A DNA stretch of 63,887 nt, counting the filler, from Reclinomonas americana ATCC 50394 (taxonomy: Eukaryota), in NCBI GenBank assembly GCA_048213135.1. It is 7 parts of 6 records of this genome, joined end to end, with 100 filler letters (N's around TTAATTAATTAA, not from the genome) between each part and the next. Parts side by side here need not be neighbours in the genome. Positions count along the whole stretch, not along the records: positions 7,805 to 22,377 come from PS015489.1; 6 more parts are not named here. One strand, given 5' to 3'. Shown in pieces: positions 1 to 63,887 of this stretch (position 1 is its first letter; the number at the start of each line of letters is the position of its first letter). Under the pieces are notes generated by a model that saw nothing but the letters and a program-made list of their open reading frames with translations, did not search any database and was not told the DNA's origin. The position numbers and the translations under genes were made by a program.

Positions 1-68
1 CTCTCTCTTTCTCCCTCTCTCGCGCACATGCAAGTGACTGGTTGCATTGTGTGTGTGTGTGCCTGCAG

Positions 69-3000
69 GCAGCGCCCTCTGTCACGCCAATGATCCGACA
101 GTACCTGGAGATCAAGCGCGAACATCCGGGCTACCTGCTGCTGTACCGCATGGGTGACTTTTACGAGATGTTCTTTGACGACGCGGTGCGAGCCTCGCAG
201 GCACTCGACATTACAGTTGCGTGCAAAGAGTTGTCTTCTCCCGCGCTCTCCAGTGGCAAACTCTCTCGCACACATGCTGCGCAGTTGACCAAGCGGGGTC
301 GACATCAGGGCCTTGACATTCCCATGTGTGGCATCCCGTACCACGCGCTCGACAACTACCTGCCGCGCCTCATTCGCAAGGGCATCTTGGTGGCCGTGTG
401 CGAACAGCAGCATGACCATCCGTCATCGCGAGGCAATGCAAGCGGTGGCGAGGGCGAAGGTGGCGAGCAGCGCTCGCGGCCGCACATTATCCACCGCGCT
501 GTCGAGCGCATCGTCACACCCGGCACTGTCATGGAGGAGAACTTGCTGGATCCGCGCAACCACAACTACTTGTCTGCCGTGTCGGTCTCCGACGACGGTG
601 CGCTGTATGGCATTGCCAGTGCCGACTTGTCCACCGGTGTGTACCCCACTTACGCACGCGTGCTTTTGTCTCTCTGCTCTTACACGTGGCTGCAGGCGAA
701 CTGAATGTGTTGGCGTCGTCGCCACTGACGCTGTCGGCGGATGTGGCGCGCATGGCACCCTCGGAGGTGTTGATCAGCGATCGGCACGAGGCCGCTGTGC
801 TGCAGGCACTGACAGCATCGCGAGTCGAGGCACACGTAACCCGTGTGCCTGTCGACGACTTTGTGTTCACCTCGCGTGATTTCACTGCCCTCTGGTCGCG
901 TGCCATGCGCTCCGACAAGGACGCCAGCAAGTCGTCGACGACGGCGGGGGTGAATGCAGCGATGAGCAAGCTCGGGCTATCGCCAGTCGAACGCGCTGCC
1001 GTGTGTGCAGTGCTGCGCTACGTGGAACGAACACAAAAGGGGCGCATACCGTCGTTCAGCGCGCAGCGTGCACGTGTCGACATCACCATGTCCATCGATG
1101 CTTCCACGCGCAAGAGCCTCGAACTGACAAGTACACTGTCGGCGTCGGGCGATCCCAAGAAGGGCAGCATTCTTGGCACCATCGACTACACAGTGACGGC
1201 GCCGGGAGCACGACTGCTGGCCTCTCGTCTGAGTTGCGTCGTTGCAGGGAAAAAACGATTCGTGGTGTTGCGCTTTCCTCACTGCAGTGGTGTGTGCGCG
1301 CGCAAGATGCACCAATCACCGACATTGCGCAGATCAACGAGCGACTCGATCTCGTTACGTTCTTCATGAAGGAACCGGGAGTTGCCAACAAGGTACCTTG
1401 TCGTGCGTCGTCTGTGCATGGAGTGATACTCATGACACGACCACAGATCCGCGGCCACTTGCGTGAGTGCTCCGACATTGAACGATGTCTGCAGCGGTTA
1501 AGCGTCCGCCGTGGCACACCCCGCGATCTGCGTAGTGTCGGAGATACTCTGGCCCTGGCGCACAAGCTGAAGGCCATCCTGGAGACCTCGCACCGCGCAT
1601 GGCCACTGCCACCGCTGTGGGACACATCTACGGCGCTCTCCAATGCCACTCTGCTGGCACTGTCGCGACGCATCGATGCTGCCATGCTCAATCCGGCCCC
1701 CACACAGTTTGCAGAGGAGGGCTTCTTTGCGTATGGCTACAATCAGGAACTGGACGCCCTGAAGCGCACACGCTCCAACGGCGAGCACGAGATGTCTCGA
1801 CTGCAGGAGCAATATCGGCAGAAAACTGGTGCGTTTGCCGCGCTGCACAACGAGCGTGCGTGTTTGCGCAGTGATTCTCACTGTTATCGCGGATGCACAG
1901 GCGTGTCCAATCTGAAGATCCGCTTCAATCACGTGGTCGGCTACTTTTGCGAGGTGTCGCCGTCGCAGGAACACAAGCTGGTCGAGTGCGCCGAGGAGCA
2001 GTTCACTCTGTGCCAGTCGGTGTCGGGCTCGCGACGCTACAAGACCGAGGTGATCGAGTTGATCGAGTGGCTGACCTTTGTGTTTCTCTCACCACTGACT
2101 GTGCGCGTGTCGAATGACAGGCCCTGCGTCACAAGGAGGAGCAGATTCATCGTGCCAAGCACGAGACTTTCGATCTGGAAATGCGTCTCTTTTACGAGCT
2201 GTGCGACGAGGTGCGTCCACCTGGTGCAAGACACCTGTGCACGCCACTTAACGTCGTGCGCAGGTGGTGGCTGCGTCGTCGGACGTGCGTGCCGTGTGCA
2301 ACAGTCTCTCGGTGATTGATGTCTCGTGTGCGCTGGCCAAGGTGTGTGCGAGAGGGAGAGAGAGAGGAGGGGGGAAGGGAGAAGTGTGCTCTGGTAGGCG
2401 CAAGCTCCGTCCACCTGCGCACGAGTTGTCTATGTGGCATGACCATTGTGGGAAACATGCGCTCATTCACCTTACTTCATTTGTATCGCAGCTGGCCACT
2501 GATCACAACTACTGCCGACCGGAAGTCAACGACGGGTGAGTTGTCTGCGATGTGGGTGTTTTTCGGAAGCAGTTGTTCATGATCGCACGCTGTACAGTGT
2601 GGAATTTGTCGTGGAGGGCGGTCGCCATGCAGTTGTTGAGCGCAGCCGTGAGGGTCGGTTTGTGCCGAACGACTGCGCCATCGATAGCAACAGCATTGTG
2701 CACTTGATTACGGGGTGCGCTGAGACTGTAAGTTGCTCTTGTTTTCTTGTTCTCACGAACTGTGTGACTCCCCTCTGTAGGCCAAATATGGGCGGCAAGA
2801 GCACGTATCTGCGACAAAACGCCATTATTGCCATTCTGGCGCAGATGGGATCGTACGTGCCGGCAACACGTGCACGTCTTGGTGTGGTCGACAGGCTGTT
2901 TTCCAGGGTACGCATGCTGCGGCATACTTTGTACGGGGGGTGGTGTCATTCCTCAATGTGCGGCGGTTGTGTTGCAGGTGGGCGCCTCTGACGACCTCGC

Positions 3001-3866
3001 CCGCGATCAGTCCACATTCATGGTGGAGATGACGGAGACGTCGTTGATTCTGCATCAGGCAACTCCACGCTCACTGGTGTAGTGTTGTTGCCCGTCGTGA
3101 GTGTGCTGAAGACGTGGGTGGCATTAGTTGATTCACCGTCGTCGACGCAGATTATCATGGACGAAATCGGGCGTGGCACCTCGACGTACGACGGCATGGC
3201 GCTCGCCTGGGCCATTCTCGAACACATTCACGACATGAACTGGTACGTGGTGGCACGTATTCGCGACCCTGTCTCTGTGCCTCACCGATGTGCATCGTAG
3301 TTCACGAACGCTGTTTGCCACTCACTACCACGAACTGGCGGCCTTGTGCAAAGAGCAGCGGAAAATCGTGCCGTACACACTGGAGATCATCGAAGATGTG
3401 CGTTCACTGCTGACATGCTTCTCTGCCACAGTCCATCTTGTCAGTCTCACTCGTCGTCGTCAAGGGCGACGATCTCATCTTTGCACATCGAGTGATTCCC
3501 GGCACGGCACGCCGTTCGTACGGAATCCATGTGGCCGAGTTGGCCGGCATTCCGCCTGCCGTGGTAATTCGTGCCAACGAAGTGCTGCGACTCATTGAGT
3601 CGCGCAGCCCGAGCGCGTCGCTGACCAACGCATCACTGCCGGTCACACTACCACCGCCACCACCACCGCCACCGCCACCGCCACCACCAGTGGTTGTACC
3701 GGAAGACCCGTCGGTGGCGCTGAATGCCAAGATCGCCGACATGGTGCGGCGGCTCGACCCAGATGCGCTGTCACCGCGGGAGGCGATGGTGAAGCTGTTT
3801 GAGTTGCACGCTCTTGCTGGAGATGCTGAGGCGAAGCGGGGACGTCGAAGAGGAGGAACAACATGA
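69..3866 (+). CDS. MSH1: Bacterial-type MutS1 (MSH1-like) mismatch repair ATPase, multi-exon, 5' end outside window
   Basis: [24 protein letters not shown] (mismatch-binding Phe motif), [15 protein letters not shown] (Walker A), [52 protein letters not shown]. About 13 GT-AG introns restore the frame. Confidence 0.95.
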
Positions 3867-3904
3867 GTGAATAACAGGAATTAGTTTCGTTCACTAGGGG
3901 ATGA

Positions 3905-6775
3905 TCATCGACCGTGCTGAGAGGGTCGACGATGCGCCTGAGCATCGTCTAATCGCAGCTGCAACGAGTCCATCTCACTAGTGAATGCCCAGTCGTGTGA
4001 CTCGGTCACCGACGGGTTGCTGCTTAGTGAGCTGTGTGATGTTCGCAAGTGCCGTTTGGTCGAGGCCGTCAGCGTCAACTGCGCGCAAGCAAGCGGTGAG
4101 AATACTCCAAAGGCAGGGCGACAGCGAACAATGACGGCTACCTTGGCAACAAAATTGTCGGGGCTCGACGGATCGTACGGTCGCAAGAGTAGCGACTGTG
4201 GATGGAGAGGAATGCCAAACTCGGTCATCAGTTCGTTGGCAGGCGTACCGGGAGAGCCCATATCCCAGCGCGGAAGCGACTGATGCGACATGGACTGCAC
4301 ATCGACAGACATTTAGCACACACATCTTGCAGTTGTCTCTCTCGCAGAGCAAAGACACGAAACTGCAGTCAGTGCACCGGGTCGTCGCTTCTCAATCTCC
4401 TCGCGAAGCTCGCGGGACGGTGGCGGGGTCAGCGTGTGCTTCTGTAATCTGCGCGCCAGCATGGTGACATTGGGATCGCCACGCATGTGCGCCGGCAGGG
4501 GTTCCTGTTGTACACATACTACAAATGAGCAACAACAAAAAGTGGTCTGGTTTGTGGTAGTTGCGCGCACCATCTTTCGTCGGCGCAGCAGTGGAGTGGT
4601 CGACGGCGGCGTTGGTGGCCTGGTAGGTGCGCGAGACGGGGATCGTGACGGCGACCGCGTCTGTTGTGAGGGACTCTCCTGCACGACACTGCTGCTGATG
4701 GTGCTGGTCGTTCGCACCGGTGCCGGGGTCGATATTCCACGGCGGCGCGACATGCTCGACGGCTGACGAGAAAACACAAATGAGTGTCAATGGAAAAATG
4801 AGACTCGGACGTGAACATGGCGAGCTCACCTGCGACCCCCGGCGCGCGCCACGAACAGGCGCTGGCGACAGAGCCCCAGCAGCAGCGGTTCCACTGGGAA
4901 CTACGGTGGAGTTCAATGACGCCATGGATGTGCCGGTGACACCAGCCAACTCAGGGAATGTGGTCCCCTGCACGGTGGCTGCTGGAGCCGGTGTGCTGGA
5001 TGCCACTGGCGACCCGTGCACGCTTCCGTCTCGTCCGGTGGTCGCGCTAGACATGGTCGATGCGATGGTGCCACGTCGCTCCATGCTGCAGAGCGCGATG
5101 GCAGTGAGTTCGTGAATCAGCGACGACCCGAGAGAGAAAGTCCCCACAACAACAACGCAACGGAGGCAGCTGACCCTCCGATCCTGCCGTCTTCAACGAT
5201 TTGCCAGAGGGTGACATGTTGGTAGTACTGCCGTTGCCGCCGGCAACAGAAGCCGTGTCTGAGCCATCCGACGAGAGGTACGTGTCGCCGATGCCCTCCA
5301 GCACAATGATCGACTTGTCTGTGCATTTCACACGAGGGAATTGTAAGCGACCCATCGTCACGGACATCTCTGGATCGTCGCACGAACCTCCGTGTTGCCG
5401 CGCCAGCCGCAGAGCATTGCGCTTCAGTGGCTGCGGGGTGGAAAGCGCAAGACATCAACAGCATGCACGTGGATGCGTACAACAACAACACACGCACGCA
5501 CACTTGCAGTGTACATCGGCGATATCTGGTCCCTCAGGCCTTCGTCAATCACCGAGCCCAGAACATGCTGCACACGTGATCGCTCCTGCGACATGTTCTT
5601 TTGTTGCGCCTGCAGTCGCAATGTGCGACCGAAGAAGTTCGATCGAGTTGTCGGACTGCACAATCAGGGTCAGTTGCTCAGACACGTTTCCAGAGGCACT
5701 GTCGAAAGGAAACAATTCCAACCTGGGCGGCATCTCAGTCCCAGTAGCACCAGCACCCACAGCGGCAGGGGCAGTCTGTGGCGGTTTCCGACTACTTGCT
5801 TGTGCGCCGTCGCCCTCATCGGTGACGGCCGTTGCCGACACTTCTCCATCCTCAACACTGACTTCGACAGCACTCGGCAGGCGAGGTTGACTCTCAGTGA
5901 CCGACGCTCGAGCGTGACTCTGACTGGCCGCCGCAGAGGCCTCCAATGGGTCCTTCACTCCAAACAACTTCTCAAAGTCACGGTGGAAATCCTCCACACT
6001 TCGTGCTTGTTGGAGTCGCGGAGGCAGCCATTTGCGATTGCCCAGCGCGTTGAGGAATGAAGCTGTACAACAGAGCAATGTGAGAGACGTGCTGTGTGCG
6101 TGCACATGCTGCTAAGAAAATGCACACACACACACCCTTGTTCTTCTCTTGCGCGGCCTCACGCTTTTGCATCTCCTTCAGAACCTTGTCTGACGTAAAG
6201 GCACGCAGTTGTTCGGACTCGTGCATCGTCTGCCGCGGTACCAGCTGGGCGCCCTTCAACAGCGGCGACAAGAAGCCACTCGTATCCTCGTACTCGTCCT
6301 CCTCGTCCTCGGCTGGCTGGTCGGCGCCACCCATCGTCAAGTCCTGTGCGCGCACCACGTGAGTACGGTGTATTGGTGGTACATGACAATTAGTGAACAC
6401 AAACCAGCGAGGAAGACGACGTGTCGCCATCCTGACGGCTGCTCGGACGTGATTTGCGCCGCTTACTGAGCCACAACATGAGCGGCTTCTCCGCTGCACA
6501 CACACATCTTGCGTCAGTCTCGATGACGATCAGACGCGGCAAATCGATCCAGGTGCATACCCTTTTTCTGCGAAAACGGATCGGGCTCCTCCAGGCGCCA
6601 CGCACGGATCTTGCCATCATCGGCACCAATCAATACCTGCAGCACACGGAAAAATAAGAGGACATATCAAGCCGACAAGAGCAGCACATGAACACAACGC
6701 AACTGTCTTGATGTCGCGCACATACAGCATCTGGCGAACATTGCCCTCCATCACATCCCACCGCACATGCTCCTG
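3905..6775 (-). CDS. WD40-repeat protein, C-terminal part (last blade plus a long Ser/Pro-rich tail), multi-exon
   Basis: Exons QEHVRWDVMEGNVRQMLYVRDIKT|VLIGADDGKIRAWRL.. continue through canonical introns into low-complexity exons ending ..RRPSQHGR*. Some internal junctions are uncertain. Confidence 0.6.
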
Positions 6776-6849
6776 CTCCATCATCGCATGAGCACACAAC
6801 ACACGAGGAGACTGNNNNNNNNNNNNNNNNNNNNCCATGCGAACCACAG

Positions 6850-7672
6850 ATGGCACTCGACGGGCTCCACTTGCCGTACTGAGGACACACACAGCTCCCA
6901 TTCGCGGCTTGGTACGGTGGAAGAAGATGCTGGTGCGTTGCTCCTCCGTTGTCTTCCCCCATTTTTCGTACCATTCTCCTGACCTACTTTTGTCACACAC
7001 ACAGATCACGTGTGCCGAAGATGGTGCGGCCATCTATTGGACCATCGACAAGTGGGATCCCGTGCGCGTCCTCGGCTCGGAAGAGACCGTGCCGATGAAA
7101 GGGTGAGCTGAGCAGGACCACTGCTGCTCGTGTACATTTCAAACACCCTCGCTGACACGCATTGATGCGTGCGAGCAGCATGGCCTTGTCACCCGAACGC
7201 GGTCACCTCGCCACGTGGGGTCACGACGACTTTGCGCGCGTGTGGGACCTCGCCAGCACCGCTCTCCTGTTCAAACTCGAAGGACACACAGGCGAGGTTT
7301 TCAAGGTTTGTCGCGTACACGCATCTTGGGCAGTGGCGACGACGTGCGTTGTGTTGCTGATCGGACGATGTGATGTAGGTGGTGTACGCGCCGGCTGTCG
7401 ATTTCTGGGTCACGTCGTCGCAAGACGAAACCGTAAGAATTTGGGTTTGTCACCCCGCCTCGCACACTGTCTGTCTCTGTATGAACACCCGCCGATACCC
7501 TTCCCCCCTCTCATTTCGACAGAATGCGGACGGCATGTGCGTGCAGGAGGTGGCTTTCGAGGATTTCATCATTCACGAAATGTTCTTTGCACCCGAGTCG
7601 AACATGCTCATGTTCAGCACGTTGAAAAACAGCGTGCACACATACTCTGTGCTTCCTGATGGAACGCTGGAG
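6850..7672 (+). CDS. WD40-repeat exons; probably the upstream part of the 3905-6775 gene on a mis-oriented contig
   Basis: LATWGHDDFARVWDL, LEGHTGEVFK, WVTSSQDETVRIW. The piece starts at a splice acceptor, ends at a donor, and is bounded by N gaps. Confidence 0.8.
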
Positions 7673-7704
7673 GTACGTCCTGGGTCTGCCTTCAGTGTGT
7701 GCGT

Positions 7705-7804
7705 NNNNNNNNNNNNNNNNNNNNNNNNNNNNNNNNNNNNNNNNNNNNTTAATTAATTAANNNNNNNNNNNNNNNNNNNNNNNNNNNNNNNNNNNNNNNN
7801 NNNN
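7705..7804. other. Artificial assembly spacer N44-TTAATTAATTAA-N44 (12-mer also at 22422, 45780, 48973, 55024, 62079)
   Basis: The identical 12-mer, with stops in all six frames, sits in the middle of N runs six times and interrupts genes. Confidence 0.97.
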
Positions 7805-7858
7805 TCTCTCTCTCTCTCTTCTTGTGCCCCTGCCTCACGCCTTTTTTTCCCACACCAG

Positions 7859-9303
7859 ATGTTCGCACGACCATTCGTCGGCGCACTGGCCGGCCACTCG
7901 GACGCCGTCTACTGCTGCACACGGCATCCGCGCGTGTTGTCGGCATTCATCTCGGGTGCTTGCGATGGAGGTCTCGTCGCGCGCCCTTGTTCTTCTTCTT
8001 TCTTTCGTCTCTCGGCATTGCTGACGCGCATGCAGAGATCCGCGTGTGGGACCTGGCGACGCAGCAATGCTTGTGGGCTGTTCCGCACGCGCACAATTCG
8101 TTTGTGCGCGGAGTGTGCGCGTCGCCAATGGACGACGTGATGCTGTCGTGCGGTGACGACGGTACCGTCAAGATATGGAGTCTGGATCTGTCCATGGCCG
8201 GTGGTGGGCCCGGGGCCACAAAGGTATGTGTGTCTGTCATACACACGCACCTGCAGGCGTGGCTTCTGACATCTCTTGGCAATCGCAGCCACGTGCGCTC
8301 TTCACCAGCGACGGGCCATTCCGTGCTATTGATCACTCGTTCGCAAACACCACGTTTGCCACGGCCGGTGATGGAGTGTGCGTGTGGGACGAGGTGCGAG
8401 CGGAACCTGTGCACCGCTACGAGTGGGGTGCTGACACGGTCATCAGCGGTGCGTCCTTTTTCTTCCTCCCTCCTCTCTCCCTCCTCCTTACTGTTTTGTG
8501 CTCGTCGGCAGTGCGCTACAATCCGTCGCAGACGGAGGTGGTGGCCAGCACGGCCATGGATCGCTCGGTGGTGCTGCACGATGTGCGCTCCAACACCTCC
8601 ATTCGCAAGTTCATTATGGATATGCGACCAAATACGGTGCGATGGAACCCGATGGAGCCCTTCTACTTTGTGGTGCCGAACGAGGATCACAACATGTACA
8701 TGTTCGACATGCGACGCCTCGATCGCGCCTCGCTCGTCTTCAAGGACCACGTGTCGGCGGTGTTGGACGTTGATTTCTCACCGACGGGTCTCGAGCTGGT
8801 CAGCGGCGCCTACGACCGCACTCTGCGTCTGTGGAACTTTAACGAAGGCCGCAGTCGCGACATCTATTTCACCAAGCGCATGCAGAGGTGAGTAGGAGAC
8901 AGAAGGAAGGAGACGGCAAGTGCCTGGTAGCTCACGTGTGCGTGCACGCAGATTGTTTTGCGTGGCCTTCAGCGGCGACGCCAACTACGTGGTGTCGGGC
9001 TCCGACGACATGAACCTGCGTCTGTGGAAAGCGCACGCCTCAGCGCCCGTGCACACCCTGCTGCCACGCGAGCGCACCAAGCTGAACTACGGCGACAAGC
9101 TGAAGCAGCGCTTCCAGTACGTGCCCGAACTTCGCCGCATCCTCAAACGTCGCATCCAGCCACGCTCCGTGCGCAAGGCCACCTTCACCAAGGAGACGAT
9201 GAAGAAGTCGCGACAGAGACGACTGGAGAACACCATCAAGAATCGTCGTGCCATTGTTGTGCGGCCAGAAAAGGCGCGTCCCATTCTTAGCATTGAGGAG
9301 TAG
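7859..9303 (+). CDS. DCAF13: DCAF13/SOF1 (WD40 + Sof1 domain; SSU processome), 5'-truncated
   Basis: MFARPFVGALAGHSDAVY, WNPMEPFYF..NEDHNMYMFDMRRL, DHVSAVLDVDFSPTG, SRDIYFTKRMQR, SGSDDMNLRLWKAHAS. Four GT-AG introns. Confidence 0.95.
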
Positions 9304-9312
9304 TAAAACGAA

Positions 9313-10317
9313 ATGAGCGACAAGGATGTGGAACGAAGACTCGCCTCATCCGCAGCTGCTGCTGCTGGAGGCAACTCATTCGGGTGTGTGTCTCATGTGC
9401 AGCTCCAAGTGTGCGCTCTCTGTGTGATGATGTTGACAAACACCTTCCCGCGCGCAGATGGTGGCTGGCAGTGGGTCTCGGCCTCGTCTCTGTAGTTGTC
9501 CTCGTGTACGGCCTCCTGCGACGCAGCAACCGCCCCAGTGGTGCACCAGTCGCCGCAGGAGGAGGAGGAGCAGGAGGCGCACAAGGAGCACAAGGAGCAC
9601 AGCCTGCGCGTGTGCAACTGATTCACGATGTGGATGACGACGATGACGAGGGCGATGTGAGTGATGAGGATGGTGTGCGCAGAGGCGGTGTGGCGGCACC
9701 TTTGGCTGGTCTGGGCGGTCGGTTGGTGGCGGCTGCGGGTGCGGCTGGTGCGCACAGCAGCGACGGATTGATGCCAGTCACGATTGATATGAGCAATGTG
9801 CGTCTATTTGCGTGTGTTGTTGTCTCGCCCCCCTTAGGCCGTGCGTGCGTGCGTGTTGATATATGCTGCTTCCAGTTGGTGTTGGAACGTACACGCGAGG
9901 GCCTGGAGATGATCCCCGAGTGCATTCCACCGCTGGCGCAACTGGTGATGAACTACAATGTGTTCCCGATTGCGGTGGTGCGATCGGATGCCGAGGAGGA
10001 CATGGTGCGTGCGTTGTATCAGTCGGCCGGTCTCTACGACTTGGGCTTGGACGAGAGAGTTGCGCGTGTCGATCCAGACATGAGCGCTATCCCCACCCGT
10101 TGCTGAGTGGTGTGTTGGCGTCTTGCAGAAGCTGCTGTTCTGCGAGACAAGTGTCGGAAAGCAGGCCATGGTGCGGCAGATTGAGCCGGCGATGCATCTG
10201 GAGAGCGAGGATGGTGTGGCGGAGGCACTGCGGCCACATATCCGGCGAGTGGCGCTGCTGCCGGCCAACAACCCGGCGGCACTGGTCAAGTTCGTGCAAC
10301 AGACCATGCGTGGATAG
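9313..10317 (+). CDS. PEX22: PEX22-like peroxisomal membrane anchor
   Basis: N-terminal TM segment WWLAVGLGLVSVVVLVYGLLRR. C-terminal KLLFCETSVGKQAMVRQIEPAMHLES resembles the PEX22 motif (vLFCsT..G+..fVRQlEP.wHid). Three introns. Confidence 0.75.
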
Positions 10318-10792
10318 AAAACGTCACCAGTGCAAAATACAGAGACAGGAGGCGATGTGTGCCTGCGTTGACCATGATGCCGCGTGCAATCGTACATTCA
10401 TTGCCGACGACAGACAACTCGGTGTCTGCACAAAAACATTTATACACACACAAACACACACAGATCCACTCTGTGTGACAGCTGAGGGGGGAGAAGAAAA
10501 ACACACAAACACACACAACACGGTACACCACACCCTTCTCCAGCATGCCAGTTGGCCATGCCGAGGGTGGGCAAAGCCGCAAAGTAAAAATACACCAAAC
10601 AACAAAAGACGCCTAAACACAAACACCCTACTCCTCTCGCCCTCGCACTGGCCAGCGCTGTCGGCTTCCCTCAACGCCAATGACAACAGTGCGAGCGAGA
10701 AAAAGAAAAGAAAACAAACAAGAACTATGCACAAAACAACAACAACAAAAAACAAACACAGAAAAACACTCTCTTTCTCTCTCTCTCTCTCT

Positions 10793-13700
10793 CTACGCGA
10801 CAATCTGGTCAAAGCCATAGATGAGCTTGAATCGCAGCTCATCCGACAACAGACGCATGTGCGTAAAGACAAAATTCAGCGAGCTGATGCTCATTGTAAA
10901 GTCCGCGTAACGCGTCCGGTGCACCGCCAGCTCCTCGACAGCCTCCGGCACAAATCGGTACCGCCGCTCGCCGGCCACCGCAGCAACAGCGGCTGCGGCG
11001 ACAGCAGCAGCAGCCACCAGACCTTTCGATGGGGAGGCCCCTGGTGTGCGGCGGTGTGGCACTGCACGGGCCACCATGGGTCGCGGGCTCACGCGCACGG
11101 CCGCCGACTTTTCGCTCGCCGACAGCGCACGTGTCGGCGTCACCGACCCGCTGACTGGCAGTTCGGCGGGGCTGTCGCATCGAGGCCGCGGCGGCATGCC
11201 GGCACCCTCGTCGTCATCGCCGCGGGATGGGAACGCCGCATCCACAGCATCGCTGGCTGCGTCGGCTTCGCTGTCGTCCTCGTCGAGATTGCTACATCGG
11301 TGACTGCGGTCGGTCAGGCTGCGGTCGGTGAGAGGCGACGAACTCTTCCGACCAATGTCCGTGTCAAAGTTCAAGAAGAAGACGGTCAGCGGTGACAGGT
11401 TGGCCGGCTGTTTGCAGGTGTCAGTTACGTGATGGGAAGGGAGGGCGAAGGGAGCTGCGACGCAACGTTAATGACTTCGATGTAGCCGTGCGGAACGTCG
11501 GGCGTGGGCGTCGGCTGCAAATGCAACTCCGAGGTCTCGTCGTCGGCCGTCGACGACCGCGCCGGACTCGGTGCATCGATCTGATCCAGACCCTCCACCG
11601 GGGCCCAAGGTGTGGTAGTGGCCGAGCGCGGTAATCTCCGCAGCGGCGACATGGAGACGGTGGTGTCACTGGGAGCGACGGTGGCGGGTGGTGCCTCGGC
11701 AATAATCTCGGTGAACGAGCGTCGCCGCAATCGATTGTGGCCTGCAAGAACGGTGAGCGAGAGCAAACAAACAGCATGACGGCTGTGTTGACTCACCCAT
11801 CAGAGCCCGCTGATACAAATCCTTGTGCTGGGAGATATCTTGCACAAGAATGTCACGCGCCGTGCGCAACACATGCTGCACGCTCTCCATGGCACTCGTT
11901 TTGCAGTAGAACCATAGTGGACCGTAGTTGGGATCGGCGTTGAGGCACATTTGCTCCAGCTGCACGCTGTCGCCGAGATTTCCGTCGCGCAGCAACTCCA
12001 GCCGCAACAACTCGATGAACGAGTCACCGTACTGCGGTGTGAACTTGATGGCAAAGCGCAGGTACGACTCGGCTGTGATCGAGGCAGGTGAGTAGCGTGC
12101 AACGCACAAACGGGATTCGCACACACGCACCTTTGCGCAGGTTGAACTTGGCGGAGAGTGGATTCATGCGTATGCGTGCACCTTCGCACCACACCTCGCC
12201 ACTCTTCGGCACCTCTTGCAGGGCCTGCTTGAACACGGTCCACTGGGCATCCTCGCCACCAATGTGCTTCAGGTGAATGAGGAGGGCCCACAGGCGACCC
12301 GTTGATGGATGGATCTGCGACACAAATGACTGCATGAGACAACCGAGAGAAGAGAGAGTGAATTGTGGGGAAAGGACACCAACCTGCAACGCTTCTTCGG
12401 TCTGCTTCAGGGCCGCTTGCAAATCATTCGAACGCATCGCCAGCATGATGGACTCGAGGAAAATCTGTGCACAGTTCAGTCAACCAGTGCAGACACGTGC
12501 TTCTCTCGCTGCTCACAAAGGCACCAACCTTCCACTCGTACCCCGACTCGTCCTTGCCGCAGCTGAGCATCGCCTCGGCCTCGCTGATGCGGTTGCAGTA
12601 TTCGTGCAGTCGGCTCCACTCAATGTACACACACGCCTTGGCCTTTTTCGGTGCATCCTTCAGTGCCTGCACCAACAACTCCTGCGCTCGTTGCTCGAAT
12701 CCAGCGCGTGTCTCGAGTCGTGCGCCTACGACAAACAAACACGAAGCGTGAGTGACATGCATCGCCAACAGTGCGCTCTCGACAACATGGTACGCAACCA
12801 GCAATCCATATTTTCCACTGCATGGTGGCCGGGCATTGTTCCAGGCTGCGCAAGTAGGCGTTCCGCGCCTCTTCCAAGCAACCCGCACGCTCCTCCACCT
12901 GCGCCGCCTCAAAGTACAACTTCCACACCAGTTCCTGCACATCGCCACTCGGTGAGTCGCAGAGAAAACAAAAGTCACCGTCGCCAACCCACACACACAC
13001 CTTGGAGACGTTGCTGGCGGCTCGAGCAACGGTACTGCGAATCTCTTGCAAGGCGGCCGCCAGTGGTCGGTGTTGCGACAGGCATCGCTTCTCCAGTAAC
13101 CGCAGGCGAGTGAACCACAGCGCCGCATACCGTGGAATCAACTCGAGTCCACGATCGCAGATGCGCATGGCGGCATCGCAATCCTCCTGTCGCTCCTCAA
13201 ACACCGTGGCTTCGTTGTACAGTGGACCCGACGGCACTACGTTGTGCAGTAGATACTGCATATGAAGACATTGGTGAGCAGACACATACGTACTGTGCGC
13301 GTGCGCTCGGACATACCCTAAATATTCTGCGCGCCATGGGCACGTCGCCGGCACGCGCCTCCATGTGTGCACCCTCAGCCCATACTCTCCAACACCGCTC
13401 GGCAGCCGAACGATCGAGTCGCGACAGAATGTGTCGGGCCACCGACAGCTGCTGGATTTGTTCCGCCACTCGCACACCCTTGATCAGCAGCGGTTCGACA
13501 TCCGAGCAATAGTCGAGAGCGGCAAGCATAAGTTTCTGCACGCATAGCGAGTGAGTGTGGGACTGTCGGCAGAGAAGCGCATCATCAAGAAGCGGTCGCA
13601 CTCACCAGGCATCGATGCATCTTGCCGCTCTCCTCCTCCACCTTGACGCGCTCCAGCCACACGCTGGCCTCGTATGGATTGTAGTTGCAGGTGCGGGCAA

Positions 13701-16230
13701 ACCACTGCCGCGCCTCCTTCTCCATGCCACGCTTCTTGGCTGCGTGTGCCACCTCCAGCGTCAACTTCCACAGCGCACTGGGGCTGAACTGCAGTCGATA
13801 TCGGTTCGCCAAGGCCACCACCGTGGTAAACGGTATGGAGTTGCTGTCTTCGTGCGAATCCTTGAGTTCTCTGCTGAACTCCTTGAACAAAATCTTGTCC
13901 TCGGCGGTCTCCACCGGCGGACCCGACGGCAGAACCGGAGCAGACGGCCACTGCACTTCATCGTACCCAACTGCAAAATAGGCAAAAGAAGTGAGCGCGC
14001 CCTTGACAGTGAAAGGGCAGAATTCTGGTACCACGCAACGAGAGGCAGGCATAGGAGACGGTGGCAAGAAGCTGGAGGACGCAGCCGACGAGTGACCGGG
14101 GCGTGATACTCTGTCCGAGCTCACGACGCCACTGCGAGAACGGATGTCAGTGAGAATCGGTGGCACGGTATGTGGGCGTGACAATCGATCGTACCTCTCA
14201 TCCGAGCTGGCACTGTCGACCACATCATCCAAGTCCGCATCGTCGACACTCGACATGGGCGACGCAGACTCGGTGGGACTCTCCGGCTCCGTGTGTGTCA
14301 AGAACGACGACAAGTCCGCTTGCAGTTGTGCTCGACTGTGGCCGGCATAGGGGTTGGCGACGAGCGAGTCTTCCGCGACCGCAGCAGCTGACGACACATC
14401 GTGGAAAGACGAGCCGGAATGCTGGCGCGAGTGAACTGGCGTGGAGGTCGGCGTTGTTGTTGTAGCACCGGCGGCCAGCGAGCCAGTCGAGGCTCCCTGT
14501 GTGCCCACTGTCGGCGGCGGCAATCCCGAGAACCCGCCGGTCATCATCTGATCGTAGCCAATCGCCGGATGCAACGACGGCGACAGTGGTGGAGGCAGGG
14601 AACTGGGAATGGCACCAACAAACGCACTACTGGCCGGGCTTTGCGGAGCCGAGTAGGGGGGAGCACGAGAAACGCCGCCACCGCCACCGCCACCACCACC
14701 AATAATGCCACCGACGCCACCGCCGTTGCCACCGCCTCCGCCGCCACCACCACTACCCAGTGCTCCTGGGCGATGCAGTTCAAAGGCAAACAGCGACGTC
14801 TCTGATGAGGCCGTCATTGGTGGCGAAGGTCCGTAGCCTGGCGGCTGTTGGAGACTGCGCGGTGCAATCAAGTCGCCAAACATGGTGGACGATGCCGACG
14901 AGGCAGCCGAGGGCGCCGTGGAGATGACGGTGGACAGCGAGTTGCCCGAGACCATGGACGACACCGACGAGGCCGAGGAGGACGAGGAGGTGAACGAGGT
15001 AGCCGACGACATCGAGGAGGCCAGGTACCTCTGCTGCTGCAGCTGTTGTTGCATCATCATCAATTGTTGCGGAGACGGCATGAGGGACGACTGCGCAGGA
15101 AGCTGCTGCTGCTGTTGCGGTGATGGTTGCGAGTACGCCGGCGGCGACATGGCGCCGGCATAGTAACGCGGTTGCGAGTACAAGGGTGGCATTGGGTACT
15201 GCGGCGGCGACATGGCTTGTTGTTGCTGCTGCTGTTGTTGCTGCAGAAGCGGAGTCGACTGCGGTGGCGATTGTGGTTGTGGTGGCATGTACGTCGATTG
15301 TGTGGCAGCTGGCTGGTAGGCCTGCTGGGCGTACTGGTGATGATGGTGGTGCTGGAGATGGTGATGCTGCTGCTGTTGCTGCTGTTGTTGTTGTTGTTGA
15401 TACGGGACCTGTTGAGGGGCCGCGGCTGGCGGAGCGACAGCGTATAGGGACATGGACGAAGAAGAGGAAGAAGATGGAGAGCCGGACGACGGGTGTCGCT
15501 GGCTGTGGTGCTGGTGGTGTGCGTGGTGATGCTGGTTGTGGTGGTGGCCGTGTAGGCGCTGCGGCGGTTGCTGCTGCTGTTGTTGTTGTTGCTGTTGTTG
15601 TTGTTGTTGTCGAGATGACGTCGGCGACGAGAGCATCTGCGAACTGCTCGCACGAGGTGGCCGTGCGCCCGGAGAGACCGGCGCCCCACCGGCCGCCAAA
15701 GCCATGGCCGACGGTACACTCGGCGGCAACTGGCCGTCGTCTGTGTATTCCAACTTGCGCACCGCCGGTGGTGCATACGACACCGCACCAGCGGCCGTCG
15801 CCACTGGCGAGGCCGACGAGTACGGCGACGGAGAGAAGTACGCCGCCGCCGCCGCCGCCGCTGCTGCTGCGGACGTGCCTGCAGTAGGCACGGCCACTGG
15901 CTGCGGCGCTGCGGCCACGGACGACGTGACAATGCTGGGCGGTGGTGACAGGATCGACGATAATGACGAAGGATCGCCGCCGCCGACGCCGGCACTCAAC
16001 GATCGCTGGTGGTGATGGTGATGATGGTGGTGATGATGGTGCACGACCACGTGCGCCGCCGCTCCACCAACTGCGCCCGCCGCTGTTGCCGCTCCTGCGG
16101 GCGCATAATCAATCATACTCCGATGCGCCGCCATGCGCGGCGGCGACGGTGGCGAGGACGGCGGCTGGGACATGGACGACGAGGAGGACGAGGATGGTGG
16201 CGATGGTGGCGCCAGCGACGAGGCGCGCAT
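10793..16230 (-). CDS. HAT/TPR-repeat protein with a long Q/H/S/P-rich N-terminal region
   Basis: Repeated HAT-like units (NPYEASVWLERVKVEE, WKLYFEAAQVEERAG, ALQEVPKSGEVWCEG, ADPNYGPLWFYCK) across many exons. Poly-Q/poly-H in the first long exon. Start codon uncertain. Confidence 0.75.
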
Positions 16231-16662
16231 ACTCGGAATGAATGGCCGCGCGTTTAGCTGCGAATAGCGATCGTCGGACAAAATGATCGAGAGCGATGGT
16301 GCGAAGAACGGAAAGAGAGAGAGGGCGAGGCGGAGAGAGCGACGCACGCGTGGGAGAGAGGGGAGAGAGCGCGCGTCCGCGTGCGCGATTTTGTGCGATA
16401 TCGATCTCACACAAGCTCAAACTGGCTCTCACTTTTACACTTGACGGCACACACACACACGTCATCGCCGATCGGAAACCACCGCGCACCCTCCATCGCT
16501 CACTCATTCACACACACACACACACTCACTCACTCACACACACCGATCGCTATGACGCGAAAAGAAGCAGAGGAAACAAAAAGTCGGCGGGAGAGAGCTG
16601 CGATCACATCTCGTACGAAAACACCACACACACACAAACCTCATTCACGCCCAAATATCCAT

Positions 16663-19600
16663 ATGATGCCGGCGATGACGGTGCCGCGGTGGTGTACACC
16701 ACGTGCCCTGGTGGCTGCCCAGGATCCATCACCTCCTCCGGTCGCTACTTCGTTCTATGTTTTCTGGGACAGTTGTCTGGTTGTCCGACTGCTCGCTGAC
16801 GTCGACTGTCCCGCGAAGGCGATCTGTGTAAATGGTGAGAAAGGGCATTGTGTGTGTGCGTGAGTGAGTATGCATCATAATGACAGCTTGTTTCAATAGG
16901 ATGTCAGAAGAGTTTCAACAGGAGCTAATGCGCAAGCTGTTGGATACCAAGGAAGCGATCGCGAGAAGACTCTTGTTTGATCACATGCGCGTGGTTGAGT
17001 CGCCAGCTGAGGTGCAGTCGGAGCTGTTGCATTGGCTGCAGTGTCGTGGTGGCTTGTACGGAGAGATTTGTGCCACGGTTTGCGCTCGCTCTGCTGTCAT
17101 TTTGGTGATGGGCGCGCACGACTGATCAGGTATGTCGTGCCAGCCGCGACTTGCTGAATGGTGCTCGGAGTTCTGCGGTGTCGGTGCTATCCTCGCCATT
17201 CATGATCGCGAGGATGCGGATGAATCGCTGCGCGACGCTCTTCTGCGGCCTCTCACGAAGAGGGGTGACGACTCTATCACCGACACGATCAATCGCCTGG
17301 ATGCACGCATGCCGTTTGTCACTGGCGTTTCGGGCATTGGCAAGACACGACAGGTGTTGCGGCTGTCGGAGATTGTGCAGCCAGAGGTGGATGCCATCGT
17401 CAGGCAAAGTTGTGTGGGGGGACGTGATTTCTTCTGTCCACTGCATCCGTACGCTGAACAGCTGTGTGGCTGCGCAGTTCCGGGAGAGCAGTTCACTGGA
17501 GCACGAGTGCTGCAGTTGTTCACTCGATTCGATCACGGCAAGGCGCTTACCTCGCGTGAGAAGACCGCGGAGCGTGGATACGACTTTAGCCACGTGTTGG
17601 CGTTGCGTGCGCTTCACGCTTATTTTGCACGGCGCCAGTGCTACCATGAGTTCGTGGAAGCCGTGCACGCCAAGCAGCGTCGCTTTGCGCTCGTCGACCT
17701 GCGAGACGCTCTCACTGTCATTGCGAGTGATTATCGTCGTCGATTTCCTGACCGCGTCGACGAAAGAAGGTGTGTCAGACTCGCCACCACACCAGTTACC
17801 AGGGCAGTGCTGTACCCACAGTAATTCTTGTCGCAGCTGTCTGGTGGTCTGCTTTGCCATTGACGAGGTGCAGCAGCTCTGGATCAAGGGTGCCGAGTCG
17901 GACGATGCTGCTCGGAGTCAGATTCGAGCCGTCACCAGCGCACTCCGTGGTGTGATGATGAGTGCTCCCGCTGGCCTCCGTCTTCTGCCCGTGCTCAGCG
18001 GCAAGACATATGGCGACATGCGACTGCGGATGTGTGACAGCGGTGCCATGTTGCAAATGACTATTCCGCTGCGCCTCCTCCAGTCACAGTCGGTGGAGCA
18101 CATTCTCACTGAACTGATTGCGACAATGTCGGTGGGGAGTGACTGGGGTCGCAAAGACATCCCAGAAGGTTTGTGGGTTCAGCGCCGCGCTGCGATGCAT
18201 TGGTAGTTTGTGAGAACTCATCACCGAGTCCCCCGTTGTGGAGATCTCCGAGGGCGAGTTGTCGAGCAGCTGAGATGCTGGCGCCAGTCAAGCATGTTTC
18301 TGTGGTACCTGCGAATGGTCGGGTGGCATCCTCGTGCTCTCGCCATGTTTTTGGATGGTGTTCTTGGTGAGAAGGGTGATGCATATGCATGCGTTACATT
18401 TAGACCTTTTGTTGTTCACATGCCATGCAGACGCCCTGGTGACGAGACTGAGGAGAGATGTGGAGGCAGAACACCCGCCGATGTTGCTGCTGCACCTGGA
18501 CTGGCCAGCGGTTGCCGAGCGCGGCTTTGATTGGTTGCCTTCGGCTGTAGACATACAACCGGGCATTTTGAGGGACTCGCTCTGTGGTCGACTGGTGGAG
18601 GTGACGCCTGTGTTGCAGCACCTTGAGGCAGAAGGGATTTTGCACTTGCAGCCTGTGAGTTGCCATGATGATGACTCCGGCAGTGATGCACTTGGAAGCT
18701 CTTCTGTCGAGGTATGTGGTGGGATCCTGGAAGCACGCCTTGTTGTGGTTAGCCGCTGAGTCCGCCGAGTTCTCGCGATCGTCAGCGTGCGAGCATCCAT
18801 GTTCCGTTAGTCCTTCTTCGAGGAGGTTCTCCTGCGTGCTATCAGGCCCGATACGTGGTCGAGTGTGCCACGGAATACTTGACCATTGCAGAAAAGCGGC
18901 GCGTTGAGGTGGAGCTGCGTGTGTCCTCTGGTGCTGATGAGAAGGATGAAAAGGTGAAAAGTGTGCCTTTCTGCAGACCGTCGGTTTCCCTTCTCAATCT
19001 GTGTGCAGGGGCGCGCGTTTGAACGTACGACTGCCCTTTTCCTGCAGCTGCTGCTCCTCGTGCGAGGCGAGTCGGGCGTGGTCAGTTCATGTCGCGTGCG
19101 TGACTTAGTGTTTGGGCTCGGTCAGCGGCCGGAGACGCCAATGTCGGCAATACAAGAGCGGTGGCTGCAGCGCACGGTGGAGATTCCTGCTCTTACTGCT
19201 CGAACGTGTACTGAGCTGGCTTCCGTGCGCAAGCTGAATGTCTCTGAGGTAATGTTAACGCCCTGCTGTATCGCGGAAGCTGTTTCTCATCCCCCGAGTG
19301 GAGCAGTGGTTCGCTGGGGACTCTGACGATGAAGTGCTGCACGATGATGTAGATTACATGGTTGCGTGCTGTTTCAACGCGACTGCCTTGGACACCGTGT
19401 TGACTCCTCTTCTCTACAGCGTTTTCGTTGTGACGAGCGTTCCCAGTGCGTGTTTCTACCAGTTGACGGAGCGCAGGCCGCAGATGCGCTCCTGATGCTT
19501 CGCTTGACCCATGCGGACACCACAGGTCAGTAAGTGCGGTGTGTCTTCGTGTTCTCGCGCACGTTCTGCGGTCTCACTTTGTTGCCACACAGACTGTTCG

Positions 19601-20256
19601 CATATGCTCGTGGTTGTGCAGGCCATGGCGCAACATGCTGTGGATCGTCGGGCCGTTGACAAGTATGTTGGAGAAGTGGTACGTTCCAACGAGTAGCCGT
19701 CTCGCTCGTGTTACCACCTCACATGTGCTCCAGAACGATCTCCACCGTCGGCTGGAAATATACAGAGTATTCGTTGTCGGGCTTCTGATCGCAACCCAGC
19801 GAGTGGTGCTACGTATACCGCCGTCTGCTTTCTTGGACTACACCGTGGTGATGAATTGCAAGACGAAGAATAGCTTCTTTGGCCCACGTTTTGATGGACT
19901 CATGCAACCACTCGGTAATAATTCGTTGTGGCGTGCTATTCATGATAATGACTCATTGTTTTGCATTCGCCGGCCGAGCAGGTTCCGTCAACGTGAACTC
20001 TTGCAGCTCGGCGCTGCTGGCCAGCCTGATCTGCGCTTGCGAGTTGAAGCCGACGAATGCGGCCGCCATGGAGCTGGCCCAAGCCATCGTCAGTCATCGT
20101 GGATGGGAAGGCTACCAGTCTCGAGATGACTTCAAGGCTGCGTGTCAGAAGGAAGGAGATCTTGCTGCACTTCTCATGGGAGTCGATGAAGAACGATTCG
20201 AGGTGTTCGTCGACGGCCTGCGTTTTGGCTTGTGCGCTGCTGCTGGTAGTTCCTGA
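16663..20256 (+). CDS. Crinkler/RHS-type protein: divergent P-loop NTPase + PD-(D/E)xK REase-fold + C-terminal HhH-like domain
   Basis: Walker A GVSGIGKT (17324-17347), Walker B VCFAIDEVQ, GWHPRAL motif, GRAFE helix, FLPVDGAQAADALL..VVVQAM, FFGPRF, then VNVNSCSSALLASL..ELAQAIVSHR..YQSRDDF. 5' exon structure uncertain. Confidence 0.7.
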
Positions 20257-20625
20257 GCCACTGTCATTGCCAGACAGCGGTCAGTGCTTCACTATCCTCG
20301 TCGTTTCCGTGATGTCTCAGTTTCTGGTGCTCACTCAAAATGGTGATTATCACGCAGCTGCCTTGCTGTTTGGATTAGTAAACTTGTTGTTGTTGGTGGT
20401 GGTGGTGCTGAAGAAATCGCTTGGACAGGATTACAGAGGAGATTCATCTTGCGAACTGACGTTCTCAACAAAATGAGTACCCTGCAGCATCAAATGAACA
20501 GCCTTGAGTTTGCAGCCATGCGTCTCTGCTCTTCAAGTGGTGATCGACAAGTCAACATTATTACGCATGGGCTCTTGCTCAGAACCCCCACATCAGTAAC
20601 TTCCTCTAATCCCCTCCCCTCCCTT

Positions 20626-22177
20626 CTACCGCCTGGCCAACACAGCGCACATATTCCCCGCCCCCTTCGACGCATCGGCAAACTCCGCAGTGCTCTCGGC
20701 GCCAATGAACCGATACGAGAGGAAGTGCGGAATGCCGCCCTGATGCTGCACCTCGACGTGCTTGAAGCCGTGCGACTTCAACAGCTGCTGGATCTCCTCC
20801 AGTCGGCCGCCCTCGTCGTGCACCTCGATCGCCACCTGATGGATCCGCGACCAATGATCGTCACGAATGCCGCGCAGCACGTGCAACTCCGCCTTCTCCA
20901 CGTCGATCTTCAGCAGGTCGATGTGCGCAATACCCTGCTCGTCCATCATGTCGGAGAGCGTGCGCAGCGGAGCCTCCACCTCGCGGGTGACAAAGTTGGC
21001 GGCGACTGCGTGGCGCAACAGCCAGTGGCGGGCGAATTGCGGGAGGAGGGCGTACAGGTACCACGGACTGATGCCGAGTTCCCGAGCCACCAGCTGGCGG
21101 TGACCCAAGTGGCGCGACTCCACTTGCGAGAGGAAGTCGGTCATGGTGGCTTGCTCGACAGTCCACCCGAAGGAGGAGGAGCACGACAGGAGGGTGTAGT
21201 TCGGCAGGTAGCTGCGGGTAAGGGAGATGATGGAGAAGGGTGAGGAGAGGGGGAAGGGTGAGACAACAAAGCGCTGCTATTCTTTGCTAAAACAGCGACA
21301 GCATTCTGGCTGCGCCACACAAACAGGATACAAGGTGTTCTCTGCTTTCCATCTCTCACAAGCTCAGTCTGGCATGCAGCTCGCCTCTTGGGGCAGCACG
21401 GATCGCTACTTCATCTCTGTGTCTCTCAAGTGCTCTTGTCTTCTCTCGTTTCCCACTCGGTTTCTCTCAGCAGACACAGGAATCCCTTCACAGGCATGCA
21501 CTGCATGCCGCCCGACCACAAGCTCACCTGAACGTCATCGAGGAGGTCTCGTCGGAGAGGCCCATATTGTAGCAGTGCACACGCTTCGACTTGCACAGCT
21601 CCGCGTTGCGTTGCAGCGCACGAAACACGTGCGGAATCGGCTCGAACGCATGCAACTCCACATCACCACGACACTCCTCGTCGCAGAACGCCATGAACAC
21701 GCCTGTTCCCATATGAATGATATCAGTGCGTGCATGCAAGTAAGGAAAAACATTCTGTTGTGCGCTCACCGATATTCCCGCCCACATCGACGATCACATC
21801 ACCCGGCTTCACACGCAGACCAGCCTGCACATACGATCGCCGCTCAAAGATGTCTTCGCACAGGAAACGAGCCTCGTCGGCATTGACAACAGCCAGCTCC
21901 TTGCGAATCTGCAACCGGAGTCAATGTCGCGCTCACACTTCACACACAGTCGGCAAACACCAACCGTTGTCCCCCGCAATGCAACAGTGGCAACGGCCGA
22001 GCTCGACGAGGCACCAGCACGGCGTCTTCTGCGCACATACAACGCCCAAGGCACCAACACTGAGCATTGACAATCGTAAGAGAGGGCGAGCGCGAACGAT
22101 CGACGAGAGAGGCGCAAGACGAGTACCGAGCAATGCCCACAGCACACTGGCCAGAGCCACAACGCTCACGGCTTGCA
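20626..22177 (-). CDS. FkbM-family SAM-dependent methyltransferase with an N-terminal hydrophobic segment, multi-exon, start uncertain
   Basis: VIVDVGGNIG, LHAFEPIP, YNMGLSD..MTFSYLPNYTLLS, LRTLSD, IDLLKIDVEKAELHVLRGI..WSRIHQVAIEVHD. Confidence 0.9.
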
Positions 22178-22477
22178 TGCAAAGAGAGAAACAGTGTGCA
22201 GAAAATTCCGCACACACTCTTTGTTGTCTCTGTCGCAATGTGGAGAGTTGCTGGTGGCGCCGAGGAAGGCGGTGACGATGAGGCAGCACTGCTCACCGCA
22301 CCGCCTGCGCAGTCAGTTGCAGAGCCGGCAGTAGGCAAGGCCAGCTCATATCGCACAAGCGGTCAGTCACACACACGNNNNNNNNNNNNNNNNNNNNNNN
22401 NNNNNNNNNNNNNNNNNNNNNTTAATTAATTAANNNNNNNNNNNNNNNNNNNNNNNNNNNNNNNNNNNNNNNNNNNN

Positions 22478-22620
<143 letters not shown>

Positions 22621-22683
22621 CAAGCACACACGCACACACGCACAAACATGCACACATGCATTGACACTCTTTCTCACACACAG

Positions 22684-25636
22684 TGAATGTTGCTGTTGGT
22701 GATGAGGTGGCGGATGGTGACACTGCTGCTGCTGCTGCTGGTGGAGATGACGACGCGTTTGCTTCATTTGTCGGTGGTGTTCGTTCGGAGGCCGGCACTG
22801 ATGTTGGTGGCTTGGTGCTGTTGAATCGCGGAGGTGGGCGAGCGACAAGACAGACGCAGGCATCGTCGTCGCCGGAGGTCAGCTTTGTCGCGATTGTGTG
22901 CATGGCGGGTGCTGGTGTGTGTGTGTGTCTTGCGCACGCGACCGGGGAAGTGTGACGACTGAGTGGCGGCGTGGTGGTAGGTGTGTTGGGTGCTCCGACG
23001 GCGCTGCAGCAGTGCGGGTGGCTCGGGTTGCCACTGTTTGCTGTTGCGTGTTTTCTCCCATAGTGCGTCTCTCGCACGCTGTCGATGCTGATACGGGGTG
23101 AGCAGCTGGTGGCGTTCATTGGAAACTGCACGGCACGCTCTGTGGTGTGGTCACTGTACAGACCCACGGGCAAGCTGCGCTCGTACGCGGCTCTCGGTCG
23201 ACTGTGTTTTGGGCGAACGGGCGACGTGGTGGTGCAGGTGTTCCAGTCGGGCGCCCTCCTCAGTGCCTGCATCACGTACTTGATCCTGGTCGGCACCGGC
23301 ATGTCGTCGCTGATCCGCACGCTGCGGACGTGGCAGTGGGTGTTGGTGGCCACGGCTGTGGTGTGGCCGGTGACCATGCTGAAGACGCTACACAAGCTGA
23401 CTGTGTTTGCAGTTGCGTGGAGTGGGGAAAAGGGATGTGAATAGAAGGTTGTTTTCTTACTCTCCTGTGCTTGCAGCTGTTTGCCGTGGTCGCCACCGCC
23501 ATTGTTGCGTTTGTGTGTCTGGATGTCAGGTGAGTAACCGCAATGCTGATGTGAGGGAGTGGCGTGCAGGTTAGTGGCGCGGTGCTGGTGGATGCGGCGA
23601 TGGAGGTGCATTCGAGTGGAATTGCTCCGACGTCGTTTGTGACGGACTTTTCGGGTCTTACTTTGGTGAGGGGGGGAGAGGGAGAGAGGGGGGGAAGAGA
23701 AGGAGAGAAGAGAGAGAGAGAGTAACCTGAGACGCGAGAAAAAGAGAGAGGGAGAAAGCGTGAGAGAGAGAGAGGGAAAGCGTGAGAGAGAGATTGAGAT
23801 CGAGATACAGAAAGACGGAAGGAGAGAGAGAACGACGTTGAGAAGCGACGTGAGGGACTGGGGTGGGGAAATGGAATGAGAGTACGAGAAAGAGAGAGAC
23901 GGAGAGAGCGAACCTGAGAAGCAAATGAGGGACTGATGGTGAAGCGGAATGAGAAAAAGGAGAGTGGGAAAGCGTGAGAGAGACTGGTGTGAGAGAGAGA
24001 GAGCAACCTGAGAAGCGAGAGAAAGAGAGAGGGGGAAAACGTGAGAGAGAGACTGGTGCGAGAGAGTGAGATCGAGATACAGAGACACGGAAGGAGAGAG
24101 AGAACGAAGCTGAGAAGTGTCTTTGGAAGACTGTGATAATGAAATGGAATGAGAGAGAGAGAGAGAGAGGAGGGAGAGCGTGAGGAGAGAATGTGACGAG
24201 AAGAAATAATATCGTGAGATTGTGATTGTGATGTGGACAGGACGTGAGCATGAATGCGAAAACAGAGGGTACAGAGAGAGAGGGATAGAGAAGCGAAGTG
24301 AAGGAGACGGTGATGGTGAAACCGAGTGAGAGAAGCAGAACATTGACCTGCGTGCACCGCGTCACTCATGTATCTTGTGTGCTCACATCCCCACGGTTCC
24401 ACTTTCCGCGCTGCATATCTTACTCCCTCTGTCTGCCGGTATCCCATCTAATCCACTCATCATTCGCTCGTTTCCCTCTGCCTTGCAGGGCTATGGTGCC
24501 TTCCTCTTTGGTTTCGGATGCCATGCGTTGGTGTGTTTTGTGTGTGCTCCCTCTCTTCCCCTGCTTGCCTGCGCTGACCCCACAGCAGGTACCGGCCATT
24601 GAGGCTGGCATGTCAAAACCATGGCAATATCCGTCCATGATCAATGTCACGTTTGTGGTGGTGGCGATTCTCTACGTGCCGAGGTGTGCTGTCTACGTAG
24701 CCGCACAAGTGTTGTTCGCCGCTCAATTCGCTGCGCTCCTGCAGCTCTGTAATGGCGTACCTCGCCTACGGTAATGGTGGTGTGCTGAGGTTTGTGCCTT
24801 CGTGGCTCAGACTTCCACGGTCTCAACTCATTTGGTGTACTGCAGCCCGGCACTCGACAATCTGGTGTACGAGGGCTTGCCAAGAAAGATCTTCACCAGC
24901 ATGTCTATGGTGTACTTGCTGGCGGTGAGCAGACTTCCGTGTGTGACAGTTCACTGCCATCCATGAAAATCACTCTCATCTCCCGCTACAGCTGCTTCCG
25001 CTCACTCTCAATCCCGTATGTCGAACGGTATGAAGGCATTCTCTGCAGAATGTGACTGGTCGTGCTCACCAGGTGCTGGTGGTGCACAGATTGAGATCCA
25101 GTTGAGAGTAGATCGACGGTCGCACAATCTGGTGTGGAGAATGGTACTGCGCACGGTGCTGTTGCTGGTGGCTGCGGGAGTCGCCATTGGCCTGCCGTAC
25201 TTCCAGGTGTGTCTGTCGTTGTGAATGAGGCAAGTTGACAACTAACCTCTCCGGGGGCTGTCGCAGGATTTCATCAGCCTCACTGGCTCTTTCTGTTGCG
25301 CACTTCGTGATGATGTCTGTTGTTTTTGTGTTGTTTTTTTGTGCGATGCTCACCATCGTTTATTGACAGGGATGGGGACGTTGGTGCGTCTGTTTTTTCC
25401 AGCAGCAAGATTGCGCTGCATTTGTTGACTCACCCTCGCCTCTCGTGCAGGCGTGCGTGCTGCCGACACTGTTCTACATTGAGCTGCGACGCAAGGCCGG
25501 CATGAGGTGGTATCAGTGGGCCATATCGATCGGTGTGCTGGTGTTCTCGGTCGGAGGGGGTGTGGCGGGCACTGTGAATGCCATTCGTGCGCTGGTCGCC
25601 GATTGTCATTCGCAGCCGGTGAATGGTGGTGATTGA
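22684..25636 (+). CDS. Amino acid transporter (AAAP / Aa_trans family), 5'-truncated
   Basis: SYAALGRLCFGRTG, ACITYLILVG, YGAFLFGFGCHA|VPAIEAGMSKPWQYP, AIGLPYF, VLPTLFYI and multiple TM segments. Confidence 0.88.
23720..24155 (+). repeat. Degenerate direct repeat (about 150-165 bp, two copies about 275 bp apart) inside a long GA-rich intron
   Basis: AACCTGAGA..GAGATCGAGATACAGA..ACGGAAGGAGAGAGAGAACGA..TGAGAAG..AAATGGAATGAGAG occurs at about 23724 and about 24005. Confidence 0.8.
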
Positions 25637-26273
25637 AGGGCGTAATTCAGAATCGGTGACAACAACAACGACACCGCAGCTGCAACAACAACTTTACTAA
25701 TCCAAACAGCAACACAGCTGCAGGATGATCACCATCTTGAGTGAGCACCAGATATCACGGATGCGGTGAGAAAAAAGTCGAGATGCCTAATGCCGGCGTT
25801 TCTGCCGTAGAAATCACGGCTTGTGACAAGCTTGGATTTTCTGCTGAATTCCAAAAAGGAATGCGGAAAGATAGCACAAGGTGCTGGTGTCAAAAAACAC
25901 GTGGATCGACATGGCAGCCAGGACCGGAAGGAACAAGGTGAATCATGAGAAAATCGAATTGCCAGCCTACGAACCACTGCTTCAAAGCAATGAACGAGCA
26001 GCAACGTGCGTTTTTAGTCCACTCGCATACCTCCAACTGCATTTGGTAGCAGCCAGCGGAGCCCCCAACTTCGAAGTCAACTTCGAAAAACTGAATTCCA
26101 AGGTCCAGTTTCAGGACGCCATGATATCGCAGTCGCGGGGATCGGAACGTTATCCTTGACATTTTTCATCGCTCGCCGTGCACGAAGGCTGCATCCTTTC
26201 TTGTTCGAAATTCGATTTTGGTCGATCGATCGGGGCAACGGAATTTATCAACCGCATTTGCGAGAGACACTCG

Positions 26274-29200
26274 ATGGGGGCAAAGCACCCGCACGGCGAC
26301 GCCGCCGAGGCCGCTGATCAACTGGCCCGGATCATTGTTTTGTCTCACATAATGCTCTACTCTCTCTTCCCTTTTTCTCACTCACACTTCTGTCACCACC
26401 AGACCGATCACAAGTACGGCAAACACGAGCCCACCTTCCAGCCACTCTACAATGTGGAGCACGGCGCCATCCATCATTACAATCTACACACAGAGCGCAG
26501 TGCGAAGAGAGAGCCTCCAGGCACCCTCCAGCCGTCCGGTTACTTTTATCAGCCGACACTGAGCACGATCCGCACAGAGGCCCGCGATCGGGAGAGTTGA
26601 GCTGCAGGGAGGGTGGTAGTGGTGGTGATGCCTGTCTCTCTCTCTCTCTCTCACTGCTCGTTGAATCGTACTCTGTGAGGGTGCTCACCTGCTCTTCCTC
26701 CCTCCTTCAAGCTTCGTCCACCTTCTCCTTCTTCTCTTCCCTCTTCTTCTTGTTCTGGTTCTTGATCTTGTTCCTGTTCTTCGTCTTCTTCTGTTTCTTT
26801 CCTCTCTTCTTCTTCTTCTTCTCCTTCTTCTTCTTCTTCTTCGTCTCCTCCTCCTCCTCCTCCTGCTTCTCCTTCTTCTTCTTCCTCTCTCTCTCTGTTC
26901 TCCTCCTTCTCTCGTCCTCCCTCTCTCCTCCTCCTCCTCCTTCCCCCCTTCCTCCTCCTTGTCCTCACCCTTCTCCCTTCTCCCTTCAAATAGTCCCCGT
27001 GGAGGAACACCTTGGCATGAAGTACGCCCGCCCGTACGACCCCAGCCTCATGAAGAAACACATTTACTACGTGGCCGGCACCAAGTACACACCCGAGGAG
27101 CTACGCAGTCGCTTTGCCGGTGGTGACGGTGCTGCTGCTGCTGGTGTTGCGGATGAGAACCGAGTCATGTCGTCGTCGGAGGGAGAGGAATCAGAGTCGG
27201 AGGATGAGCAGCTGGAGGGCAGCCGTGGACCGACGGTGACGCTGGCCATGCTGGAGTCGTCGGGACTGATTGATCACATCCTGCAAATGGAGTCGGAGGG
27301 CGCGTCGGAGCGCCTGATGGAGCAGATGCGTCGTGAGGTGGCGCAACCGTCGGACGATGAGGACGAGAGTGGAACGAAGCGCGAGCGCAAGCCGAGGTTA
27401 TCGGTGCCGTCGACACTGATGCCGCCCGTGCCACAGCGACCAATGCCGCCAGCGACGCCGCCAGAGGTGCAAGAGCAGCGAGCGCTGCGGGCCAAGGAGG
27501 TACGCGAAGAGCAGGAACGTGAGCAGGCGGCGCTGCAGGCGGCTCTGGAGCGGGCTGCGGCGGCTGCGGCGGCCCGAGAGGCAGCCATGGCGCGAGCGCA
27601 ACAGGAGGCTGCGGAGGCGGCTCGACGCGAGGAGCAAATGGTGGCGGCGGCCAAGGAAGCAGCCTTGGCAACAGCGCGCGAAGAGGCTGCACGGCAGGAG
27701 GCCGCCTTGCAAAAGGCCGAGGCCGAGGCCGAGCGACAGCGCGAGGAGATGCGCAAGAAGACTGAAGCCGAAGCGGAACAGCGGCGGGTTCAGCGCGCGC
27801 AGCAGGAGCGCGAAGCCGAAGCGCAGCGCGCACGCGAGAAGCAGGAACGGGAGGCCAAGGAGGCCGAGGAAGCGGCCGCGGCTGCCACCGCCGCCACGCA
27901 GCTGCAAGAAGAGCAGGCGAGGCAGCAGGATGCCGTGGCGCGCCGACTGGCCGAGAAGAGGCAGGCGGCGGCCGAGAAGCGGAAGCAAAAAGAGGAGAAT
28001 GTGCAGCAGGCACAGCAGCAGCAGCAGGAGGCGCACGGCGTCAGCAGCAACAACAGCAACAACAGCAACAGCGACAACCAGAATGCTCTGGCCGAACTCG
28101 ACGGACAAGTCGCCACTGGCGGCCTGGCTCCTCTCCGTCCCGCGCGTCGGCTGGTGGGTGCAATGGAAGCTCCGCAGGCGGGACAGCTGGCGCCGCTGGC
28201 ACCGTTGGCTGGTGGTCCGCGGTCTCTGGAACCGAGCTCGCTCGCTCCGCTGCGTGCGGTTCCGCGTCTCGGCGCCCCGGTCGAGACGGATGCCGCTACG
28301 GTGACCGCCACTGTCGTCGCCGCCAAGGCCGACGAGGACAGGAAGCGTCGTCAGGAGGAGGAGATTGCGCAAGAAAAGGCGGCACGAGGTACGACGCTTC
28401 CACGTTTTTCCTGCACAATTTGTTGTTGTCCCTCACTCGCTCACTCTTCGCAGCGGCCTTGCTTGCCGCACCGCTTCCGTCGCTGCAATCGCGTGGAATG
28501 CGTGCCGCACCAGCCGCAGAATCCGCTGGCGCGGGTGCGGAACCGAGGCGTCACATGTTTGCAGAGCCGGCGGCTCGTGCACAACGCACCGAGCACATGC
28601 CACCCGAGGAAGGCGGCGACTCACAGCCGACTGCGGCTGATGCGCATCCTTCTGGTGTGGAAGATCGATGGGCCGACGAGGCACAACCACGGCGACGACC
28701 CATGGCGACACTCGGTGGCGCACCTGCTGCTGCAACTGCTGGGTGGGCGGCGCAACAAGAGCACACGGATGACGACACCATGGAGGTGATGCCGCCTGCC
28801 GCCACTGTTGCACAGCGTAGCGAGGCCGAGAAGTGGAGCACGGGACCGCAGATGGTCAATGCACGACGAGTGGCGGCCACTCGCGTGTCTCAGGAGGGTG
28901 TCGAGTCGCCGGGCGAGGAGTCGCGCGACGAGTACCCGGGTGCTGCTGGTGGCATGCCGCCACCACGCGGGCACATTAGCCACGTGAAGACGACACCAGT
29001 CAGGCCTGGCAACAGTCAGTTCATGCGACCAACCGAGGTGACGGTGATGAAGCGCGATCGACGCGCCGCAGCAGCCGGCTCGGAGCCCGAATACTCGGAA
29101 GCCTTCGATTTCCGAATGACCACTGCCTCTTCTGCTGCTGCTGCTGCTGCGGAAGCTGCAGGCGACGATGAGTTGCAGCCCGTGTCTGCGGCCGTCAACC

Positions 29201-31227
29201 GTGGTGCCCAGCAATTCGCACCGACTGATATGGGAGCGCGTTCGCGTGCGATGGGTTGGGGCGCCGACTCGCTGGAGGCTCGCCGTCGTCCAGGCGCGGA
29301 GGATTTCGCTGCGGGTGCACACGCTGGCGACGTGGTGGAGCTGGAGGCGGAGCCTGAGGTGGCGCCGAGCGAGTTTATGCGACCGCCTGCGGAGCAGTCG
29401 CCGAGGTTGAAGAAGAAGAAGGTGGTGAAGAAGAAGAAGGTGGCCAAGCAGGACGATCAGCTTCTCATGCAGCGTGTGGGAGCACCGGTGAGTGATGTGT
29501 GTGCTTCCCGCTTTTTTTCTCTCTCACAGCTGTGGTGGAGATCACTTACGTTCTCTCTTCTTGTGCAGCGCGAACGCCATCATGGAGAAGAGGAACCGTC
29601 GTTGGCCATGGAGGAGTTCGACGATGGTGAGCCTGTGGCAGCAGCAGAAGAGTCGTCCTTGGTCATGGTGGACGATGACGACGGAGAGGACGACGCGGCA
29701 CTGCGGGAAACCAGTGTGGCCGCACGCTCTTCTGGGCGTCCCGGCGGTCGACTGTCGCGCGGCAGTCCACCATCATCGCAGCGTGCCGGCGATATGTACG
29801 ACGAGGATGTCGAGCTGGTGGCGCCGTCGTCGGCACCGAAACAGTTTGCGGCTGGCGAAGCTCCGCGCATGCCCGCATTCACCGCAGTGCGCGCTCAGCC
29901 GGCTCCTCGTCGCGACATGCTCGGTCAGCGAGCCGACGGCCCCAAGGCCGTCACTGTCACGTTGCGTCCCTCCTTCTCACATCTTAGCGAAAGTCCCTTC
30001 TATTCAGTCGCTCACATCCTCTCCCTCCAGGCGGTACCGCACCGATCCGCGGCAGCCATCGCGCTCACCCGAACCGCGCGGTCACGAGGACGACGAAGAA
30101 GAGGAGTTTGCCGTGGAGCATGTGCCGGCGCGAGCGCCGGGTGGACGACCCACACGAGGCAACCGACCGGCGCCACCGCGTCGTCTCAACGACGACGACG
30201 ACGACGACGATGGAGTGGGTCGTGTGCGCGAGGTCGATCTCAGCATGTTTGGCCAGCGCACAAACTCGAACACGACCGCCAGCCCGGCCGCCATGCCGTC
30301 GCCTGCCGAAAACCCATTCGCGCGACGGTCGGCGGTGGACGACGACGACGACGAGTTCGAGCAGCAGCTGCCCGACAGTTCACGTGCTGCGGGCGCTCGA
30401 CCAGCGTCGGTGAGTCAGTTGTTGTCATTTGACCTTCTTCCTGTCGATGCTTACACGTGCGCACACGCAGGCTGGTGTCTCACGCGATCTGGGTGCCGAC
30501 GGGCGTCGTGGTCGGCGCGTTGGGCTTGGCGCACCGACACGCGAAGCCAGTGTGTACGACGCCACCAACGACGAGCTGGTGTCCGGCGGCAGAACGGCAG
30601 AGGCTTCTCCACCGCGACAGCGGCAGAGGAAGGACGCAGACTTTAGTGATGGCGAAGGAGATGGTGAGTGGGAGGTCGTGCATCAAGTGAGTTTCTGTGC
30701 GCGACACCAGACTCACAAGGCTGCTGTTGTGGTGTGACGCAGAATCACCGCTCGGCGCACAACCAGTGGGCATTGTCATTGAGCCACCACCACCCGGCCC
30801 ACGTGCGTCTCTTTGTCACTCTCTCTCTCTCTCTCTCTCCACACATGTGCCTACTCACTCCATTCATCTTCATGGCGCAGGTCTCCCCGCCGGCTCATCG
30901 AAATCCGCCGCACCCTCACCACCCAACGACCCCGCCGCCAAGAAGCTCTTGTACCAGACGAAAGAGCTGTTGGCCGCCGACGAAACGGAGCTGGGCGGTC
31001 GCGATGGCAAAGCCGACTTCCTCATGGCGTACTCGCGTCGCTGGCGCACGATCATCAAGCGGTGGGTGACGCAGTTCTCGCAGGAAACGGGCCACAAGCC
31101 AAGCGCTCGTGAAAAACGCCTCATCAAGCCGTGGATCCTGGCCTACCGTTCCATCAAGCAGTCACTGGCTGCACTAGGCGATGGAGACGCAGAAGCCGAC
31201 GGCGACGAGGAGGAGGATGTGGAGTAA
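26274..31227 (+). CDS. Large coiled-coil/low-complexity protein with a C-terminal FAM13-like helical motif
   Basis: Spliceable from ATG 26274. E/A/R/Q coiled coil at about 27470-28030. C-terminal IKRWVTQFSQETGHKPSAREKRLIKPWILAYRSIKQSL. Confidence 0.65.
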
Positions 31228-31291
31228 TAGTTTATGTAAAGTGGAAAACCGATTGTTTACGGCTTGCTTTTTGTCACATCACAAAATCACA

Positions 31292-34158
31292 ATGTTGTTC
31301 GACGAGTATGGTGGGTGCCGCTTGTCTTGCGTTAGATCGTGCACGTGGCGAGTGAGTCAGTGAGAGTCAGTGTGTATGTGTAAGAGAGGCAAAAGGTGAC
31401 AGGGGTGTTTCTGGGAGTTGTCGCGCGCGTGACATGTCCACACTGCGCAACTCTCTCTCTCTCTGTCTTGTGCGTGAATGCATGAGTGTCAGTGCAGTGT
31501 GTGTGCATGCGGGGATACCCACTCATACGCACACACACGACGAGGAGAGGAGGAGGAGGAGAGAGAGAGGAAGGAGATCTCACACACGCGCGTGTTTGCG
31601 CGCGCTCACTCTGCCCACTCTTGCCCCCGTGTGCACTCTTGCCAGTGAGACAGCAACTCACTTGTGCACTCCTTGTGTGTTGCATGGTGAACACGCGAGA
31701 GAAGTGGGCGAGTTGTCGCGCGTGTGTGTGTGTTTGCGCATTTCCTCACTCGCCTCTCTCACGCACTCGCAGGCCGCCCCTTCATCATTCTGCGCGAGCA
31801 GGGTCAAAAGAAGCGCCTTCGAGGCATCGATGCCATGAAGGTGCGACAGGAAAGAAACACACAAGAGCATTTTGCAGTTGTCGCTCACTCACTCTCTCTC
31901 GTTCTCTTGCTCACTCACAGGCCAACATCCACGCTGCCACCACGCTGACCAATGTGATGGTGAGTGTTGCTCTGTTGATTGCTCTTTGTGCGCACAGTGG
32001 TCTCATACGTGTGTTTCCCAATCACAGCGCACTTCTCTTGGCCCCAAGGGTCGGTCCACATCTCAACTCCTTCGCGTCTGTGTTTCGCGTCGTCGACTCA
32101 TGCGTGCTGTGTATATGTGTGTTACAGGCATGGACAAGATGCTCATCAGCGGCGACGGCGATGTGACTGTCACCAATGACGGTGCCACCATTCTGAAGGA
32201 GATGCACGTCGAGGTGAGCGCCGCGCCCCCTTTCTTCATCTTCGTGTCTCGCCTTGTCGTCTCCTCACCGCGTGCTTGTTGCGTCGCAGAACGAGATTGC
32301 CCGACTGTTGGTGGAGCTGTCGGCCAGCCAGGATATGGAGATTGGGTGCGTGTTTTTCTCATTTCAAAAAGCGTGAGACCACCTGAGAGAGAGAGAGAGA
32401 GAGTGAGTGAGAGAGTGGTACTTTGAGGAAGGAGGGGGGGAGTGAGGTCATCGTTGCAGCATCTTTCTCATCCTTTCTCTCACCTCTTCTCTCCCTCTCC
32501 TCTTCTTCTCTTCCAATCACTTCTCTCTACTCCTCTCCACCACCGTTGCTCATGCAATCTCATCGCCAGTGACGGCACGACGGGTGTCGTTGTGTTGGCC
32601 GGTGCCTTGTTGAAGGAGGCAGAGAAGCTGCTGGATCGTGGCATTCACCCCATCCGCATTGCCGACGGTTTCCACCGCGCATCTGAGGTGGCCGTGGCGT
32701 ACCTCGAGGTCTGTCATCTCTCTCCCCGCCCTCCCCTCCCCTCCCCACTCTGACTCCCTTCTCCCTCACAGAGCATCAGCGACCGCGTCGACTTCTCACA
32801 AGACCACATTGAGCCGCTGGTGGAGACGGCACGAACAACGCTCTCGTCCAAGATCGTCAACCGCTTCTCGCAGACGCTGGCCGAGATCTGCGTGAACGCC
32901 GTGCTGTCGGTGGCCGACCTGGAGCGCAAGGACGTGAACCTGGATCTCATCAAGCTGGAGGGCAAGGAGGGTGGCCGCCTGGAGGACACGCAGCTGGTCT
33001 ACGGCATTGTGGTCGACAAGGACATGTCGCACCCGCAAATGCCCAAGATCATCCGCGACGCCCGCATTGCCATCCTCACGTCGCCGTTTGAGCCGCCAAA
33101 GCCCAAGACCAAGCACCACGTGGAGATTGACTCGGTGGAGAAGTACCAGCAGCTGTACGAGACGGAGCAGGCGTACTTTGAGCAGCAGGTCAAGCTGTGC
33201 AAGGACGCCGGTGCCAATCTCGTGCTCTGCCAGTGGGGTTTCGACGATGAGGCCAACTCGCTGCTGCTGCAGCGCGAGCTGCCGGCCGTACGATGGGTCG
33301 GCGGTGTGGAGATGGAGGTGAGCGGATACGAATGGGGGTTGGGGAGGAGGAGAGGGGAGAGCACGTTTCTCACTCTTGTCTGTGTCTGTTTGCAGTTGAT
33401 TGCCATCGCCACCAATGGCCGCATTGTGCCGCGCTTCTCCGAGTTGAGCCCGGAGAAGCTTGGCAAGGCTGGTCTGGTGCGCGAGATGCAGTTTGGCACC
33501 ACCAAGGACCGCATGATCTTCATCGAGGAGTGTGCCAACTCCAAGGCCGTCACCATTTTCGTGCGCGGCGGCAACAAGATGCTGGTGGAGGAGGCGAAGC
33601 GCTCGATTCACGATGCGCTGTGTGTGGTGCGCAACTTGGTGCGCGACAACCGCATTGTGTACGGTGGTGGTTCCGCCGAGATTGCATGTGGTCTGGCAGT
33701 GGCAGCCGCCGCCGATCAGGTGAGCCTACAGAACGGTAGATAAGTGTCGCCGATCTCTTCTCACACACTTTTCTTTTTATCACTCCAGACATCGGCGATT
33801 GAGCAGTACGCGATGCGTGCCTTTGCCGATGCGCTCGACACGGTGCCGGTGGCGCTGGCGGAGAACAGTGGCTTGCACGCGATCAACGCCGTGACGGAGA
33901 TCAAGGCAAGGCAAATGGCGGAGAAGAACCCGCGACTTGGCATTGACTGCATGTCGACGGGTCAACCGGGTTTGTTTTTTTGCCTTTTGCTCGTGTCTTT
34001 CGCACATTCGTGACTGCTCACCGCGTGTCGGCGCAGACATGAAGCTGCAGGGTGTGTTCGAGACGCTGAAGGGCAAGCAGCAGCAGCTGCGATTGTCCAC
34101 ACAGGTGGTGCGCATGATCCTCAAGATCGACGACATCATCACTCCCTCGGACTACTAA
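31292..34158 (+). CDS. CCT5: Chaperonin CCT/TRiC epsilon subunit
   Basis: [80 protein letters not shown]. Confidence 0.97.
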
Positions 34159-34389
34159 GCTGACACGCGGAGCGTATGCTGTCCACACTGTTTTGGCGTG
34201 CATGTTTTTAGAGTCTGATGTCAGTGAAAAAATAAAGAAGGGGAGTCACCAACCAACCAACCAAGCGTACATGAACAGGCGTCGCAGAGCACATACACAG
34301 ACGAACAAACAAAAAATAATGGATGAAGCGCACACACAGATAACGAATGACAGAAGGATTGCGTGTCTGCGGCCTGTTGACACTGACTT

Positions 34390-35385
34390 CTAGCAGCAGC
34401 CCTTCTTCTCCGTCGGTTGCTGCACTCGGGAGAGTGAGTCTCACACATACTCGCTAGCGCAGAGCAGCAAACTCCACACCTGGTCTCCTCGTTTTTGTGG
34501 TCTTGCTTCGTATTGATTGCCCGAGAGTGGCCCGCTGGGCGAGCCGGCCGTGGCGCCACCAGAACTGGCGGCTGCGTCGGCGGCCTGTGAAATGCCCGCC
34601 AGCGTGTCTTGTGGCGGTGCGGCGAATTCTTCCCTGTTGATCTTCATAATCTCCTGTGCGATTCGTACCAATGCCTCCTCTGCGGGAACGGAGCGATGAG
34701 CGTAAGAATTACAGAAGATTGACATGCTTCCACTGGCCGACGCACCAACATTGAGACCGGTCTTGGCCGATGTCTTGTAGCTGCATGGAGAGGGAAAGAA
34801 AAGAAAAGAAGTGAGACGCCGTGTTTTGCTTCTTCCGTGTTCACGGCTGGCGACGCACCACGCCAAGAACCCGTTGTCGGCGGCAAACTTCTCCAGAAAC
34901 TCGTCTGTGATGGCAATCTCCTCCGTCAAGTCCGACTGGCAGTCGCAAGAGAACGCGAAGAGAGATAGTGAGAGGTCAACGATGATCACGAGTAAAATAA
35001 GCGGTCACCGCGGACCTTGTTGGCCAACAGAATCATGGGAATGGGCTTCTCACTGGCCAGCGACACGTGCTGATTGATCGAATCCCGCCACTCCAGTACT
35101 CGCTCCATGGTCGACTCCCGCGTCATGTCAAACACCACAAACGCTCCCATGGCATACCGATAGTACGCTCGCACACACGACCCATACTTTTCATGCCCCG
35201 CCACATCCCACAACTGCAGATCCACCAAGCGATCCTCCACTCGCAGCTTCTTCAGAAAGAAGTCCACACCCTGTTGTTGCTGTGAGTGTGACGAGTGATG
35301 AGTGACGGTGGAGAGTGCTCCGACGCACAATCGTGATCTTGTATGATGACTCGAAAATGTTCTCCGTGGCGCGCTTGATCAATGA

Positions 35386-35447
<62 letters not shown>

Positions 35448-35758
35448 CGTGCACAGTCAGCGCACACAGGGAGAGAGCGAAGTGTGTGCGTGAGAGAGTG
35501 AGGTTGTCAGTCAAACCTTGCCAACTGCAAAGTCGCCGACGACAACCACCTGTGTGCGTTGCGCCATCCCAAGTCAGTCACACATGGTCACTGCGCACAA
35601 GGATACACACAAAGCACGCGGAGTGCGTCTCCGAAGTGTGCGACCATGGCCAACACCACGCGATGTCTCTCACGCACACAGGTACACACACACAGGCGCA
35701 ATGAACAGACCTTGAAGAAGTCCTTGTTGCGCCCATCACTAGTACCACCACGCATCAT
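34390..35758 (-). CDS. Rab GTPase, Rab32/38/29-like
   Basis: FK|VVVVGDFAVGK|TS, YKITI|GVDF, LQLWDVAGHEKYG, GAFVVFDMTR, KPIPMILLANK|SD, W|YKTSAKTGLNV, and C-terminal EKKGCC* prenylation motif. Confidence 0.9.
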
Positions 35759-35827
35759 CGTCACAACACAGCCGCAAAAACACAAACACAAACGAAAACG
35801 CGGCAATTTCAATTAACAATCACTTTG

Positions 35828-38774
35828 ATGAGCGGGGAAGCAGCGGAGAGTGTTCTCGTGCGGCCGACGCTCGTGCAACGCGGCTCGAGCAGTGCGAGCA
35901 CGGGGAATGTGCCGGCGCCGCGATTTGAGACGACGGCAGGGATGGGTTACCCGTTCCCGCCACCCTCCAACCCGTGGGATGAGTCGTTGCCGCGCGGGGC
36001 GTCGGTGCCGCCGCGAATGGCGGGAATGGGCACGCATGCGCCGCAGCAGACGTTGTTTGAGTTGGCGCAGTGGATGGCGCGCAGAGATGTGTGGGAGATG
36101 ACGAGGAAGAAGAGTGGTGAGTCGACGCAACAGCAACAGCCGCAACCAGTGACACCAGCGACAACAGGTAAGCAACGTACACAGCGTGTGAGTGACACGC
36201 TGGACTGATGTGGTTCGTGTGACAGAACCGGTGAAGCCGGTGGTGCGATCGGTGGGGAAGCGAAGTGCGGCGGCGGCGGTCGATGCGCAGGTGATGGGAG
36301 TGGGCGCGGTGGGGCAGACGGTGCCGCTGGTGAAGCCGGTGTCGAGGCCGCGTGTGGCGCATGGATCGGCACGGGAGCGCGATGAGGAGTGGTTGAAGAG
36401 GGATTCTGCGTCGGTGGCGGGTGTGCGGCCGGTGGAGGTGTTGCCGCCACCACTACCGCCGCAGTCGAGACCTACGCCACCAACAGTGGCTGTGGATGCG
36501 GCGGCGGTAGCAGCGGCGGTGGTGCAGTCGCCTCCTGAGGCGTCGACGCTGACGCAGGGTGGACTGGAGGTGGTGTTGCGCGAGGACTATGAGAAGCTGC
36601 GTCGTGTGCAGCAGGAGCAGGAGCGACAGGCCAAGGCGTTGAGTGCGGCGTTGAAGCGCGAGATGCACCGATCGCAGAAGCAGGCCGATGCGTTGCGATC
36701 GGTGGCACGCACGGGTGGTGTGGTGGTGGCACCTGGGGCATCGTCGTCGGTGCGTTCGTCGGTGGCCGCGGCAGTGACGACGATGCCTAGCGGCTTGCAA
36801 TCGCCACCGGAACGCGGTCCACCGTCCGATCAGCACGCCATGATCCCCGACGAGAACGCGTTTCGTGCCGTGCTCGGCAACATGCTCCAGCAGCGCCACA
36901 TGCGACATCAGCAGTCGCACCCACACGACGCTGGTGCACGGCCGCCGTTGCATCCAGCACAGTGGCGAACTGGCTTGTTGACAGTCGATTTGCGCGACTA
37001 CGATCGCACTGGTGTGATTTACACGGGTGGTACGGGCAAGGAGCGACGACGTGGAGCAGGCGCAGCTGTGTCGTCGTCGCGACAACAGCACACGCCACGC
37101 GGATATCACCCAGACGACGAAGTGGAGGTGAGGGGCGCTGTTTTGTTTTTGTGCTGCTTGTCGCCATTCTCATGGTTTACGTGATGCGAACGACAACAGC
37201 ACGGATCACCGCGTTCCTACCTCGAGGAACCCGAAGGACACCCCCCACAATCCGCGGCAGAGGCACGAGACGGATCGCCACTGCAGTACGCGTTCAGCAC
37301 TCGGGAGTACGTGGATTTGCGGGACCACAGCCGCTTGCAGTCGACAGGCGACGTCAGCAAGGAGGGCGTGTTTGCGTTCGAGTCACACGACGTGGTGGAT
37401 TGGAGGTCTCGTACTCACTGTCTCCACCGCCGATGCGTCCCCTCCTCACTTCCTTTCTGTGATCGCGTGCAGAAGGCGACCGGCGCGTGGATCAGCTGTG
37501 CTGCCGCCGTCTGCAGGTGGCCACCGGCCACCTGCGTCACTGGCTGCGACACGAGTGAGTGGCACCGGAAGTCTGCGGTCGTCGGCCACTGCGCTGGCCG
37601 AGATTGCTGCCATGGAGAGCCGTGTGCAGCCGCTGATTGCGCGTGCCGAGGTTTGCTCTTTTTTCCTGCCTTGTCAGCCACGTACTTGGCACTGATCGTC
37701 TCGTGTGCAGGAGGTGCTGCGCAGCATCAGCATCGATCCGGCAGCGCCACCGGCCAGCTCCTCTTCGTCGTCTTCCTCGTCTCCACCCGTGGAGAAGGTG
37801 TCAAAGGCCACGTCGCCAGCGGTGGTGCCGCGCTCCACCAGCAGCGTTGCGACCTCGCCCAGTTGCGCGAGGGAGAATGTCGTGTTTTTCAATGACAACA
37901 ATTTACTGAGGAATGTTGACTGCGTGCAGTCGGTTCCCGTCAACCCTCCCGTCAGCGTGCAGTGGCCAATGTCGTGGCCGCCCTCGGTGGCATGGAGTAC
38001 GTGCAGTCGCCGCAGTGCATGGGTCAACTCCTCAACTCTCTCGTCGACGACTTGGTCGAGGTGTGTGTTTACATTGAAGATAAGAGTGCGTGCTCTTTGA
38101 TTCACCGCACACGTGAGCAGGACACGTTGCTGGAGGTACACCGGGTGGAGACGATGAGCGCCAAGGAGGCACGCGACCAGGACGCATTCCATCGTGTCGA
38201 TGGCCTCCTCGATTTTCTCGATGCCGTGGAGCGCGCCGAGGATGCAGCGCGTGCTGACTTGGAGGCAAGACATCGACTGGACGAGTCGCCCTCACCAAGA
38301 GGTGCAATGGACAACGACGACGACGACGACGACGGAGAGTATGATGGCAGCGACAATCCGCCGCAACTTTATGGTGGTGATGGTGGTGGTGGCAGTGGCG
38401 GTGCCGCTGGTGGTGATGGCAGTCGTGTACAGTGGGTGCCTGGTGCACGCGCGCGGCACGTGTGCGATGTACCACCTGCATTATTGCAGGCGATTCGACG
38501 ACAGTTGCAAGCCTTCAACTTGTTGCGTTTCTCTGTTGTGCTCCATCTCCGGCAATCAGGTCGATGCCAACCTTTCCACTTCGTGTGCAGGCACCTGGAG
38601 AGCACCGTCGGCACCGCCAGCGTGAAGCCGTGGGATGTAATGGACTTCCTCACCGACGAACTGCTGGAGGATTTGATGAACGATGTGGCGGGTGAAATGG
38701 TGGATGCGTGCGACGACTATGTGCGGCAGATGGTGGATGCCGAGTTGCAGGGCGATGATGACAGCGCGTCATGA
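35828..38774 (+). CDS. Moonraker/KIAA0753-like centriolar protein
   Basis: C-terminal VPPALLQAIRRQLQAF..RHLESTVGTASVKPWDVMDFLTDELLEDLMNDVAGEMVDACDDYVRQMVDAEL resembles the moonraker C-terminal domain as recalled. The rest is coiled-coil or low complexity. Confidence 0.6.
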
Positions 38775-38837
38775 GTGAACGAAACTCCTTTCGTGATATG
38801 TGTATATTTTTCCCACTCTACGACGACGGCGCTGCGA

Positions 38838-40557
38838 TTACCACGTCTTGGCCTTGACGGTCAAGCTCGCCAGCCGCTGGTGCACCGAGATCACATACGC
38901 TGCCTTCTGCTCCAGAGTCCACTGAGAGTTGCGGGCGGCCATGCGAACGAGCTCGCGAACGGGATCGGTTGGGGTTGCGGCAGCCACCAGCTGAGCGAGC
39001 ATGTCACGAGCAGTCGGCAGCACAGATGCCGGTGCGACTGCTGCTGCTTCGCCAGCGCCATCGGCGGTCGACACAGCCACAGAGGTGGCCGCGGCCGCAG
39101 CAGCAGCGCTCTGCTCCGCCGACTTTTTCGCGGTCTCATTCAGGCGCTGCACAAACGATGCGAATGAGCACAACCACACCATCAACACAGACATCGACTC
39201 CCTCAACAAAAAAAGTACCTCCAGCAACACGTTTGGCGGCGCATAGTTCGTGTCCAACTCAAACACACTGTACCGGTGGCCGGGGTAGGCACCGGGCCAG
39301 TCGCGAGCCGGATCGGTGGGTGCTCCAGAGAAATCAAAGGCGCGACGCGTGCCCACTTGCTGCTTGCGCTTGCGATCCCTGTGACGCTGCATGATGAGGA
39401 TTCGCCTGGTCCCCGGTGCTCACTGGCGGCGATGCACGCAACTGTTCACGAGACTGCTTCGACTGATCACGGCGCTTGGCGAGGGGCGACGGTGCCGCGA
39501 GGGCGGCCAAAAAGGCAGCCTTGGCCGAGCTGACTGCCGACGGCACACTGCCGTCGGCTGGTGCCGCCTCAGCCTCGCGTCTCCGTCGACCACCACCCGC
39601 ACCCGCCGCCGCACCTGCCGCACCGCCAGCATTGCCAGCCTGGATCGACGACAGCCACGACTGTCGACGCCTCTGCGCCTCACGATCGGCGCGCTCGGCA
39701 CTCTGCTGGTGCGCACCGCCACTACCACGGAACTCAAACGACGACGACACACTGGACGACTCCCCGCCACTGCCACCGCCCCTCTTGCCCGACACCGCGG
39801 CCGCCGCCGCCGCAGCTCCAGCCGCAGCCGGCGCTCCGCCCTGCGACGACGCCTCCGCAGACGATGCCTCACGACGCCGCGGTGGACGCGGAGCACGCGG
39901 ACCTGCCGACGACGCAGGCGCATCACCACCACTCGACGACGACGACGACGGTGGCGGCGGCGCACGCGGCGACATGGTGTTCCACCGACTCAACCGTCCC
40001 GCCGACGCACCAGCAGCCGCACCGGCACTGCCACCGGCACGCGCAGCCAGAGCCGCAGCCGCCGCCGCAGCCGACGCCTCCTGCTTTGACTTATCACCAG
40101 CAGCACTGGCTGATGGCGCCGATCGTGGCCTCTGCTCCCTGTCACCACTCTTCTCCCGTCGCGGCTGCTGCGGCGAGCCACTGCCACCACCGCCACCAGT
40201 GGCCGACCAGCTCGGGCGTGTCGGTGCCGCCGGTGTCTCCCATCGCTGCTGCTGTTGATGCAGTGCATCCTCTGGTGCTGGTGACTTTTGCGCCATGCGC
40301 GATCCCAGATCAATGCGCGAGCCACGCGGACGCGATGGTGCTCCTGCGGTTGGTGACGAGTTGGCCTGCTGTGTGGTGCTGGTGGGCACAGCCGCGGCCT
40401 CGCCACTGACCACCGTCTTGCTCAGTCCAAAGCCGCGCAGTGTCGACGGGCCCTCGTTCTCGCCCCCCTCCGCCGCAGCAGAAGCAGCGCAGCTGAACCA
40501 CGCTGGGCGCGGCGGTGCACACAGTCGCCGAGCGACACCGCGCAGCAACAGCAGCAT
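38838..40557 (-). CDS. Probable mitochondrial protein (presequence-like N-terminus, long disordered region, small C-terminal domain); frame break near 39410
   Basis: MLLLLRGVARRLCAPPRPAWFS is Arg-rich and acid-free. C-terminal exons end DPVRELVRMAARNSQWTLEQKAAYV..KAKTW*. Confidence 0.55.
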
Positions 40558-41236
40558 TCACCTGAGAGAGAGAGAGCGTGCGTTGAGAGTGTGACATGTC
40601 GCACCATCTTTCACACACAAGCACATTCTCACAACACGCACACGCGCACGAATGTGTGTCATGCACACACAGGAAGACACGAACATGCAAAGAGAGAGAG
40701 AGAGATACAGAGCGACGGTCAGCGCACCTTTTGTGTTTTTTGATAGGGACAGTTGCTTCGCGCGCGAGCAGTGTCTGTCCACTTCGATCACTGCCGCGCC
40801 ACGAGTGTGAGAGAGAGTCCTAGTGCATCGAGCGATCCCCACAAGAGGTACGCGTGACACAGCCACTGGCGTACATGTGTGTGGCGAGGGGAAGGGGGCA
40901 AGGTTCCTTTTTTGGGCGAGTCATTTCTCCGCATGTCGCACTCTAGCCCCTCTCCCTCCCTCGCCGCCCTCTGTCGCACTCTGCGCTCATCACATCGCGT
41001 GCTCTTTCTGTGTGATCGTCTCCCTCGCTACTCCGCTTGCTCTTGATGATTTGTGATCCACGCTCAATAATCACTTTTCTCTTGTTGCTCTCTCTCCCAG
41101 TCGTTGTTGCTCAATCGTGCCACGTGCAGACCACACCACACTGCTCCCGAGCGCCTTTCTCGAGTACACGGATAAGTTGTTGTCACTCGAGCAGGCGTCT
41201 CCATCCCCGCAACCCCGCCTCCTCGGACACGCAAGT

Positions 41237-44200
41237 ATGAGTGATCCATCGCCAGGTGAGCACAATCTCACACACACAAAAGGAGATGTGACTCTGTGTG
41301 CTGCTCCCACAACTCGTCCACTGACTATCGCCTGCTCTGTAGTCGTTGTGCAACCAGCACGCAAGCTGGAAGGCGATGAGTTGGAAGAGGCCATTGTCAA
41401 GCAATGCGAGTACTACTTCTCGCGTGAGAACTTGAGCAAAGATAGTTTTCTGGTGTCAAAGGTCTGTGCTGGGCATCTCTCTTGTCGACCCTCTCCTGCC
41501 TCCGCTCACTGCGCCTCCCTCCGCGTCACCTCCTGCAGATGAACTCGCAGATGCAAGTGTCGGTCGACATCATTATGGGCTTCAAGATGATGAGAGTTGC
41601 GCATGTCGGCGGCCATGTGCACATGCACACAGACACAACCACACGCAACACCCCTTCGCACTTGTTTCCTCCCCCCCGACCTCCTCTGCGCCATACGCAC
41701 ACGCTGCCACAGCAGTACTGACTGTCTCTCTGTTTGGCTGCAGTCGTTGGTGTCAGATGCTGCGTACTTGGTCGACGTGTTGCGTCGCCGATCCAAGGGT
41801 GTGGCGGTCGACGCATCGGGGCACTTTTTGCGACCAGCGTTCACCAGCCAGCGCACCACCATCATTGTGCGTGAGATGCCGGAGGGCTCGACTGAGGCCG
41901 AGGTGCACGGATTGTTCTCGGAGGCACATCGTCGGCACGTGACCAACTGCAAGCACGATGTCGGAAATCTGTGGTATGTGTCGTTTGACGAGGAGTCGGT
42001 GGCACTCCAGGCCGTCGAAGCCGTGCGCGGCGTCACGTTCAAGGGACAGCGCATCGGAGCGCGTGTCAAGTCGGAGAATTTGCTGAAGGGCTTGTGCGTT
42101 GTTATTCACCAGATGCAATCGTCGTCACCCAACTTGGCAACTGACACGCACCTCTCCTTCCTTCATACCCACACAGCTACGCCGGACCTCGTGAGGGCGA
42201 CGATGAAGCTGCAGCGGCGGCAGCGGCGGCGGCGACTGCCGCGGCTGGAGGCGCAGCGGTGCCGGTGTTGCCGGGTGGCGCACCAGTCGGCTTGCCGCCA
42301 GGCGCTCCTGTGGTCGGTCCAGGTGGTGCTGCTGGTGCGCCACCACCACCGCCACCGTTCGACGGCAGCGGAGTCGTGTATCCCTTTTATCCGGGAGCTT
42401 TTGCGGCGCCGCCGTTCTACCCGATGTACGCGGACTACGGCGGTGGCTCGTGGGTGCCGCCGGAACAGTACAGGCAAGCGGGAGCATTCTACCCGCAGCA
42501 AATGCCGGCACAACCCGTGTCGGCGGCCCCGCAGTCGCCTCCGCAGGGGCAGCAGGGTGCTTCGCAGCAACAACAGCAACAGCAGGGGTGAGCCATCTTC
42601 TCTCTCTTTTGCTCTCTTTTTGTGTGCATTTTTTTTTTTTTTTTGCTGACGCTCCCTGTTGTTCTCTCTGCAGACGCGGCGGTAATCAGAAGGGCCGTGG
42701 TCAGCAAGGGTTTAATCAGCAGCAGCAGCAGCAACAGCAGCCACAACAGCAGCAGCAGCCGCAGCAGCAGCAGCAGGGTGGCGGTGGTCGTCGCCAGCAG
42801 CAGCAGGGGCAGCAGGGTCAGCAACAATTCGGCAGCGCTCCGTACGGCATGAACGGTGGTGGTGCTCCGGGCGCCATGTCTGGACGCCAGGGCCAGCAGC
42901 AGGGCCAGGCACAGCAGCAGGCGTCGCAGGCATCGCAGCAGGCACATCCGCATGTGGATGGTCGCCGCGGTGGCCAGCAACAACAACAGCAGCAGCAACA
43001 GCAGCAGGCGCAACAGGCAGGACAGCAGGGACAGCAGGGCGGTGGCCGAGGTGGAAAGAAGGGTGGCAACCGTAATGCCGCCGCCAACAAGGACCGACCG
43101 GCGCCGGTGCTGGCCGCCAACGAGTTCCCGCCGCTGCCGTCGGTGTCGGCACAGACGGTCGTCAAGAGCGCGCACGCCAAGGAAGTGAGGATGTACTCGC
43201 TGGAGCAGCTCGTGTCCATTATTCACGACTGCCCGCAAGCGCTGGTGAAGCCGCCATTCCCGAAGGACTCGTCGCTCTTCCTGGATCAGCCGAACCTCAC
43301 CCTAGAGTTGGAGAAGGAGAAGCCTGCGTTGCGTTGCCTACAATTTTCACTCTCTCCTCCCACAATTGGGTGCTCACCCTCTTTGTGAGAACAGTGGCGC
43401 CAAGGACTTTGTGGTCAAGCCATCGTTTGCTGAGGCGGCAAATACGCACCGCAGCAGCCCGCAGATGGAGCTGGCGGCGGCCGCGTCGGGCCAGGGATCC
43501 GAAGACGGATCACCGGTCGATGTCCCGGCGGACGGATCGTCTGGATCCAGCGGATCACGGAGGAGACGAAACAGCAAGCGACAATCGAGCGCAAGATCAG
43601 GGGCGGCCGCCGAGGGCGGTGCTTCGTCCTCGTCGACCACGACGACTACGACCACCACATCGACCACCACGTCGACCACTGCGGCAGCGGTGGCACCGGC
43701 TGGTGAGGGTGGTGCGGCGGCGGCGGCGGCGGCTGCGCCAGCGACCAACGGCAATGGTGAGAACCAGCGCCGTGGCAACTCGGCTGGCGCTCAGCGTGGC
43801 GGCCGCGGTGGCAAGCGCGGAGGTGGCAATGGTGCGTGTTTGGTGACCGGGACTGTTTGTGTGTTGTTTGACAAGTTGCTGACGTCTTCCTGCTGCGCAG
43901 GCAACCGTGCCATGGCCGATGATGGGTTTGTGACGGTGGGCGCACCAGGCACTGAGAAGCCTGCGGCGGGAGCGGTGGCTGGCGCCAATGGTGCGTCGGC
44001 AGCACCAGCACCGGCGGCGGCAGCAGCAGCACCAGCGGCAGCGGCAGGAGCGAACCCTGCTGCGGCTGCTGCTGGAGCTCAGCAGGCGCCCGCGGGAGGC
44101 GCCGCTGCACCAGCGGCGGCAGCGCCGGCGGCGTCTGCTGCCAAGAGCGCTGATTCGGCGGCACCAGCGGCCCCGAGCAGTGGTGGCGGTGCGTGGGGCG

Positions 44201-44277
44201 CATCGGCGGCGTCGGGTGGCTCCAGTGCTGGGCGACCGACGTTTGCTGATGTGCTGAAGCACGCGCACGATAAGTAG
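41237..44277 (+). CDS. LARP4: La-related protein, LARP4 family (La motif + RRM)
   Basis: IVKQCEYYFSRENLSKDSFLVSK|MN, RTTIIVREMPEGSTEAEVHGLF, WYVSFDEESVALQA..FKGQRIGARVKS, NEFPPLP. Confidence 0.88.
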
Positions 44278-45237
44278 ACGGTGGTTACGGCACGGACTGC
44301 GCAAGCATCTGGGACACAACAGTTTGATCTGTGTGGCAGCACAATGCTGCTGGTGCTTGTGTTTCCAGGTCTAACACACATCCTCGTCCTCTCTTGTGTC
44401 TGTACCTTTCACTCTCTCTCCGCTCCTTTTTGTCCCCCCTGGTTGGCGTGTGTTCACGACTGTGGACGCTGCTGCGCCTTTGTCTTGTTTCTCTCTCGCT
44501 CAAACTCTCCCCTCCCTTGTTACATTGTTCCGTGCCGGGCAGCTAGTGTCCGGCCATGACTATCCTCGCACTAGTAACGATCTTGTTCCCACTTTTTCAT
44601 GTTTTGTTGCCGCCTCTCTATCGCTACCACCACCACCGCCGCCGCCGCTGCCTCTGCCGTCAGCTTTCTCGCTCTGACGACTCTCCTTTGTCTCTCGCCT
44701 CCTGCAAACTCCAACTCTGAAACACACAAAAACACGCAAAAAAATCTAACACCACAAAAGTCTGTTCTGTCGTGCTGGTTGCTCCACCAAATGGCGCCTC
44801 CGACTCTATTTTCTTCTCTCCATTTGTATTCCCCTGAAAAGAAAAAACACCCACACTTCTCTCTCTCCCTCTTACTATCTCCTTTCTGGCCTCGAATTAG
44901 AAACATCCCCTCCAGAGCAGCGGCGGCTCTGCGTTGGCGATTGTGGTGGTGGTGGTGGCGGTGGTGTATTTCCCTCTTTGCACGTGTGTTTTGGCATTTG
45001 GTATGCCTTGCTGCTCGTTTTTTTCCTCTCCTCACTCATCTTTTTTTGCCTTTTCTTCCCCTCACTCGCGTTTTTTGTTTCACTCCCTCTGCAGATTGTC
45101 TGTCTCTTCGTTTCACCTTTCCCTTGATTGCGCTAAAGAATACACGGTATGTTTGGTTACTTACACACGAGTTGACGAGGTGTTGTACATTTTTTCACAG
45201 ACGAAAAGAGAGGGGGTCGCACACGCATCGTCGTTGC

Positions 45238-45459
45238 TCACTTCTTCTTCTTGCCCTGTTGCGATGATTTTGAGCGACGGGGATAGTGAAGATGGGGATG
45301 GGGCGAGAGAGAGAAGAGACGAAAGAACACAAACCTTGCCACCCTTCTTGCCCTTGCCTTTCTTGCCCTTGGCACCACCGGACTTGACGCACTCCTTGAA
45401 TGCCTTGTACAAGTCGGCAGTCATGCGTTCCGACACCTCGATCTTCGTCAGCTCCTTGT
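45238..45459 (-). CDS. 3' exons of an unidentified gene with a Gly/Lys-rich tail
   Basis: acceptor|KELTKIEVSERMTADLYKAFKECVKSGGAKGKKGKGKKGGK|intron|GKKKK*. Confidence 0.55.
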
Positions 45460-45478
45460 CTGTTCGCGAGAGTCAGTG

Positions 45479-45646
<168 letters not shown>

Positions 45647-45692
45647 CGTACGACGACGACGTACGACTACGTACTACGTACGTACCGTACGT

Positions 45693-45735
<43 letters not shown>

Positions 45736-45904
45736 NNNNNNNNNNNNNNNNNNNNNNNNNNNNNNNNNNNNNNNNNNNNTTAATTAATTAANNNNNNNNN
45801 NNNNNNNNNNNNNNNNNNNNNNNNNNNNNNNNNNNTTTATTTTTCTCTCTTTCCCTCATCCCTCACCCATCCCTTTTCCCCCTATTCCCTTCCCTCCCGC
45901 CCAC

Positions 45905-46300
45905 CTCCTTCTGCAACCACTCCAACGCCTCCTCCGCCGGCCGCATAAACTCGCCCAACAGCGCCTTGGCCTTCTCCTTGGCCTCCTCCATACTCCGCCT
46001 CCTCCTCTCATGCTCCTCCTCATCAACATCACTCCCACTCACTGCCCCACCTCTTCTCCTCCTCCTCGCCGCCACCGCCGCCGCCTTGACACGCTGCTCT
46101 CGCTCCACCTCACGCATCGCCTGCGCATGCTCATTCTCCACCTCCGCAATCATCCTCCGCGCGTACTCTCCCAGCGCAGACAGCTCACTGTAATCCTCCT
46201 CCTGTAACGCTGGTGGCGGTGGCGGTTGTTGCTGCGCGTGCACGTACATAACGGCAGCGGAGAGCGCGAGGAGAAACAGAAGCAACTGACGCGCGCTCAT
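45905..46300 (-). CDS. First exon of a secreted protein with polybasic sites
   Basis: Signal peptide MSARQLLLFLLALSAAVMYVHA, then RRRRR and RRRRS motifs. Ends at a GT donor. Confidence 0.65.
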
Positions 46301-46415
46301 GATGATGTGAAAAGTGCAAGGACAGATGCAATGCAGATATCTGATCGCGAGCATCTAACATAAAGCGCGCGCATAGCAAGTGATTGAGCGAGAGGAGAAG
46401 AAGAACAACAACAAC

Positions 46416-46457
<42 letters not shown>

Positions 46458-46495
46458 GACACAAGGAGAAGAAGAACACAAGAAGACAAGTGAGA

Positions 46496-48811
46496 ATGCG
46501 CGTGACAGTGGTGGCGGTGATCATCCTGGCGATCATCGCTGCTGCTGTGTGCGCCGAGGCCAAGGTGCGACGACTGCACACGCACACTGTGTTCACTTTG
46601 CACACTCACTTGTGTGTCTGCATAGTCGTTTGAGTTTGTGTTGCGACCGAATGCTGTTGTGGTGGACGCGCACACTGCTGAGGATCTGTTTCATGCGGTG
46701 GAGGGGCGACGACATCACGATCAGCAGCGTGAGGAGGGTTTGCTGTTGGTGGAGTTGTCGGGAGAGACGCGAACGCATCGGTTGTTGCAGACGCTGCGCG
46801 AGAGTGGTGTGCGAGTGGGCTCGGTGATTGTGTCGCAGAATGCGCGGGCGCCGGTGGTGGTCCGTGTCGTGCGCATTGGTGTGGTGCATGCCACGCATGC
46901 GCATGCGGCAGTGGAGGAGGCGATTGAGTTGGTGGAGGTGGCCGGTGGAGTGGTCAAGATGCATGTGCGGCATGCGAGGTGTGTTTGTTGGGGCGACTTG
47001 TCTTTCGATTGCGTTCCTCATCCTCCTACCTCCCTCTTGGTAGTGTTCTCCTTCTCCTTCTTTCTCATGTCCTCTATCTCTTCCTCCTTCTGTTGTTGTT
47101 GTTGTTGTTCTTCTTGTTCTTTTTCTGGTTCTTTTTCTTTTTCTTCTCCTCCTCTTCCTGTTCCTCCTCCGTCTTCCTCTTCTTCCTGTTCTTCTTCTTC
47201 TCCTCTCCCTCCTCCTGCTTCTCTCACTCATCCTCGTCCTCCTCCTTCTCCTTTCTTCTTCGTCTTCTCCTCCTCCTCCTTCTTCTTCTCCTTCTCCTTC
47301 TCCTTCGTGTTGTTGTTGTTGTCGGTGTTGCTGAACTCCTCCTTCTGCATCTCCGTCTTCTAGTTGTTGCTCTTCTCTTCTTTCATCCTCCTCCTCTTCT
47401 TCTTCCTCCTCCCTTCCCCCCTCCCTCCCTTCTCCTCCTCCCTCCCTCCCTTTCCTCCTCCTCCCCTTCCCCTCCTCCCTCCTTTCCTCGCTCCCTTCTC
47501 CTTCTCGCCCTTCTCCTTCTGCTTTTCTCACTCTCTCTGTCACCAGTCTGTCGGAGGCCTACGAGTCGTACTCGCTCAAGCTGAGTGCAAGCGAAATCGA
47601 CCAGCTGGCGGCGGACGAAGCACACCTCAGCGCCGCCGATGTGGCGATCTCCAGAGGTCACTTGCCACCGTCGTCGGCACTCCTCTCGTTCACACTGCCG
47701 AAGCAGAGAGTGCAAGTCGGACAGTGCACGCTGGTGCCGGAATGTTGAGTGTCTTTACTTCCCCCTCCCCCTTCTCCTCTATCATCGCTCACACGAATCC
47801 TCCCCTCGCCACCTTTGCTGCGCAGTGCACTTTGTGCTGCACCTGGACGGTCCGGTGGACATTGCCGTGGACGACTTTAGCCTGGTGTCGCTGTCGCTCT
47901 CGCTGCGCGGGCACCTGAAGCAGACCATGTCGCTGGACTGTGGTCAGGCGTTCTCCGTGTCGCAAGGCAGTGCGCAGCTGCCGCCGCTGGTGCACGACAA
48001 GTTGCTGGGCCGGCTCGTGCTCTTTGGCGTGCCATTCGACTTTCAGTTGTCGGTGACGCCGTTCCTGTCGGGCGCGCTCACCGAGGCCCAGCCGATCTCG
48101 GTCCGCGTGACGCAGTCGCACAGCGTGGTCATCGGCGTCACCTATGCCGACGGCAAGTGGACATCGGTGGGGACTGTGCAGACGACGTACGCGCGCAAGG
48201 TCTCTGGAGCGGGTCTGTCAGAGTTGACGCTGATCAGTGGGATGCATGTGCACATTGCGACCACGGTGTCGGATACGGTCGGGCCCGTCTTTCACTACAC
48301 GCCCACCTTTGAGGTACGGATGCTCATGCAGCTGTTGCATGGTTTTTTCGAATCCTAATTGTGTACTTGCTTGCAGTTCAAATCGGCTACTGGCGTGAAG
48401 AAGGCGCTGTGGGACTTCAAGAAGAACTGGAAGGAGGACGAGGCCAAGGACGAAAATTTCCGACACCTCACAGTGGTGGCCGCAGAGCGGTGGCACGTAC
48501 TGGTCAAGTCACGCATCGCCAGCACCACACTGTGGACCAATGAACTCCACTCGCAGAGCTCGCCTCTGTGGGAGGCCTTGTTGCCTCTTGGAGGCAGCTC
48601 TGCTGGCGGGAACAGCATGGACATGTCGGTAAGTTTGTGCTGTCGATGTGACTGTGCCGCTCGACATCTCGTAATGCCCCTTGTGCCTGTGCATACAGGC
48701 CGAGCAGATGAACGAGGCGCTCGCACCGCCGACAAGTCTGATGTTCCAGGCGAGTATAGATGTGTCTTCACTGGCTGTTGTCACTCTCCCCCCTCCTCAC
48801 TCTTCCTTGTC

Positions 48812-48848
<37 letters not shown>

Positions 48849-48928
48849 GGCTGTTGCACAGGATATCGACCCTCTGATGATCCTTGTCGAAACCTCCTCC
48901 TCATCGTCCACCGACGCACCAGCTGCTG
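46496..48928 (+). CDS. Large secreted beta-rich protein, N-terminal part
   Basis: Signal peptide MRVTVVAVIILAIIAAAVCAEA and spliceable exons with alternating hydrophobic patterns (VPFDFQLSVTPF, VIGVTYADGKW). Runs into the spacer. Confidence 0.7.
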
Positions 48929-49031
48929 NNNNNNNNNNNNNNNNNNNNNNNNNNNNNNNNNNNNNNNNNNNNTTAATTAATTAANNNNNNNNNNNNNNNN
49001 NNNNNNNNNNNNNNNNNNNNNNNNNNNNGGA

Positions 49032-49067
<36 letters not shown>

Positions 49068-49090
49068 GGAAAGAGTCAACAACAACACCT

Positions 49091-49455
49091 TCCTCGTCAC
49101 AGTCTCCAGGGCATTGACGCACTTCAAGACAGAGCACGAGCCACTGGCCCGGAATCCACCAGGTCGCGACTCCACGTGAGAGGCGTGCAGGACAGCGTCG
49201 GGCCCCAGTGCACTGGTCACCAAGTCGACAATGAGGGCTGCGACTGCACCACCGCTCACCACCGCCGGCAACTGCAGAAGCGGCGTGGCAGTGTATCGCC
49301 GATCCTGCAGATTGTCTTGCAGAGCGGCCACGAACTGCAAACGGATGGTGAGTGTGGGTAGGGGAAGATGTCGTCGGCAATATGCAGCACACACACACAG
49401 ACCTTGGTCGCCTCCGTGGCTTTGGGGGCACCTGTGTTGGCGACCACTGGTGTGG
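49091..49455 (-). CDS. Two exons, probably of the same large secreted protein, on a mis-oriented contig
   Basis: TPVVANTGAPKATEATK|FVAALQDN..ETVTRK| with canonical splice sites, bounded by gaps. Confidence 0.5.
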
Positions 49456-50057
49456 NNNNNNNNNNNNNNNNNNNNNNNNNNNNNNNNNNNNNNNNNNNNN
49501 NNNNNNNNNNNNNNNNNNNNNNNNNNNNNNNNNNNNNNNNNNNNNNNNNNNNNNNNNNNNNNNNNNNNNNNNNNNNNNNNNNNNNNNNNNNNNNNNNNNN
49601 NNNNNNNNNNNNNNNNNNNNNNNNNNNNNNNNNNNNNNNNNNNNNNNNNNNNNNNNNNNNNNNNNNNNNNNNNNNNNNNNNNNNNNNNNNNNNNNNNNNN
49701 NNNNNNNNNNNNNNNNNNNNNNNNNNNNNNNNNNNNNNNNNNNNNNNNNNNNNNNNNNNNNNNNNNNNNNNNNNNNNNNNNNNNNNNNNNNNNNNNNNNN
49801 NNNNNNNNNNNNNNNNNNNNNNNNNNNNNNNNNNNNNNNNNNNNNNNNNNNNNNNNNNNNNNNNNNNNNNNNNNNNNNNNNNNNNNNNNNNNNNNNNNNN
49901 NNNNNNNNNNNNNNNNNNNNNNNNNNNNNNNNNNNNNNNNNNNNNNNNNNNNNNNNNNNNNNNNNNNNNNNNNNNNNNNNNNNNNNNNNNNNNNNNNNNN
50001 NNNNNNNNNNNNNNNNNNNNNNNNNNNNNNNNNNNNNNNNNNNNNNNNNNNNNNNNN

Positions 50058-53000
50058 TGGCCAACAGGTTCCCGGCACCGCCGATTTGCGTGCTGCTGGT
50101 GGCGGCCGACGACAAGGGCGGTGTTGCGTGGACGCTGGAGATCATTCCGCGCGCCCGTCTCACACGCCCGCAAGACTATGCCAGCCTCCAACTGCCGCCT
50201 GCGGTGCTCACTCGATGGCCGTGGCTGACCAAGCTGTTCAGCACGCTGACTCCGCGCGGAAGAGTTGTGTGTGTGTGTGTGTGAACGAGTCTGTTGAGCA
50301 TGGTGCGACAAAGATCACTCAACTGTGCGCCAACACCACCAGATCTCGTTGGTTGCCTCCACATGCACGCGCAATCAGCTGCTTGCCGATCAGGTGGTGC
50401 AGCCGGGCTTCAATGTGTTTGCCGAAGTGACCCCCGGCGACATCCTCTTTGGTCTGAGTGATACGCTGCGCGACGTGCGATCGCTGCTGAACACGGCACT
50501 GCCGCGGCGAATGGTGGTACATGTGCGCCTGCCAGTGATGAAGCCGTCGACGGCGGTAGCAGACAGCGCGCTGCAGCAAGCCGAATTCAAGCTCATCTCC
50601 GACGCCATCTTCACTGTGCCCTTTTTGATGGCCGACGGCGCGTCAGCAGCGGTAAGCATTGCAGCGCGTGTACAGCCGCTGCTCGCCTCGTCTCACCAGC
50701 TTGTGCAGAGTGGCGACGGTCTCCACCTGCATGGCTTCCGTCTGGTGCTTGTGGACGATGCACTGTCGAAGATTGGCAGCATCACTGCGGCCGGTGTGCT
50801 GGCACTGCCCGGCGCGTACGAGTTGTTGGCCGACACATTTTCGACCAAGTGGACGCTGGATAAGAAGCTGAACCAGTTTGTCGTGCGCGGCGAACTCAGT
50901 CACTGTCAGTGGAACCAAGTTCTTGGCATCAGCAACATTTCCATGCGACAAGTTGCGTCCTTTTCTTCTTTGCTCTTTACCCGCCGATGCTTACCAAGTA
51001 TGCGCTCGGCAGGTGGAGCTTACGGTCGGTGTGGCCATTGCGCCAAAGACACTGACGATGGCCGTCAACTCGGTGCACGTCTGTGGCGCCGTCTCGTTTG
51101 GCGATCTCGGCACCCTCAGCGCCTGTGTGCAGCCGAACAAACAGTGGAGCGGTGTGGTGCTGACAACGCAGCTGGCGGAGGGGTCGCCAGACTGCGAACC
51201 GGCCGCCGCCATCATTGCCGGTGGTCCACTGTCGCAGGTGGTCAGTGCACCCATGGTCACCCACATGTCGATTGCGTCGTTTGAGCGCACGATGCACGAC
51301 ATTCGGATTCCGCCGGTTGCGTCGTCGCTTCTCCTTGCAGTCCCTACTTTCTTTTTTCCAGTGACCGAACTTTCCGTGCAGGGTCTCTACGTGGAATTCA
51401 AGGGCATCGTGGCCGGTTCAGCCGCGGAGGTCATCAAGCTCACTGGCGACGTGGCTGCCGACACACCGTGGTCGTTCCTGGTGTCGGTGCCGATGCAAGA
51501 GGTGTCGGATTCGCTTACGATTCGCATGGCGCTGCACGATCGCTCGCTCGCCGTGTCGCCCAAGGTATTGTCAACGATTGTGAGAATGCTGCATCCTCTC
51601 ACACGTGACTGACTTTAATTGGCCAAGGTTTCGCTTGTTTCGCCCCGATTCACCATGACGGTGTCGCGCGGTTTTGCGCTGGACATGCGGATGACCACCA
51701 TGTCGGAGTTGACCATTGTGCTGCCCGACCAGAAATTGGTGGCGCCAGTGACTGGCGAGTACCGTCGCGGCGTGTTGCATCTCGAGGGGTTTGTGTTCTA
51801 GCGTCGTTGTTGCGAAGCAACCGTGTGATCTCACTCTTTCCCGATTTTCCACAGACCTCTCTTGGCTCCGTGGACCAATGTGTTTTCGCAGCCGATCATG
51901 ATTTTCCGCGACGCCAAGGTCGCGCTCACGATCCGTGTGACGGATGCGGTGGCTGGCCGGTCGCTCTCTTCGGCCGACAAGGGAAAAGCCGCCGCGGCAC
52001 CAGCCACGGGCGCGGCGGCCGCCAAGCGCTTCGACATGGTGGCTGTGGACGGTACACTCGTCATCTTGGACGACAAGAAGGCTGTCGTGCAGACACTCGA
52101 TCTGCGCGGCAGAATCTTTGGCGACGATTTGTCTCGCGTGTGGCTCGAGGGAGAGTACTCGTCCAAGCAGGTTGCCGCCTCCATGTGGCCCACCATCGGT
52201 CAGTCCGCTTGTTGCTGTCGTGTGTGTGTTTGATGGTCACAGTCCCTGACTGTGAAGCAGGAACGGTCTTCCGCGCTTCGTTGGTGCATGTGGGCCTCTC
52301 CAGTGGAGATGTGGACTGGTCCGTTGCGCGGCGGCGTCTCGAGTGCCACCTGGGCGCATGTGTGTTCGCCTCACCGGCCTCGCTCGGCTCCGGGCCGGTG
52401 AGCGTTCTCGGCTCCATTTTCGGGCGCGATGCCGCCAAGGGCTGGAGCGTGCACGCGCATTTGACGCCCGAAGGTGCCGCAACGGTGCACATGGAGCACG
52501 CCGTGGCCATTGCGCCTGCCGACATGCCACTGGTGGTGCCGTCGGCGAGCATTGATGTGGCGGCTGGCGGTGCGTTGTTCTCATTGTCGTGATGTAGTGC
52601 AGTATTTAATTCCTCACTCGGTGTCGATGCAGGAACGCCAACGTTGCGTGCCGTGTTGCGCTTCATCGCCAGCAAGCCGTCGTGCCATGTGGCAGTGGAG
52701 GCTCCTCTGACTGGCAAGCCGGTGTGTAACATTCATGCGTACATCACAGCGTTTTTCCCTCTGTCATATCTCTGATTCTTGTGCACGTGTCGACGCAGGT
52801 GATCCTGTTCTCTGGCTCACTGCAAGAACCATGCACCGACATGTTTGGTCTGCGCGGGATTTCCATCTCGACGGCAAAAGTCAAGGTACATTCCTGCGCT
52901 TACTTGTGTGTGTGTGTGGGACGGCGAGTTGTGCTGACGCACTTGCACTCTCGTGCCAGGGCGAGTTCGACTCTCGACAAAAGCTCGTCGCCAACCGCCT

Positions 53001-54749
53001 CGGGCCAGTCACGCNNNNNNNNNNNNNNNNNNNNNNNNNNNNNNNNNNNNNNNNNNNNNNNNNNNNNNNNNNNNNNNNNNNNNNNNNNNNNNNNNNNNNN
53101 NNNNACTGGTGTGCTGGCCAACAAGTCGTACTACGATGTGAATCAGCGGCCGGTGGTGGCCGGCGCGCTCAACGTGTACGGCACCATTACCGCGCAGGCA
53201 CAACTGCGGACATTGTTGCGTACCACTATCCGAAACCCCCTGTTGACATCCGTCTCACGCCACTCTCCCCACAGGCTGCAGGCTCTTGGCGTGCCTTCGA
53301 ATCCTGCCCCGCCAGCCGACTTGCGTGCCGTGATGGCCCTCGACGATATCGGCGGCTTCACTGCGACAGTGTCGTACACACAGGCCAATGCCACCAGCGT
53401 GCTGCCGGCGGAGCCGCAGAGGGCCATCTTGGTGTTGCAGTCGTTGCAAATGAAGGTCGAGGGCGACATGCTGGCCGAGTCGCCAGCGTCGACCGACATC
53501 AAGGCGGAGCTGTCGGTGCGTGCGCTGCTGTTGCACAAAGAGAGACTATATTTTTTCTCACAATGTGGCCTGCACAGATCTTCTTGCCTCGCACCGTGGC
53601 CCCCCTGCGTGTGTCGACCAGCGGCGCATTGGATTTGCAAGATGGCACTTTTTCGGCAACACTGGAAGGTCTCGCGGTGCCTGCGCATTCTGGGTAATCT
53701 GCCCGTCTCTATGCTCACACACTTCTTGTGCGCACAGGTTCGGCGGTCAGATCGTCGGTGGAAAACGTGTTTGGCATTGCCGGTGTGGAGCTGCTGTCGC
53801 CCGGCATCTCGCTGGGAGTGGAACTGCCTCGCGGGCTGGCCAATTTGCTGCTGACTGGTGTCATTACTCTGTCGGCGAGCATGCCGGTGCCACTGGTGGG
53901 CGAGGCACAGCCGGACTTGCAACATGCGTACCTCTCGACGCAGTTGCCGCGCCTCGCCTTGGTCACCATTGTCGACTTTGTCAGCAAGTCCAGCAAGCTG
54001 CCGCTTGCGCGCCAGGCCGCGCCGGCCTGGCAGCTGTCGTCTGTGACCTTCACGTTGGCGCCACAAGACGGGTGCATCGACTCACTGTGCCACAAGAGCG
54101 GGTATGTGTGTGTGGGAGGGAGGGTGGAAAGGCTGGCTTGTCGGCGTCGCTGAAAATGATGTGCGCGCTGTGTGCAGAGTGACGATCGCCGGCATCATGG
54201 TGCTCTTTAAGGACTTGTCGTTCGACTGCGTCATGCGAGGGCAGTGGTCGAAGCTCGAGCAGAGCAAGTACGACTTGACTGTGTCGTTGTCACTGGCCAG
54301 CAACTCCATCGAAGACGTGCGCTCACTGGCCATTGCCCGTGCCGTGTACCTCGACCTCGACTCGATCCTCGACCTGACGTTCTCCGAGGTCCGCGTGGCC
54401 GACTTTTCACTGCGCGAGCTGCTCGACAGCAAGGGCACGTTGCGGACGAGTGTCACCGGGCGTGTCAAAGTCAAGGTGTGTGTGCGCGCGCTTTGTTTTA
54501 ATTGTTACTTGCGTCGAGAAGCTCATCGGGTGGATGCAGTACGGCACCGCGGCGAACTGGGTATGGAAGGAGCACCCGTTTGTCGTGAAGCTGTCGGTGA
54601 GCCGGCTGACGGGTCCTCCGGAAGTGGTCGTCGACGCACTGCTCAAGAAGCTGGTGGCCGAACTGGTGGCCGAGTCCAAGACCTCTGCACCTGCGGTCCC
54701 TGCGATCGCCACACCCGCAACCGCCGCTACCACGCCCACCAAGAAGTAA
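50058..54749 (+). CDS. Large beta-strand-rich repeat protein, C-terminal part
   Basis: More than 12 spliceable exons, a recurring W/C/V-x-N/D-V-F-G-I/L motif, and stop at ..ATTPTKK*. Confidence 0.7.
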
Positions 54750-55258
54750 AGTCACTGTTGCATGATAAAGAAGTTAAAGGAGTTGGGAATTTGTTGTTTC
54801 TTTCGCATTCGCATTCTAGTGAAGCCACTGGCGCATAATCATTGAGTTGGGAATTGATGTTTCTTTCATTCGCACTCGCAACCATTGCGCGCACGCACAC
54901 ACACACACACACACACAATCACACACACTCGGATAAATTATCCCCACGGTGACGACCACCAACATCGCCACCACAAACANNNNNNNNNNNNNNNNNNNNN
55001 NNNNNNNNNNNNNNNNNNNNNNNTTAATTAATTAANNNNNNNNNNNNNNNNNNNNNNNNNNNNNNNNNNNNNNNNNNNNTGCCGGCGCGGGAGGGAGAGG
55101 TGGAGAGGTGGAGAGAGGGAGAGAGAGGGAGGGAGCAAAGCAGTGGTGAGCGTCAAAAAGTGAGGGGGGGGGCACAAAAAAAGTGTGCATGTGCATCTGC
55201 ACGGAATATGCCGACTCCAGACACAACAAAAAAAGAAAGAAAGAACATGCAGAGCGAC

Positions 55259-55291
<33 letters not shown>

Positions 55292-55297
55292 ACAAAC

Positions 55298-55306
55298 CTT
55301 GCCCAT
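55298..55306 (-). CDS. Micro first exon (Met-Gly-Lys) of a gene truncated by the spacer
   Basis: aacaatcATGGGCAAG followed by a GTTTGT donor and a CT-rich intron. Identity unknown. Confidence 0.4.
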
Positions 55307-55700
55307 GATTATTGGTGAGAGAGTTGAGAGTGGTGTGTGTTTGAAAGAAAGCGAAAAACGAGAAGCTCTTGGCGTGCTGCTCGTGTGTTGGATAACTGAA
55401 TCGACGATCTGGTCCAATCGACGGCAATCCGGAATATTCTTTCGCGGCGCTCGGGGGAAATAAGAAAATTGGCTCAAATGGGGTGGCGATGTGGAATGCA
55501 GAAAGTCGAGGAGCAGGTGAATAGCATGTGGTGAGGCGAAAAAGGCCAAGCGCTTTGTAAATCCGACGAAACGTCACAAATTGTGGACGTCGCAATGGAC
55601 GCGCGCTCCGCTTCGACGGGAGGCTCCAGCGTGGTAGCGTGTGATGAGCGAGGTTGTGTGCAAGTGCCTGCATGGGCAGCGTCGGACGCCTTGAAGGTGC

Positions 55701-58700
55701 ATGGACGCTGCCATTTCCGAAAACACGAACAAACGTCGAACGTTCAACAGATTATTTAGGACACACGCGTGCTCCGTCAGCACAATGAAACGCGCAGAGC
55801 CGGGGCGACCGCAATCAGGTGTGCCTCTCGCACACACACGCACACACACGCACACACACACATCGCAAGTGAGAGAATCAAGCCACTCACTCCTTTTCTC
55901 GCGTGCCACACACAGCGGCTCGTCATCGGATATACACTGTCTCCGCCGCCGACGGTGATCCACAGTCTCCTCCCGCCACTCACCGACCAACGGAACAGGA
56001 GGCACAGGCAGAGAAGGCAGAGGCAGAGGGATTGAGTGATGATGATATCGACATCGGACAGCACCCGTATTCTGACGATGACGATGGTGACGATGATCGT
56101 GGAGATTATGATGAGATGGCGGGCGTGTTGGCCACTCCGGCGGGAGCCTATCGCTACTATGATCAGTCGTCTTTAACGGATGATGATGAGGAGGAGGAGG
56201 AGGAGGATGATGACAGAGTGGTGATGCAACAGAGGAGGAGTGCGTCGGCCATGGAGATGCGGAGGCGACCGTCGGCCACGCGGGAGATCACCCATCCGAA
56301 TGCCAATGCCATTTTGCAGATTGTTAGCACGGCGGAGAAGCCGTATATGTTGCGTGGTGACGGGAAAGGGGGGGGGGCGGGGGAGAAGAAGGGGAGAAGG
56401 AGGGGAAATGGTGGGGAGGGGAAGGGGAAGGGAGGGAGAGGAGAAGGAAAGGGTGGAGAGGGAAAGGGAGAGCGAGAGAGAAGCTGTCGCTCGTACATGC
56501 TCAAGAGCATTTTAGTCTGACGCTGCCTCGTTGAGTGTTTTGTCGTCTTCGATTTCTTCGTTTCTCACACAAGAAGAGAGAAGTCAGTGGGGATCGAGGT
56601 GAGAGAGGGAAGCGGGCGGCATGAAGTGCTTTCCAGACTCTCTCTGTCTCGCTCAGGAACCCTTGAAAGTGACGCTGCCTCGACGGGGGGGTTTTTGTCG
56701 TCTTCGATGTCTTCTTTCCTCGCACACACGTACACAAAAGGGAGATCAGCAGAGTTCACACAAAGAGGGCGTCGAGGAAGAAGAAAAAGAAGGGCAGAAG
56801 CTGATGGTTGCGTGAAGAGAGATCAAGAGTATGTGCGTGGGGAGGGGGAAAGGCAAATGAGAGAGCAGAAGTACACAGAGAAATCAAAAGGTTCTCCGGA
56901 GGAGAGAGAGAGAGAAGACGAAGAGGAGGATAAAAGAAGAAGGGCAGTGAGATCAAGATTGTGTGTGGGGGGAGAAGAACAGAAGTGTGCAGAGCAGGTT
57001 CTCGGGAGGGGAGTGAGGAGACGCTGCACAACATGTGGATGTGAGTGCTTGGGAGACAGTGAGTGAGTACGAAAGAGGAATGTAAGGATGTGAAGTGACG
57101 AGCGAGAGACTTCGGTGGCAATCGGGAAAGTAAGAAGATACGGATGGAGTTGTGGTGTGAGTACAATGAGCGGTGCAAGCAGTCGAGTTGGGCATGAAGG
57201 AAGAGATGAGTGAGGAAAGAGGATTTGTGACTGAAGGAGGAGGAAGAACAAGAGAACGCACGGAAGGAAGGAAGTGGGATACCTGCCACGAAAGGAGGCG
57301 TGATTGACAGCGGCAGGGGAGCGAGGCAGCGAGAGGATTAGAGCACGAGTGCTGACTGTGGATTATGTTGTCTATCCTCCTCGCATCTCTGCTGACTTTG
57401 ACATGAACCCGCAGCCCCCCTCCTGAACCCGTCGCCCGTTTGTCGCCCACGGAGACAAAACGATCGCTGATGATGTCTCTGGTGCCGGGCGGCGTGCGCT
57501 CGCTCACCGACATTCTCTCACGGTGCGCTTTCCACCCCACACACCCCACGTTAGCTCCGCGCTGCTCCCTCATTCACACACTCGCGCAGCTATGTGCGCT
57601 CCGGCTCCACGCCTGATTTGACGGTCCGCACTGCGCGTGGACCACAGAGTGCGCGCACGGCTCCCGACGACGGCGACGACTCGATGCACTCACAGGTGGC
57701 CACGCCCGCCACTGCTCGTCCCGCCAGCGCCAGACCGGCCAGCGCACGTCCCGCGTCGGCAGCCTCTGTGACTCGCCGCAAGTTTGACGATCGGGACGAG
57801 ACGCCGGCCAGACCACGTTGCGTGCACAGCCCCTCTTGAGTGTCAGTACTTTCCGCTCATGGTTTTTGTGCGCCACGCAGCGGTGTGGAAGAGACCCGCC
57901 AGTGCGCCGGTGCGACAGGTGCCGCGCAAGGAGAAGAAACCACCGCCACCGTTCGGCACCGCCACTGTGCGCTCGTTCCAGCGCGANNNNNNNNNNNNNN
58001 NNNNNNNNNNNNNNNNNNNNNNNNNNNNNNNNNNNNNNNNNNNNNNNNNNNNNNNNNNNNNNNNNNNNNNNNNNNNNNNNNNNNNNNNNNNNNNNNNNNN
58101 NNNNNNNNNNNNNNNNNNNNNNNNNNNNNNNNNNNNNNNNNNNNNNNNNNNNNNNNNNNNNNNNNNNNNNNNNNNNNNNNNNNNNNNNNNNNNNNNNNNN
58201 NNNNNNNNNNNNNNNNNNNNNNNNNNNNNNNNNNNNNNNNNNNNNNNNNNNNNNNNNNNNNNNNNNNNNNNNNNNNNNNNNNNNNNNNNNNNNNNNNNNN
58301 NNNNNNNNNNNNNNNNNNNNNNNNNNNNNNNNNNNNNNNNNNNNNNNNNNNNNNNNNNNNNNNNNNNNNNNNNNNNNNNNNNNNNNNNNNNNNNNNNNNN
58401 NNNNNNNNNNNNNNNNNNNNNNNNNNNNNNNNNNNNNNNNNNNNNNNNNNNNNNNNNNNNNNNNNNNNNNNNNNNNNNNNNNNNNNNNNNNNNNNNNNNN
58501 NNNNNNNNNNNNNNNNNNNNNNNNNNNNNNNNNNNNNNNNNNNNNNNNNNNNNNNNNNNNNNNNNNNNNNNNNNNNNNNNNNNNNNNNNNNNNNNNNNNN
58601 NNNNNNNNCGATTGGTGACAAGGATGATTTTTTTTATTGTGTACACTTACGTTGGAGCACACAGAAATCGCTCTCGCGCATCGGTTTTGGCAGCAGCCTG

Positions 58701-59741
58701 CACAACAATCACAATATTCCCACGGAAAGACCGCCATGCAGTCGCATCTCGTATGTGGAGGTGAGAGGGACGAGGGCGGTGGCATGTGTGTGAAGAAGGA
58801 ACCTGAACAGCAATGGGATGGGCACGCACAGATTTTCAAGGAGCCGACGCTGAAGGAGACCATCATGGTGCGTTCCTCGCGCTGCTTGCTCTTCGAACGT
58901 CCTCAATCCTCGTGCTCACATACACACAACAGTGGCCGGCTCCGACCGTCGCCTTTGGTAGCACCACCCCACGACTGGCCGACGCCACATTACCCGTGTA
59001 CACCCCGCGAATCGGCTACGACATCAAGGAACCGAGCAAGCCCACGGTTCGTCCATTCGTCCGCACGCGCACATGCTCCCGTCCTGTCTGCTCACCCTCT
59101 CCACACAGTCGGTCAAGAGACCACCCTTCAACTCGACCGCGCACAATGGTCGCGGTCAAGTCAAGGAGAGTCAGCGAACATTCCGCTTGTCGCGATGGCG
59201 CAAGGTTGGTAAAGGAGAAGGAGAAGGAGAAGGCGGAGGAGGGAAAGAAGGGAAGAAGAAGGGAAAGGGGAAGGGAAAGGGGAAGTGGGAGGAGAAGAGA
59301 AAAGAGAAAGGAGGAGGAAGACGAGATGGATGAAAAGAGTGGAAGGGGGAGAAGATTGAGAAATAATGGAGAGATAATGATAAGTGCGAACAAGAGAAGA
59401 ACGAGAAGACGTAGTGGTTCAAGAACAAGGAGAAGAAGGAGGGAAGGCGAAAATGAAGAAGAAGAAGAAGAAGAAGAGGAGGAGGAGGAGGAAGAGGAAC
59501 TAGGTGGGGGTGGAGCAGGAGAACGAGCAACAAGAAGAACAAGAAGGATAAGGAGAAAGGAGAAAAAGACAAGAAAGACAAGAAACATGTAGGATGAGCC
59601 GGTGCAGGAGCAGCAGCAGGAGGAGCGAATGAGAAGGATTAGGAGAAGAAGCATTCCCCCTTACTAATCGCCGCCTCTTCTTGACAGAAACCCGACGATC
59701 CACAAGAGCAACTAGCATCGGATGATCACATTGTCGACTAA
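55701..59741 (+). CDS. Uncharacterised low-complexity protein, possibly ciliary (RPASA repeats, P-F-G/N-S-T motifs)
   Basis: Exons with RPASARPASARPASA, PPPFGTAT, VAFGSTTPR, KRPPFNSTA. Contains an N gap. Confidence 0.5.
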
Positions 59742-59798
59742 GTGGACTTCGTCAAATCAATGAAATCTTATCACCTTTAGTTTTTTTTTGCTGTGATC

Positions 59799-60180
59799 AT
59801 GCGACGACAACTGGTGTCTCCCTCTTCCTCCTCCTCCTCCACTTGCTCCTCTGCATCACGGTCACCTCCCTTTTCTCCGGCCTCCTCCAGTATCTCGCGA
59901 GTGGGCGACAGCAGTGGTGGACTTGCTCTCGCGCATGATGTGCTGGCCACTGTGTTCTCGTTTGTCACACTCGAGGCACTGTGCACGCAAGTCTCAGTGG
60001 TGTGCTCTGATTGGCATCAGTGTGCGCAAGTTGAGGAAGGGGAGGGGAGAGGGAAGAGGGAAAGAGAGAAAGAGAGAGGGCGGGAGGGTGGAGTGAGTGT
60101 GTGTAGAGAGGTGTGTAAGGATAGGCGATAAGACTATGCGCGCTTAATGTCAACAAGGCGACAACTTAGGCGCCAGTGTA

Positions 60181-60268
<88 letters not shown>

Positions 60269-62001
60269 GACGACGTACGTACGTACGTANNNNNNNNNNN
60301 NNNNNNNNNNNNNNNNNNNNNNNNNNNNNNNNNNNNNNNNNNNNNNNNNNNNNNNNNNNNNNNNNNNNNNNNNNNNNNNNNNNNNNNNNNNNNNNNNNNN
60401 NNNNNNNNNNNNNNNNNNNNNNNNNNNNNNNNNNNNNNNNNNNNNNNNNNNNNNNNNNNNNNNNNNNNNNNNNNNNNNNNNNNNNNNNNNNNNNNNNNNN
60501 NNNNNNNNNNNNNNNNNNNNNNNNNNNNNNNNNNNNNNNNNNNNNNNNNNNNNNNNNNNNNNNNNNNNNNNNNNNNNNNNNNNNNNNNNNNNNNNNNNNN
60601 NNNNNNNNNNNNNNNNNNGAGAGAGAGAGAGAGAGAGAGGAGAAGAGAGTGAGACATTCAGTTCGGAGCAAGAGAGTGAGAGAAGAGAGAAGCACGACCA
60701 AAGAGTTTGCTGCAATCCAGTGTGATCTCCCGCTGCCCTATTTTGTTTCTCACACATTACTGTGTCGGTGCGCACTACTGGAGAGAACACTCTCTCTCCT
60801 TCTCACACACCTTCTCCTCTATCTACAGCGGCCAAATCGGCTTCTGGAATACATCGTCGGGCGAGTTGGTGCAGCATGTTCAGCTGTCAGCTGAGGACTT
60901 TCCTCCCGGATTCCGTCAGTCCAGGTTTGCTCTTTTTTTCCCTTCCATTCTGCCGGGTGCGAACTTTGCCTCACTCGCTGCACCGGCAGAGTACGCCGAC
61001 AAGAGAGCAAGACGCTGCCACAAATCTGTTTTGAGCGACACTCGGCATTCGTGCTGTACGATGGACACGTCGTGCAGGTGGACATGAATACCATGCAGCT
61101 GGTTGGCGTGTACGCCGTGCCCTTGTTGCGTCGACCAGTATGCTGATATGAGAAAATCGAACCACCTGACCGTGCTCGGCAGTGTGATGACGCGGGCGAT
61201 TGCCTTGTCGGTGGCCAACGGTGTGGCTGTCGTCGAATCGGACTCGGATCTGTGCGGTCGCATCACTGCAGTTGCGCGTTTCAGCGCATTGTTGTTTTTC
61301 GAATGCGTTCACGCTGCTGACCTACTGCACGAGTGCAGATCGACGTTCTTCGCCAGCCCGGTCACGTGCTGTGGACGATTGATGCGGCGTATCCGAGCAC
61401 CACTGGCATGATGCGTGTGCCACGGCACTGCATCTCGACCTCGAGCAACATGCTGTACTTGGCCGGTGCCACTGGATCCACCATGTCGCAGACTGGCATT
61501 GTGTTTGTGGACTTGATGAGCGGCAAGAAGGTGAGCAAGAACATGGCGTGTGCTTCTGCCTCACAATTTTTGCCGTCTCCTGACCAAGTCGCCCGCAGCT
61601 CCACAGCATGCGCTTTCCGAAGCCAGAGGCCGGTCGCAAGGAGATTTTTGGCTCGCCGTTGCTGATCAATGAGCGCCACCTCGGTGAGTGTTTGTTGTGG
61701 TTGTCAATCTGCAAGTGCCTTTTTTCGCGCTGATTTTGATTCCTTCGCGCGACACAATAGTGGTGGTGCGACACAGCTTGGTACGTGATGCATTGAGAGT
61801 GTGTGGTGTCGTGCCGCACTTCTCACTGAGTGGTTGCAGGCGTCGGATTCGGAGTTTGTTGTCAGCAACCAAGCGTTTGTGATCGACACTGAGTCGCGCA
61901 CCACACTGTACGGCTTGCCGATGATGGGCGTGGTCCGGCAGCCGCATGGTTGGTCTCTCTGCGGATGCTCGAGTGCTCCCCTCCAACAGCTGTCTCAATA
62001 A
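59799..62001 (+). CDS. F-box protein with a divergent beta-propeller-like C-terminus
   Basis: LALAHDVLATVFSFVTLEALCTQVSVVCSDWHQCA (F-box), then GQIGFWNTSSGELVQ and GIVFVDLMSGK. Confidence 0.7.
60197..60266. repeat. (GA)n microsatellite
   Basis: Directly visible. Confidence 0.95.
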
Positions 62002-62003
62002 TG

Positions 62004-62034
<31 letters not shown>

Positions 62035-62479
62035 NNNNNNNNNNNNNNNNNNNNNNNNNNNNNNNNNNNNNNNNNNNNTTAATTAATTAANNNNNNNNNN
62101 NNNNNNNNNNNNNNNNNNNNNNNNNNNNNNNNNNAAGGAACAGGGGGAAGGAGAAGGGGGAAGTCGGAGTGGCAATGTAGAAGGAGTGGGGATACAGGAT
62201 GTGGGAAGAGGGAAAGGAGGAATCACTCAGTGAACAAAGAGGGAGTGAGGAAAGCAGGAACATGGGAATGACTGACGAAAGAAGACAAACATGTAAACAC
62301 AGATAATGAGAATGAGAGGAGAAGGGGGGAAATGAGAAGAACGCCGAGACAAGCCCGCAAACGAGAGACGCTTTCTCTCTATCTTGACCTTTGACCTTGG
62401 GACAGAGAGAGCATCTGGTCCCCCTCATGTCACGCAATGAAGAGGAAATCGGGAATCCGAAAGAAGCATGAAGAGACTT

Positions 62480-63416
62480 CCCACTCTCCGCCATCCACCA
62501 CTCACCATTCGACGCCACAAACACGTACTTCCCACACGGCGAGAAGACCAGCGCGGTGATTGTACCGACCACAGAGTCGTGCATGGCAACCCACGAGCGA
62601 GTCAAGAAATTCTCCGCATGCGACCACACCCACACAGCACCATAACAGTCGCCGAACAAAATCTCCCGCTCATCGCTACTCCACGTCACCGCACCGGTGC
62701 CAGACTGACCCAAACGAGGCGAGCTGACCCGCACACCCGTTTCTGTATCGTATACATACGCAGTATCGGCGCGCTCACCGGCGCACACAAGCAGCTTGCC
62801 GTCTCGCGACAGCGCCAACCCTCCAGGACCCACATTCGTCGTTGCCAATATGCGCAAGCACTCTCCACTGCTCACGTCCCACGTGAAAACGCGATAGTCA
62901 GATGATCCCGAGTACAGGAGACGTCCGTCGGGCGAGAACACCACGGCATTCACCGCACCGTCATGCACACGTCCACACCACACCAAAGGGCTTTCCCTCC
63001 ACTCCTCTTCCTCCTCCTCCTCCTCCTTCATGTCTTCCACTACTGCTGGTACTGGAGGACATCGCCACAGAATGACCACACAGTTGCCTTGAATGATACC
63101 GCCACTGGCCAACACCGATGAGTCTGTTGGAGAAAACGCGACCGACACCACCGAGCGAACGTGTCCCTCCAGCACGTGCAGCAAGTCGCCACTCTCCACA
63201 TCGAATACGCGGACGAGGTAGTCGCCGCAGGCGGTGGCCAGGAGCTGGAAGTGAGGAAAGGGGGGAAGAAAGGGGAGGAGGATGAGTGAGCGAGGGGGAG
63301 AGAGAGAGATTGAGTAAGAGACAGGCATGCAACTCGTTGATCATGCGACAAGGCAAGCGCGTTGATGCAGTCAGTGTGCGGCGTGTACGACTGCAGCTTG
63401 GGCCACATGAGGCACT
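62480..63416 (-). CDS. WD40-repeat protein, internal exons
   Basis: HTDCINALALS, LEGHVRSVVSVAFSP, HDGAVNAVVFSPDGRLLYSGSSDYRVFTWDV. Confidence 0.9.
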
Positions 63417-63570
63417 GAGAGAGAGGAGCGTGAGAGAAACCCAACAGGTGAATGTTGAGAGTGGAGGCAAGGGACATGCAGGTGAGAGGAACCTGGAACT
63501 GAGGAGAGAGAAGAGAGTGAAAGAAGAAAAGGAGAACGAGAACAGCAAGAGAAAGCTGAGCGTGCATACA

Positions 63571-63745
63571 GGGAGCATGCAAGAGGGAGCAACCAGGCAC
63601 TGTGTGAGCTGCCCAAGAGAGATAGAGAGTGACAGAAGAGGGAGAGAGAAGAGACTCAAAAAAGAATGAGAATAACAAGAGAAAGCAGAGTGTGGACACA
63701 AGGAGCATGCAAGAGAGAGCAACCTTGCACTGTCTGAGCTGCCCG
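63571..63745. repeat. Degenerate direct repeat of about 45 bp, two copies, in presumed intron
   Basis: GGAGCATGCAAGAG.GAGCAACC..GCACTGT.TGAGCTGCCC at about 63572 and about 63702. Confidence 0.8.
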
Positions 63746-63778
63746 GGGACCAAGAGAGAAGAGAGAGAGAAGAGAGTG

Positions 63779-63838
<60 letters not shown>

Positions 63839-63887
63839 AGACGTAGAGTAGAAGTAGAAGTGCGTGACGCGTGGACACAAGAGACAT

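Follow-up and report, generated by a model that had tools for sequence, protein, structure and literature searches.

The DCAF13 and PEX22-like genes of Reclinomonas americana ATCC 50394, which lie on the same strand with nine base-pairs between them, are best explained as two separate monocistronic transcription units that overlap slightly in a locally very compact genome (probability roughly 0.65). An earlier note on this DNA had left two options, namely that one mRNA carries both ORFs or that the two transcripts overlap. Overlap is favoured and bicistrony disfavoured here, because a hexamer typical of 3' ends in this genome sits on the DCAF13 stop codon. The supporting argument that nine bases are too short for a poly(A) signal does not hold, since the TAG-TAA double stop itself contains AGTAAA, which is a 3'-end motif in this genome and the mapped signal of Giardia.

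The DCAF13-PEX22 junction

The junction was read directly from the window, by which we mean the whole 63,887-nucleotide stretch of DNA that was analysed. The codons run GAG (9295), GAG (9298), TAG (9301-9303), TAA (9304-9306), AAC, GAA and ATG (9313-9315). This reading upholds the earlier description of a 9-bp distance between the DCAF13 stop and the PEX22-like start on the same strand, and of a double stop followed by an in-frame ATG at 9313. The features of the locus, all on the plus strand, are as follows.

7859..9303, plus strand: DCAF13/Sof1 gene (Pfam Sof1 and WD40, homologs, open exon model)
7859-7970, 8036-8223, 8289-8448, 8512-8887 and 8952-9303, plus strand: DCAF13 exons (the 5' exons fall in an assembly gap)
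9240..9312, plus strand: putative PEX22 transcription start and 5' UTR within the last DCAF13 codons
9301..9303, plus strand: DCAF13 stop codon TAG (sequence and homolog end position)
9302..9307, plus strand: AGTAAA hexamer overlapping the DCAF13 stop, candidate poly(A) signal (3'-end enrichment)
9304..9312, plus strand: inter-ORF spacer of 9 bp (sequence; both ORFs in one frame)
9313..10317, plus strand: PEX22-like gene, 260 aa (exons 9313-9383, 9458-9797, 9876-10058 and 10129-10317)
10583..10588, plus strand: second AGTAAA, about 266 bases past the PEX22 stop, candidate PEX22 poly(A) signal

The upstream gene has the two features that define the DCAF13/Sof1 family, which are WD40 repeats and a C-terminal Sof1 domain, the latter found by profile search on 8953-9300 (E=9.5e-19). 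Its five exons are joined by four GT-AG introns of 63-65 nt and the frame is open throughout, while about 52 N-terminal residues fall in an assembly gap of 1,251 N. Homologs were counted as full-length if they had 420-480 aa and an initial Met, which applied to 70 of 120 among the matches listed. The C-terminus of DCAF13 lies at the same alignment column in 60 of these 70, and TAG 9301-9303 is therefore taken to be the true end of the protein.

The PEX22-like exon model has no internal stop and likewise encodes both expected parts of the protein. These are an N-terminal membrane anchor, represented by the one hydrophobic segment at residues 26-44 (the next Met is residue 129), and a C-terminal HAD-like Pex22 domain, for which HAD_Pex22 (PF22978) matches the last exon (E=9.9e-9, 35.6 bits vs a cut-off of 27). 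A family search with exon 3 alone gave no match, an Atlas search with the protein gave no usable match, and none of 56 candidates scored as a PEX22 homolog with which the N-terminus could be checked. A 3,800-aa DUF5801 repeat protein, the single match among representatives, was rejected as spurious.

The junction lies inside one contig, with window positions 7805-22377 corresponding to G000:C481:136275-150847. Positions 7705-7804 and the other N runs of the window carry a central TTAATTAA-type linker where separate contigs are stitched together, and a WD40-like gene left of 7704 was rejected as a neighbour of DCAF13 since the two stand on separate contigs joined at this filler. DCAF13 and PEX22 each have one match in the assembly, and an assembly search for a second haplotype of the locus found none. 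Many genes in loci L105-L134 have a second copy at ~93-96% identity, with some pairs at 78-89%, and these copies are either paralogs or, if the genome is heterozygous, haplotigs. Two 2-Mb contigs of the assembly, C1 and C2 (L018 and L019), are of unrelated base composition and are probably bacterial.

A hexamer at 3' ends

Gene models were produced by a self-training gene finder run on 107 gap-free pieces totalling 726 kb (the window and contigs C481, C482, C12, C20 and C10), which yielded 332 genes, with about six introns each, and 2,038 introns of median length 68 nt. These models are ab initio, and DCAF13 and PEX22 were among the seeds of the finder, so that the recovery of both is not independent. 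The commonest donor hexamer in the predicted introns is GTTGCG (383 of 2,038). AGTAAA, which matches the Giardia signal, was noticed in a list of spacers and in a k-mer screen, and the motif was thus picked after the data had been viewed.

AGTRAA starts within -5 to +30 of the stop in 34 of 215 predicted genes, compared with 3 on the antisense strand and with 13.2 +/- 3.3 (maximum 26) in 1,000 shuffles that kept the stop and the composition. Its density is 4.7e-3 per base near stops vs 1.1e-4 in introns and 8e-5 in coding sequence, which is a per-position excess of ~40-fold and ~55-fold, respectively. It is also the leading hexamer at these ends, with 39 occurrences against 7 for AATAAA within -5 to +40 of the 215 stops. 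Overlap with the stop codon itself is seen for AGTRAA in 19 of the 215 genes, for WGTRAA in 23 and for AATAAA in 2, and TAG is followed by TRAA at 4 of 38 TAG stops, including that of DCAF13.

AATGAA, AATAAA and ATTRAA are likewise enriched at 3' ends. A wider family, A[AGT]T[AG]AA, was defined after single-base variants had been seen, and marks 72 of the 215 ends (antisense 13; shuffles 30 +/- 5). Thus ~1/3 of ends carry the wider family and ~1/6 carry AGTRAA, with most ends being without the latter. Only 4 of 90 divergent starts are preceded by the wider family, which therefore belongs to 3' ends and is not a promoter element. Convergent ends carry it in 15 of 42 and 18 of 74 cases. Among tandem pairs it is present at 13 of 19 with spacers of <=100 bp vs 11 of 36 wider ones, a contrast that has p=0.019 without the DCAF13-PEX22 locus, although the stops of tight pairs may just be better predicted. 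Between 7805 and 10800 the family occurs only twice, at 9302 and 10583, once after each gene.

An independent set was assembled from 22 of 30 Ras-family loci (8 were omitted as overlaps or second copies, and some twins remained). AGTRAA is present at 3 of 23 ends in this small set of little power, with two of the three being haplotype twins, and at 0 on the antisense strand. No AGTAAA occurs in 433 kb of coding sequence, where T|AA codon junctions are generally scarce (0.16 of expectation, which in predicted coding sequence is below the 0.29-0.41 of other T|A junctions), and AGTGAA is not depleted there (AGT-GAA 15 vs 11.9 expected). Depletion of the hexamer in introns was rejected as specific evidence, as the sense strand of introns is generally poor in A-rich hexamers. 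TAAA and TGTAA were rejected as signals, being no more frequent than in shuffles, and an AG preceding a TRA stop was not significantly linked to an A following it (p=0.38).

On the favoured reading, each gene would have its own cap and poly(A) tail, and the stretch shared by the two transcripts would be a few tens of bases long. The hexamer at 9302-9307 would act as a 'dual-use' stop and poly(A) signal for DCAF13, with cleavage predicted ~10-25 nt past the stop, at or just within the first PEX22 codons. A candidate explanation for the second in-frame stop (TAA) is that AGTAAA spans TAG-TAA. The PEX22 mRNA would end beyond the AGTAAA at 10583. Some transcripts probably read through both ORFs on occasion, which would be incidental.

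Overlap of this kind needs a promoter within DCAF13, and transcription of PEX22 would start inside the last DCAF13 exon. Three features were evaluated as possible signatures of such promoters. A CATT initiator was found at 13 of 55 tightly packed starts vs 11.8 in dinucleotide shuffles, and was dropped: it is present at 46 sense vs 19 antisense of 166, but at 52 vs 40.5 in shuffles of 196. Relaxed codon usage in the DCAF13 tail (low GC3) is gone after amino-acid correction (rank 59 of 202). TGTCC, often as TGTCCT and also reversed, is found at -60 to -17 of 30 of 190 starts vs 7 further upstream and is a candidate core-promoter motif. It is absent before PEX22, where only the unenriched variant CGTCC is present.

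Gene spacing and alternative readings

Spacing was counted for neighbours with >=300 coding bases each. Same-strand gaps measure 9, 19, 36, 54, 55, 57, 59, 60, 64 bp and up (n=55, median 203), whereas in these predicted models divergent gaps begin at 38 bp (n=45) and convergent gaps at 1 bp (n=58). The earlier note had proposed a genome-wide histogram of same-strand distances. In the 726-kb sample, 9 bp is the tightest of the 55 values, yet it stands at the tail of a continuum, and the spacing is the extreme of genome-wide compactness with no separate class. Individual spacing values are uncertain because a predicted 13-bp tandem pair in L109/L110 proved to be a finder error, the upstream Rab ending earlier at its CC motif. 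Only 55 of 158 neighbouring pairs are on the same strand (103 are on opposite strands), which is under half (p=1.7e-4). Same-strand runs comprise 166 single genes, 31 doubles and 10 longer runs, the longest being 4 within the gap-bounded pieces.

Some convergent stops are predicted just 1-11 bp apart. Divergent pairs are 72, 38 and 63 bp apart at window 35756-35828, C20:131625 and C482:64229, and pairs of 38-73 bp indicate that promoters are tiny in this genome. CCT5 (window 31227-31292) starts 64 bp past the stop codon of its upstream neighbour on the same strand, and its N-terminus is conserved relative to homologs. The closest CCT5 among the matches listed is that of the jakobid Seculamonas ecuadoriensis, at 80% over the full length vs <=76% for the other 119 and at 85% over one exon. 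From this single marker, compared without a tree, the genome is probably that of a jakobid and hence of a member of Discoba.

The foremost alternative is that one mRNA carries both ORFs and that ribosomes, once they have terminated on DCAF13, re-initiate at 9313 with the aid of the short A-rich spacer. We consider this unlikely, even though the spacing is the tightest of 55 tandem pairs and no PEX22 promoter signature survived controls (CATT, TGTCC, GC3). The 9-bp fungal spacer IGG6 permits re-initiation past a full-length ORF (PMC10352335), and 80S re-initiation can be induced in yeast (PMC11952965). IGG6 resembles this junction in that nine bases separate a full-length ORF from a second start. 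Unlike the present junction, however, IGG6 is engineered with the upstream terminator displaced, and the tight pairs here have no shared spacer class.

A re-initiation bicistron predicts no signal upstream, yet the upstream stop carries a candidate 3'-end hexamer, a motif that is enriched rather than depleted in tight pairs. The hexamer family is also found at convergent ends (15 of 42), where nothing re-initiates. Spacers of <=120 bp exhibit no frame preference (8, 8, 5), and the distribution of spacer lengths has no gap. DCAF13 belongs to ribosome assembly and PEX22 to peroxisomes, and the two proteins are not known to act in a common pathway, which was counted against a bicistron.

Green-algal bicistrons are similar in joining two unrelated spliced ORFs that are close together on the same strand (PMC7896298, PMC11291117). 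The upstream genes of green-algal polycistrons are described as lacking a poly(A) signal (PMC7896298). DCAF13, by contrast, carries a candidate hexamer on its stop, and the enrichment of the hexamer in tight pairs here is the opposite of what is reported for those algal genes. Algal ORF1s are moreover short and AUG-depleted, whereas the DCAF13 ORF has ~450 codons and at least 20 ATG, with 20 present in the 1,188 spliced bases. This count agrees with the earlier characterization of DCAF13 as AUG-rich. A leaky-scanning bicistron, which needs AUG depletion before ORF2 (PMC11291117), was accordingly rejected, as the earlier note had expected.

There is nevertheless a small chance that weak use of the stop-overlapping AGURAA yields a stable two-ORF mRNA on which ribosomes re-initiating past a 450-codon ORF make PEX22, and that other very tight pairs (19 bp) behave likewise. 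Such an mRNA would, if true, be a natural case of long-ORF re-initiation without trans-splicing in a jakobid relative of the polycistronic euglenozoans. A true re-initiation bicistron would show how polycistronic expression can come about close to the root of the lineage leading to trypanosomes.

It is improbable that PEX22 starts elsewhere, either at ATG 9326 with a donor at 9397 or from an upstream non-coding exon, in which case nine base-pairs would be an irrelevant distance. ATG 9313 had been described as the only in-frame ATG ahead of the membrane anchor. That statement holds under the exon model given above, but the weaker donor at 9397 would permit ATG 9326, which with a 61-nt intron is also in frame into the membrane exon. 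Donor 9397 scores below donor 9384 (5th vs 14th percentile of donor scores), the first ATG met by a scanning ribosome is 9313, and the alternative start would leave a gap of just 22 bp.

Still less probable is a polycistronic precursor of the euglenozoan kind, which spliced-leader trans-splicing would resolve into monocistronic mRNAs. Probable membership in Discoba is consistent with this possibility, and so is the AG at 9268, which resembles an acceptor and scores at the 36th percentile of those predicted. However, a good acceptor is present ahead of 15 of 55 tightly packed starts and in 46 of 116 control windows, which gives no enrichment, and 7 of the 55 have no AG within 50 bases. One precursor could not give both mRNAs in any case, because acceptor 9268 falls within DCAF13 coding sequence. 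The same-strand runs are short (longest 4) and do not form long clusters of the euglenozoan type, and a preprint puts jakobids at ~2 genes per directon (bioRxiv 10.64898/2026.07.29.740908).

Least probable of all is a DCAF13-PEX22 fusion protein, made when both stops are read through or removed by splicing, for although the ORFs share one frame and DCAF13 intron 4 and PEX22 intron 1 are of equal phase, such that joining donor 8888 to acceptor 9457 is in frame, two consecutive stops separate the ORFs, DCAF13 terminates at the end position of its homologs, introns >300 nt make up 3.5% of those predicted, and an alternative donor at 9300 was rejected on its score (the GT is in the lowest 0.1%, and its hexamer begins 0 of 2,038 predicted introns).

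Comparison with other compact genomes

In Giardia and Spironucleus, WGURAA serves as a dual-use stop and poly(A) signal (PMC9014877, PMC11529991, PMC3916229). AGURAA is the mapped signal of Giardia and lies mostly 13-15 nt from the cleavage site (PMC9014877). Stop-overlapping signals are found in 7-18% of Giardia genes vs 1-2%, with a median 3' UTR of 11 nt, whereas the Naegleria equivalents with AAUAAA have a median 3' UTR of 22 nt (PMC11529991). WGURAA is reported to be restricted to metamonads, with AAUAAA used in Naegleria (PMC11529991).

The genome studied here is like that of Giardia in that AGTRAA ranks ahead of AATAAA at 3' ends and overlaps ~9% of stops, including the TAG-TAA-A layout. 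Unlike the Giardia signal, the candidate signal of R. americana is predicted from DNA, and it occurs in an intron-rich, free-living probable jakobid in which the Fip1 and CFIm25 families are present. AATGAA, AATAAA and ATTRAA are enriched here too, and coding sequence shows no depletion of AGTGAA. We tentatively propose, at somewhat below even odds, that a Giardia-type AGURAA poly(A) signal may have arisen outside the metamonads.

In the jakobid Andalucia godoyi, 47 close pairs have overlapping untranslated transcript parts, with spacers of 44-691 nt and 9 pairs on the same strand (PMC7050145). Both genomes have spacers of tens of bases and neighbours that are mostly on opposite strands (38 of 47 in Andalucia; 103 of 158 here). 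They differ in that the shortest spacer quoted for Andalucia is 44 nt and its genome is intron-poor, as opposed to about six introns per gene here. Encephalitozoon cuniculi is similar in having control signals pressed against or into neighbouring coding sequence, and read-through from weak poly(A) recognition (PMC2803860). It is, however, a parasite with a reduced genome of 2.9 Mb and AAUAAA signals, in contrast to the large, intron-rich genome studied here.

The DCAF13-PEX22 junction is best filed as an extreme case of the compact-genome overlap known from protists, including another jakobid. A literature search of partial coverage returned no paper that deals with poly(A) signals in jakobids, with their spliced leaders or with the DCAF13-PEX22 pair. 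The genome-wide AGTRAA signature is a more interesting lead than the junction, since WGURAA has been described as restricted to metamonads. It suggests that a Giardia- or metamonad-type poly(A) signal may serve a member of Discoba, in an intron-rich, free-living cell, and such use would bear on the evolution of AAUAAA recognition.

Several other tight pairs were observed in the gene models. TPR and DUF255 (thioredoxin-like) genes are predicted 19 bp apart at L047:6600-6620 (C12:36601-36619, minus strand), with AGTGAA immediately past the stop. In two haplotypes (L133:1800-1834 and L134:1803-1839), the spacers between a Rab-like and a signal-peptide-like gene measure 33 and 35 bp, and this twin pair has AGTAAA in one copy and ATTAAA in the other.
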